A DNA stretch of 58,859 bases, taken from Marinifilum sp. Lineage in GTDB: Bacteria > Bacteroidota > Bacteroidia > Bacteroidales > CG2-30-32-10. The notes beneath the pieces are model-generated. The model was not told the DNA's origin and made no database searches. It saw only the letters and a program-made list of their open reading frames with translations. The stretch's first letter is position 1. Each line of letters opens with the position of its first letter. Positions 1-58,859 of the stretch are shown here, piece after piece. A program made the translations under genes and the position numbers. Location: positions 1 to 58,859 of the forward strand of contig DYDE01000008.1 in NCBI GenBank assembly GCA_020718065.1, read 5' to 3'.

Positions 1-1106
1 AAATAATCAATAATTGACAATGCAGCTTTTTTTGAGGCACCCTCCCCTCCTAGCTTTTCTTTTAATGCAATATAATCCTCTTTTAATGAAGATTTAAAAG
101 TTTCATCGAAAAGTAACTTATGCAATTCTAACTGTAAGTTTTCTTTATTCAAATCTTTTTGAATAAGTTCTTTAACAATCTCTCTATCCATAATAAGATT
201 GGCTAATGAAATATATTTAACCTTCACCAATTTCTTTGCCAACCAAAATGAAATAAAATTTCCTTTATAACAAACCACTTCTGGCACCTGAAACAAAGCT
301 GTTTCAAGGGTTGCAGTTCCTGAAGTAACCAATGCTGCGGTGGCGTTTTGCAACAAATTATAGGTTTGGTTATAAACAATTTTTACATTGCTGTTTTTAA
401 GTAATTCCTGATAATATTCAGCAGTAATAGAAGGAGCCCCAGCAATAACAAACTGAAAATCTTTAAAATTATCAACTACCGAAAGCATGATGGGAAGCAT
501 TGTGCTAATTTCTTGCTTTCTACTTCCAGGTATTAAAGCAATAATGTCCTTTTTATCTATATTATTATTTATATAAAATTCTTCTTTCGTTTTATTGCTG
601 ATATTATGTATGGCATCCAACAAAGGATGACCAACAAACTCCACATTCCAATTGTGTTTTTTAAAAAAGTCCTTTTCAAAAGGAAGAATAACCAACATTC
701 TGTCGATAGTTCTTTTCATCTTCTTAACTCTCGACTCTTTCCATGCCCATACTTGCGGTGAAATATAATAAACAACTTTCAGACCTTCTTTCTTTGCAAA
801 GTCGGCAATACGTAGATTGAATCCAGGATAGTCAACCAAAATCAAAACATCTGGTTTAAAAAAGGAAATATCCTTTTTGCATAAATCAATATTTCTGAAT
901 ATATCTCTTAAATGGAACAGTACTTCCACAAAACCCATATAAGCAGTATCTTTATAATGCCTTACAAGTTCGACTCCTTGTATTTGCATTAAATCTCCGC
1001 CCCAACCACGCAATACAGCATCCTTATCAGCAAATTTTATCTTTTTTATAAGATTAGATGCGTGTAAGTCTCCTGATGCTTCACCTGCTATGATGTAATA
1101 CTTCAT
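1..1106 (-). CDS. lpxB: lipid-A-disaccharide synthase (GT19); 3' end cut by the window edge
   Basis: Absent from the ORF track because it runs off the window. Reverse-strand translation from ATG (1106..1104) reads MKYYIIAGEASGDLHASNLIKKIK...LILVDYPGFNLRIA...YYISPQVWAWKESRVKK. This is LpxB-like throughout, and the frame stays open to position 1. Confidence 0.85.
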   Translation of the reverse strand, partial: MKYYIIAGEASGDLHASNLIKKIKFADKDAVLRGWGGDLMQIQGVELVRHYKDTAYMGFVEVLFHLRDIFRNIDLCKKDISFFKPDVLILVDYPGFNLRIADFAKKEGLKVVYYISPQVWAWKESRVKKMKRTIDRMLVILPFEKDFFKKHNWNVEFVGHPLLDAIHNISNKTKEEFYINNNIDKKDIIALIPGSRKQEISTMLPIMLSVVDNFKDFQFVIAGAPSITAEYYQELLKNSNVKIVYNQTYNLLQNATAALVTSGTATLETALFQVPEVVCYKGNFISFWLAKKLVKVKYISLANLIMDREIVKELIQKDLNKENLQLELHKLLFDETFKSSLKEDYIALKEKLGGEGASKKAALSIIDY

Positions 1107-1121
1107 TCTTATTATATATAA

Positions 1122-2840
1122 TTATTCAATCCAGCTTTTAACCACTTCTAAAGTAGGAGCTGGCATTTCTAATTTCAATTTCTTACGCAAACCACAAAGA
1201 TCATTAAACAATTTGTTTGGATTTGCTTTTTTTAAATCAGCCAAAGTTAGAAATCCAGCTTTTTTAACAGCTGCTATCCACTCTTGAGGAACACCAGCAT
1301 CAGTAAATTCGCTGTCATTACTAACAATTGTTTTTTTCTCAGGACGCATTTGCGGAAAAAACAACACTTCCTGAATAGAATGTGCATTGGTCATTATCAT
1401 AGTTAACCTGTCAATACCAATACCAAGTCCTGCTGTCGGAGGCATACCAAACTCAATAGCTCTCAAAAAATCTTCATCGAGCACCATTGCTTCTGGGTCT
1501 CCCCTTTTGCCAAGTTCTAATTGCGATTCGAAGCGTTTGCGCTGATCGATAGGGTCGTTTAATTCTGAGAAAGCATTACAAATTTCTTTACCATTGCATA
1601 TAGCTTCAAATCTCTCAACCAATCCTTCTTTTGTGCGATGTTTTTTTGCAAGGGGTGACATTTCAACAGGATAATCAGTAATAAATGTTGGTTGTATAAG
1701 TTTTGATTCGCAGGTTTTACCAAATATTTCATCAATTAGTTTGCCTTTTCCCATGGTTTCGTCTACTTCTGCATATATAAATGTGGCTACTTCGAATATT
1801 TCTTTTTCATCCATTTTCGAAATATCGATACCGGTGTAATGTTCAATGGCTTCAAACATCGTAAAGCGTTTCCACGGGCGCTTGAAGTTAATAATATTAT
1901 CTCCAACTTTCACTTCAGTTGTTCCCTGAACTGCTATTGCTATTCTTTCGACCATTTCCTCTACAAGATTCATCATCCATTCATAGTCTTTATATGCTAC
2001 ATATAGTTCCATCTGGGTAAATTCTGGATTATGAAATCTATCCATTCCTTCGTTGCGGAAGTCTTTTGAAAATTCATAAACTCCATCAAAACCACCAACT
2101 ATTAAACGTTTAAGATATAATTCATTTGCAATTCTTAAATAAAGAGCAGTATCGAGTGCATTGTGATGCGTTTTAAAAGGACGCGCAGCAGCACCACCGT
2201 ACAAAGGCTGAAGTATTGGTGTTTCAACTTCCAGATAACCTTTTTCGTTAAGATAAGTCCTCATTGAATTAACCAATTTGGTTCTTTTGATAAAAATATC
2301 TTTAACATGCGAATTTACTATTAAATCAACATAGCGTTGTCTATAGCGCTGTTCCGGATCAGCAAAAGCATCATAAATTACTCCTTCTTTTTCTTTTACA
2401 ATAGGTAATGGACGCAAAGATTTACATAGAACTTTGAATTCTTTAACATGTATGGTTATTTCTCCCATTTTGGTTACAAAAACATTACCACTTAAACCAA
2501 TGATATCACCAATATCCATCAATTTCTTAAAAACAGTATTGTAAAGTGTTTTATCCTCTCCAGGGCATATCTCATCTCGGTTAAGGTAGAGTTGAATCCT
2601 TCCTGTTTCATCTTGTATTTCGGCAAAGGATGCATTTCCCATAATCCTTCGGCTCATTATGCGACCTGCAATATGGACTGCTTGATACAAAGTATTGTCA
2701 TTTGGAAACTTTTCCAATATTTCTTTAGAAGTTGCATTAATGTCAAAAAGTTCTGCCGGATAAGGATTGATGCCTAAATTAATTAGTTCGTTTAAAGAAT
2801 TACGACGAATTTGTTCTTGTTCAGTAAATTCTATGCTCAT
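1122..2840 (-). CDS. lysS: lysine--tRNA ligase, class II
   Basis: Contains the motif [20 protein letters not shown] and the overall LysRS layout (OB anticodon-binding domain plus class II core). The ORF-track start at 2861 is a TTG lying inside a TATCTTTG (TAnnTTTG) -7 box. I therefore prefer ATG 2840 ([10 protein letters not shown]). Confidence 0.93.
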
Positions 2841-3165
2841 TTTATTATTAATTTTTTGCAAAGATAAACATTTGTAAAAAATTGTAGCAGTGGAAGCTGA
2901 TATTATTAATAAAATAAGTTAGTAAGAAAGATTTAGGATGAAATAATAAGATTTAACAAAAATATATCTTGATTTTGAAAATAAATGGAGGAATTGGAGA
3001 ATGATGTATTGTTTACATTGAGCAAGAAAATAATATGGGACTATAAAGCCTTAAATATTATGTAATCATTTTCTTAATTATTTTTGCCAAAGCCATACAT
3101 TTGTAAAAAATTTAGTATAGTATAAACTACTTTTATTATATGTTAAAATATTAAAACCCTTATTT

Positions 3166-4386
3166 ATGGATTTAAAACTTGGTAAATTAATAAAAGACTG
3201 GCTCATTGGGCTAGGGTTGGAAGATTCTTATGCTGTCTGGCTAAAAGATACTATATTTTTTGTTTCTATAATTATCTTAAGTATAATTATTGACTTGATT
3301 GCAAAAAGAATTATTGTTAAAATAATTGCAAAACTTGCTTCTAAAACAAAAACAACATGGGACGATGCATTGATAGAAAGAAAAGTTTTTAACCGATTAT
3401 CTCATATTGCTGCTGCTCTTGTTATTTATATACTCTCTCCTATAGCACTTCAGGAATATGAATTTATTTCACAGTTTATTATTGTTTTGACAAAAATCTA
3501 TATGGTTTTTATAGTCCTACTTGTAATTGATTCTTTTCTTAATGCCTCGCATGACATATATCTTACTTATGAAGCTTCTAAAACCAGACCTATAAAAGGG
3601 TATATTCAGGTAGTTAAGATTATCATCAATATAATTGGTGGAATAATTATACTTTCAATTTTACTAAACAAAACCCCAATTTACTTTTTGGGAGGTTTAG
3701 GTGCTTTAACAGCCATTTTAATTCTTGTATTTAAAGATCCTATTTTAGGCTTTGTTGGAAGTATTCAACTTTCAGCAAACGATATGCTCCGACCCGGTGA
3801 TTGGATTACTATGAATAAATTTGAAGCAGATGGAACTGTATTAGAAATGAATCTCACAACAGTTAAAGTTCAAAACTTCGATAAATCAATTACAACTATT
3901 CCAACCTATTCATTTATTTCCGATTCGTTTCATAATTGGCGTGCAATGGAAGAGGCAGGAATGAGAAGAATAAAACGTTCAATAAATATTGATATCAATA
4001 GCATTAGGTTTTGTAGTGAAGAAGTGTTGGAGTGTTTTATGAAATCTGATACTGTCAGTCCTTTTGCAACAATCCTTCAAACACAAATAAAGGAGGGTTG
4101 CAAAACAAACAATAAACTCACTAACTTGGGAGTTTTCAAGAGCTATCTACAAACCTTTTTAAAACAAATTCCAGAAATAAAGCAGGATTTAACATTTCTG
4201 GTAAGACAGCAACAGCCAACAGAAAAGGGATTGCCTATAGAAATATATGTTTTTGCAGATTTTACCGATATGGTCAGTTTCGAAGAATTGCAGTTTGCCA
4301 TATTTGAACATATTTTTGCCGTAGTTAGGGAATTTGATTTGAGGATTTTTCAAAACCCCACAGAATGTGCATTAATAAATAGTTGA
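3166..4386 (+). CDS. mechanosensitive ion channel, MscS family
   Basis: Several N-terminal TM helices are followed by PGDWITM...DGTVLEMNLTTVKVQNFDKSITTIPT, the MscS beta-domain signature. Confidence 0.8.
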   Translation: MDLKLGKLIKDWLIGLGLEDSYAVWLKDTIFFVSIIILSIIIDLIAKRIIVKIIAKLASKTKTTWDDALIERKVFNRLSHIAAALVIYILSPIALQEYEFISQFIIVLTKIYMVFIVLLVIDSFLNASHDIYLTYEASKTRPIKGYIQVVKIIINIIGGIIILSILLNKTPIYFLGGLGALTAILILVFKDPILGFVGSIQLSANDMLRPGDWITMNKFEADGTVLEMNLTTVKVQNFDKSITTIPTYSFISDSFHNWRAMEEAGMRRIKRSINIDINSIRFCSEEVLECFMKSDTVSPFATILQTQIKEGCKTNNKLTNLGVFKSYLQTFLKQIPEIKQDLTFLVRQQQPTEKGLPIEIYVFADFTDMVSFEELQFAIFEHIFAVVREFDLRIFQNPTECALINS

Positions 4387-4393
4387 GAACAAT

Positions 4394-4723
4394 ATGAAGA
4401 CAGTTTTACTATTGGTTGCATCAAATATATTCATGACATTTGCCTGGTATGGTCATTTAAAATTCAAAGAAGTTGCTTTGTGGAAAATAATACTTATCAG
4501 CTGGGGTATCGCTTTTTTTGAATATTGTTTAATGGTTCCTGCAAATCGTATAGGAAGTTATCAATTCTCTACCTTCCAACTCAAAACAATACAAGAAGTA
4601 ATTACATTGGTGGTTTTTACTTTCTTTTCAATATGGTATTTGAAAGAAGGTATTCGATGGAATTACATTGTTGGCTTTGGTTTTATTGTATTAGCTGTTT
4701 TTTTTATATTTAAAAAATGGTAA
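4394..4723 (+). CDS. small DMT-superfamily membrane protein (DUF486-like)
   Basis: 109 aa with 4 predicted TM helices. The N-terminus MKTVLLLVASNIFMTFAWYGHLKF is typical of the DUF486/DMT family. Confidence 0.6.
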   Translation: MKTVLLLVASNIFMTFAWYGHLKFKEVALWKIILISWGIAFFEYCLMVPANRIGSYQFSTFQLKTIQEVITLVVFTFFSIWYLKEGIRWNYIVGFGFIVLAVFFIFKKW

Positions 4724-5226
4724 AAGCAATTATTTTTGATTGGGGTGATACCCTAATGCGAGATTTTAAGCAATATTCAGGACCAATGGTATATTGGGAT
4801 AAAGTTGAAGTGATAGAAGGGATTATCTCTCTATTGAAATCGTTGCATAAAAAATATATTTTATGTGTTGCCACCAATGCTGGTGATTCCGATACATCCA
4901 TGATGATAAAAGCACTTGAACGAGGAAATATTAAACAGTATTTTGACTGCTTTTTCTCTTCAAAAGACCTTGGTTATAGCAAACCCGATCCTAAATTTTT
5001 CAAAACGATTGCTGATAAAATAAATATCATCCCTCAAGAGTGTCTGATGATAGGAAATGATTATATCAAAGACATTGAAGGAGCACTGTCAATTGGAATG
5101 AAAGCCATATTTTTTAACGAGCCCCAAAGCAAAATCGAAAATAATAAAGCAAATTTTACTATTTGTAAAATGAATCAGTTATTACCATTAATAAATAAAA
5201 TAATAGTTGAGAAAACTAAAGCATAG
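4717..5226 (+). CDS. HAD-superfamily hydrolase
   Basis: Motif I-like IIFDWGDTL, motif II VATNA, a Lys in YSKPDP, and motif IV GNDYIKD. Confidence 0.75.
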   Translation: MVKAIIFDWGDTLMRDFKQYSGPMVYWDKVEVIEGIISLLKSLHKKYILCVATNAGDSDTSMMIKALERGNIKQYFDCFFSSKDLGYSKPDPKFFKTIADKINIIPQECLMIGNDYIKDIEGALSIGMKAIFFNEPQSKIENNKANFTICKMNQLLPLINKIIVEKTKA

Positions 5227-5283
5227 AATATACTTTAGTTAATCTCTTTTCAATTAGAAAATAAGAAATTTAACCTTACTTTA

Positions 5284-5829
5284 TTATTTTTTTGTATTAA
5301 CCAGAGAATCTTGCTTCATCTTTTCTTCGAACTCTTTAATAATTTGCTCATCGCTTTTTCCTAAATTCTGAAGGGATATCTGAGCATCATCAGCTAAATC
5401 ATCTTTTGGAAATTTTGAAATAAATTCTTGATATGCTATACGTGCATTGTTTATATCTTTTAAATGATAATCGTAAACAAAACCTCTTAAAAAATAGCAA
5501 CTTGTAATTTTTTTATAGTTAGGGTATTTGCTAATTATAATATTAAGATACTCTATAGCTTTGGGGGCCTTACCTGTATTCATTGCCAAACTTGCAGCTC
5601 TATTTAAATATTCAGCAGCAGCAGTATCAGTAGGAAATTTCTTTTCAAAATCAAGATATAAGTTAACCATCTCATTGGCTTTGGTTGTATCAACCGGACC
5701 TGTGGTTGTTCCATAAAGCTGTTTCTCCAATTCCTGAATTTTAGTTATTACTTTGTCTTTAGATTGTCCGCAAGCAAAAAACAAAGTTATACCTATAACT
5801 AATAAAATTAATTTTTGTAAGTGTTTCAT
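5284..5829 (-). CDS. TPR-like lipoprotein
   Basis: Signal peptide with lipobox (LFFAC), followed by helical repeats resembling YbgF/TPR (YLNRAASLAMNTGKAPKAIEYLNIIISKYPN). Confidence 0.55.
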   Translation of the reverse strand: MKHLQKLILLVIGITLFFACGQSKDKVITKIQELEKQLYGTTTGPVDTTKANEMVNLYLDFEKKFPTDTAAAEYLNRAASLAMNTGKAPKAIEYLNIIISKYPNYKKITSCYFLRGFVYDYHLKDINNARIAYQEFISKFPKDDLADDAQISLQNLGKSDEQIIKEFEEKMKQDSLVNTKK

Positions 5830-5838
5830 AATTATTAT

Positions 5839-6417
5839 TTATTTAAAGTTAATATTTTTCTTTTTATTGGCAAATTGCATTTTATATTTTATTTCCACAT
5901 CTCCATCAGCAATATCGCTAAGTTTTCGTTTAATTAAACGTTTTTTAAGTTGACTTAACTTGTCAACAAACACTATTCCATTTATATGATCGTATTCATG
6001 CTGAATAATTCTTGCAATTATACCACTGTATTCTTCCGTTTGAAAGTCAAAAGAATCATCATAATATTCGATTTTAATAGTAGATTTGCGTTTTATGTCT
6101 TCACGTAAAGTCGGAAAGCTCAAACAACCTTCATTAAAAATCCATTGTTCACCAGATTCTTCGACAATTTTAGGATTAATAAAAACTTTTTTAAAATTTT
6201 CTGCTTCTGGATAATCTTTTACAAAATCTGAGGCATCTACTATAAACAGTCTTATTGACAAACCAACCTGAGGGGCAGCAAGCCCAACTCCCAATGCAGC
6301 ATACATTGTTTGAAACATGTTGCTAACTAATTCGTTTAAATTAGGGTAATCTTTTTCTATTTCCTTTGCTACCGTCTTTAAAATAGCGTTACCATAAGAT
6401 ACAATTGGCAATATCAT
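5839..6417 (-). CDS. def: peptide deformylase
   Basis: All three PDF motifs are present: GVGLAAPQVG, EGCLSFP and QHEYDHING. Confidence 0.95.
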   Translation of the reverse strand: MILPIVSYGNAILKTVAKEIEKDYPNLNELVSNMFQTMYAALGVGLAAPQVGLSIRLFIVDASDFVKDYPEAENFKKVFINPKIVEESGEQWIFNEGCLSFPTLREDIKRKSTIKIEYYDDSFDFQTEEYSGIIARIIQHEYDHINGIVFVDKLSQLKKRLIKRKLSDIADGDVEIKYKMQFANKKKNINFK

Positions 6418-6432
6418 TTTTAATTCAATTTT

Positions 6433-6855
6433 TTATTTACTATTATATTTACTTTCCATATATGATTGTAGAATAATTGTTGCACTTATCTTATCAATCA
6501 ATGATTTATCCTGTCTGTGCTTTTTATTTATTCCAGAATCTATCATAGTTTGAAAAGCCATTTTGGAGGTAAATCGTTCATCAATCCTTTCAATTGGAAT
6601 ATTTGGAAAATTCTTAATTAATAATTTTATAAATATATCAACATTTTTTGCAGACTCCGACTCCTTATTGTTCATCTGTTTTGGCTTTCCAACAACAAAA
6701 CATTCAACCTTTTCTTTTAAAAGATATTCTTTTAAAAAAGTAATAATATCTTTGTTTTGAATAGTGACTAACCCATTTGCAATAATTTTGCTTTCATCTG
6801 TTACAGCAATTCCAACCCGTTTTGTACCAAAATCTATTGCTAAAATTCTACCCAT
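6433..6855 (-). CDS. ruvX: YqgF/RuvX-family putative pre-16S rRNA nuclease
   Basis: N-terminal [17 protein letters not shown], a size of 140 aa, and the ERFTS motif. Confidence 0.85.
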
Positions 6856-7153
6856 TTTATATTCATCAATTTGAATACAAAATTAACAGAAGTTTACTAA
6901 ATATAATAAACTTTTTTTATAGTTTGTATTTGGGTTTACAAAAGTTTATTTATGAGGATTAATTGAGTTGAAGTAATTTTTAATTTATATTTATAAAAAT
7001 ATAGGTTATAGTATAATATTAACATTAATTATTTTTTTGTAAATTTGTGTTACAATTTAAAACTAATAACTAAATTTTTCGTACAATAAATTGCAAAACT
7101 ATCTTTAATAATTTTAGTTAAGGATATTTTATTAGGTTTAAAATATATTTAAT

Positions 7154-8356
7154 ATGAAAAAAGTAGTTATTCTAATAGTTCTGAGTATAATCTTAATAAG
7201 TTCTGCCAATGCTCAATGGGTTTTGCAAAACTCAACATATACAAATGTTCTATATTCGATAAAGTTTTCAAATGCAAATAATGGCTTAGCTGCTGGTTAT
7301 GCTGGCACAATAGTTAAAACTACAAATGGCGGAACCAATTGGGTAGCTCAATCAAGTGGTACCACAAATATTTTATACTCAATTTTTTATTCAGATGCAA
7401 ATAATGCTTATATAGTAGGTGCCGGTGGTAAAATTTTAAAAACAACCAACGCAGGGACTAATTGGACAACCCAAACATCAAGTGTACCTCAGGACTTATA
7501 TTCTGTTTTTTGTGTTAATGCAAATACTGCATATGCTGCTGGGTTTAATGGAATAATTTTAAAAACCACCAATGCTGGAACTAATTGGACAACAATAGTA
7601 AGCGCAGGAACTATTTCTTTATATTCTTTGTACTTTACGGATGTTAATACAGGTTATGCGATTGGCAGTAGTGGGTTGATAAAAAAAACGACCAATGCAG
7701 GGACAAACTGGATTACACAAACAAGTAATACAAGTAATGCTTTATATGCAAGCTATTTTACAGATGCAAATACCGGTTATGCCGTAGGAGTATATGGGAC
7801 AATTGTAAAAACTACTAATGCAGGTACAAATTGGGTAGGCCTTATTAGTGGAACTTCAAATACATTATCATCAGTTTGTTTTACTGATTTAAATACAGGT
7901 TATATTGCGGGAGATCTAGGTTTAATACTTAAAACCACTAATACAGGAACAAGTTGGTATTCACAATACAGTGGAGTTATTACTATTTTACGATCTGTTT
8001 CTTTTGCTGATTTAAACACTGGTTACATTGCTGGAAATAATGGTATAATTTTAAAAACCATAAATGGTGGTGTTTATATTAATGATAACATAACTACCAA
8101 TAAAAACCAAGTAAGCATTTATCCAAATCCTTCTTATAATAAAATTACTATACAATTAAGTCAAAATGATTTGGAAAGCTTATCAGATAATAAATTGGTA
8201 ATTTACAATGACCAGGGTCAAATGATAATGCAACAGGAAATAAATCAAATCGAAACAAATATTGATATTTCTACATTTTCACAAGGTATTTATACTGCAA
8301 AGCTTATTCTTAAAGATGGCAGTTCTATCAATAATAAATTCTTAGTAATAAAATAA
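7154..8356 (+). CDS. secreted beta-propeller protein (Ycf48/BNR-like repeats) with a T9SS C-terminal sorting domain
   Basis: Signal peptide, then seven ~40-aa repeats of I(L/V)KTTN(A/G)GTNW...LYS..F.D.NTGY. The C-terminus VSIYPNPSYNKITIQL...GIYTAKLIL is type-A CTD-like. Confidence 0.75.
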   Translation: MKKVVILIVLSIILISSANAQWVLQNSTYTNVLYSIKFSNANNGLAAGYAGTIVKTTNGGTNWVAQSSGTTNILYSIFYSDANNAYIVGAGGKILKTTNAGTNWTTQTSSVPQDLYSVFCVNANTAYAAGFNGIILKTTNAGTNWTTIVSAGTISLYSLYFTDVNTGYAIGSSGLIKKTTNAGTNWITQTSNTSNALYASYFTDANTGYAVGVYGTIVKTTNAGTNWVGLISGTSNTLSSVCFTDLNTGYIAGDLGLILKTTNTGTSWYSQYSGVITILRSVSFADLNTGYIAGNNGIILKTINGGVYINDNITTNKNQVSIYPNPSYNKITIQLSQNDLESLSDNKLVIYNDQGQMIMQQEINQIETNIDISTFSQGIYTAKLILKDGSSINNKFLVIK

Positions 8357-8608
8357 CGTATTTCAAAACAGATTATTCTTCTTGTTTAATTGTTTTATCA
8401 CAAATATTCAAAATTGTTTTTTAATTTATATTTATTGTAAATTTCAATAATTTAAGTACAAATCTATCATTCTTCACAAAGGCTTCCTCCTATTAATTAA
8501 TTAGAAGTTTGTATAATAACAAAAAACTTTTTAATATTGTCTAACTTTACATTTTATTGTAAATATTGTTTGATCATAATATGATTGCATTTGTTGTCAG
8601 ATTTATTT

Positions 8609-10372
8609 ATGCAAAAAAAAACAAATAAAAACACCAATCCTATCAAAGGCAAAAGCTCAAAAACAAAAATTAAACAAGTTGAAAAGCCTGTTGCAAATTG
8701 GATTTATTTTTTATTAATAAGTGTTGCCTTAATTATCACATACATTGCATTTGCACCCTCTTTAAAAAATGGATTTGTTAGCTGGGATGATGAAGGTTAC
8801 CTTTTTGAAAATAGCTATATAATTAATTATGGATGGAAATCTACCAAAGCCATATTCAGTAATATAATTATGGCAAATTATCACCCTTTAACTATTTACG
8901 TGTATGCTACATTACACCATTTATACAAATTCATTCCCTATCCCTATCATTTGTTTAATGTTTTGTTTCATTTATTCAATGTATTATTGGTTTTTATTTT
9001 CATTAATAAAATAAGCAATAAGAACATTACAATATCTTTTGTTACCGCCCTGTTTTTCGGGTTACATCCTTTGCATGTTGAGTCTGTCACCTGGGTCTCA
9101 GAAACAAAAGACGTACTTTATACATTTTTCTTCTTAATTGGGTTGCTTTGGTATATTAAATACACTATTGCCAAACATAATAAAATATTAATATATTCAC
9201 TATCGCTTTTATTCTTTATTTTATCCTGTCTATCAAAGGGAATGGCTGTTGTATTTCCTCTGATACTTGTTATTATTGATTATATTAACGGTAAGAAAAT
9301 AAATATTAAAACACTTCTTAATAAAATTCCTTTTTTTATTGTTGCCCTTATATTTGGGATTATTGCAATTAAAGCACAGGCTACTGACAAAGGTATTTTT
9401 GACACATCTTCATTTTCATTTTTTGATAAAATCCTTTTGCCTATTTATGGCCTTTTATTTTACCTTGTTAAAATGATTTATCCGATAAATCTAAGTATTA
9501 TTTATCCTTATCCTGTTAAAACGTCATCAATACTTCCAATAGAATATTTTATTTCGCCAGTAATACTGATTATATTAATTGGTTTAATTATTTATTCATT
9601 AAAATATAGCAGAAAAATTGCATTCGGGAGTTTATTCTTCTTCTTTTGCATATTACCAGTACTTCAGATCATTCCTGTTGGTATTTCTATTGCGTCAGAC
9701 AGGTATTTTTATCTTTCATCCATTGGTTTGTTCTTTTTAATTGGTATAGGTCTTAACTATTTAATTGAAAATAAAGGAAAAGAGCAACCTATTCTCAAAT
9801 ATTTATCCTTTATTTTCTTGGTTTTTTCAACTATAGTATTCATTAATCTCACAAGACAAAGAACTATGGTATGGAAAAACACACTTACTCTTTGGCAGGA
9901 TGTAATCCGTTTTGATCCGAAAATTGACAAACCATATTTTAATATTGGATTACAACTCGACAGAAATGGAAACATTGATAGTGCAATTGTTTATTATAAA
10001 AAAGCAATTATTTGCAATCCTAAAAATGTAAAAGCATTAAATAATTTAGGCAATCGTATGTATGATAAAAGGCTTTATGATTCTGCTTTTTTTTATTATA
10101 ATAATTTAGTAAAAGTAGATTCTTTATATTATCCTGTTTATCATAATCTAGGAAACATTTATAGTCTTAGGGGCAATATTGACAAAGCAATTGAGTATTA
10201 CAACAAAGCATTAACTTTAAAAAACGACTTTGCTCTTTCCTATTTTACTCTTGGAACTTGTTGGAATAGAAAGGGAGATTCTGTTAAATCAAATGAAAAT
10301 TTAATTAAAGCTGCTCAATTAGGAAATAATGATGCTCAAAGCGTTTTAAAATCAAAGAATATCAAATGGTAA
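8609..10372 (+). CDS. polytopic membrane protein with C-terminal TPR repeats (GT-C/PMT-like glycosyltransferase candidate)
   Basis: About 11 TM helices are followed by TPR motifs (AIVYYKKAIICNPKNVKALNNLG; AIEYYNKALTLKNDFALSYFTLG). The ORF-track start 8585 is a TTG, so I use ATG at 8609. Confidence 0.55.
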   Translation: MQKKTNKNTNPIKGKSSKTKIKQVEKPVANWIYFLLISVALIITYIAFAPSLKNGFVSWDDEGYLFENSYIINYGWKSTKAIFSNIIMANYHPLTIYVYATLHHLYKFIPYPYHLFNVLFHLFNVLLVFIFINKISNKNITISFVTALFFGLHPLHVESVTWVSETKDVLYTFFFLIGLLWYIKYTIAKHNKILIYSLSLLFFILSCLSKGMAVVFPLILVIIDYINGKKINIKTLLNKIPFFIVALIFGIIAIKAQATDKGIFDTSSFSFFDKILLPIYGLLFYLVKMIYPINLSIIYPYPVKTSSILPIEYFISPVILIILIGLIIYSLKYSRKIAFGSLFFFFCILPVLQIIPVGISIASDRYFYLSSIGLFFLIGIGLNYLIENKGKEQPILKYLSFIFLVFSTIVFINLTRQRTMVWKNTLTLWQDVIRFDPKIDKPYFNIGLQLDRNGNIDSAIVYYKKAIICNPKNVKALNNLGNRMYDKRLYDSAFFYYNNLVKVDSLYYPVYHNLGNIYSLRGNIDKAIEYYNKALTLKNDFALSYFTLGTCWNRKGDSVKSNENLIKAAQLGNNDAQSVLKSKNIKW

Positions 10373-10451
10373 AAAACATCTGAAAACAGAAGATGATTAT
10401 GAAATATAATAGAAAAATTTATATAATATATTCAAATTAAATCTTATTAAT

Positions 10452-11645
10452 ATGGACGAATTAGCAAAAAAAATAAATGAACTTGCTGAAAAGTATAAAG
10501 ATTACACAGCAGCTAATCTTTCGAAGCTTGTAAAAATTAAATCAACCAGCATGAAAGAAAAAGAAGTTCAGCTGGAACTAAAACGCCAGATGGTAGAAGC
10601 TGGTTTTGACGAAGTAAAAATTGATGGATTAGGAAATGTATTAGGTAGAATAGGTAATGGTAAAAAAATTCTTGCTATTGATGGGCACATGGATACTGTG
10701 GATGTAGGTAATATTGTCAACTGGACATTTGATCCTTTTTCTGGTGAAATTAAAGATGGTTTTGTTCATGGTCGTGGAACTGTGGATCAGGAAGGCGGAC
10801 CTGCAGCTTTTGTTACTTCAGGTAAAATACTTAAAGAATTGGGTTTTGATAAAGACCTGACCATTTATTTTGTGGGTAGTGTAATGGAAGAAGATTGTGA
10901 TGGGCTTTGCTGGAAATATATTATTGAAGAAGATAAAATCAAACCTGATTTTGTCATTAGTACCGAACCTACTAACCTTAACATTTATCGTGGTCATCGT
11001 GGCAGAATGGAAATTAATGTAACCTTTAAGGGCATTTCTTCTCACGGTTCAGCCCCTGAAAGAGGCAAAAATGCCATTTACATGGCCTCCAAAGCCTGTC
11101 TCGAAATCGAAAAACTGAATGAGCGATTGAAATTTGATGAGTTTCTCGGCAAAGGTTCGGTTACCATTTCCGAATTTATTTCTGGCAGTCCTTCGCTATG
11201 TGCTGTTGCCGATTATGCAAAGATTCACCTCGATAGGAGATTAACTTGGGGAGAAACCAAAGAATCGGCTGTAAAAGAAATTGAAGAAATCGTAAAAGAT
11301 ATGGATGCAAAGGTTGAAGTTCTTTATTACGAAGAAAAAGCTTATACAGGACTCAAATATGGAATGGAGAAATATTTCCCCACTTGGAAAATTTCAACTG
11401 AAGATAAGATTGTAGTTACTGGCGTGGAAGTTTTTAAAGCATTGTTCCATAAAGAACCGCTGGTTGACAAATGGACATTCTCTACCAATGGTATTGCAAC
11501 CAATGGAATGTATAAAATACCAACCATTGGTTTTGGACCTGGTAATGAGGTGCTTGCCCATGCACCTGATGAAAAAGTTCCTGTTAGCGACCTTGTTGCT
11601 GCTTCAGCTTTTTATGCTTTGTACGCTTTTATGATTGCTGAATAG
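10452..11645 (+). CDS. M20-family metallohydrolase (ArgE/DapE/YgeY-like)
   Basis: Metal-ligand motifs IDGHMDTV, GRGTVDQEGG and MEEDCDG, with a size of 397 aa. Confidence 0.8.
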   Translation: MDELAKKINELAEKYKDYTAANLSKLVKIKSTSMKEKEVQLELKRQMVEAGFDEVKIDGLGNVLGRIGNGKKILAIDGHMDTVDVGNIVNWTFDPFSGEIKDGFVHGRGTVDQEGGPAAFVTSGKILKELGFDKDLTIYFVGSVMEEDCDGLCWKYIIEEDKIKPDFVISTEPTNLNIYRGHRGRMEINVTFKGISSHGSAPERGKNAIYMASKACLEIEKLNERLKFDEFLGKGSVTISEFISGSPSLCAVADYAKIHLDRRLTWGETKESAVKEIEEIVKDMDAKVEVLYYEEKAYTGLKYGMEKYFPTWKISTEDKIVVTGVEVFKALFHKEPLVDKWTFSTNGIATNGMYKIPTIGFGPGNEVLAHAPDEKVPVSDLVAASAFYALYAFMIAE

Positions 11646-11689
11646 CAGCAAATTAAACATATCACAAATAATAAAAAGGATAAAAAAAA

Positions 11690-11720
11690 GCGCCATAAAA
11701 AATTTTATGGCGCTTTATAA
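11690..11720. terminator. hairpin between the M20 gene and attL
   Basis: The sequence gcgccataaaa/ttttatggcgc forms a long stem at 11690..11713. It is flanked by an A-run upstream and a short T-run downstream. Confidence 0.55.
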
Positions 11721-11726
11721 ACAATT

Positions 11727-11745
11727 ATTGTGGAGAATAACGGAA
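11727..11745. repeat. attL core (displaced partial copy of the tRNA-Ala 3' end)
   Basis: Identical to 40380..40398. The flanking bases differ on both sides (11746 a versus 40399 t). Confidence 0.9.
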
Positions 11746-11787
11746 AGCCTTTTTTTGTTATTAATTACTTTTATTTCAATATATTAG

Positions 11788-11804
11788 TTTTGTCTCTTTG
11801 TCTC
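11788..11804. repeat. candidate arm-type recombinase binding site, left end (tandem TTTGTCTC)
   Basis: TTTTGTCTCTTTGTCTC here matches TTTTGTCTCCTTTGTCTC at 40311..40328. Both are in the same orientation and lie 43 and 52 bp inside the respective att cores. Confidence 0.5.
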
Positions 11805-12051
11805 ATTTCATTTTACTATGTAAATACTCTTTAACAAATGTTTCTAAAGAGTCTTTCATAATTTCCATATTTTTATTTAACTCTTTTATTTGTTCTCTCA
11901 TTTCTTCCGATTGTTCCTTTATAACTCTGGTCCTATCCTCATATAACATAAGTTCATACATTTTCATTACATTTTCTGTAAGTAATTGCTTATCCTTTGC
12001 CAATACGCGACATTTAAGATAATAATCCAATGCATCCTTAAAATCGGGCAT
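11803..12051 (-). CDS. hypothetical coiled-coil protein, co-oriented with the repressor at the element edge
   Basis: An 82-aa ORF with charged heptad-like sequence. I recognise no motif. Confidence 0.5.
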   Translation of the reverse strand: MPDFKDALDYYLKCRVLAKDKQLLTENVMKMYELMLYEDRTRVIKEQSEEMREQIKELNKNMEIMKDSLETFVKEYLHSKMK

Positions 12052-12064
12052 ATACTTCTATTTA

Positions 12065-12466
12065 TTATTTGTTTGCGTGCATTTTTATAATTATATCCTG
12101 AAGCTCTATTATTTTCTTTCTCGCTTCATCTAATTCCTTATGACATTTTACTTCATTCACACTTTGATTTATATTATTGCCATTCGCAATTATACTATGA
12201 TCTACCCTATTATTATCATTCTTATTTATATTACCATAAATAGCTTGCTGTTCGTTCACATGACTATTGGTTTCTTCAAACCAATATAACATAGAAACTT
12301 CTAAAACAGTGCTTATTTTTTCCAAATTTTTAATTTTTATTTCAGTTTTTCCTGACAAAAAATCATAACAAGATTGTTTTGCCAGTCCAATTTTTTCTGC
12401 CAGCTCTGGAATTGCCATTTTTTTCTTATCTAATAATTGTTTGATTTTTAATATTATAGCTTCCAT
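12065..12466 (-). CDS. XRE/cI-like HTH transcriptional repressor
   Basis: N-terminal HTH (MAIPELAEKIGLAKQSCYDFLSGKTEIKIKNLEKISTVLEV). It is divergent from a second HTH gene, which is the classic lysogeny-switch layout. Confidence 0.7.
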   Translation of the reverse strand: MEAIILKIKQLLDKKKMAIPELAEKIGLAKQSCYDFLSGKTEIKIKNLEKISTVLEVSMLYWFEETNSHVNEQQAIYGNINKNDNNRVDHSIIANGNNINQSVNEVKCHKELDEARKKIIELQDIIIKMHANK

Positions 12467-12500
12467 AATGAAAATAATTTAAAAAAAAGTAAGAAAAAAC

Positions 12501-12531
12501 TTGACTTGAGTCAATTAATATATTATATTTG
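12501..12531 (+). promoter_or_regulatory. candidate early promoter with overlapping palindromic operator
   Basis: TTGACTtgAGTCAA is a palindrome at 12501..12514. TTG(12501)-N20-TATATTTG(12524..12531) fits the Bacteroidota TTTG/TAnnTTTG promoter architecture and lies upstream of the Cro-like gene. Confidence 0.5.
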
Positions 12532-12614
12532 TTCCATCAAATTCTTATTATTTGAAATTACAAATAGAAAGTATTTAAACGGACAAATAAAATAATTGTT
12601 TCAAACAAATAAAA

Positions 12615-12902
12615 ATGAACAAAATGGAAACACTAAAAGACTCATTGAAGCAAAAATTAACTGCTTTTGAGTGGGAAAATTTCGAAAAACTTTTAAATAT
12701 AAGCAAGAAAAAACTTTCTCGTTTATTGAATGGGATTGATCATTATGAATTTTACCACATTAAAGTTCTTAGTGACATTTTAAGAATAGATCCTGAAGAA
12801 TTGATCAATACCTATAAGATTAATAATAAGATCACGCTGGACGAACTTAAGGATTTAAAAAATAATTATGTATTACTTATTAAAAAACTTAAGAATGTTT
12901 AA
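12615..12902 (+). CDS. Cro-like HTH protein
   Basis: 95 aa with an HTH-like segment (LLNISKKKLSRLLNGIDHYEFYHIKVLSDIL). It is divergent from the repressor. Confidence 0.5.
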   Translation: MNKMETLKDSLKQKLTAFEWENFEKLLNISKKKLSRLLNGIDHYEFYHIKVLSDILRIDPEELINTYKINNKITLDELKDLKNNYVLLIKKLKNV

Positions 12903-13064
12903 CGTCTTAAAAGATAGGATTATAATGATTAATCCTGATCATAAAATCATTGATAAGAAGAAAATATTGAAAGAGTTAAAAGATCTAGGACCAATATTTC
13001 AAATTATTCATTGCTTACCAATATGCCCTAATTAAATCATTATTCACTTAAAACCCTTAAAAAA

Positions 13065-13289
13065 ATGGATTCAGAAATTTTAAAACAATTAATCGAAATC
13101 AGTAAAAACAAAAATGTAACTTATGAAGTTACAACAATTGGAATACATGAAGAAGATAAAAGAACAATAACTACTTTAAAAATTACTCAAGCAGTAGATT
13201 ATAACAATGTTTTCGATGCTGCTGTAAATAAATTTGTACCTGTTATAAATGATATAATAGATCAATTAAAAACAGAAAAAGCACTTTAA
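13065..13289 (+). CDS. hypothetical early protein
   Basis: A 74-aa ORF followed directly by a strong intrinsic terminator. Confidence 0.5.
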   Translation: MDSEILKQLIEISKNKNVTYEVTTIGIHEEDKRTITTLKITQAVDYNNVFDAAVNKFVPVINDIIDQLKTEKAL

Positions 13290-13297
13290 ATTATATA

Positions 13298-13329
13298 GCG
13301 AATCCGGATCCTCCGGGTTCGCTTTTTTA
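13298..13329 (+). terminator. rho-independent terminator
   Basis: GCGAATCCGGA-tcc-TCCGGGTTCGC forms an 11-bp stem with one G-U pair, followed by TTTTTT. Confidence 0.85.
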
Positions 13330-13508
13330 TTAATTAATAATAGGAGACCGTACCCATGAACACCCCAGACAACAAAGCAAATTCAAAAAGTTTTATTCCT
13401 GAACACAGGGAACAAAACACCCCCCCCTAGAATATCTCATGTTTTGGATTATAGAAACTCCCAAAAGATGTGGAGCTAACAGAAGTATTAACAATTAAAA
13501 ATATCATT

Positions 13509-14135
13509 ATGGAAACCCTCACAATCATTTATATTCTTAAAATTATTGGATCCATTGTTTTAATCATTTTAGCAGCTTCTATTTGCTTTAGTTCTGTTTA
13601 CTATTTTTTTAAATGCTACAATCAAGAAAAAACAATGGATATGCTATATGAAGAAATATCCGAACAAAACAAGCAATACAAAGAATTGCTTAAAATAAAT
13701 GAACAAATAGAAGAAAAGAATATTGAATTAGAAGTAAAGATTTTAGAACTAGAATCTCAAATATCCAAATTACAATATATTAATAATGGATTAGAAAAAT
13801 CAATAGGTTATTTTTCTATTGAAAAAGTTAAAGCTAATTGCCTTATAGAAGATCTCACCTGCAAACTAAACTCTTCGCGTGCTAAAATTTCTGTTCTATC
13901 TAAAAACATAAATATTCCTGAAAATGATCTGGTCGAATTTCTTTTAAAACATAAGAAAAAAGTAAGTAAAATTTATGTTCAGGAAGGCGAATTTCCTTCA
14001 ATTACAAACTTCTGTCTTTATTGCGAATTTCCCATATCTGAAGAAAAAACTTTTTGCAATAAATCTTGTCAGGAACAATATAGAAAAAATAATTATAAAC
14101 CAGCTCCAAATCCAACATCCTATGAGAAAATGTAA
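13509..14135 (+). CDS. membrane-anchored coiled-coil protein with a C-terminal zinc-ribbon (FCS/TRASH-like CX2CX10CX3C)
   Basis: TM helix (IIGSIVLIILAASICFSSVYYFF), a long heptad region, then CLYCEFPISEEKTFCNKSC. The ORF-track start 13470 is GTG, so I use ATG at 13509. Confidence 0.5.
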   Translation: METLTIIYILKIIGSIVLIILAASICFSSVYYFFKCYNQEKTMDMLYEEISEQNKQYKELLKINEQIEEKNIELEVKILELESQISKLQYINNGLEKSIGYFSIEKVKANCLIEDLTCKLNSSRAKISVLSKNINIPENDLVEFLLKHKKKVSKIYVQEGEFPSITNFCLYCEFPISEEKTFCNKSCQEQYRKNNYKPAPNPTSYEKM

Positions 14136-14230
14136 TTGCAACCGCAAAGCCCGTGAAAAATCTAAAAGGACTTTACACGACATTAAAACAGGTAAAAAAA
14201 GAATAACCTTCAAAAAAGAGGAGAATAAAA

Positions 14231-14464
14231 ATGAAATCTAATAAAAACCCTTTTAATGAATCATTTTTTAAGAAAATGAATGATTTTTTCGATAGTGAAA
14301 AGATTACTTATTGTATGGTTTCAAATACTTATGCAATAAGAACAGGATATATATCAAAAAGGCATAGCATTTTCTTAAATAAAATAGTTCCTAAAGATTA
14401 TAGCTGGATATGTTTTTTACATATTGGAATGATTGAAATTTATAAAAAAAGCCCTATACAATGA
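14231..14464 (+). CDS. hypothetical early protein
   Basis: A 77-aa ORF preceded by GAGGAG. Its stop overlaps the next start (ATGA). Confidence 0.45.
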   Translation: MKSNKNPFNESFFKKMNDFFDSEKITYCMVSNTYAIRTGYISKRHSIFLNKIVPKDYSWICFLHIGMIEIYKKSPIQ

Positions 14465-14673
14465 AAACACTTTATAAAATAATTATCGGATTCTTTACCT
14501 GGTTGTTTATGTGTGTTCTCATCTTTCTGGCAATAGCATTTTATTGTTATGAATTAGATCCCAATTTATGGACAGAAGTACACCGGGGTATTTTCGGTTT
14601 ACTCTGTATCGTTTCATTTATTACGACTATTAGCTTAATCCTGATAAATCCAAAGCAAAATGAAAAAGATTAA
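14461..14673 (+). CDS. small two-TM membrane protein
   Basis: 70 aa with two hydrophobic helices (IIIGFFTWLFMCVLIFLAIAFYC and GIFGLLCIVSFITTISLILI). Confidence 0.5.
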   Translation: MKTLYKIIIGFFTWLFMCVLIFLAIAFYCYELDPNLWTEVHRGIFGLLCIVSFITTISLILINPKQNEKD

Positions 14674-14793
14674 TATATACACAATATTTGTAATATTCAC
14701 TAAAACTTACTTTATAGCATTGGTTGTTATTGCTAGTTGTGTTATTCTCTTTTGTGTTTATTTGCTTCTAAAGTTCCTTTTAAAATTCTAACT

Positions 14794-15027
14794 ATGAAAG
14801 TAATTGCAGAAAAAACCCACTTTGCAAACAAGGATTATATTATTTACAATGATATTGTAATTGATATTTATATAACAGAAAGCGGTTCTCGTATATTTTC
14901 TACAATTGGGCTAACAAATCACAATGTATTAGGTAGTAAAACTTTCAGATATGTTAGACAATATATTAATAATCAGTTTGCACTTAATCCACTTACAGGA
15001 TCTCAAATTAAAAAAAAGTATTCATAA
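14794..15027 (+). CDS. hypothetical early protein
   Basis: The ORF-track start 14737 is TTG. ATG at 14794 (MKVIAEK) is more plausible. Confidence 0.4.
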   Translation: MKVIAEKTHFANKDYIIYNDIVIDIYITESGSRIFSTIGLTNHNVLGSKTFRYVRQYINNQFALNPLTGSQIKKKYS

Positions 15028-15045
15028 ACCAAAACCCCCGTCAAA

Positions 15046-15288
15046 ATGTCAGAAATAAATGAAACTCCCAGCATTACATTTTCAAATGAAACGGATCTGA
15101 AACTTTTGCTATCATTCACCAAACATGGGATTTTTCTTTATGAAAAATTCTTGGTTAAGGCAAAAGACGAAAGATGTGAGAAAGATTTTATTAATAAAAT
15201 ACAATCTGATATCAATAAAGGTAATTTAATCAAAGAAGCCTTAGAGCTTAAAATAGACAGATTTAACTTGGTTGCTGATCCTAAATAA
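15046..15288 (+). CDS. hypothetical early protein
   Basis: An 80-aa ORF with an AAACCCCC motif just upstream of the ATG. Confidence 0.45.
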   Translation: MSEINETPSITFSNETDLKLLLSFTKHGIFLYEKFLVKAKDERCEKDFINKIQSDINKGNLIKEALELKIDRFNLVADPK

Positions 15289-15296
15289 TTATTTCT

Positions 15297-15551
15297 ATGG
15301 AAATCAACTATTAATTACAAAATCCTGAAGTTGTTTTTACCACCTTCAACAAAGCAATAACAATCAGTTATTACGATGCGCTTAAATTTTCGGTTGAAGA
15401 ATTGCGAATAATTCAGGATAATATAAACAGAACTATTATGCCAAAAGATAACAAGATTACATATTTTTTTAATTCTGAAATTAAATACAACATCGTTTCA
15501 GAACTGTTTACTAAACTAAAAATTGAACAATCAATTTTAACCATCGAATAA
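15297..15551 (+). pseudogene. 84-codon reading frame interrupted by a single in-frame TAA at codon 6
   Basis: ATG GAA ATC AAC TAT TAA (15312..15314) is followed by 78 open codons in the same frame. These end in a TAATG overlap with the next gene. The only downstream in-frame ATG is at 15438. Confidence 0.3.
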
Positions 15552-15832
15552 TGCAGGAAAAATATTATCTAAAAGTTAAGGATCTTCTTTTAAAAGTATT
15601 CAGAGTAAGAAAATATCTTATTCGTTGCAATACCGATAAAAAAGCCGTCACACTTACAGAAATTGAAATTCTTGAACAAGAATTATTATTGATCAATTCG
15701 CCAGCTCCTGCAGCAAAGTTTATTTTAAAACACTTTGACAAGTTGCTTTATTACATTCAACCCAATCAGAAAATATTTATCGAAACGCTTAACAAGCTTG
15801 CAATGGAAGCAAAAGAAATACTAAAAGAATGA
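15551..15832 (+). CDS. hypothetical early protein
   Basis: A 93-aa ORF with no recognisable motif. Confidence 0.45.
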   Translation: MQEKYYLKVKDLLLKVFRVRKYLIRCNTDKKAVTLTEIEILEQELLLINSPAPAAKFILKHFDKLLYYIQPNQKIFIETLNKLAMEAKEILKE

Positions 15833-15845
15833 ACAAAAAAAAAGC

Positions 15846-15880
15846 CCTGGTTTGCAGCCCAGGACTTTTATATATTTTTT
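15846..15880 (+). terminator. weak terminator-like hairpin
   Basis: A 5-bp CCTGG...CCAGG GC stem followed by a T-rich tract. Confidence 0.4.
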
Positions 15881-15929
15881 CTTAACCTTCACAAAATTAG
15901 TAATTTATTTTTAATAAACAAAATATTTT

Positions 15930-16163
15930 ATGGAGGGATATACAAAATATAACAAAAAAACATTAGCTGCAAAATTAGGTATATCTGTTTATATCCTTAA
16001 AAAAGAACTGCAATATATGTTTGAGGATGAAGAGATAAAAAAAGAATTTGGAAAATACAGAAACAGATACTTTAAACCTTTCCAGATAGAGATTATAAAA
16101 AGAGAAACAAAACTATTCCCACTAAAATATGATTCCGAAAGAAACGATAGATCAGATAATTGA
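15930..16163 (+). CDS. small HTH protein upstream of the primase
   Basis: KKTLAAKLGISVYILKKELQYM looks like an HTH. The ORF overlaps the primase start. Confidence 0.45.
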   Translation: MEGYTKYNKKTLAAKLGISVYILKKELQYMFEDEEIKKEFGKYRNRYFKPFQIEIIKRETKLFPLKYDSERNDRSDN

Positions 16164-19161
16164 AAACTCCAAAATCTTAGACATTGCTCAGGATTTTATA
16201 AATGACTTAAAAAAATCAGGCACCAGCTTCAAAGGTACCTGCCCGATGTGTGGGGAGAAAAAACTAAATATTACTCCCACAAAAAAAATATTTAAATGCT
16301 TCCACAATTGCGGTTTCAAAGGTAATAATGCTGTTACCTTTCTTATGGAATCGCAAAAAATGGATTACCCAACAGCATTAAAATATTGCGCTGATAAGTA
16401 TAATATCCCAATTGAAGAAGTTAAACAAAAAAAAGGACCTCAAAAAAAAGGAGGCGAAAAACAACTGTCCTTCAGAGATGTTCAGTTACAACTTTCAGGG
16501 CTTACAAACGCTGATCAGAAAGCAACTGTTAAAATAGATGAAAACACCCGCAAAGTAGTTGATGTTTTTGAATCCGGTACACTTGATCAATTTGGTCGAA
16601 TTGTCCCCGGTGATGATATGATCATCTGGTATTTTGACTTGGATGGTAATCCGGTTTTATACCAAAAACAAAAATCAAATAAATTAGAACCCTTATTTCG
16701 GGTTCGCTGGCAAAATCCCGAACTACATCCGGACAAACAAGGTAAACCAGTAAAATATAAATCTCCTTTTGGTTCAGGTTCTCATATTTACATTCCTGAA
16801 GTTGTTCGCAAAGCATATAAAGAAGCCAGGGTTATAAAAAGGCTTTATATTCAGGAAGGTGAAAAGAAAGCAGAAAAAGCGTGCAAACATGGCATTTTTT
16901 CTGTAGGTGTTATGGGTATTCATTCTATTGCTTACAATGGAGTGTTACCAATGGAATTTCAACAATTGATAAAAACCTGTAGGATAGAAGAAATAGTTTT
17001 TGTTTTAGATGCTGATTACGATCAGATAAGAGAAAATGCAGGAATAAAAGAAAGGATAGAACAACGCCCCTATTCTTTTTTTAAAGCAGTTATTAATTAC
17101 AGAGATTATTTCAAAAAGTTTTCAAACATCAGCATTTATCTCGAATTGTTTTTTGCAAACATTCTTACGAATGAAAAACATGATAAGGGTATTGATGATT
17201 TGCTTACCAATACATTGCCCACCCGTGAAAATGAACTTTATCAGGATTTTGAAACCGCCATCAATGATAAAGAAAACAATCACAAAGGAAATTTTGTTCA
17301 ACTCTACAAAATAACAACCGCCCCCGAAAACAAAATTCAGGAATACTTTTGTATTGATAGTATCGAAAATTTTTGCAAAAAACATTTAGAAACCCTCAAA
17401 CTATTACCCGAATTCTATTTTGGTAAACACAAATGGAGAATAGTTGAAGATATTCCCGAATTAGCTCAACCGCTAATGGACAATGAAATTTACTGGGAGC
17501 TAAACACCTGGACAGATGGAAAAGGAAAAGAACATAAAGACTATAGATTTGATTATGAAAATGCTTATAACTTCCTTAAAAACCGTGGTTTTGGTCGTAT
17601 TCGTATGATCGATAACAAATTTATTTTTGTTCATATTATCAATAACATTATAAACGTAGTAGATAGCTTATATATGCGCGACTACGTGATGCAAATAACA
17701 AAAGAAATTGCACCCAAAGAAATCCGCAATATGCTTTACCGGGGTGGCAAAATGTATTTGGGTCCCGATTCACTTTCTAATATTGATTATGTTTTTCCAC
17801 AATTTATACAATCAGAAAAAACAGCGCAGCATATTTTTTTTAATGAAGTGTATTGGAAGATCACAGCTAACAAAATTGAAGAGCAATCTATAAACAACCT
17901 TCAAAATAATGTTTGGAGCGATAAGGTAAAAAATGTAAAAGTTTCACTTATAAGTGAAACTCTTATTAAAATAACTCCGATCGATGCAGATTTTATAAAT
18001 GAGTTGCCTGCAGACAAAAAACAAGAGTTTGCTGATAAAATTGGTCAGTATGGTATCGATCTTTCTGATAATGCCAAAAATTGTCATTTTATTAAATTCC
18101 TGATCAATACCAGCGATTTTTACTGGCAAATGCATTTAAAAAATAACAAAGAACCATTAGATAAGGATTATAGAACTTTAACAGAAATTTTAGAAACAAA
18201 CCTTCATTTTGTTTCCAAAATTACAGCCATAGGTTATTTGCTACACAAACACCGCGACCGTTCATGTGAAAAGGCTGTTATAGGGATGGATGGAAAAAAT
18301 TCTGAAATTGGTGAAAGCAACGGAAGATCCGGAAAAAGTTTATTGGGTTATGCCATTGGTAATATGATACCTCAGGTATATATCCCCGGTAAAGAAAAAA
18401 ATTTAACAGAAGACCGATTTCTGTTTGAACAGGTAAACGAAAAAACAGATAATATCTTTATAGATGATACCCGCCCAAACTTTGACTTTGAATTTCTTTT
18501 CCCGGTGATCACGGGTATAATGCTTGTTAATGCCAAAGGTGATAAAAAATTTAGTTTACCCTCTCACTTAGTGCCAAAAATTTATTTAACAACCAATCAT
18601 GCAATAAATGGCAATTCAGGATCATTCAGAGACAGACAGGCATATATTTGTTTTTCTGATTATTACAACGAAAACTATAAACCAATTCACGATTTTGGCC
18701 TTAACTTTTTTGATGAATGGGAAGCTGATCAGTGGAATTTGTTTTACAATTTTATGGCTTTTTGCCTGCAAACCTATTTCAAATTAGGCTTGGTTTCTCC
18801 ACCTATGGAAATTGTGGAAAAAAGAAGATTAAGACAATATATAGGTGATGAATTTATCACCTGGTGCAATGAGTTTTATGGCACTACCGATGATGATGAT
18901 CCGCAAACTACTTTTGGAGTCAACATAAACATACCCATACCCAGAACTGAAATATTCAGTAATTTCCAAAGCAAATGCCCAGCTTTAACTAAATGGGTGA
19001 AAGCAAAGAATTTTAAAGATAAATTAAAAGCCTGGTGCAAATATCGGGACCTGATTTTTAACCCCCACGGCGAAAAAGAAAAGGTAGGTAAGGACAATAA
19101 AAGCGGTGGGGTGGAATATATGATAGTTGGTAATAACAAATTTAATTCTAATGTATTATGA
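16129..19161 (+). CDS. bifunctional DNA primase / SF3 helicase (CHC2 zinc finger + Toprim + D5/P4-alpha-like NTPase)
   Basis: Zinc finger CPMCGEKK...FKCFHNCGFKGN. Toprim acidic motifs YIQEGEKKAEK and FVLDADYD. Walker A GESNGRSGKS, Walker B NIFIDD and motif C LTTNH. Confidence 0.85.
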   Translation: MIPKETIDQIIENSKILDIAQDFINDLKKSGTSFKGTCPMCGEKKLNITPTKKIFKCFHNCGFKGNNAVTFLMESQKMDYPTALKYCADKYNIPIEEVKQKKGPQKKGGEKQLSFRDVQLQLSGLTNADQKATVKIDENTRKVVDVFESGTLDQFGRIVPGDDMIIWYFDLDGNPVLYQKQKSNKLEPLFRVRWQNPELHPDKQGKPVKYKSPFGSGSHIYIPEVVRKAYKEARVIKRLYIQEGEKKAEKACKHGIFSVGVMGIHSIAYNGVLPMEFQQLIKTCRIEEIVFVLDADYDQIRENAGIKERIEQRPYSFFKAVINYRDYFKKFSNISIYLELFFANILTNEKHDKGIDDLLTNTLPTRENELYQDFETAINDKENNHKGNFVQLYKITTAPENKIQEYFCIDSIENFCKKHLETLKLLPEFYFGKHKWRIVEDIPELAQPLMDNEIYWELNTWTDGKGKEHKDYRFDYENAYNFLKNRGFGRIRMIDNKFIFVHIINNIINVVDSLYMRDYVMQITKEIAPKEIRNMLYRGGKMYLGPDSLSNIDYVFPQFIQSEKTAQHIFFNEVYWKITANKIEEQSINNLQNNVWSDKVKNVKVSLISETLIKITPIDADFINELPADKKQEFADKIGQYGIDLSDNAKNCHFIKFLINTSDFYWQMHLKNNKEPLDKDYRTLTEILETNLHFVSKITAIGYLLHKHRDRSCEKAVIGMDGKNSEIGESNGRSGKSLLGYAIGNMIPQVYIPGKEKNLTEDRFLFEQVNEKTDNIFIDDTRPNFDFEFLFPVITGIMLVNAKGDKKFSLPSHLVPKIYLTTNHAINGNSGSFRDRQAYICFSDYYNENYKPIHDFGLNFFDEWEADQWNLFYNFMAFCLQTYFKLGLVSPPMEIVEKRRLRQYIGDEFITWCNEFYGTTDDDDPQTTFGVNINIPIPRTEIFSNFQSKCPALTKWVKAKNFKDKLKAWCKYRDLIFNPHGEKEKVGKDNKSGGVEYMIVGNNKFNSNVL

Positions 19162-19463
19162 ACTCAAATATAACTATTACAGTAATGAATTTTAAAGAAG
19201 AAATTTTTTTTATAAAATTTAATGCATTAATGCGCAAAAGTCATTTTATTAAAGGTCTTAAAAGAAGAAGTTTTTTCTTTTCAAAAGATACCATTGAATT
19301 TTATAAAGAACAAAGTATCTACTATTTCAATTTTGTTCGAGAACATAAAGTAGTTTATAAACCAAAACCACAACGTTTTGAACCTAAACAAACCATTCAA
19401 CCGAAAAGCAATTTACAATCCAAATGGAAAAGAAGCCTAATAAAGTCTTTTAATAGCAAATAA
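19158..19463 (+). CDS. basic hypothetical protein
   Basis: 101 aa, K/R-rich, with an ATGA overlap with the primase stop. Confidence 0.4.
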   Translation: MNSNITITVMNFKEEIFFIKFNALMRKSHFIKGLKRRSFFFSKDTIEFYKEQSIYYFNFVREHKVVYKPKPQRFEPKQTIQPKSNLQSKWKRSLIKSFNSK

Positions 19464-19487
19464 TTTTAACCTTTTAAAAATAATTAT

Positions 19488-19985
19488 ATGAAACAAGGAA
19501 TGGGTTCACACCAATCAACAAAAATGCTAAATGATGAATGGATTACACCGAAACATATTTTTAACGGATTGGGGCATTTTGATTTAGATCCCTGCGCTCC
19601 TCTAAATCCTCCTTATAAAATCGCAGATGTGCATTATAGCAAAGAAGAAAATGGATTAATAAAAAATTGGTTTGGTAGAGTTTGGCTTAATCCTCCATAT
19701 GGAAATGAAACTGCTAAATGGCTGAATAAATTAAGTGTTCATCAAAATGGCATTGCTTTAATATTTGCTCGTACAGAAACAAAAATGTTTTTTGAACATG
19801 TATGGAATAAGGCTAAAGCAATTAAATTTATTGAAGGAAGATTATTTTTTCATTATGTTGATGGAACAAAAGCAAAATCTAATTCTGGAGCTCCTTCAGT
19901 TTTAATTGCATATGATTATTATAATGCAGGAATTCTAATAGATTCTGAAATACCTGGTAAACTTATATTTTTAAATAATAAATAA
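19488..19985 (+). CDS. phage-type DNA N6-adenine methyltransferase (Dam, PF05869-like)
   Basis: [10 protein letters not shown]...FDLDPCAP...WLNPPYG...ARTETKMF...APSVLIAY matches the phage Dam family pattern, including NPPY. Confidence 0.8.
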
Positions 19986-20002
19986 TTAAAATCAAAAACC
20001 CT

Positions 20003-20137
20003 ATGAAAGCAGTCAATTATAAATTTAAAAAAAATTCGGATACAGTAGTTAAAGTCCGCAAAACCAAAAGAAACGAACCCTGCCCCTGTGGATCAGGAAA
20101 AAAATTTAAACATTGTTGTTTAGATATGAAATATTAA
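20003..20137 (+). CDS. 44-aa SEC-C metal-binding motif peptide (below the ORF-track cutoff)
   Basis: [44 protein letters not shown]. The motif [16 protein letters not shown] is the canonical [12 protein letters not shown]-x-K-x-CC signature. Confidence 0.6.
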
Positions 20138-20155
20138 TTATTAAACCCCGATCGT

Positions 20156-20431
20156 ATGAACAAAAAAGTTATTTCTGAATTGAAACTCTTATTATTTCCA
20201 CTATTATTTCAGTTATTCTTATTTTATATATATAGTATTATTCCATCGTGGTGTTTTATTCCATGGCTTGTAGCCTTGCAAATTTCAATAATCTGTTGGT
20301 TAATACACTTCTTATATAATAAAATATATTCTTTTAAATTAACTATTGTTTTTGCTTATATCATATTAATTACTTACATAATTGATGTAATCATAGAAAT
20401 AATTAAAATTATTAATAATATTCATTTATAA
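20156..20431 (+). CDS. small polytopic membrane protein
   Basis: 91 aa, almost entirely hydrophobic, with about 3 TM helices. Confidence 0.5.
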   Translation: MNKKVISELKLLLFPLLFQLFLFYIYSIIPSWCFIPWLVALQISIICWLIHFLYNKIYSFKLTIVFAYIILITYIIDVIIEIIKIINNIHL

Positions 20432-20443
20432 AACCCCGATCGT

Positions 20444-21106
20444 ATGAACAAAACAAATATAGAATGGTGCGATTACACCTGGAACCCTATAGTAGGGTGT
20501 AAAAATGATTGTTACTATTGTTATGCTAAAGAACTCCATAATATGAGACATTTAGCATATTGGGATGGTAAAAAATTACCCGAACAATATAAAAAACTAT
20601 TTAGCGAAATACAATTCTTCCCGGAGCGTCTCAAAAAACCTGCAACGCTAAAAACCCCTTCAAAAATATTTGTAGGATCTATGGCTGGTATTTTCGAACA
20701 TTCAACTTTGTTTGAAGGAAAAGTTCAAGGTATGATCAATGAAGTTTTAAATACCATCAAACTTAATCCCCAACATACTTTTATGTTTTTGACAAAAAAC
20801 CCCTGGGGTTATGAAAATTATGAATTTCCTGAAAACTGTATGCTAGGACTTACGATGACCAACGGATACTATGAAGGGAAACTTATTTTTTTCGCTAATA
20901 ATATAAAAGGTAAAAAATTTTTAAGCCTGGAGCCTATAACAGAAACTTTTGAAAATATTGATTTTATGCAGTATTGCGACTCCATAGAACAAATAATAAT
21001 AGGAGCTATGAGTGGCAAAGATAAAATTATACCTCAAAAACATTGGTTTGATTGCATAAAACATCCTAATATTTTATACAAGAATAACATTAAAAAATAT
21101 TTATAA
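20444..21106 (+). CDS. DUF5131 / phage Gp37-Gp68 family protein (three-Cys motif)
   Basis: The N-terminus TNIEWCDYTWNPIVGCKNDCYYCYA matches the family signature (IEW..tWNp..GC...C..CYA). Confidence 0.75.
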   Translation: MNKTNIEWCDYTWNPIVGCKNDCYYCYAKELHNMRHLAYWDGKKLPEQYKKLFSEIQFFPERLKKPATLKTPSKIFVGSMAGIFEHSTLFEGKVQGMINEVLNTIKLNPQHTFMFLTKNPWGYENYEFPENCMLGLTMTNGYYEGKLIFFANNIKGKKFLSLEPITETFENIDFMQYCDSIEQIIIGAMSGKDKIIPQKHWFDCIKHPNILYKNNIKKYL

Positions 21107-21125
21107 TTATTAAACTCCTAATTAT

Positions 21126-21713
21126 ATGAGTAAAATTGGTCAAGATTTATATTTAAAATTTGGTGAAGCTTCTTTATTCGTAGAAGAAAATCCTATTGAT
21201 TCTGCTGTTTTTAATCTTAATAAAACGTATCGTTATTGTCTTATAAGGACATGGGATAAAAGCAAACCTTTTGTTATGTTCATAGGTTTAAATCCATCAA
21301 CTGCTGATGGAATCAATAACGATGCAACAATAAGACGTTGTAAAACTTTAGCTTTCAATCTTGGTTATGGTGGTTTGTATATGCTCAACTGCTTTGCATT
21401 TATTTCTACTGATCCCAAAAAACTTGTTTACGATCCTGAATTGATTGAAAGAAATAACGACTGGTTAGAAACAATCTCAAAAAAATGCGCTGATGTTGTT
21501 TTCTGCTGGGGCAATTTCAAGATTGTAAAAGAAACCAAAAGAGACCAGGAAATAATTAAAATGTTTCCTGATGCTAAAGTATTAGGGCTTAACAAAAATG
21601 GAAGCCCAAAACATCCGCTTTATATGCCTTCCGATACCAAGCTTATAAGTTATAGTGATGCAATAGAATTACAAATGCAGTACTATAAGATTATTAAATT
21701 ACAAAATAAATAA
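21126..21713 (+). CDS. DUF1643-family protein
   Basis: VMFIGLNPSTADGINNDATIRRCKTLAFNLGYGGLYMLNCFA matches the DUF1643 core (NPStAd...D.T.rrc...gyGg..v.Nlfa). Confidence 0.7.
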   Translation: MSKIGQDLYLKFGEASLFVEENPIDSAVFNLNKTYRYCLIRTWDKSKPFVMFIGLNPSTADGINNDATIRRCKTLAFNLGYGGLYMLNCFAFISTDPKKLVYDPELIERNNDWLETISKKCADVVFCWGNFKIVKETKRDQEIIKMFPDAKVLGLNKNGSPKHPLYMPSDTKLISYSDAIELQMQYYKIIKLQNK

Positions 21714-22403
21714 ATGAAATATCCCGGACAAAAAAACATACCTGGACTGATCCAAAAGATAGTTAATGAAATTCCTTATTGTTCAGAATTTTATGAATTA
21801 TTTGCCGGCTCAGCTGCAGTAAGTCGTTTTTTATCTGTACTCCCTGGCGTAAAAGTTAAATTTTACTTAAATGATATTTCACCGGTGGTTACAGAAAAAA
21901 ATAGCTGTACGGTACCTAAAGATAAATTTATCTGTACCAGCTGTGATTATTTTGAGTTTTTTCAAAAATATCTGTACGCTCCGGATCCTACAGACAAATT
22001 TATTTTTTTAGATCCTCCTTATTTGCATTCAACCCGGCCTGATAATACTGCTATTTACGATTTTGAAATGACAGAAAATGATCATATACAGTTATTAAAA
22101 TCTGTACAAGATCTAAAAATAAATACAATGATCATTCACCCGGTTTGCGAATTGTATGAAACTTATCTGAAGGACTGGCGATATCATACAGTCAAAATAA
22201 GATACCATCAAAAACTTAGTATCGAAAAATTATATATGAATTATGAAAAACCTTCTAAGCTACTTACCACATCTTATTTAGGTATAGATTGCTGGGACAG
22301 ACAAAGAATTAAACGCAAAGGAGAAAGAATTATAAACAAAATTAATAATCTCCCACCCCACGAAAAACAATATATCCTTGAACGAATTAAAGAAATTAAA
22401 TAA
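21714..22403 (+). CDS. D12-class (Dam-like) DNA N6-adenine methyltransferase
   Basis: YPGQKN...ELFAGSAAV (SAM-binding motif FxGxG-like) together with FLDPPYLHS (catalytic DPPY). Confidence 0.75.
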   Translation: MKYPGQKNIPGLIQKIVNEIPYCSEFYELFAGSAAVSRFLSVLPGVKVKFYLNDISPVVTEKNSCTVPKDKFICTSCDYFEFFQKYLYAPDPTDKFIFLDPPYLHSTRPDNTAIYDFEMTENDHIQLLKSVQDLKINTMIIHPVCELYETYLKDWRYHTVKIRYHQKLSIEKLYMNYEKPSKLLTTSYLGIDCWDRQRIKRKGERIINKINNLPPHEKQYILERIKEIK

Positions 22404-22423
22404 CCCTTAAACCCCCCGACATT

Positions 22424-22891
22424 ATGAACGAATTAAAACAAGAAAACAACATAATAATAAGACAGCTCTCATGGAAGCAGCCTTTTGCGTCTCTTATGCT
22501 GCATGGCAAAATTGAAACAAGGAGATGGAAAACTAATTACCGGGGGCTTGTGCTTATTTGTGCCAGCAAGCAATTATATAGTGAAGATGTATTGGAAAGC
22601 ATTTCAGGCCATAATCAAATTATAAGAATTATAAATATGCTCCATCCTATCAATCTTGAAGATACATTAGGAAAAACAATTGCAGTAGGTAATTTGGCAG
22701 ATTGCAGACCAATGCAACCAAGCGATGAAGATAGCTGCTTTGTTAAATATTATCCCGATCTGTTTTGCCATATTTACGAGAAAGTAAGGCCTGTAAATCA
22801 AATCCCCTGGAAAGGTTCTCAGGGGTGGCGAACCCTTACTGAAGATCAAAAAAAATTATTGCATTATGTAGATTGGCAACCTTTTTTTTAA
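22424..22891 (+). CDS. ASCH-domain-like protein
   Basis: IRQLSWKQPFASLMLHGKIETRRWKTNY resembles the ASCH beta-barrel N-terminal motif. Confidence 0.5.
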   Translation: MNELKQENNIIIRQLSWKQPFASLMLHGKIETRRWKTNYRGLVLICASKQLYSEDVLESISGHNQIIRIINMLHPINLEDTLGKTIAVGNLADCRPMQPSDEDSCFVKYYPDLFCHIYEKVRPVNQIPWKGSQGWRTLTEDQKKLLHYVDWQPFF

Positions 22892-22909
22892 AATATAAAC
22901 ATTAAAATT

Positions 22910-23356
22910 ATGGAACTATATTTAGATCCTGTTTTTAAGAAAAAAAACAGATACAAAATTATATGGACAGAAGAAATGCTTAAAATTCTTTCTGAAAAGT
23001 TTGCAACCACTTATAATAAAGTACTGGCTAAAGAATTAAATGTTTCCTGGCGTTCATTGATCAGAAAAGCAAGGGAACTTGGACTTGAAAAAGAACCAAA
23101 TTTCCTTGATAAAAATAGATCGGAAATTTCTAAAATGGCAGTAAAAGCACACCCACCACATCCTTTTAAAGGAGTTAAAGGCTGGAGCGTTCCCAATAGC
23201 GAAAATACCAGATTTGAAAAAGGCTGCTTATCAAATATGCATGATCCTGAAATAGTTAAAAAAGTTCACGAAAAAAGAAATAAAACTATTAAAACTGAAC
23301 GTATTCGCATACGCTACGGATTACCCAGGAAAACAAAATTGAAGTTAAACTTTTAA
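22910..23356 (+). CDS. hypothetical HTH-containing protein
   Basis: NKVLAKELNVSWRSLIRKARELGLEK looks like an HTH, and the C-terminus is basic. Confidence 0.4.
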   Translation: MELYLDPVFKKKNRYKIIWTEEMLKILSEKFATTYNKVLAKELNVSWRSLIRKARELGLEKEPNFLDKNRSEISKMAVKAHPPHPFKGVKGWSVPNSENTRFEKGCLSNMHDPEIVKKVHEKRNKTIKTERIRIRYGLPRKTKLKLNF

Positions 23357-23384
23357 AATATAAACCTTTAAACAATTAAAAATT

Positions 23385-23588
23385 ATGAACGAATTAACTG
23401 TTGTTAGAGAAAATTTAATGAATATAGAAGGTTATAGTGGTTATTGTGGTGAAATGGAAAAATGTACAAAAGGAATGCCACGGACAAAGTGGAATAAAGA
23501 AAAAAACCAATTTACTTGTGATTGTGGCTGGATAAGTAAATATCCTGATGATTTCATTCAACGCTATAAAAAACGTTGGAATAAATAA
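23385..23588 (+). CDS. small Cys-rich (zinc-binding?) protein
   Basis: 67 aa with cysteines at YCGEMEKC and FTCDC. Confidence 0.4.
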   Translation: MNELTVVRENLMNIEGYSGYCGEMEKCTKGMPRTKWNKEKNQFTCDCGWISKYPDDFIQRYKKRWNK

Positions 23589-23621
23589 TTTAAATTATAA
23601 ACCTTAAAACAATTAAAAATT

Positions 23622-24005
23622 ATGAACTGGATAAAATATAAAGGCTATTCTGATGATGAAACATTCAAAGCCGGTACCTTGCTTAAACTTATGGATGATA
23701 GTTTAATAATGCTTGGTGACGCAAATCTTAATTTAGGTAATTGCGATTGTTGCCATATTACTAAAATAAAATTATATTGCAATGACTTTACAGAAGAATG
23801 CAATTACATTAAAGAAAATGCAAACAAGCATCCTTTAAATGAACATATCAATTTCAGATCACTTCTTAAAAAATATATGGACTATATAGATGATGAAGGA
23901 GGTTCTAATTATACATCTAGTGTTCGGTTGGAAGCTTGTTTATTTAGCAAAGCTGAAATCGATTATTTAAAAGAAATTGGTAAAATAAATGATATAGTAA
24001 AATAA
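23622..24005 (+). CDS. hypothetical protein
   Basis: A 127-aa ORF. Its start region is a near-identical copy of the previous gene's start region. Confidence 0.45.
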   Translation: MNWIKYKGYSDDETFKAGTLLKLMDDSLIMLGDANLNLGNCDCCHITKIKLYCNDFTEECNYIKENANKHPLNEHINFRSLLKKYMDYIDDEGGSNYTSSVRLEACLFSKAEIDYLKEIGKINDIVK

Positions 24006-24086
24006 ATTTTATTTTCTATCTGTTTTTAATTTTATTCTTTAAATTTGTTCATTAAACATTATTAATTAATTTAAATCTAAACCATT

Positions 24087-24542
24087 ATGAAAAAAGTAAA
24101 CATTATTTTTTTAGCATTAATATTTATTAGTGCTATTGTTACAACCTCTAGTTGCAAAAAAGAAAAAACAAAAGGATGTACAGATAAAGATAGTAAAAAT
24201 TATAGCTCAGCAGCTGAAGAAGATGACGGTTCATGTCAGTATGAAGGAAGTATTGTTTTTTGGTATAATCAAGCAACATCTACAGAATTAGTTAATGATG
24301 GGGCAATTACTTTAACTTATTATGTCGATGGAAAACTTGTAGGTTCATCTGCAGCTAATGTTTATTTTCCAAATGCTCCTGAATGTAGCCAAAATGGGTC
24401 TATAACTGTTACTAAAGATTTAGGTAGTACAAAATCAAAATCTTTTTCTTATAGTATAAAAGATCAAACAGATTGGGAATATTTTAAAGGAACAATTACG
24501 TTTGAAGCTAATACCTGTATGAAAACACAACTAAGCAACTAA
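24087..24542 (+). CDS. lipoprotein (moron / superinfection-exclusion candidate)
   Basis: Signal peptide with lipobox (VTTSSC), a beta-rich mature part, and a TAAATTTG -7-like box at 24040..24047. Confidence 0.6.
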   Translation: MKKVNIIFLALIFISAIVTTSSCKKEKTKGCTDKDSKNYSSAAEEDDGSCQYEGSIVFWYNQATSTELVNDGAITLTYYVDGKLVGSSAANVYFPNAPECSQNGSITVTKDLGSTKSKSFSYSIKDQTDWEYFKGTITFEANTCMKTQLSN

Positions 24543-24561
24543 AAATTTTTTAAATTTATCT

Positions 24562-24591
24562 TGATTTTTTATTTATTTGTTGTATATTTGT
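24562..24591 (+). promoter_or_regulatory. candidate Bacteroidota sigma-A promoter
   Basis: TTG(24562..24564)-N19-TATATTTG(24584..24591). Confidence 0.5.
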
Positions 24592-24636
24592 ATCGACTTA
24601 CAATTATTAATAAAAATGAAAGAATTTTTAATTTAT

Positions 24637-24711
24637 AACCAGCTCAGCATAGGTGCAAGTCCTATTCATTCCTACATTAGTAGTTGTGAGTCACCAGAGC
24701 TGGTTTTTTTA
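24637..24711 (+). ncRNA. structured leader / small RNA ending in an intrinsic terminator
   Basis: A 9-bp closing stem AACCAGCTC(24637..24645)/GAGCTGGTT(24697..24705) is followed by T7. Internal hairpins are ATAGG-tgcaagt-CCTAT and CTAC-atta-GTAG. Confidence 0.4.
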
Positions 24712-24733
24712 TTTAACTTAATCTTTTTCAATT

Positions 24734-25162
24734 ATGACTCACAACGAAAAAGCCAAACATCTCAAAGATATTGGCAAAGCAATTCAAAAAATTATGGCTA
24801 TTGATGGTATTACCATTTCTGATAGCGAAGCGCTCTCAATCGAAGTTAATTCTTATTACATCTTTCCGGGCGAACAAATTGACATCGATCTCAATCTTAC
24901 CTTAAAAGATAATACAAACAATCCGTTTGTGTTAAACAATCCTGTTAGTAAACATTTTTTAAATTGGGCAGACAAAACCCTTAAAGCTGAAGAAACATAC
25001 AATGTTTTCGAATTGTGGAAAGATTTCCCAGCTTCAGCTGATGAAAGAAGTTTCAAAGAAGAGCTTATTAACTACTTTAAACTCAAAGAAATTAAATTCT
25101 TTTTCGACAACATTGGTCTCAAAGAAACTGTTTGCATTTTAAAGAAAGGAGGTTCAAAATGA
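24734..25162 (+). CDS. hypothetical protein
   Basis: A 142-aa ORF. Its first 12 nt are the right arm of an 11-bp inverted repeat with the leader. Confidence 0.5.
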   Translation: MTHNEKAKHLKDIGKAIQKIMAIDGITISDSEALSIEVNSYYIFPGEQIDIDLNLTLKDNTNNPFVLNNPVSKHFLNWADKTLKAEETYNVFELWKDFPASADERSFKEELINYFKLKEIKFFFDNIGLKETVCILKKGGSK

Positions 25163-25392
25163 GTAAAAACATCAATCAGCAAATTCCTGTTAATATTAAT
25201 GGGTTGATGCTAACTCCCAGAGCTATAGAAGTGCTTAAAAACATGCAGGATACTCCAAAGGATGATATTTACTGCATTATCGAAATCATCCGCAAAACTT
25301 GTAGCGATCCTGATCGCTCAGAAGAAGCAGCTTATCTTTGGTGGTTGTACGATCTGCTTAAACAACTGGATATAAATAAAGAGATTGTATAG
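25159..25392 (+). CDS. hypothetical protein
   Basis: ATG at 25159 makes an ATGA overlap with the upstream stop, and AAGGAGGT lies 5 nt upstream. The ORF-track start 25132 is TTG. Confidence 0.5.
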   Translation: MSKNINQQIPVNINGLMLTPRAIEVLKNMQDTPKDDIYCIIEIIRKTCSDPDRSEEAAYLWWLYDLLKQLDINKEIV

Positions 25393-25406
25393 CTTATTAT
25401 AACTGA

Positions 25407-25729
25407 ATTATTTATTTGAAAATCTTAATCAAAGTTAATAATTCTCCTACCCACAGCAAGGTCAAGTGCTTTGCATTTATTCAAAAAAATTAAAATAAAG
25501 GAGCTGCTTTCAGTTCCTTTTTTTTTTAATGATTCCATTAATTACGCTTCCATTTCATTACGTCTGGGTATTCGTTCCTTTACCCGCTCCATTTCATTGA
25601 CGCTCTTTAATGGCATCACCAAATTTTATAATGTATCTGCAGCACCTTTATTTTAATTTTTTTGACCTAAAACCTTGCTTCTCCCCTCCCACATTATTGG
25701 TATTTGCTTAAGATTTTCAAATAAATAAT
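25407..25729. repeat. 279-bp segment flanked by a perfect 22-bp inverted repeat; contains a terminator and three iterons
   Basis: ATTATTTATTTGAAAATCTTAA (25407..25428) versus its exact reverse complement (25708..25729). Iterons TTCCATTAATTACGC (25533), TTCCATTTCATTACG (25548) and CTCCATTTCATTGACG (25587). Confidence 0.8.
25500..25527 (+). terminator. rho-independent terminator inside the IR-flanked segment
   Basis: GGAGCTG-cttt-CAGTTCC forms a 7-bp stem with one G-U pair, followed by T10. Confidence 0.7.
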
Positions 25730-25749
25730 AATAATTTAAATTTTAAGCT

Positions 25750-26220
25750 ATGAAACTACATTATTTTATTAATTGCGAAAGCATTCCCGAAGCTAAGCAA
25801 CTGTACAAAACTTTAGCTTTGTTACATCATCCCGATCGGGGTGGCGACACTGCAACCATGCAAGCCATCAATGGGGAGTTCGAATATTTTGTAAATGAGT
25901 ACTCCCGGGTGTATAATTCTGATCAGGAATCAAAGGCAGAAACTTTTCTTTACCAGGATGTGATCAACTCCATTATTTCCTTTAATATCACCATTGAGTT
26001 GATAGGTAATTGGATATGGGTTTCGGGCAATACTTACGAATACCGGAAGCAACTAAAAGGCTTAGGCTTTCTGTTTGCTCCAAAAAAAGTGATGTGGTTC
26101 TATCGTTCAGAAGAGTTTGCTACACGTAACCGCAAAGAGATGGATATAGATTCCATACGTGCAATACATGGCTCTCAGGTTATCAATAACAAATCAAAGC
26201 AAAATCAATTGCCTTTCTGA
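25750..26220 (+). CDS. J-domain (DnaJ-like co-chaperone) protein
   Basis: AKQLYKTLALLHHPDRGGD carries the HPD tripeptide in a helix II/III context. The C-terminus has WIWVSGNTYEYRKQLKGLGFLFAPKKVMWFY. Confidence 0.75.
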   Translation: MKLHYFINCESIPEAKQLYKTLALLHHPDRGGDTATMQAINGEFEYFVNEYSRVYNSDQESKAETFLYQDVINSIISFNITIELIGNWIWVSGNTYEYRKQLKGLGFLFAPKKVMWFYRSEEFATRNRKEMDIDSIRAIHGSQVINNKSKQNQLPF

Positions 26221-26702
26221 TTTTTCAGAAAGGCATCTGTCAACATCACCCTTGCTTTGCAAGGTTGATACCTTATATTTTTTTCCGAAATTTTTCGGAT
26301 TTTTCCCGCCCCCCCTTCAATTCTGAAAGAATATATTTGGTACAAGAGAACAACGGATTTTTAAACCAACAAATTAAAACCCAGTGGCATATATACTATA
26401 TTTATTATTTATATATTTTTTTTCTTTATTGACTTATATAAAAATAGTAAAAGAACAGTACAACAGAACGTACTAATGTACTGTGCTTAAAATCAGTTTA
26501 TTGCTCCGTACTTTTTGCGCACTTTTTTGCACTATTGCACAAAAATTTTTATAAATATTTGATTGTCAGAAAAATTTTACTTTTTTAAAAATACAGTTCT
26601 GTTGTACAAAAAAAAAGACAATTTCTACCAAGTCACCTTATCCAAAATCTTAAATTTATTTTTACACTTTATTAAACAAAATTTTAAAAAAAAATTATAG
26701 AA

Positions 26703-27200
26703 ATGGATTTATATCTTGACTGCGAGTGGTTTATCCCTAATAAATTATTTTTGATTGGCTATTGCTACAATCAAACTTCTTTCAATCAGCTGTATGAAGA
26801 TACGCTCAATTTGCAAAATCTTGTAAATATGTTTTTGCCGGTTGATGGTTTCGTTTATTTCTATGGTCCCGATATTGCGATCATAGAAAATTATTTTCGG
26901 GTAGACGTTCGCCACACAAAAAAATGTATCAACCTCATAAAAGTTTTCAGGCGCTACGAACCTAATCTTAGTTCTTACAAATTAAAATGTTTGGAGTGGC
27001 ACTACGGAATTGAAAGAAAAACAGAAGCTTACAAAGCAAATATTTTTACTTTTTTGCACGATTGGTACAATCCTGAGAAAAGAAAACAAGCATTGTTGTA
27101 TAACAAAGAAGATGTAATCAACCTGATGAAAGTAAAAAAAATGTTCTATTCCGATCACGAAATAGTTAAAAAAGATCTCACCGATATGCTTTTAAAGTAA
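26703..27200 (+). CDS. RNase-H-fold (YprB/PolB-exonuclease-like) nuclease
   Basis: LDCEW (D-x-E), FYGPDIAIIENYF and LYNKEDVINL match the three acidic motifs of the RNase_H_2/DEDD fold. Confidence 0.5.
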   Translation: MDLYLDCEWFIPNKLFLIGYCYNQTSFNQLYEDTLNLQNLVNMFLPVDGFVYFYGPDIAIIENYFRVDVRHTKKCINLIKVFRRYEPNLSSYKLKCLEWHYGIERKTEAYKANIFTFLHDWYNPEKRKQALLYNKEDVINLMKVKKMFYSDHEIVKKDLTDMLLK

Positions 27201-27512
27201 TAAAAAATATTACTTAATATATAGTATCCTTTTTTTAAGGTTTTTTTATCCTTTTTGGTACTTTTTTTTAGTATTAATATTTTTTATTGTTTTTAATATC
27301 AATTATTTAACTTTTACCCTCCTTTTTTCAATTTTTCCCTTCTGCAAGGTTTCACCCGAAATAAACAAAAATACATTAATGTAAAACTACATTAATATAG
27401 CTTAACAAAAATAAATAAGAGTAAACGAAAGTAAAAACGCCATTTTTACTGATTGTAGTTTTGTATTCGATTATTATTAATAGAAATAAACAAAACAAAA
27501 AATTTAATCAGT

Positions 27513-27995
27513 ATGAAAAACCTAAAAGCATTTCTGTCCATAATCTTATCATTATTTAATGGTATGTACAAAATTATGAAAGATGTTGTAGTTCCTGCAA
27601 TCTCTTTTATTCAGTTCATCAAATCGCTGATCGATGATAAAAACTTCAAAACAGCCAAAAACGCCAAAAAAGATGAAGATTTCAACTTTATAGAGTGGCT
27701 TATCGAAAAACTTGGATGGACCGAAACAATGGTTAAAAAGTTTGTAGATGCTTTTATGGTCTCTATAAAAATACTATTACCAGACATTGTTACTGCTGAT
27801 ACTTTTTTTGAAGCATTACGCGAATTCATCGGATACTTAAGAACTCTTGGAGATGCGCAAAAAGCTTTTCTATTTTTCAAATTAGCTTCTATTATGGTTA
27901 TTCATTTAGTTCCCGAAAAGAAACTAAAAGATACAGAAGCTGATTTTATGGTGCAACTGGCTTACACCAAATTAAAATTAACAGATAAGATCTGA
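27513..27995 (+). CDS. first late-block protein, membrane-associated
   Basis: 160 aa with a hydrophobic N-terminus (AFLSIILSLFNGM) and an internal hydrophobic helix. Confidence 0.45.
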   Translation: MKNLKAFLSIILSLFNGMYKIMKDVVVPAISFIQFIKSLIDDKNFKTAKNAKKDEDFNFIEWLIEKLGWTETMVKKFVDAFMVSIKILLPDIVTADTFFEALREFIGYLRTLGDAQKAFLFFKLASIMVIHLVPEKKLKDTEADFMVQLAYTKLKLTDKI

Positions 27996-28033
27996 TCAAT
28001 ACAATTATTTATTAATTAAAAAATCAATACAAT

Positions 28034-28486
28034 ATGAAAAAGTTATTTTTATTATTGTTTGCAATAAGTCTCTTATTCGCAACAAATACACAAGCACAAA
28101 GCCCCACGCCCAAAGTTGGTGAAGATTGGCAGAAAGTTTTTTTCTACAAATACTCAATGGCCACTACTACCAAATCTGTAACGCTTGACTTTTACCCTGA
28201 TCAGAATATTGCATATCTTCAAGTACAAGCAGATTGGTATAGCATGACAGGCGATTCTGCGCAAATAAAAATATATCCGAGTGCCAATGATAGTTTTCCT
28301 AATTCCACACAAATAAATACTCTTAACACTTTAAAGTGGAAAAATGGCAATGGTACTAATATAACGAAATGGGATAAAATAGATGTTTCAAAATATCCTA
28401 TTCGAAAAATTAAAATTACACTTGATACACTCACGGGTATAACAACCGGAAATCTCACCCTTACAGTCAAACCATATTTTAAATAG
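28034..28486 (+). CDS. secreted beta-rich protein
   Basis: Cleavable-looking signal peptide MKKLFLLLFAISLLFATNTQAQ. Confidence 0.5.
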   Translation: MKKLFLLLFAISLLFATNTQAQSPTPKVGEDWQKVFFYKYSMATTTKSVTLDFYPDQNIAYLQVQADWYSMTGDSAQIKIYPSANDSFPNSTQINTLNTLKWKNGNGTNITKWDKIDVSKYPIRKIKITLDTLTGITTGNLTLTVKPYFK

Positions 28487-28514
28487 TTCTTGTTCATAAT
28501 GTCTCAACGGTCGG

Positions 28515-28565
28515 CACCGGAAAGCTGCTAGTTTGCGTCTCTGGCAACTACAGCTTCTCCCGGTG
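28515..28565 (+). other. GC-rich imperfect 51-nt stem-loop in a late intergenic region
   Basis: CACCGG-a-AAGCTG-c-TAGTT / AACTA-CAGCTT-ctc-CCGGTG gives about 17 paired positions. No T-run follows. Confidence 0.6.
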
Positions 28566-28590
28566 TTATTCTAAAACTAAAAAAAACAAA

Positions 28591-29061
28591 ATGGGAAACA
28601 CGGTAAGAAATATTATAATTGGTGGTGGCGTAGTTGCGTTGGGTATTTACTTAAAAAGACTATGGAACATTAAAAACGCTTCCGACAACATTAAGTACCA
28701 AATTATTAATGTTGGCAAACCAACTATAACAGGAGGTCAATTAAAATTAGATGTTGTACTTGCATTCACCAATCCCACCAACCAACCTGTAGATTTAGAA
28801 ACCATATTTCTTGATGTTTCTTTTGCTAATGGAACTCCACTGGCATCAGTAACAAAAACAAATTTTGGAGTAATACAACCAAACAACAGAACTTATATAA
28901 CGCTGCCAATAGAAACCGGTAATCTTACTTTTTTATCAGTAATGAATTTAATAAACCTTATCCGCAATGGGGCACAAGGTTATAAAACTTTATTCATAAA
29001 AGGAAATTACAGGGCTGAAGGTTTCCTGCAAACTATTGAAGAAAACATTGATCTTTTTTAA
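28591..29061 (+). CDS. N-terminally anchored LEA_2/WHy-like beta-sandwich protein
   Basis: TM helix (IIIGGGVVALGIYL), then LKLDVVLAFTNPTNQPVDLETIFLDVSFANGTPLA, which resembles the LEA_2 NPN motif region. Confidence 0.4.
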   Translation: MGNTVRNIIIGGGVVALGIYLKRLWNIKNASDNIKYQIINVGKPTITGGQLKLDVVLAFTNPTNQPVDLETIFLDVSFANGTPLASVTKTNFGVIQPNNRTYITLPIETGNLTFLSVMNLINLIRNGAQGYKTLFIKGNYRAEGFLQTIEENIDLF

Positions 29062-29062
29062 T

Positions 29063-30874
29063 ATGAACAATTTAGGAGCTACCGAAGTACTTGCAATATC
29101 CGCTGAAAAAACAGACGGGTACAATGCCAGTTTCGAGGCAATCAACTTTAATGGTTTCACTCCTAAATATAAAATACTTAACAACTATTCTCACCTGATT
29201 GAACCCGGCGATTTTTCAAAAAAATTCAACGGAAAAGGTTTGGAAGTAACTTTCAAAACCATTCCTGCTGATATTTTAAAATACAATTACCAGGTTAAGA
29301 AATTAGCAAACCATCTTAAAACAGGTAACTACAGACAAGATGGTTTTAATGTATGGCATTGGCTAACAACCAATATCAAATTTAAAAATGATGCTGATGG
29401 CATAGAAGAATTGCGCACGCCTGCAGGTAGCTGGCGCGATCGTTTTTCTGGGATTGACTGCGATTGCTATACGATTTTCGCCTCTTGTTTATTAGTACAA
29501 ATGGGTCATTATCCCATTTGCAAAGTTGTTGCTTTTCCTAGCAACGATCCATTAAAAGCCCCTTCATTTTCACACATTTATGTTTTATTAAATGAAATAA
29601 TTCTGGATCCGGTAATGAAAACTTTTAACCTGGAACCACCAAACATTGTTAAAAATCATAAAATCATGATAGCAAATTATACCCTTAACGGGCTCAACAA
29701 TATTAATGGAGATACAAATTACCAAGCATCTCCATTCGAAACCGAAGTAGCTTCAAATTTAATGAGCTATATCAACGGGCAAACTAATAAAATTGCCAGT
29801 GGAAAATTCAATGCTATGGATTTTTCGAACCTCAAAAAGGCTCAATATTTATTATTCATTAATCCATTGCCTGAACGTGAATTGATTGCTGAACTTTTAG
29901 CAACCCACGTGAAAGATTTTCACAAAAATGGATCTATGCAATTTTACAATCCAGAAATAAACGGATTGTTATACGGAAATCCATTAGGAGCTTTAAATGG
30001 AACTGCTGAAGTAAGTGAAGAAACCAACGAAGAAATTGAACGCATTGGTCAGATATTCGATATTATTGATGATGCTTATGAAAGCAATGATCTTGGTAAA
30101 CTTAAAAATTTTTTAAAGAAAATTGCTCCTAAAAATGTTATCAAAAAAGTAAAAGAAGTAAATAAAAAAATTGTTACCAAAGTTAAAGCCGTAACCAAAA
30201 AAGTTACAGCCACTATTAAAAAGGTAGCAAAAAAGGTTTTGGTTACTTACAATCCTGCATTCGCAATTCCACGGGCAGCTTTTTTGGTTTTAGTAAATCT
30301 CAATGTTTTTAATCTTGGTTTCAAACTTAGCTTAGGTTATTTAACCTTAGAACAGTTTGTAGCTGATGGCGGTGATGCAAGTGAATATCAAAAATGTGTT
30401 GACTCAAAAAATAAAGCTGAAAAACTTTTTGAATTAGTTGGTGGTAGCTTATCTAAGCTTAGACAAGCCGTAGAAAAAGGAAAAGCAAGAAAGGCCAAAA
30501 GAATTGCAAAAAAGACTGTTCGCAAAGCAAGAAAAGGTGGCGTTAGCGGTTTGGGTTTGTATGGTCTTGGTGTTACAGGAGCTGAAGAATCAGCAGCTGC
30601 AGTCGCAGCCAGTTCAACTATTTGGGGCAAAATTCTTGGTTGGTTCAAAAACATCAACTGGAAAAAATTAGTTGGCAAACTAGGAAAAAAAGTTGCTGAA
30701 GGTCCAACCGAAGAAGAGGTTATAGATGATCAGGAATTAAACGCTGATGGAAGTGTTCCTGAAGAATTACAATCTGATTATTCTTCAGGTAGTGGTTCTG
30801 GTATGCCAATTTGGGGATGGGCTCTTATTGGTGTTGGTGTGTTGGGAGCTGGTTATTTAATGTTAAAAAAATAA
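29063..30874 (+). CDS. transglutaminase-like (Cys-His-Asp) domain protein with a Lys-rich repeat region, internal hydrophobic segments and a C-terminal membrane anchor
   Basis: GIDCDCYTIFASCLLVQMGHYP (Cys), SFSHIYVLL (His) and ILDPV (Asp). A KKVKEVNKKIVTKVKAVTKKVTATIKKVAKKV tract. C-terminal PIWGWALIGVGVLGAGYLMLKK. The ORF-track start 29036 is TTG, so I use ATG 29063. Confidence 0.5.
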   Translation: MNNLGATEVLAISAEKTDGYNASFEAINFNGFTPKYKILNNYSHLIEPGDFSKKFNGKGLEVTFKTIPADILKYNYQVKKLANHLKTGNYRQDGFNVWHWLTTNIKFKNDADGIEELRTPAGSWRDRFSGIDCDCYTIFASCLLVQMGHYPICKVVAFPSNDPLKAPSFSHIYVLLNEIILDPVMKTFNLEPPNIVKNHKIMIANYTLNGLNNINGDTNYQASPFETEVASNLMSYINGQTNKIASGKFNAMDFSNLKKAQYLLFINPLPERELIAELLATHVKDFHKNGSMQFYNPEINGLLYGNPLGALNGTAEVSEETNEEIERIGQIFDIIDDAYESNDLGKLKNFLKKIAPKNVIKKVKEVNKKIVTKVKAVTKKVTATIKKVAKKVLVTYNPAFAIPRAAFLVLVNLNVFNLGFKLSLGYLTLEQFVADGGDASEYQKCVDSKNKAEKLFELVGGSLSKLRQAVEKGKARKAKRIAKKTVRKARKGGVSGLGLYGLGVTGAEESAAAVAASSTIWGKILGWFKNINWKKLVGKLGKKVAEGPTEEEVIDDQELNADGSVPEELQSDYSSGSGSGMPIWGWALIGVGVLGAGYLMLKK

Positions 30875-30878
30875 AGTT

Positions 30879-31226
30879 ATGGTACGAGCAAATGAAGCTG
30901 TAAGAAGCAATAAAGCCATAAAGCCTAAAGTAAATATCCCTGGTTTAAAACCAAATATTTTTAAGCTTTTAGATAAATCAACTCAGAATTCGAAAATTAA
31001 TCCTGGAACAATTTTACCGGGTAAAGGTGGACCGGATCCTGATCCTAATGCAACTACTCCTGAAAATGATGTTAGTTATGATGATCCTTCTAAAACTGAA
31101 GATACTTCATTTGAGGAAGAAACCCCAACGAAAAAAACACCATGGGGTTGGATAATTGGATGCGTTGCCGTAGCTGGTGTTATTGGGGCTTTTGCTCTTA
31201 GTGGTAAGAAAAAAAGAAGAAAATAA
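30879..31226 (+). CDS. tail-anchored membrane protein with an acidic Pro/Asp-rich ectodomain
   Basis: C-terminal TPWGWIIGCVAVAGVIGAFALSGKKKRRK. Confidence 0.55.
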   Translation: MVRANEAVRSNKAIKPKVNIPGLKPNIFKLLDKSTQNSKINPGTILPGKGGPDPDPNATTPENDVSYDDPSKTEDTSFEEETPTKKTPWGWIIGCVAVAGVIGAFALSGKKKRRK

Positions 31227-31269
31227 AATTTTTAAATATTAAATAATATTCATCTAAAAATCACAAATT

Positions 31270-31782
31270 ATGAAAAATAAATTTCTTAAATCCATGAAAG
31301 ATGTAAAGAAAACTGGCGTTAATAGCGTTGTAGATTCTTTAATTCGTTCGGGGGCTGCAGTTGGTACCGGTATCGGTTCAACATTGCTAGGCAATAAATT
31401 ATCAGAAAAAATTCCGATGATCGGAAAAATAAAAGGACCTGCTTTGTTTGGTCTAGGAATGCTCGGTGAAGTATTCTTAGGTAACTCAAAAATGAAAGCT
31501 GCAGCTGCAGGTATCTCTACCTGGGGTGCTATCGAAACAACTCATATGTTGTTGCCTGATGCTCAAAAAGAATTATTATCATTTGATAATGCAACTGTTA
31601 TTGCTCCTCCAACAACAACTACTAATGATGTTCCTGATAACGCAAATGGCGTTACTGGTTTTGGTAGTATAGAAGATTGGAATAATGCTTATCGTATGGC
31701 TGAAGAAGCTGCTGGGCAAAATTCTTCAGTTAATGGTACTAATGGAACTGGTGAAAATCCAGATTTATCTAAAATAGTTTAA
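31270..31782 (+). CDS. Gly/Ala-rich membrane-associated late protein
   Basis: Hydrophobic Gly-rich helices (SGAAVGTGIGSTLLG; GPALFGLGMLGEVFLG). Confidence 0.45.
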   Translation: MKNKFLKSMKDVKKTGVNSVVDSLIRSGAAVGTGIGSTLLGNKLSEKIPMIGKIKGPALFGLGMLGEVFLGNSKMKAAAAGISTWGAIETTHMLLPDAQKELLSFDNATVIAPPTTTTNDVPDNANGVTGFGSIEDWNNAYRMAEEAAGQNSSVNGTNGTGENPDLSKIV

Positions 31783-31840
31783 TCTATTTAACTCAATCAA
31801 ACATAATTAATAAAATTTATAAATTTTAACAACTAAAAAA

Positions 31841-32614
31841 ATGGAAAAAGAAGCTTTAATAGTAGGTATTAATGGTACCGCCTTAAGTGCTGCAGTCGTA
31901 AATTCAGATATTAACGAATCTGCAAAAGATGTATTAAAACGCAATGCTACTGGTGAAGAAATGTTAATAGCAAAACGTTATGCTGCTAATGTTCAGAAAA
32001 AAACATATTCTGACAAATATCTAACCAGATCTCAACTCTTTATGGGAGTTAACCAAAATGAACTAAAAAATGAAACCCGTGAAAAATGGAACAACGGCGA
32101 AATAGTTCTTGATGATGCTTATTTTTATGTTCGTAAAGCAATCGTAGGTGGTTCTAATGTTATTAATGTTTTTACAACCTCCATGGATATGGAAGCCGGT
32201 GTTACAAACATTGACAAACAAAAACTTGAAGATTATGTAAATTTAGCTCTATCTCGTATGGAGGTTAATTACGATCAAAGCACAAGCATAACTTCAGTAA
32301 AAAAAGCTGAATTTGCTCCATTATCAGCATCTAATAAAGATACTGCTTTCTTAAACGGCGAAATCGAAGTAGTTGTTGGAACTCAAAAAATTTGTTCTAT
32401 TCCTATCATTCAATTTCAGGAAGGTATTGAAAATTTAAACTGTCCACAAAACGGAGTAAACTTCAAACAACCAAAATTGATAAAAGAAAAAGAAACCATT
32501 CAGATTAATATTGTTATCCCACAAGGAGAAACAATGGCAACCAATGAAGCTGGTACGCTTTATCATTTTGTAGAAATAGTTCTACGTGGTGCAAAAACCA
32601 AATTAAGAAACTAA
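31841..32614 (+). CDS. soluble late protein (structural; capsid-associated candidate)
   Basis: 257 aa with no TM helix. It is followed immediately by the strongest terminator in the late block. Confidence 0.35.
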   Translation: MEKEALIVGINGTALSAAVVNSDINESAKDVLKRNATGEEMLIAKRYAANVQKKTYSDKYLTRSQLFMGVNQNELKNETREKWNNGEIVLDDAYFYVRKAIVGGSNVINVFTTSMDMEAGVTNIDKQKLEDYVNLALSRMEVNYDQSTSITSVKKAEFAPLSASNKDTAFLNGEIEVVVGTQKICSIPIIQFQEGIENLNCPQNGVNFKQPKLIKEKETIQINIVIPQGETMATNEAGTLYHFVEIVLRGAKTKLRN

Positions 32615-32626
32615 TTAATTTCTTAT

Positions 32627-32668
32627 CTCACAGGCTTATTCAATAGCCTGTGAGTATTTTCAATTTTT
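32627..32668 (+). terminator. rho-independent terminator/attenuator inside the late block
   Basis: CTCACAGGCT-tattcaat-AGCCTGTGAG forms a 10-bp stem, followed by tATTTTcaaTTTTTT. Confidence 0.8.
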
Positions 32669-32688
32669 TATTCAAATCTTTTATAGTC

Positions 32689-33513
32689 ATGGAAAATAAA
32701 AACAATGCAATAAACTACATTTTTGGTAAAGCAAAAATTCAAATCCTAAAATGTACAATTCCAGGAAGCAGCCCTGCAGGAAATATTACCTTCAGATTCG
32801 ACTTAGATACTGACTATGAAAAATGTACAGGTTTTGCAATCGCTAATAAAAATACAACTTTTGTAGGTTTTAATAATGATTTATCCATTGAAAATCAAAA
32901 TGGTACTTTTTTAAATCCTACCAATTTTGATTTTTTAAACAGAACAATTTCTGGTATCAATCAGGAAGATAGATATTGGAATTGTTATATTCCTGCAAGA
33001 GGTAGAAGGGTATCAGTTCACTTAGATCATAGTGGTGTAAGCGCAGTAGATAAAGTTTTTTATATTTTATTCAGATTAGAAAATAATGTACCTGTTCCTC
33101 AATTTGAATATAACCTACAACAAAAATTATTAAACTTTACACCTACAGAGGCTCAAATGCCATATACTCAATTAGATTATATTTATTTTGACAATTCATA
33201 TAATGAATGTATAGGATTTCAAACAATTAATATTGCAGGTGATGACAGTACCGGAACATTTCTGAGAACTTCACAATATGCAACAACTTTTAATGATGGT
33301 GATAAAATCTTATTAGAAGATTGTAATAATCTATTTCCAGAAATAGATCAAACGGTATCGATCAACAAAAGTGCTTTTCCATTAAATTTTAATTCGATGA
33401 ATAAAACCATCAGAATTAAAACATATATGGAAGCATATGTTACACCTGCGCCAGCTACTTACAACTTAAATAATATAATAGTTTTTATTTTAAAGAGACC
33501 TTATAGAGCATAA
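32689..33513 (+). CDS. internally duplicated beta-rich late protein (candidate double-barrel major capsid protein)
   Basis: The two halves share FD..Y.(K/E)C.GF, (N/T)GTFL and a terminal (V/I)F.IL.R strand. The ORF-track start 32650 is a GTG inside the terminator, so I use ATG 32689. Confidence 0.35.
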   Translation: MENKNNAINYIFGKAKIQILKCTIPGSSPAGNITFRFDLDTDYEKCTGFAIANKNTTFVGFNNDLSIENQNGTFLNPTNFDFLNRTISGINQEDRYWNCYIPARGRRVSVHLDHSGVSAVDKVFYILFRLENNVPVPQFEYNLQQKLLNFTPTEAQMPYTQLDYIYFDNSYNECIGFQTINIAGDDSTGTFLRTSQYATTFNDGDKILLEDCNNLFPEIDQTVSINKSAFPLNFNSMNKTIRIKTYMEAYVTPAPATYNLNNIIVFILKRPYRA

Positions 33514-33517
33514 AAAA

Positions 33518-33928
33518 ATGGTAAAAGAATTTATAAAAAACCATATCAATCCAAATACATTTAATGATTATAAATTAAACAATGGAGTTTGGACATTGGC
33601 TGAGTGGCAAAGTAATGCGCTTGGTAATAATCCTTTTGATATAGGCGATTCTCTTTATTTCTTTTATTATTTTCAAATGATCGGTATTATTGACAATGTC
33701 AATGACCTTTCTAAAGGTATTGCTATCATAGTTAATGATAGAACAAATACCCAAAGAGTTGACTATAAAAATCGTGTTAAATATACCTCTATTGATGGGG
33801 CTTATATAGCAAGTTCTGATTTTATTTCATTACACGAAAAAAGTGTAAAAATAACAATCCCTTCAGCAAATGTGTTTTCTGAAATCATTCAGGGACATAT
33901 TGCTTATTATTCTTTAACAAAATTATAA
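33518..33928 (+). CDS. hypothetical late protein
   Basis: 136 aa with no TM helix and no motif. Confidence 0.45.
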   Translation: MVKEFIKNHINPNTFNDYKLNNGVWTLAEWQSNALGNNPFDIGDSLYFFYYFQMIGIIDNVNDLSKGIAIIVNDRTNTQRVDYKNRVKYTSIDGAYIASSDFISLHEKSVKITIPSANVFSEIIQGHIAYYSLTKL

Positions 33929-33939
33929 ACGACCGTATT

Positions 33940-42067: not shown

Positions 42068-42832
42068 ATGAAATATGGTATTTGTACCCTTTCGGTTGTT
42101 CCTGTGAGAAAAGATGCTTCTGATAAAAGCGAAATGACTACCCAGCTTTTGTTTGGCGATATAGTAGAATTTCTTGACAAATCAAATCAATGGATTCTTG
42201 TTAAGGGTCAGTTTGACAATTACGAAGGCTGGATCGACTACAAACAAATTACAGAGCTATCAGAGGAAGAATATGTTAAATTATCAAATGCAGCTCAATA
42301 TAAAGTAAGAGATTTAACATTTTCTGTAAAAAACGAAACCGACAATACTGATGTGATCGTGCTGATGGGAAGTGTTTTTCCTTATCAGAATAACTGTTCA
42401 TTTGTTGCTGGTGATAAAACATATACTTTTTCCAAAAAGGAAAAGGAAGAAAAACCTTCTATTGATAGCATTGCGATGATATATCTAAATTCACCTTATT
42501 TGTGGGGAGGGAAAACACCTTTTGGTATAGATTGTTCTGGTTTAACACAGATTGTTTACAAATTGAATGGTGTAAATATATTAAGAGATGCATTCCAACA
42601 AGCAGAACAGGGTGAAACTATCAATTTTATTTCAGAAGCTCAACCAGGTGATTTAGCATTTTTTGATAATAATAAGGGTAAAATAATTCATACAGGTATT
42701 ATCCTTGAAAACAATAAAATAATTCATGCATCTGGCAATGTCCACATTGACAACATTGATCATGAAGGCATTTTTAATGAAAAGGAACAAAAATATACAC
42801 ATAAACTAAGACTTATCAAAAGAATTATCTAA
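42068..42832 (+). CDS. NlpC/P60 family peptidase with an N-terminal SH3-like domain
   Basis: YLWGGKTPFGIDCSGLTQIVY (catalytic Cys) and IIHTGII (His). Confidence 0.85.
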   Translation: MKYGICTLSVVPVRKDASDKSEMTTQLLFGDIVEFLDKSNQWILVKGQFDNYEGWIDYKQITELSEEEYVKLSNAAQYKVRDLTFSVKNETDNTDVIVLMGSVFPYQNNCSFVAGDKTYTFSKKEKEEKPSIDSIAMIYLNSPYLWGGKTPFGIDCSGLTQIVYKLNGVNILRDAFQQAEQGETINFISEAQPGDLAFFDNNKGKIIHTGIILENNKIIHASGNVHIDNIDHEGIFNEKEQKYTHKLRLIKRII

Positions 42833-43045
42833 ACCACTTTTCTTTTTAAAATCCAGATAAAAAAATTAGCAAAATCTTATTTTGTCAAATTGTCATATTT
42901 TTGCCATTTATTTTTCGAAATTCTCACTCAAATTGCAAAATTGTCTTATAATTATTTGTAAAATTGGTTTGGCATAAAATATGACAATACTTGAAGGTAA
43001 ATTAAATTTAAAATCTATTGTTGAATAATTAAAATAATTAAAAAC

Positions 43046-43324
43046 ATGGCAAATTTGAACATCAAACCTTTAGCAGACAGAGTGCTGGTTGAAGCAGCTG
43101 TTGCAGAACAAAAAACATCTGGTGGAATTATTATTCCTGACACAGCAAAAGAAAAACCAATGAAAGGAAAAGTTGTAGCCGTTGGTACTGGTAAAAAAGA
43201 CGAACCTATTACAGTTAAAGTTGGAGACAATATTTTATATGGTAAATATGCAGGCACAGAAATTACTGTAGAAGGAAAAGAATATTTAATTATGCGTGAA
43301 TCTGATATTTACGCTATTGTTTAA
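43046..43324 (+). CDS. groES: co-chaperonin GroES
   Basis: [11 protein letters not shown]...[13 protein letters not shown]...GKVVAVG. Confidence 0.97.
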
Positions 43325-43355
43325 TTAATTAACAAATACTTAAAATCATAAGAAA

Positions 43356-44996
43356 ATGGCAAAAAAAATTATTTTCAATATTGAAGCTAGAGACGGCCTG
43401 AAAAAAGGCGTAGATGCTTTGTCAAATGCAGTAAAAGTAACTTTAGGTCCTCAAGGACGTAATGTTATTATAGATAAAAAATTTGGTTCTCCACAAATGA
43501 CCAAAGATGGAGTAACTGTTGCTAAAGAAATAGAATTGAAAGATCCTATTGAAAACATGGGTGCTCAGATGGTGAAAGAAGTTGCTTCTAAAACATCAGA
43601 TGTTGCTGGTGACGGAACAACTACTGCTACTGTTTTAGCTCAATCGATTATTACAACAGGTTTAAAAAATGTTACGGCTGGTGCAAATCCAATGGATCTA
43701 AAAAAAGGTATTGATAAAGCTGTTGAATTAGTTAAAGCGCAATTAAAAGCACAATCTAAAGAAGTGGGCGACACTTCTGAAAAAATAGAACAAGTAGCTT
43801 CTATTTCTGCAAACAATGATTCTATTATCGGGAAATTTATTGCAGAAGCAATGCAGAAAGTAAAAAAAGAAGGTGTTATAACTATTGAAGAAGCAAAAGG
43901 TATTGAAACTTCTGTTAAAGTTGTTGAAGGTATGCAATTCGATAGAGGATATATTTCTCCTTATTTTGTAACTGATCCTGATAAAATGGAAGTTGTTTAT
44001 GATAATCCATTTATCTTACTTTATGACAAGAAGATTTCTAATATGAAAGAATTTCTTCCGATATTAGAAAAAGCTGTTCAAACTGGTCGTCCTTTATTAA
44101 TCATTTCTGAAGAAGTTGAAGGCGAAGCATTGGCAACTTTGGTTGTTAACAAATTAAGAGGTTCTTTGAAAATTTGTGCTGTTAAAGCTCCAGGATTCGG
44201 TGACAGAAGAAAAGAAATGCTTGAGGATATAGCTATATTAACTGGTGGTACTGTTATTTCAGAAGAAAAAGGTTTAAAATTAGAAGATGCTGAACTTTCT
44301 TCTCTCGGACAAGCTGACAAAATTACTATTGATAAAGAAAATACAACTATTGTTAGCGGTAAAGGCTCAAAAGAAACAATTCAATCAAGAATTGGTCAGA
44401 TTAAAAAACAAATCGAAAAAACTACTTCTGATTATGATAAAGAAAAACTTCAAGAACGTCTTGCTAAATTAGCAGGTGGAGTTGCAGTTATTTATGTTGG
44501 TGCAGTTAGCGAAATTGAAATGAAAGAAAAGAAAGATCGTTTTGATGATGCTTTACATGCTACTCGTGCAGCTATTGAAGAAGGCATTGTCCCAGGTGGT
44601 GGTGTTGCTTTCATTCGTTGTATCCCTGCTTTAGATAAACTTAAAGGTGATAACGAAGATGAAAATACTGGTATTGCAATTATCAGAAGAGCATTAGAAG
44701 AACCTTTACGTCAGATTGCAGAAAATGCAGGTGTTGAAGGATCTATAGTTGTTCAAAAAGTAAAAGAAGGTAAAGATGATTATGGGTTTAATGCTCGTAC
44801 TGAAGTTTATGAAAACTTATATAAATCAGGTGTTATTGATCCTACCAAAGTAACCAGAGTTGCATTAGAAAATGCTTCTTCAATTGCTGGTATGTTATTA
44901 ACCACTGAATGTGTTCTTGCAGAAGAAAAAGAAGAAAATCCAGCTCCAATGAACCCAGGTATGGGTGGTATGGGCGGTATGGGTGGAATGATGTAA
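43356..44996 (+). CDS. groEL: chaperonin GroEL
   Basis: A full-length Cpn60 sequence with [23 protein letters not shown] and a GGM-repeat C-terminus. Confidence 0.98.
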
Positions 44997-45018
44997 GATA
45001 GCCACAAATATCATAAAT

Positions 45019-45048
45019 AAAAAAGCCTGCAAAATGCAGGCTTTTTTA
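45019..45048. terminator. bidirectional terminator (groEL / atpC)
   Basis: GCCTGCA-aaa-TGCAGGC flanked by A5 and T6. Confidence 0.9.
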
Positions 45049-45065
45049 TTTATATTTTTATTTTC

Positions 45066-45302
45066 TTATTCAGCTAAAACAATTGCCCTGTTATTTACTA
45101 CTTCCAATACCCCTCCCTTAATATCAAAATCTTGGGTTTTATTATTTTCATCGATAACCTTTATTTTTCCCAACTTTAAAACAGAAATTATGGGTGCGTG
45201 ATTATCCATTAATTCAAATGAGCCATCAATACCGGGCAGCTGAACCAAAGTTACATTACCTGTATATATTATTGCATCAGGTGATATTATCTCTAAAAAC
45301 AT
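45066..45302 (-). CDS. atpC: F0F1 ATP synthase epsilon subunit (short form, beta-sandwich only)
   Basis: 78 aa, directly downstream of atpD, with LEIISPD...V.LPG..G.F..L..HAP. Confidence 0.85.
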   Translation of the reverse strand: MFLEIISPDAIIYTGNVTLVQLPGIDGSFELMDNHAPIISVLKLGKIKVIDENNKTQDFDIKGGVLEVVNNRAIVLAE

Positions 45303-45333
45303 ATTTTATAGGATGTTAAATTATTCCTCTGGT

Positions 45334-46866
<1,533 letters not shown>

Positions 46867-46985
46867 TTATAATTTCTTCACTTCAAAAATCAACTACCAA
46901 AAATACTATATTTTTAATTATAAAGAAACAGCATTAAAGAATAATATTTTTATAATTTTGAAAAAAATAAATTTCAACTTTTAAA

Positions 46986-47915
46986 GTGATTGTTCATTAT
47001 AACCTAAATAATTTTGTAAATGTCAAGAATCCAACTATTACTATGGGTTCATTTGATGGTGTACATATCGGGCATAAAAAAATATTAAGCAAATTAGTAG
47101 ATACGGCTATCAAAATAAATGGTGAAAGTATATTATTTTCATTTTATCCACATCCACGTCAAATACTTTTTCCGAACAATTACACGCATAAATGTTTAAA
47201 CACCCAAGAGGAAAAGATTGAACTTATAAGTCAGACTCATATTGATCACTTAATATTTTTCCCTTTTTCCTTAGAATTTGCTAATATATCTTCATCAGAA
47301 TTTATTCGTAAATTTTTAATTGAAAAAATTCATGTAAAAAAAATTATTGTTGGTTATGATTACCATTTTGGAAAAAACCGAGAAGGAAATTTTGATAATT
47401 TATGTCAGCAAGGTAAGTTATATGGATTTGAGGTAGAAAAAATAAAAGCATTTGATATTAACAACATTGCTGTTAGCTCAACGAAAACAAGAAATGCATT
47501 AAGTGAAGGAGATATAAAACTTGCCAATTCATATCTTGGTTATGAATATTCAATTACTGGCAAAGTTGTTAAGGGCAAACAAATTGGAAGACAGTTAGGT
47601 TATCCCACAGCAAATATTGAAGTAAATGATTTATGCAAATTGATTCCTGCTAAAGGCGTATATGCTGCAAATATAAAAGTTAAAAATATTTTATATAAAG
47701 GAATGGTTAATATTGGTAATCGTCCTACTCTCAATTTAACTGACATAACAATTGAAACAAATATCTTTAATTTTGATAGTGATATATATAACGAACAAAT
47801 TACGATTATATTTATAGACCGAATAAGAGATGAGGTTAAATTCCCAAATCTCAATGCACTCAAAGGACAATTGGAAATCGATAAAGCCAAAACATTAAAG
47901 ATATTAATGCATTAA
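46986..47915 (+). CDS. ribF: bifunctional riboflavin kinase / FMN adenylyltransferase
   Basis: GSFDGVHIGH (nucleotidyltransferase) and C-terminal GRQLGYPTANI...G.YA...G...NIG.RPT (riboflavin kinase). The start codon is GTG. Confidence 0.9.
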   Translation: MIVHYNLNNFVNVKNPTITMGSFDGVHIGHKKILSKLVDTAIKINGESILFSFYPHPRQILFPNNYTHKCLNTQEEKIELISQTHIDHLIFFPFSLEFANISSSEFIRKFLIEKIHVKKIIVGYDYHFGKNREGNFDNLCQQGKLYGFEVEKIKAFDINNIAVSSTKTRNALSEGDIKLANSYLGYEYSITGKVVKGKQIGRQLGYPTANIEVNDLCKLIPAKGVYAANIKVKNILYKGMVNIGNRPTLNLTDITIETNIFNFDSDIYNEQITIIFIDRIRDEVKFPNLNALKGQLEIDKAKTLKILMH

Positions 47916-47931
47916 AAAAATAGTGGAAATT

Positions 47932-49035
47932 TTATTTCCTTTTTCTGATATTTTCTAAAAGCTCATCTATTCTTACATTTAAAAGAGATACATTTTCTTT
48001 AATTATAAGTCCATCATATTCTTCCGTTTTTTTTATTGCTTCACAAATATTGAGATTTTGTTGTATTTGTGAATAAAAAATTCTCTTTTTCATAAAAAAT
48101 CGAGCAAGATATTCTTGTTCTGTTTGACCAGGTGTAGGCACTAATATTGCCTTTTTCCCTAATACACATAAATCCATAATACTGGAATAACCAGATCTAC
48201 ATAAAATTAAACGAGATCTATTTATATATTTTATAAGATCATTAGATGTCAAATAAGAATAAATTGTAAAATTATTTTTAAATCTTTTTATATTTTCAAC
48301 TTCAGGTTTTCCTAAAACAAGAATAACATTTAAATCTTTGTTGAAAAGCTGTTTGATTACAATATCCTCTAAAATGCTTCGCTGAGGTTCAGGTCCGGAA
48401 AGGATAATCATCAAATCATAAATTTCTTTATTATCTTTATTGTCAATAATTGTATTATAAAAGCGTGACTGCGGTCCAATATAAATTACATTTTGTAATC
48501 TATAATATTTATGAGACAAATCACCTGAAAGATTTATTTTTCCTTTATAATCTGGCACCCAACATTCAGTATATTTTGAAATAAAAAAATTGTTGATGAG
48601 ATATAGCAATGGTTCTATAAACTTCAACCAAGTTGGACACTTTATCATCAATTGATGTGTGATAAATATGGTAGGAAGTTGTTTTGAAAATAAACCATAT
48701 CGATTATCAGAAATTACTGCATCAATTTTATAATCTTTTATGATTTTTTTTATTGCTCTATGTTCCTTAACTATATTTTTAAGGAGAGATGGCAATTTAA
48801 ACAACATTTTAACTGCCATATTTCCTTTTCTGGGATACGTTATTTTATATCCATCAAATAAAACGAATTCAATTTCAGGAAATTCTGACTTCAGTAACTC
48901 TAATGATCCACCAGAACCAGCAATAATTACAGATGTATCTTTTAAAAGTAATTGTTTTATAATAGGAATACACCGGCTTGCATGACCCAATCCCCAATCT
49001 AAAGGGCATACTAATATTCTTGTTTGTTTATTCAA
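47932..49035 (-). CDS. GT1/GT28-family (MurG/MGT-like) glycosyltransferase
   Basis: N-terminal DWGLGHASRCIPI (GxGHxxR) and a C-terminal Rossmann domain with GYSSIMD. Confidence 0.65.
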   Translation of the reverse strand: MNKQTRILVCPLDWGLGHASRCIPIIKQLLLKDTSVIIAGSGGSLELLKSEFPEIEFVLFDGYKITYPRKGNMAVKMLFKLPSLLKNIVKEHRAIKKIIKDYKIDAVISDNRYGLFSKQLPTIFITHQLMIKCPTWLKFIEPLLYLINNFFISKYTECWVPDYKGKINLSGDLSHKYYRLQNVIYIGPQSRFYNTIIDNKDNKEIYDLMIILSGPEPQRSILEDIVIKQLFNKDLNVILVLGKPEVENIKRFKNNFTIYSYLTSNDLIKYINRSRLILCRSGYSSIMDLCVLGKKAILVPTPGQTEQEYLARFFMKKRIFYSQIQQNLNICEAIKKTEEYDGLIIKENVSLLNVRIDELLENIRKRK

Positions 49036-49063
49036 TAATACTATGATTTATTAACAAATATAA

Positions 49064-49092
49064 AATAAAAAACCCTCATATAGAGGGTTTTT
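49064..49092 (-). terminator. terminator after the outer-membrane barrel gene
   Basis: The AACCCTC-atata-GAGGGTT stem has a T-run on the minus strand. Confidence 0.65.
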
Positions 49093-49113
49093 ACTTTAAT
49101 AAAAAAGTATTAT

Positions 49114-49962
49114 TTAGAAATGAAGCATTAAATATAATGCACCACCTAAATTACCTGTAGAAAGATTAAAATCACTTCCACCATCAACTTTTAATTTATC
49201 TTCATTGATTGTTCCGCTCGGAGCATCCCAATTTTCAGTTATTGAATATCCTTCACCAGTTTTAGTATATTGGACTCCCCAATTAAACTCTCCACCTAAA
49301 GAAATTTTAGGAGCAACAAAAAATTCTGCTCCAATAAAACCTTTAAGACCTCCTCCTATTGTATTACCAACATTTGTACTTTTAACACGGTATCCTGAAA
49401 CAGGTAAATTTGTTCCAAAATCATGTGAAGTTGGGTTTACATTAGATGCAGAAAAACCATTGCCATAAGTATATTTAGTGTTTCCCGAAGCAAAAATAAA
49501 ACGCAATTCAGCACCATAGAATCCTTGTAATCTTCCATAACCTCTGCGTTTTTCTAGTCCACCGCCAATGTTTACTACAGAAGTTTTTACATTTTCAATG
49601 TCTTCAACATTTACAGTTGGATCAGGTATAGGAGTTTGTCCATCTTTTACAACAAATTCCCTGTTTTCTTGATTTCTAAAGCTTAAATTTAAAGTTAATC
49701 TAACTGCTGTTGCATCATCAAGGAAGTATTTTCCATAAATGTTCATGTTTTCTTTAAAATTAAATGCTGGAACAGTATTATTTACAGCTGTATTGTGTAA
49801 ATTGCCAACATATTTAAAGAATGGAATAGCGTCAATTCCAATAGCAATATCACCACCTGTAGGTAAAATTGGAATACCTTTTTTGGAAACCAATGCATCT
49901 TGAGCATTAATTACCGTAAAAGATAATAATGCTACAATACATAAAATGAGTGTTTTTTTCAT
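49114..49962 (-). CDS. outer-membrane beta-barrel protein
   Basis: Signal peptide, alternating beta-strand pattern, Gly/aromatic-rich, and a C-terminal ...LYLMLHF ending in Phe. Confidence 0.65.
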   Translation of the reverse strand: MKKTLILCIVALLSFTVINAQDALVSKKGIPILPTGGDIAIGIDAIPFFKYVGNLHNTAVNNTVPAFNFKENMNIYGKYFLDDATAVRLTLNLSFRNQENREFVVKDGQTPIPDPTVNVEDIENVKTSVVNIGGGLEKRRGYGRLQGFYGAELRFIFASGNTKYTYGNGFSASNVNPTSHDFGTNLPVSGYRVKSTNVGNTIGGGLKGFIGAEFFVAPKISLGGEFNWGVQYTKTGEGYSITENWDAPSGTINEDKLKVDGGSDFNLSTGNLGGALYLMLHF

Positions 49963-49989
49963 AGCTTTTAAATTTTAATTAAGTTGAAT

Positions 49990-50469
49990 TTAGTTGCCAT
50001 AGTTAAAATCTAAATACTTTGTACTTCCTTTTACAACTACCTGAGTTGGATTAGGATTTACAGTATAAACTTTTCTAACTGTAGTATTGTCCCATTGTAT
50101 TTGATTATATTCAAAATCAACAGGATAAAGAGTTACAGTAACTTCTTTATTTGCAGCAGCAATACTATTAAAACTAAAATTACCATTATCATCTATTGTT
50201 GTTTCATAAGATATATCTTCATAAACAACACCAGGAGTAGGATTGGTGATTAAATCAGCAGAGTTAATAACTGCAATTATTTTTGTTCCTGCTGGAACAT
50301 TTTCTAAATTTGTATTTGTTTGATTTAATTCAGCCTGAACTTTACCTTTCAAAATCGCTGTACCTACATTTGATGGCGCATTGGTAGCTTCATCTTTTTT
50401 ACAACCACTAAGAATAGCAACAAATAAGAGGGATGCTAAAATGAATCCCGATAAAATTGTTTTTTTCAT
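49990..50469 (-). CDS. lipoprotein with a carboxypeptidase-regulatory-like beta-sandwich
   Basis: Lipobox LSGC and GTAILKGKVQAELN...VPAGTKI, typical of CarbopepD_reg-like domains. Confidence 0.5.
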   Translation of the reverse strand: MKKTILSGFILASLLFVAILSGCKKDEATNAPSNVGTAILKGKVQAELNQTNTNLENVPAGTKIIAVINSADLITNPTPGVVYEDISYETTIDDNGNFSFNSIAAANKEVTVTLYPVDFEYNQIQWDNTTVRKVYTVNPNPTQVVVKGSTKYLDFNYGN

Positions 50470-50598
50470 GTTTTTAAAGATTTAATTAATAGATTAAAAA
50501 AACAAATTTAAAACAAATATTTTAAAAATATCATTAAAACTTAAAAAACAAATCAAAAAAAAAACAAATTCCTGTTTCTTAAATAATTATTATTAAAA

Positions 50599-52398
50599 TT
50601 ATTTTTCTTTAAAAATGATTATCACCTTAAGCCCTTTGTTAGTTTTATACTCTATAGATCCATTAATTTGTTCAATCAACGAATCAACTAATTTAAGTCC
50701 CAGGGTTTCCGATTTGTCCTTATCAAATTTTTCGGCAAAGCCAACCCCATTATCACTTATCGTTAGCATCCACTCTTTGTTTTCAATTTTCTCAATTTTT
50801 ACATCAATTTTTCCTTCTTTATTATCAGGGAATGCATACTTTACAGCATTTGAAACCAACTCATTAATAATCATACCGCAAGGGATAGCTATATCGATTG
50901 AAAAAAACACACTTTCAATTTCTAAATTTATAGATATATTACTTTTATTTAAATTGTATGTATAAATAATATTAGATAAAAGATCTTTCAAATATATCTT
51001 ATAATCTATTAATGCAAGATTATTGGTTTGACATAATTTTTCATGTACCAAACTCATTGAAAATATTCTATTTCTGCATTCGTTCAAGATTTCTATGGTT
51101 TTTTTATCTTTTACATAGTCTGATTGTAAGTTTAATATTGAAGAAACAACTTGCAAATTATTCTTTACCCTATGATTAATTTCGCGCAACAAAACTTCTT
51201 TCTCAACAAGTGACACTTTTAATTGTTCTTCTGTTAACTTTTGTTCTGTAATGTCTTGTATTGCAACATAAAGGTTAACTACTTCGTACTTATTATTATA
51301 TTGTATAACACTATCAAGGTTGAGATGTATTATTTTGCCACTATTTCCTATTATCCTGAAAGAGGTTTTAAATCCAGATAATTTTTGAGCTATTCCTGAT
51401 GTCCAAATCTGTATTAAGAACTCTCTATCTTCTGGGTGAGTAATATTAAAAAGTGTTTTTTCAGTAAAATCCAATTTTTCTTTTTCATCTGATATATCAA
51501 GAATCTCAAAAAAATTATCAGAAAAAAAATATTTGTTACACATGCAATCTTTCTGAAAACTGCCTAAACGTGCAAGTTTATGCGATTCCTTTAATTGCAA
51601 AATGTTATCTTTTAATGCGTCTTTAGCTCTGTTGTGGTATGTGTAATCTTCTGCTATTCCCTCAATGTATTCATTTTTACTACCACTATCCACTAATAAT
51701 CTATAATGCACTTTAAGCATAATTATTATGCCATCTTTTCTTCTGCATTTTATTTTATGGTTATTCGAAAAATTTTTCTTAAAGAGTGTTTGTATTACGG
51801 TTTTGCGTTCTTCTGCATCAAAATATATTTGAGAAGAAATATTATTCACAGAATCTGTTAATTCTTTAGGAGAATTATAACCAAGCATTTTTGCAAATGC
51901 TTTGTTTACAGAAATAAACTTTCCCTGAATGGTTGATTGAAATAATCCAAGTCCGGTGTGTTCGTAAATATAACCATACCTTTCACAGATTGACCTGGAA
52001 TGTTTTAATTCGTTTTCAACATCATTCATTTGTGAGGATATTGCATTATTTCCTTGAAAAGCCTTTTCAATTACCAATTGCAATTCGTGCAAACTGTAGT
52101 TTTCTGAAAGATAATTCCTAGCAAAATAAGGGTTTATATTGTTTGGTAAACTTTTTGGTTCTTCTTTAAAAAAATCAACAATCGGAATAGAACATTCTTG
52201 AAGTATTTCTTTTAGTTTATTTTCTCTTAACCCATCATTAACAAAAATCAATTCGGGTTTTATATTTTTAATTATTTTCTGAATATCTTCAGATTCTATT
52301 TGAAATAAAATAGCTTTATAATTGAGCGAAAATAAATTCTCCTGCAGCTTAATAGCTGTTTTATTATCATCAATTATTAGAAATATTTTTTCTGACAT
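50599..52398 (-). CDS. receiver-like domain + 2 PAS + HisKA_2/HATPase sensor histidine kinase
   Basis: N-terminal IFLIIDDNK, H-box INHRVKNNLQVV, and N/G boxes NELVSNAVKYAF and ISDNGVGF. Confidence 0.8.
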   Translation of the reverse strand: MSEKIFLIIDDNKTAIKLQENLFSLNYKAILFQIESEDIQKIIKNIKPELIFVNDGLRENKLKEILQECSIPIVDFFKEEPKSLPNNINPYFARNYLSENYSLHELQLVIEKAFQGNNAISSQMNDVENELKHSRSICERYGYIYEHTGLGLFQSTIQGKFISVNKAFAKMLGYNSPKELTDSVNNISSQIYFDAEERKTVIQTLFKKNFSNNHKIKCRRKDGIIIMLKVHYRLLVDSGSKNEYIEGIAEDYTYHNRAKDALKDNILQLKESHKLARLGSFQKDCMCNKYFFSDNFFEILDISDEKEKLDFTEKTLFNITHPEDREFLIQIWTSGIAQKLSGFKTSFRIIGNSGKIIHLNLDSVIQYNNKYEVVNLYVAIQDITEQKLTEEQLKVSLVEKEVLLREINHRVKNNLQVVSSILNLQSDYVKDKKTIEILNECRNRIFSMSLVHEKLCQTNNLALIDYKIYLKDLLSNIIYTYNLNKSNISINLEIESVFFSIDIAIPCGMIINELVSNAVKYAFPDNKEGKIDVKIEKIENKEWMLTISDNGVGFAEKFDKDKSETLGLKLVDSLIEQINGSIEYKTNKGLKVIIIFKEK

Positions 52399-52413
52399 TT
52401 TTGATGTTTAGTT

Positions 52414-55400
52414 TTATGATTTTTTGTAAGGAAAAGTAATACCAAACCTTGTTCCGTTTTCTCTATTCAATTCAATTACACCTTCTATCTGCTGAGTAAG
52501 GGAGCATACAAGTTGCAACCCCAGGGATGTGGTATTTTGATAATCTATACTTTCAGCAATACCGCTTCCGTTATCCGAAACTTCAAGAAAAAGGTTATCA
52601 CTCTCTTTTAAATGTAGTCTAACAAGAATTTTTCCATGAGTTGTTTTTTTGAAAGCATATTTAAATGCATTGGTTACCAATTCATTTATTATTAAACCCA
52701 AAGGAACCGCCATATCAATTTCTATTGGTATATTTTCTGTATCAGTTTGTATGATTACATTTTCTCCTTTTATATTATATGAATGTAAAAGATAATCTGT
52801 AAGGTTTTTTATATATCCAGCAAAATCTATTTCTTCGAAATTTTTCGATTGGTAAAGCTTTTCATGAATAATAGCCATGGCTTTTATTCTATCCTGACTT
52901 TCTTCAAAAATATCTTTAATTTCCTCGTTATTTATTGTATTGGCTTGCAGATTCAACAAACTAATAATCACCTGCATATTGTTTTTAACCCTGTGGTGAA
53001 TTTCTTTTAACAATATTTCCTTTTCACTTAAAGAAGCTTTAATTTGTTCATCTTTTTGTTTTCTTGCAAGAGCATGCGTAATTAATTGCCCTGTCAAATT
53101 ATAAGCATTAATAATATCTGTAGTCCAATTTATTGATTTTAATGTAGTGTCAAAACCTATACAACCTATTAGTGCATTGCTAATAAAGAGTGGCAATTGG
53201 ATATATGATAATGCTCCTGTTGATAACATAATTTTATTAAAAGGATATTCTTCTGTTGATTGTTCTGTTGTTTTTTGACCTTCAACTATTTTACCTTTTT
53301 TTAACAAAGATATTAGGTCTCTTACAGAATAGACATCAATATTATTGAGCGTTTTTTTGAGGTTAATAGTACCTTTATGATTCCATTCGTATGTAAGAAT
53401 AAGCTTTTCTTTATTATCAGAAAATAAAAAAACATAACCTCTACTCACTTGAGTATAATTAACAACCAATTCTAATGCTTTTATAATAGAATTGTCTATT
53501 TCAGAGGTGTCAAGCTTTATAAATTCAGATGATATCTGGCTTGAAAGTTCAATAAAATCATATTGTTTCTTTCTTGCCTCTTCTGCTTTTTTTCTTTCTG
53601 ACATATCAACTACGAATCCTTCAAAATATAATATATTTCCTTTTGAATCTTTAACTGCATTTGCATCTTCATAAACCCACATCTTACTACCATCTTTTTT
53701 ATAAACCTCATATTCAAATCCTTTCACATAACCAACATCCTGCATTATTTTTATAAAAACCTTACGTAAGTTTGGGTCAACATATGTTTGTATTTCAATA
53801 TCATTTCTTGATTTCATCAACTCTACCGAAGAATCAAAACCATGCATTTTAACAAAAGAAGGATTTACAGTAATATATTTTCCATCTATTGTTGTTTGAA
53901 AAATACCTTCTTTTGCATTTTCAAATATAATACGATATTTTTCTTCGCTTTTTCTTAAAGCTTCTTCGGTTTTTTTACGAAATGTTATATCTCTGAAAAT
54001 ACCAAAAATGCTCATTTCCAACTTGTCCTTTTCATAAAAAGGAGTTGCTGTTAATAATATTTCTCTTTGCTCCTTATCTGATCTTGTGATAGTAATTTCA
54101 TACGAACTTTTTACACCTTTTTTCCTTAAATTTGTTTGTAACTGAATATAAGAATATTGTTTTTGATCAACAAATTCTTTAAGATTCATACCAACCAATC
54201 CACCTTTTGTTACACCAAAAATTTCTTCAGCAGCAGGATTTGCAAACACAAATTCTTCATTAATATTAACTATCCCTACTCCTTCTCCTTGATTTTCTAT
54301 TAAATTCCTATACTTTTCTTCACTTTCTCTTAATGCTCTTTCTGCTTGCTTTCTTTCGGTGATGTTTCTTCCAATCCCAAATCTTCCAATTAACTTTCCA
54401 TCCTTATATAGAGGTGCTGTTGAAAATTCTACATCAAGATAATTTCCATTTTTATGTAAAAAACGAAACTCCGAAGTTTCTGGCAATGGATTTTGTAAAA
54501 ATATAAAATGGTTATTCTTTGAACGTTCTATATCTTCAGGGTGAATAAAAAACAATGAGGATTTACCTAATACTTCATGAGGAGACCATCCGGTATTTCT
54601 TTCTAAGGCACTATTAACTGTTGCTAATGTACTATCTAATGATACTGTATAAATTACATCATTTGCCGTTTCTACAACAAGTCTGTACATTTCTTCACTA
54701 TTGCGTAGAGCCTGTTCTATATATTTACGTTCTGTGATATCCTGTACAATAACCTGAATGTTTGCAAGATTTCCGTTTATATCATTTATGGGTTTAAAAT
54801 GACAAAAAACATATAGTGTTTTATCCCATTTTGTAGTATATTTACGTTCTCCAACTACTTCATTACCCGTATCTATAGCCTGTTGAAGCAGTTCAGAGAT
54901 TCCAGCTTCAACTAAGTGCTTATAGGTTAATAAATTTATTTTTTTTGTTTCATCTGCCGAGGGAGACCCAAGCATTTTATAAAGAGAATTATTTATTCGT
55001 ATTATTTCACCTTTCAAATTGCTTACTAATATTCCCATAGGAGAGTTTTCAAATAGAATTCTAAAATTCTCTTCACTCTCTTTTAGTGTTTTTTCAGCTT
55101 TCACCCTATCTGTAATATCTCTTGTTACCCCTTGTATTCCTATTATATTATCCTTTTTATCATAAAGAACACCAACAATAGTTTCAGCCCAAAATATGGT
55201 ACCATCTTTTTTCACTTGTTCTAACTCAATTTTAACAGTGTATGTTTTACCATCAATTTCTCCTTTACTTATTTTTTCTATAGTTTCTGACAGTAATCTT
55301 ACTACATGTTGATATGACTCTGGTGTTAATATATCTTTGGTTGATATTTCCTGTCTTTCCTCAGGAGTTATACCTAAAACTTTATATATTGATGGACTGG

Positions 55401-56691
55401 TAAATGTTGAATTTAATTTTAAATCCATACACCATACCAAATCTTCAATGTTATCAGTAATTAACCTGTACTTTTCTTCACTGTTTTTCAGGGCTTCTTC
55501 AGTTGTTTTCCTATCAGTTATATCACGGGTTATTCCATGAACCCCAACTAAATTTCCATCCTCGTCGCATATTGGTGATGTGTTAACCTCTCCCCATATT
55601 ATAGTTCCATCTTTTCTTACATGTTGCAATTCTAATATATATGTAAAATCTTTATCAATGATTTCACCATCACTTATCCTCTTTAGCTCGTTGTTGAATG
55701 TTTGATTTGCTAAATAATACGATTCAGTCAATAAAATATTTTTATATTCCGATTCTAAAAATTCTTCAGGTGTATAACCTAGCAATTTTTCTATTGATGG
55801 ACTAATATATGTATAATTCATTTTCAAATCCATCGTCCATATAACATCTTTTGACAAATCCGCTAATAAACGATATTTGCTTTCATTGGCTTTCAGTTTA
55901 TCCTCAATTTGTAGCCTTTTAGTAATTTCATTAAAAAGTTTTTCGTTTGTGTCTGTCAGGGCTTTGGTTCTTTCTTTAATAACCCTATCAAGATTTGTAT
56001 TTACTAATTGTAAATTGTATTCATTATTTTCTTTTTCAAGAATTGCAGCCTCTAGTTTTTTTGAATTTATAAATTGTCTAACAGAATAATTATAAAATAT
56101 CCTTGATATTATCCATGATAAAACTAACAAACTTACTGAGTTGATAATATAGCCCTGAAATTTGTCATGATTAACCTGAAAAAACCACATTCCCAAAAAG
56201 AAAACCAAATAACAAATGAGGTAATTAATAATACTTTGAATTAAGTTTTGATTAAATATAACAGCTATAATAATACAACCCAATATAAAGACCGTAATTT
56301 CCTGATGTATATACTGGTCAATAATAGAAACTATAGAACACCACAACAAAACAAACAAAATATATCCATATTCATAAACATAATGTTTAAATGATATTTT
56401 ATTTACCTGTATTTTCTTAGTTGCTGATTTTGTTAGAATTAAATATAGCAGTAATACTAAAATCAGAATTAAGTGCATTATAAATAAATATTTATAACCA
56501 GGTACTTTATTCCATAAACCTTTTGAAAAATTCAGATAATCTACTATTAATACAATCAAATGAATGCAAATAAGTAAAAATGCAAAAAGCCTCGATTTCC
56601 ATATATTTGAGTACAGCATTTCTTTGCCATACTCATTTTTCAGGTCTTTTGTAACCACTGGAAAATACTTCAACCACTTACTTTTCTTCAT
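52414..56691 (-). CDS. giant membrane-bound multi-PAS/GAF HisKA_2 sensor histidine kinase
   Basis: About 7 TM helices N-terminally. At least 6 PAS modules are separated by recurring linkers IT(D/E)RK..E.AL..SEE.YR. A GAF-like block follows, then H-box IHHRVKNNMQVI, NELVTNAFKYAF and VSDNGSGI. Confidence 0.8.
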   Translation of the reverse strand: MKKSKWLKYFPVVTKDLKNEYGKEMLYSNIWKSRLFAFLLICIHLIVLIVDYLNFSKGLWNKVPGYKYLFIMHLILILVLLLYLILTKSATKKIQVNKISFKHYVYEYGYILFVLLWCSIVSIIDQYIHQEITVFILGCIIIAVIFNQNLIQSIINYLICYLVFFLGMWFFQVNHDKFQGYIINSVSLLVLSWIISRIFYNYSVRQFINSKKLEAAILEKENNEYNLQLVNTNLDRVIKERTKALTDTNEKLFNEITKRLQIEDKLKANESKYRLLADLSKDVIWTMDLKMNYTYISPSIEKLLGYTPEEFLESEYKNILLTESYYLANQTFNNELKRISDGEIIDKDFTYILELQHVRKDGTIIWGEVNTSPICDEDGNLVGVHGITRDITDRKTTEEALKNSEEKYRLITDNIEDLVWCMDLKLNSTFTSPSIYKVLGITPEERQEISTKDILTPESYQHVVRLLSETIEKISKGEIDGKTYTVKIELEQVKKDGTIFWAETIVGVLYDKKDNIIGIQGVTRDITDRVKAEKTLKESEENFRILFENSPMGILVSNLKGEIIRINNSLYKMLGSPSADETKKINLLTYKHLVEAGISELLQQAIDTGNEVVGERKYTTKWDKTLYVFCHFKPINDINGNLANIQVIVQDITERKYIEQALRNSEEMYRLVVETANDVIYTVSLDSTLATVNSALERNTGWSPHEVLGKSSLFFIHPEDIERSKNNHFIFLQNPLPETSEFRFLHKNGNYLDVEFSTAPLYKDGKLIGRFGIGRNITERKQAERALRESEEKYRNLIENQGEGVGIVNINEEFVFANPAAEEIFGVTKGGLVGMNLKEFVDQKQYSYIQLQTNLRKKGVKSSYEITITRSDKEQREILLTATPFYEKDKLEMSIFGIFRDITFRKKTEEALRKSEEKYRIIFENAKEGIFQTTIDGKYITVNPSFVKMHGFDSSVELMKSRNDIEIQTYVDPNLRKVFIKIMQDVGYVKGFEYEVYKKDGSKMWVYEDANAVKDSKGNILYFEGFVVDMSERKKAEEARKKQYDFIELSSQISSEFIKLDTSEIDNSIIKALELVVNYTQVSRGYVFLFSDNKEKLILTYEWNHKGTINLKKTLNNIDVYSVRDLISLLKKGKIVEGQKTTEQSTEEYPFNKIMLSTGALSYIQLPLFISNALIGCIGFDTTLKSINWTTDIINAYNLTGQLITHALARKQKDEQIKASLSEKEILLKEIHHRVKNNMQVIISLLNLQANTINNEEIKDIFEESQDRIKAMAIIHEKLYQSKNFEEIDFAGYIKNLTDYLLHSYNIKGENVIIQTDTENIPIEIDMAVPLGLIINELVTNAFKYAFKKTTHGKILVRLHLKESDNLFLEVSDNGSGIAESIDYQNTTSLGLQLVCSLTQQIEGVIELNRENGTRFGITFPYKKS

Positions 56692-56808
56692 TTAACTTTT
56701 TTTATATGGTTTTAAAATTAATATATTCTTTGAAAATATTTTTAAATTTAAATTTACTTATACAAATTAAATTTACTAAAGAGCTTTAAAAGAATCAGAT
56801 AAATACAT

Positions 56809-58455
56809 TTAATTATATTTTTTCACTTTCTTTAAATTAAGAATATTCATCGGATTGCTGCCCAATCCTTTAATATTATTTTGATAAAATCGCAATACCT
56901 GATCATAATATAAAATTAAAACCGGAGAATCTTCCATCAGCATTTTATCCATTTTTTGATAATACATAAACCTTAAGGAATCATTAATTTCAGTTTGGGC
57001 TTTTCTATATAGCTCATCAAAATCTTTATTTGAATAATGTGTATAATTTGGTCCTTTTGGTGCAAAATTATCTGTATAAAACAAAGAAAGATAATTTTCA
57101 GCATCTGGATAATCGGCTATCCATGAACCTCTGAAAAAATTTACTTTCGATTGTGCTATCATTTCTCTTAATGTTGCAGGGGGATTTACATCAATTTTTA
57201 TTTTAATATTAATTTCTTCAAGTTGATGTTGAATGTACTTACATAAATCCAAATAAGCCGAAGTAGTGCTTAATGTAATTTCAGACAATCCATTTCCATT
57301 TGGGTATCCTGCTTCGGAAAGCAACTGGCGGGCTTTATCTGGGTTATAATTGTATCCGATTGTTGCAGAAGAATCAAACCCCGGCATTCCTTTGGGAATA
57401 AAACCATATATACCAGGAGTGCCAATATTATTTCGCAAATACTTTATCATTTTTTTCCTGTCGAAACCATAATTTATAGCTTGTCTTATTTGTTTTATTC
57501 TTAATGGATTATTTGTTTCCTGATTCTTTTTTTCATCAACAAGAAAACCCAGATATTCTGTATTCAAATAGGGCTGACTTTGCATTTTAAACTTCCCTGA
57601 ATATTTTGGATTTAAATCTCCTTTTTTTGTCAACAATTCATCTTTATAACTGGGATCTATACCAGAAATAAAATCAAGATTGCCCTTCACAAATTCCAGA
57701 AAAGCGGATTGTTTATCTGCAATGAATGTAACTGCTACAGCATCCAAATATGGCAATTGTTGTGTTCCTTCTTTTTCAAAATAATTTGGATTTTTTACCA
57801 ATACCAATTTAACACCTTCTTTCCAGAGTTTAAACTGAAACGGACCGGTTCCAACAGGGTTTCTTCTAAATTCTTTTCCGTAATAATCAACTATTTCTTT
57901 AGGAACAACCGAACAATATGGCATTGATAACAAACCTAAAAATGGAGGAAATTGTTTTTTTAGACATATAACTAAGGTTGTATCATTTATTGCTTTAAAA
58001 TTGAATGTTTTATCTGATAATTTATCATTCACATTACCAAAAACCCATGCTCCAGAAGAAGCAATTTTAGGATCAATAATTCGCAAAAAACTATAAACAA
58101 AATCAGAAGCTATAACTTTTCTGCCCCTGCCATTAACAAACAATGGGTGATTATGAAAATAAATATCATTTCTAAGATAAAACGTATAATATATGCCATC
58201 TTCAGATATTTTCCAGTCTTTTGCAATGCATGGTTTAACTTTTAATGCTTCATCTAATTGAACCAAACCATTAAATAAATGGTTTGCAGCCCAAATTGTA
58301 GATTGGTCTTTTGAAAAAGCAGGATCTAGTGATATGATACCAGCAGCTTCATTATATTTAAATACTATTTTAGAATTGTTTTCCCCCCTTTTCCCACCAC
58401 AAGAGAACATTAAAATCAAACTAAATAATAAAGCTAAATATTTTAGCATAAACAT
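56809..58455 (-). CDS. ABC transporter substrate-binding protein, family 5 (peptide/nickel type)
   Basis: Lipoprotein-type signal (LMFSCG) and an SBP_bac_5-like sequence (GTGPFQFKLWKEGVKLVLVKNPNYF). Confidence 0.8.
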   Translation of the reverse strand: MFMLKYLALLFSLILMFSCGGKRGENNSKIVFKYNEAAGIISLDPAFSKDQSTIWAANHLFNGLVQLDEALKVKPCIAKDWKISEDGIYYTFYLRNDIYFHNHPLFVNGRGRKVIASDFVYSFLRIIDPKIASSGAWVFGNVNDKLSDKTFNFKAINDTTLVICLKKQFPPFLGLLSMPYCSVVPKEIVDYYGKEFRRNPVGTGPFQFKLWKEGVKLVLVKNPNYFEKEGTQQLPYLDAVAVTFIADKQSAFLEFVKGNLDFISGIDPSYKDELLTKKGDLNPKYSGKFKMQSQPYLNTEYLGFLVDEKKNQETNNPLRIKQIRQAINYGFDRKKMIKYLRNNIGTPGIYGFIPKGMPGFDSSATIGYNYNPDKARQLLSEAGYPNGNGLSEITLSTTSAYLDLCKYIQHQLEEINIKIKIDVNPPATLREMIAQSKVNFFRGSWIADYPDAENYLSLFYTDNFAPKGPNYTHYSNKDFDELYRKAQTEINDSLRFMYYQKMDKMLMEDSPVLILYYDQVLRFYQNNIKGLGSNPMNILNLKKVKKYN

Positions 58456-58859
58456 ATTGTTAAAACAACAAAATTATAAGGATTATTTGAAAAAAATATT
58501 TTTACTTTTATATAAAGTTTAAATTCTCGTTTCGAGCATTTCTGCACCCTTCATAATAGACCATACCTGTATTATGACAGAAAACTCAATTTAAACAATA
58601 CAAACAAATTAATGAAACACAACTATAAAAATACTGTACTGTTTTACAACTAAACCATATTAATATTTTGTCATTTTTTTTAACTTAGAATAAAACTAAA
58701 TAAGGTAGAAAGAGATAAAGTTTACTTCCGAATTGATCTAATTTCCTTCTTAACTATACTTTGAAAGTTCAGTTACTAAAAAACTTAACAAAAAAAACTC
58801 ATTTAAAATTTAATGCTTATCCCCTGTTGTACCTAAATAAATTTTTATCAGAAACAGCT

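Follow-up and report, generated by a model that had tools for sequence, protein, structure and literature searches.

A candidate double jelly-roll virion protein derived from a duplicated β-barrel in an integrated element of a Bacteroidales-like bacterium

The protein encoded at positions 32,689–33,513 of the window (the whole stretch of 58,859 nucleotides analysed, from a contig of Marinifilum sp.) is, as family profiles clearly show, a tandem duplication of one β-barrel of ∼125 residues, and its predicted fold of two eight-stranded barrels of the double jelly-roll (DJR) type is supported by the structural model. Our best explanation, held with slightly less than even confidence, is that this target protein is a structural shell protein, a DJR tile made from the duplicated barrel, of a temperate, tail-less and probably membrane-containing prophage related to Salisaeta phage SSIP-1. 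The first-pass annotation had proposed a DJR-type capsid protein; the fold and the virion-module context agree with that proposal, whereas the role of the major capsid protein (MCP) is only partly supported, and the abundance of the target in the particle is presumed.

The target gene and its family

The features of the target are as follows.

32689..33513, + strand: target gene, two-barrel (DJR-fold) candidate virion protein (open reading frame and translation, AF2, Foldseek)
32728..33090, + strand: barrel 1, residues 14–134 (domain HMM, E = 5.6e-39)
33106..33504, + strand: barrel 2, residues 140–272, a diverged copy of barrel 1 (domain HMM, E = 1.7e-23)

The open reading frame comprises 274 aa and a stop, and its ATG start agrees with the gene calls in three independent assemblies and with the N-terminus of the closest homologue. 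As previously annotated, the translation contains no transmembrane (TM) segment. The motifs on which the annotation was based were located at FDLDTDYEKCTGF (residues 37–49), NGTFL (71–75) and KVFYILFRLEN (122–132) in the first half, and at FDNSYNECIGF (167–177), TGTFL (188–192) and NIIVFILKRPY (262–272) in the second.

Exhaustive phmmer searching was needed to recover homologues and gave a family of 18 representatives; word-indexed searches returned the query alone or the query with one homologue (P0007), and a word-indexed search with the domain alignment gave no matches. Two-barrel members measure 233–280 aa, with one further member of 342 aa that carries an insertion, while single-barrel orthologues measure 119–137 aa. 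The target had no Pfam match at E ≤ 0.01, no PHROG and no PDB-sequence match, and the Pfam, PHROG, PDB-sequence and profile comparisons did not connect the family by sequence with any capsid protein already known, which counts against our best explanation. A tblastn search of 50,697 phage genomes with the target and its upstream neighbour up1 returned nothing, and no relatives were found by pattern scans of IMG/VR with three sub-alignments or by a pattern scan of the GTDB genomes.

Internal duplication

The claim of an internal two-fold duplication was confirmed, and it is solid at the level of the family. Self-alignment of the single sequence was marginal (z about 2): a Smith-Waterman comparison of the two halves of the target scored 42 against 31 ± 5–6 for shuffles (z 1.6–2.1, with 17–39 of 500 shuffles equal or better), which is not clearly above chance. 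Family profiles, by contrast, were significant, as hhalign matched the N-half and C-half profiles of 13 homologues over 118 columns with 99.4% probability and E = 1.9e-21. Self-alignment of individual homologues gave z values of 41 (P0007), 19, 15, 14, 11.5 and 9.5, and phmmer matched the N-half of the target to the C-half of 3 of the 18 representatives. A one-domain HMM matched the target twice, at the two barrels listed above. The motifs LDxxYxxCTG, F/YxxxxIPA(R/K)G and FxxFRLE are conserved in barrel 1, and the family alignment shows conserved motifs shared by the two barrels. Overall identity between the barrels of the target is 11.8%, against 39.7% between the halves of P0007.

Three landmarks had been described as recurring in the same order in the two halves. 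The first and third are indeed homologous (offsets of 128 and 140), whereas the GTFL/GTFL pair is a chance match, out of register at an offset of 117: profile and MAFFT alignments pair NGTFLNP with GDKILLED, and TGTFL falls within a segment inserted into barrel 2. Nor is the duplication what would be expected of a DJR capsid protein, as the annotation had it. In known DJR capsid proteins the two barrels are similar only structurally (PMC8812541, PMC9719478), and a duplication detectable in the sequence is therefore the unusual feature of the target. The size of about 270 aa given for the smallest known DJR MCP also needs correction to 239 aa, that of PhiCjT23 P5 (PMC9719478).

Predicted fold and structural matches

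AF2 prediction from the 13-sequence family alignment gave a model with pLDDT 85.4 and pTM 0.84, in which each half forms eight strands in a jelly-roll-type barrel; prediction from the target sequence alone (pLDDT 31) was useless. The predicted strands of barrel 1 span residues 15–24, 31–38, 45–53, 64–69, 72–79, 97–102, 107–114 and 122–131, and those of barrel 2 span 139–150, 159–166, 173–183, 197–203, 206–213, 230–235, 240–247 and 260–271. An α-helix after strands F and F′ is a feature of DJR MCPs (PMC8812541); the model places a short helix (80–83) behind strand five of barrel 1, whereas in barrel 2 no helix is predicted to follow the corresponding strand.

The best matches of the model, both in the PDB and among viral structures, were DJR major capsid proteins. 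Foldseek retrieved from the PDB those of SGIV (iridovirus), PBCV-1 (Vp54), PRD1/PR772 (P3), PM2 (P2) and vaccinia (D13), with E-values of 6e-8 to 6e-6, and from BFVD those of ascovirus and other NCLDVs and of the GC1 tectivirus. The best whole-length BFVD match was a 256-aa entry, I1ZBI0 (TM 0.61/0.64), which we suspect to be SSIP-1 gp47, and low-TM matches in the same database included tail-fibre and minor tail proteins. The TMq of the target to known DJR MCPs was 0.39–0.52 at an rmsd of 8–13 Å, and the value of 0.52 is beyond what one aligned barrel alone could give. The cellular DJR enzymes PHM (TMq 0.49) and PNGase F matched the model about equally well in the PDB (E 3e-7 to 4e-6). That the TM-scores to DJR MCPs are only modest, and equalled by PHM and PNGase F, is an observation that counts against our best explanation.

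The virion module and related loci

The target lies among genes that form a putative virion module.

29063..30874, + strand: 603-aa virion protein with a transglutaminase-like N-terminal domain, a middle part rich in Lys and a TM anchor at the C-terminus (gp34 homology, TM 583–601)
30879..31226, + strand: 115-aa candidate virion membrane protein with a C-terminal TM anchor (TM segment 90–108)
31270..31782, + strand: up2, 170-aa Gly-rich, weakly hydrophobic protein (orthologues of 153–167 aa in all loci)
31841..32614, + strand: up1, conserved 257-aa protein, candidate (co-)major capsid protein (orthologues in all loci)
32627..32675, + strand: intrinsic-terminator-like hairpin with a 10-bp stem, an 8-nt loop and a T-rich tail (best such site in 27–40.5 kb)
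33518..33928, + strand: dn1, 136-aa possible vertex or minor capsid protein (position conserved in most loci)
35392..36378, + strand: 328-aa protein with two TM segments (TM prediction, gene call)
36382..36936, + strand: lytic transglycosylase (SLT) whose C-terminus is EF-hand-like (Pfam SLT; PHROG 4928/196, E about 1e-37)

The 603-aa protein matched the structural protein gp34 of SSIP-1, a transglutaminase-like protein anchored in the membrane (E 7.5e-12 to 1e-10 in blastp and tblastn), its sole match among 50,697 phage records, and the D-C, H and D residues of its Cys-His-Asp domain are invariant. The genes for TM proteins are interleaved with the others of the module. No Pfam, PHROG or PDB match was found for up1, and no Pfam, PHROG or PDB-sequence match for dn1 and dn2; profile comparisons detected no relationship between either up1 or dn1 and the family of the target.

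The gene order of the 603-aa protein, up2, up1 and the target is repeated in six further loci, and all target homologues with visible context sit in this same module. Within it the 603-aa protein, up1 and the target are the best conserved; the gp34-like transglutaminase domain was found in all six related loci examined, and up1 stands directly upstream of the target as a fixed pairing in every locus. The terminator-like hairpin separates the two genes, with an equivalent in the same gap of L004, L006 and L007. The position of dn1 is filled in most loci by proteins of 105–194 aa, with sequence conserved in L006 only. The number of barrels at the target position varies: it is one in L007, L009 and L015 and two in five loci, while L013 has two adjacent two-barrel genes, the second occupying the dn1 position. 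The one- and two-barrel forms are orthologous by position, and identity between the barrels of one protein ranges across the family from 40% down to 12%. The one-barrel orthologues (119–137 aa) are penton-sized, unlike known upright single-barrel MCPs, which speaks against our best explanation.

The host element

The module belongs to an integrase-bearing element of ∼28.65 kb inserted in a tRNA-Ala gene, which we regard as a temperate, tail-less prophage of a Bacteroidales-like groundwater bacterium and as a member of a group not recognised until now, with SSIP-1 as a distant relation.

11727..11745, no strand: attL, 19-bp direct repeat ATTGTGGAGAATAACGGAA (repeat match to attR)
12065..12466, − strand: repressor-like regulator of the HTH_3 type, left end of the element
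16129..19161, + strand: 1010-aa primase with a CHC2 zinc finger and a helicase-like region at the C-terminus
39115..40272, − strand: tyrosine integrase (Pfam Phage_integrase and SAM-like domains)
40380..40398, no strand: attR, identical 19 bp, overlapping the tRNA-Ala 3′ end (repeat match to attL)
40383..40457, − strand: tRNA-Ala(GGC), the integration target (ARAGORN)

The element also encodes methylases and lysozyme. Pfam and PHROG searches of its open reading frames found no terminase, portal, protease, HK97 or tail families, and we rejected an HK97-type or tailed phage on the lack of terminase, portal, protease and tail families; the sole "baseplate hub" PHROG match fell in the SLT protein, on its lysozyme domain. 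Given the missing tail, portal and terminase families and the TM proteins in the module, we infer a tail-less virion with an internal membrane. No [GA]xxxxGK[ST] motif occurs in any open reading frame between 11.7 and 40.4 kb; the element has a single P-loop-like motif, SNGRSGKS, which lies inside the primase-helicase, and neither an FtsK/HerA ATPase nor a homologue of the SSIP-1 gp40 ATPase was found in the element. The lack of a Walker-A packaging ATPase is a further observation that tells against our best explanation. Genomes with DJR MCPs generally encode an FtsK/HerA-type packaging ATPase, mostly beside the MCP gene, but the trait is not absolute, as the Odin group and FLiP also do without it (PMC5894146). 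In the source metagenome, a search for excision or circular junctions gave only integrated contigs, and the depth of the element (about 8x) equalled that of its flanks, with no excess.

Comparison with Salisaeta phage SSIP-1

SSIP-1 is the only isolated phage with sequence matches to the module, those of gp34 to the 603-aa protein and of gp45 to up1. The latter similarity is weak (HHalign probability 6.6%), and the up1 profile scored 25.3 against gp45 compared with 12.5 ± 2.1 for shuffles, none of 60 being as good (z about 6). The layouts also run in parallel: SSIP-1 has the paralogues gp45 and gp46 (210/211 aa), a hairpin in the gap between gp46 and gp47 like that after up1, gp47 (256 aa) and gp48 (132 aa), where the element has up1 (257 aa), the hairpin, the target (274 aa) and dn1 (136 aa). 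A weak internal repeat was detected in gp47 (offset about 130 residues, z 3.9). Profile comparison of the target family with gp47 gave no sequence signal (z below 0), and comparisons of the family with gp44–48 and other SSIP-1 structural proteins, and of dn1 with gp48, stayed at noise level.

The SSIP-1 virion is tail-less, contains a membrane and has a T=49 lattice of upright pseudo-hexameric capsomers (PMC6356626, PMC6260650). The host phyla are related, and SSIP-1 differs in being lytic-type, 43.8 kb and halophilic, with two up1-like paralogues and the gp40 ATPase that is absent from the element (PMC4124505). Reviews ascribe to it two MCP types, presumed to be single-barrel (PMC6356626, PMC4958249, PMC6260650).

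Comparison with other capsid and two-barrel proteins

Among the minimal DJR MCPs, PM2 P2 (269 aa, 2vvf), PhiCjT23 P5 (239 aa) and PRD1 P3 resemble the target model in being tower-less single chains of two eight-stranded jelly rolls, and their size is similar to that of the target family. Foldseek E-values were 5.8e-6 for PM2 P2 and 1.8e-6 to 9e-6 for PRD1 P3, at TM-scores of only 0.39–0.50, and no sequence similarity to the minimal DJR MCPs was found. The hosts of PhiCjT23 and FLiP include Bacteroidota, as does that of the element. Unlike in these proteins, the barrels of the target are still alike in sequence, one-barrel orthologues exist and the partner gene up1 precedes; the element, at 28.65 kb, is also larger than prokaryotic DJR viruses, which are described as smaller than 20 kb (PMC8812541).

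The Helvetiavirae (P23-77 with the VP16 homodimer and VP17; SH1/HHIV-2 with VP7 and VP4) have two adjacent, unequal capsid-type genes, as are up1 and the target. Since the small MCP works as a homodimer (PMC4958249), two copies of it joined covalently would be its functional equivalent. In L007 and L015 a one-barrel orthologue beside an up1 of 265–284 aa resembles the helvetiaviral pair of small and large MCPs, which in P23-77 measure 173 aa (VP16) and 291 aa (VP17). The gene order is opposite, as the larger gene comes first in the element with no ATPase upstream; profiles of up1, dn1 and the barrel against P23-77 VP16, VP17, VP11, VP15 and VP20 gave noise level, and no helvetiaviral MCP was among the top structural matches of the target in the PDB.

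The two-barrel fold of the target model is also found in PNGase F, PHM and DUF2961, and PHM and PNGase F surface in fold searches with genuine DJR MCPs as well (PMC8812541). The target differs from these in lacking membership of their families, in its viral context and in carrying its motifs symmetrically in both barrels.

Possible roles of the target protein

In the shell-tile reading that we favour, a single jelly-roll barrel of ∼125 residues would have been duplicated in tandem to give the target, whose two barrels, by prediction, pack rigidly into one DJR tile. The tile would stand upright on a membrane vesicle, and three copies, with six barrels, would form a pseudo-hexameric capsomer; the upright, side-by-side orientation of the barrels and the formation of trimers are presumed. 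Single-barrel orthologues would build the same capsomer as hexamers or as dimers of dimers, and for this reason duplication would be both tolerated and recurrent. The protein up1, similar to gp45/gp46, would possibly lie in the same capsomers or in the layer beneath.

Terminator placement is the usual signature of the preceding gene being the most highly expressed, and a terminator upstream of the target argues against its maximal expression. Together with the likeness of up1 to gp45, the paralogy of gp45 and gp46 and the reviews that give SSIP-1 two MCP types, this makes up1 a serious rival of the target for the role of major capsid protein; in that case the target would serve as a co-capsomer or at the vertices. 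A version of this that we consider doubtful makes up1 an upright single-barrel MCP and the target a penton base or penton-plus-knob, that is, a vertex or minor capsid protein, its one-barrel form being like PRD1 P31 (126 aa) and its two-barrel form like the STIV penton protein A223, which has a two-domain build. It would account for the terminator that directly follows up1 in every locus and, in SSIP-1, follows gp46, for one-barrel orthologues of penton-protein size, and for the resemblance of up1 to gp45 given that gp45 and gp46, at 210/211 aa, have the typical size of an upright single-barrel MCP; SSIP-1 is, moreover, classed with the two-MCP viruses (PMC6356626, PMC4958249). Set against this, a fresh duplication of a pentamer barrel would place ten barrels where there are five positions, and young duplications are nonetheless seen (P0007, 39.7%). 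Both barrels also keep the same motifs, which is what quasi-equivalent positions would lead one to expect. The best 50 PDB matches include no penton protein and are dominated by whole-length DJR MCPs, and a pTM of 0.84 favours a compact two-barrel unit.

We think it improbable that the target is an accessory surface protein (a decoration, adhesin or receptor-binding protein) made of tandem CBM-like jelly rolls rather than a shell tile. Jelly-roll CBM-like domains of ∼120 aa are often tandemly duplicated, the barrel number here varies (1, 2 or 2+2), tail-fibre and minor tail proteins appear among the low-TM Foldseek matches, and PNGase F, whose barrels are CBM-like (PMC8812541), is as good a match as the MCPs. 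Variability is usually greatest in receptor binders, whereas the target is among the three best conserved of a module in which the neighbours diverge beyond recognition. Its position beside up1 is fixed in every locus, it has no CBM or lectin Pfam match, and at most one capsid candidate would remain in the element. Least credible of all, and very improbable in our view, is a non-virion, cellular-type DJR enzyme similar to PNGase F, PHM or DUF2961, or another cargo gene, even though PHM and PNGase F belong to the top PDB matches (E 3e-7 to 4e-6) and the source of PNGase F is a member of the Bacteroidota. The target has no sequence match to those families, the same motif in both barrels and the one-barrel orthologues fit poorly with a single asymmetric active site, and the gene is flanked by homologues of SSIP-1 virion proteins and by lysis genes, in a module shared by every homologue of known context.

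Evolution of the two-barrel form

DJR major capsid proteins are a hallmark of the Bamfordvirae. As a tentative proposal, put forward with clearly less than even confidence, the target family may record the step from a single to a double jelly roll within one virus lineage, such that DJR tiles would arise, repeatedly, independently of the DJR MCP of the Bamfordvirae, and the phages concerned would be new SSIP-1-related, temperate, ATPase-less membrane phages of Bacteroidota of ∼20–44 kb. If true, duplication inside viruses would be able to produce DJR capsid tiles, and to do so more than once. The family also points to a virus group invisible to IMG/VR, INPHARED, PHROGs and Pfam. The origin of DJR capsid proteins is debated between fusion of two viral single-barrel capsid genes and capture of a cellular protein that was already duplicated (PMC8812541), and known DJR MCPs cannot settle the question because their barrels are no longer alike in sequence.

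One-barrel genes, tandem duplications and a whole-gene duplication all occur at the same position of the capsid module, and the tandem duplications include young and old ones, possibly from more than one independent event. With one- and two-barrel forms orthologous by position and a 40%–12% range of identity, the transition is directly open to study through structure, oligomeric state and the swapping of forms. The orphan phage SSIP-1, in turn, gains its first relatives in the form of Bacteroidota prophages.

Internal duplication of the candidate capsid protein

The protein examined here is encoded by a single open reading frame:

32689-33513, + strand, target gene (274 residues)

An identical ATG start was called in three assemblies from one groundwater sample, and the N-terminus is like that of the closest homologue. 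The first-pass annotation had read the translation as a candidate double jelly-roll (DJR) capsid protein with an internal repeat, and all of the motifs that it quoted are present (residues 37-49, 71-75, 122-132, 167-177, 188-192 and 262-272). Local alignment of the two halves scored 42, where shuffling the halves gave 31 ± 5-6 (z 1.6-2.1); on the single sequence the repeat is marginal. A word-indexed homologue search returned no protein besides the target itself, while an exhaustive phmmer search of 1.84 billion representatives identified 18 proteins at E ≤ 1e-3. Thirteen of these were two-domain proteins (233-342 aa) and five were one-domain proteins (119-137 aa); in three of the 18 matches, the N-terminal half of the target aligned to the C-terminal half of the homologue.

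The 13 two-domain sequences were aligned, the alignment was cut at the domain boundary, and the resulting profiles were compared. The N-half profile matched the C-half profile with 99.4% probability (E = 1.9e-21, 118 columns), and self-alignment of relatives reached a z of 41 in the homologue P0007 and 19, 15, 14, 11.5 and 9.5 in others. Because the profile match is joined by very strong self-alignment in many relatives, the duplication is real; it is old in the window protein, whose barrels share 11.8% identity. The proposed repeat was therefore borne out at the family level; the GTFL/GTFL landmark cited for it is spurious, being out of register, and the profile alignments pair NGTFLNP with GDKILLED. 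Every member of the window clade (P0001-P0004) has the barrel 1 cysteines Cys46 (32824-32826) and Cys99 (32983-32985), which may form a disulfide; barrel 2 of the target carries Cys174 and Cys212.

Gene order and the prophage-like element

Homologue loci were compared in L004 (part of a 6.5-Mb genome), L006, L007, L011, L013 (a 21-kb contig) and L015. All six share the order big protein, transmembrane (TM) protein, up1 (the protein 5' of the target), a gap of 73-100 nt, target and short ORF, except that a second two-barrel gene replaces the short ORF in L013. Within the module, conservation is highest in the big protein, up1 and the target. No relatives were found in IMG/VR, GTDB representative genomes or INPHARED. 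The module's only sizeable intergenic gap, between up1 (gp46 in Salisaeta phage SSIP-1) and the two-barrel gene, is occupied by a terminator-like hairpin conserved in position but not in sequence:

window 32627-32675
L004 ~9905-9960
L005 (SSIP-1) ~35985-36020
L006 ~2125-2160
L007 ~9925-9975

The module lies in a 28.65-kb element bounded by a direct repeat that overlaps the 3' end of a tRNA-Ala:

11727-11745, 19-bp direct repeat, first copy
40380-40398, 19-bp direct repeat, second copy

The element encodes a tyrosine integrase, an HTH repressor-like gene, a 1010-aa primase/helicase, two DNA methyltransferases, DUF5131 and DUF1643 proteins, an RNase H-like protein and an SLT lysozyme, and several proteins of the virion module have TM anchors. 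Terminase, portal, HK97, protease and tail families were not detected in any ORF of the element, which has no other recognisable capsid system. The only Walker-A ATPase motif in 11727-40398 is the deviant one of the primase-helicase, and no canonical P-loop packaging ATPase was found in the L013 stretch either. Read-derived contigs contained the integrated form only, at a depth equal to the flanks. The host belongs to the Bacteroidota; its GroEL and the one in a Bacteroidales MAG share 84% identity.

Other features of the element were also observed. The early/middle region (19488-22403) clusters a Dam-like methyltransferase, DUF5131, DUF1643 and a D12-class methyltransferase. Directly before the integrase, 38136-39074 holds three small ORFs (83, 99 and 135 aa) with one or two TM segments, possibly holin or lysis-accessory genes; the 135-aa ORF has a weak eCIS_core/protease PHROG match. 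A second strong terminator-like hairpin (35335-35362, 12-bp stem) lies 3' of an 82-aa Lys-rich ORF (35068-35316); the following gene, if read in its long form from a TTG start, overlaps this hairpin.

Relationship to SSIP-1

Phage SSIP-1 has no tail and contains a membrane; upright pseudo-hexameric capsomers make up its T=49 capsid, and it is said to have two major capsid protein (MCP) types (PMC6356626, PMC4958249, PMC6260650). One link to it is the big protein:

29063-30874, + strand, 603-aa protein

Its N-terminal domain (residues 69-223) is homologous to the SSIP-1 structural protein gp34, the sole match among 50,697 phage genomes. The domain is transglutaminase-like with an invariant Cys-His-Asp triad, was found in 6/6 related loci examined, and both proteins have a C-terminal TM anchor. 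The 603-aa protein also has a Lys-rich low-complexity stretch, KKIAPKNVIKKVKEVNKKIVTKVKAVTKKVTATIKKVAKK; relatives carrying the domain span 576-1001 aa, and the L015 protein combines it with PBECR1 and DUF553.

The up1 profile aligned with gp45 over 131 columns (score 25.3 against 12.5 ± 2.1 for shuffles, 0/60 as good). The SSIP-1 genes concerned (L005/JN880423) are:

34635-35267, gp45
35324-35959, gp46
36043-36813, gp47

The paralogues gp45 and gp46 share 26% identity over 175 aa (E 1e-12); GenBank annotates both simply as structural proteins, and the two MCP types of the reviews may be this pair. The window block of up1 (257 aa), hairpin, target (274 aa) and dn1 (136 aa) mirrors the SSIP-1 block of gp45/46 (210/211 aa), hairpin, gp47 (256 aa) and gp48 (132 aa). 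Sequence similarity between the target family and gp47 was undetectable. gp47 has a weak internal repeat of its own (offset ~130 residues, z 3.9, 2-5/1000 shuffles as good) and may be a two-barrel protein too. SSIP-1 has a predicted ATPase, gp40 (PMC4124505), of which the window element has no homologue; in L004 (15432-17636), a domain resembling gp40 is fused to an ArdC-like/MPTase protein.

Predicted fold

AF2 gave a pLDDT of 31 without an alignment and, with the 13-sequence alignment, a pLDDT of 85.4 and pTM of 0.84, with eight strands per half, in agreement with the two-barrel structure first proposed. The top Foldseek matches in the PDB were DJR MCPs (Singapore grouper iridovirus, PBCV-1 Vp54, PRD1/PR772 P3, PM2 P2 and vaccinia D13; E 6e-8 to 6e-6, TMq 0.39-0.52), interspersed with the cellular DJR enzymes PHM and PNGase F. 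Genuine DJR MCPs retrieve the same mix of MCPs and PHM/PNGase F (PMC8812541). The best BFVD matches were NCLDV MCPs and an unnamed 256-aa entry, I1ZBI0 (TM 0.61/0.64, rmsd 5.1 Å), which equals gp47 in length and may be that protein. The pTM, and a TMq beyond one barrel's possible contribution, suggest that the two barrels may stand upright side by side.

One, two and four barrels

A one-barrel HMM found one copy in L007, L009 and L015, two in the window, L004, L006, L008 and L011, and two neighbouring two-barrel genes in L013. The one-barrel orthologues (122-137 aa) occupy the exact two-barrel gene position, beside larger up1 proteins (265-284 aa):

L007:9971-10408
L009:431-844
L015:6787-7155

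The paralogous two-barrel pair, seen also in L014, is:

L013:10001-10756
L013:10753-11505

Between the L013 copies, the N-barrels are 55% and the C-barrels 57% identical; the whole gene was therefore duplicated later than the domain, giving four barrels per locus. In the window clade, N-barrels cluster with N-barrels and C-barrels with C-barrels, a tree pattern that points to one old duplication. The P0007 barrels (39.7% identical) pair together (bootstrap 71/100) and all barrels of the L004/L013 clade cluster together (64/100), groupings that suggest, without proving, either a second duplication or gene conversion. P0008 (342 aa) has an ~80-residue insertion at residues ~255-335, directly ahead of the final strand in barrel 2; loop insertions of this kind build 'towers' on larger DJR capsid proteins.

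Role of the protein

The target, whose two barrels arose by duplication and whose predicted fold is DJR, is encoded among homologues of SSIP-1 virion proteins, and we infer that it is a tile of an icosahedral shell. A hexon-type tile, three copies of which would form a pseudo-hexamer, possibly with up1, is the preferred but tentative assignment, with a nearly even chance. Tandem duplication would be neutral in a hexamer or dimer-of-dimers and disruptive in a pentamer, which would explain why duplications recur and the same motifs are kept in both barrels. The main rival, a rather unlikely but substantial one, makes the target the vertex protein and the gp45/46-like up1 an upright single-barrel major capsid protein; it is favoured by the terminator 3' of up1 in every locus and by the description of SSIP-1 as a two-MCP phage. 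An accessory CBM-like surface protein is improbable, and a non-virion DJR enzyme, the class to which PHM and PNGase F belong, is very improbable.

The predicted fold is of the known DJR kind, and no described capsid family is related to this one in sequence. Compared with known DJR MCPs, it retains barrel-to-barrel sequence similarity, coexists with one-barrel orthologues and a 2+2 expansion, is accompanied by a conserved partner gene and lacks the ATPase, for which the Odin group and FLiP are precedents (PMC5894146). At 28.65 kb, the element is also larger than prokaryotic DJR viruses, whose genomes are put at under 20 kb (PMC8812541). The transition from single to double jelly-roll becomes directly testable in this family, and SSIP-1 gains its first relatives through the window element and the related loci. 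The figure of ~270 aa earlier taken for the smallest DJR MCPs is outdated, as P5 of PhiCjT23 has 239 aa (PMC9719478); the smallest two-domain members of the target family have 233 aa.
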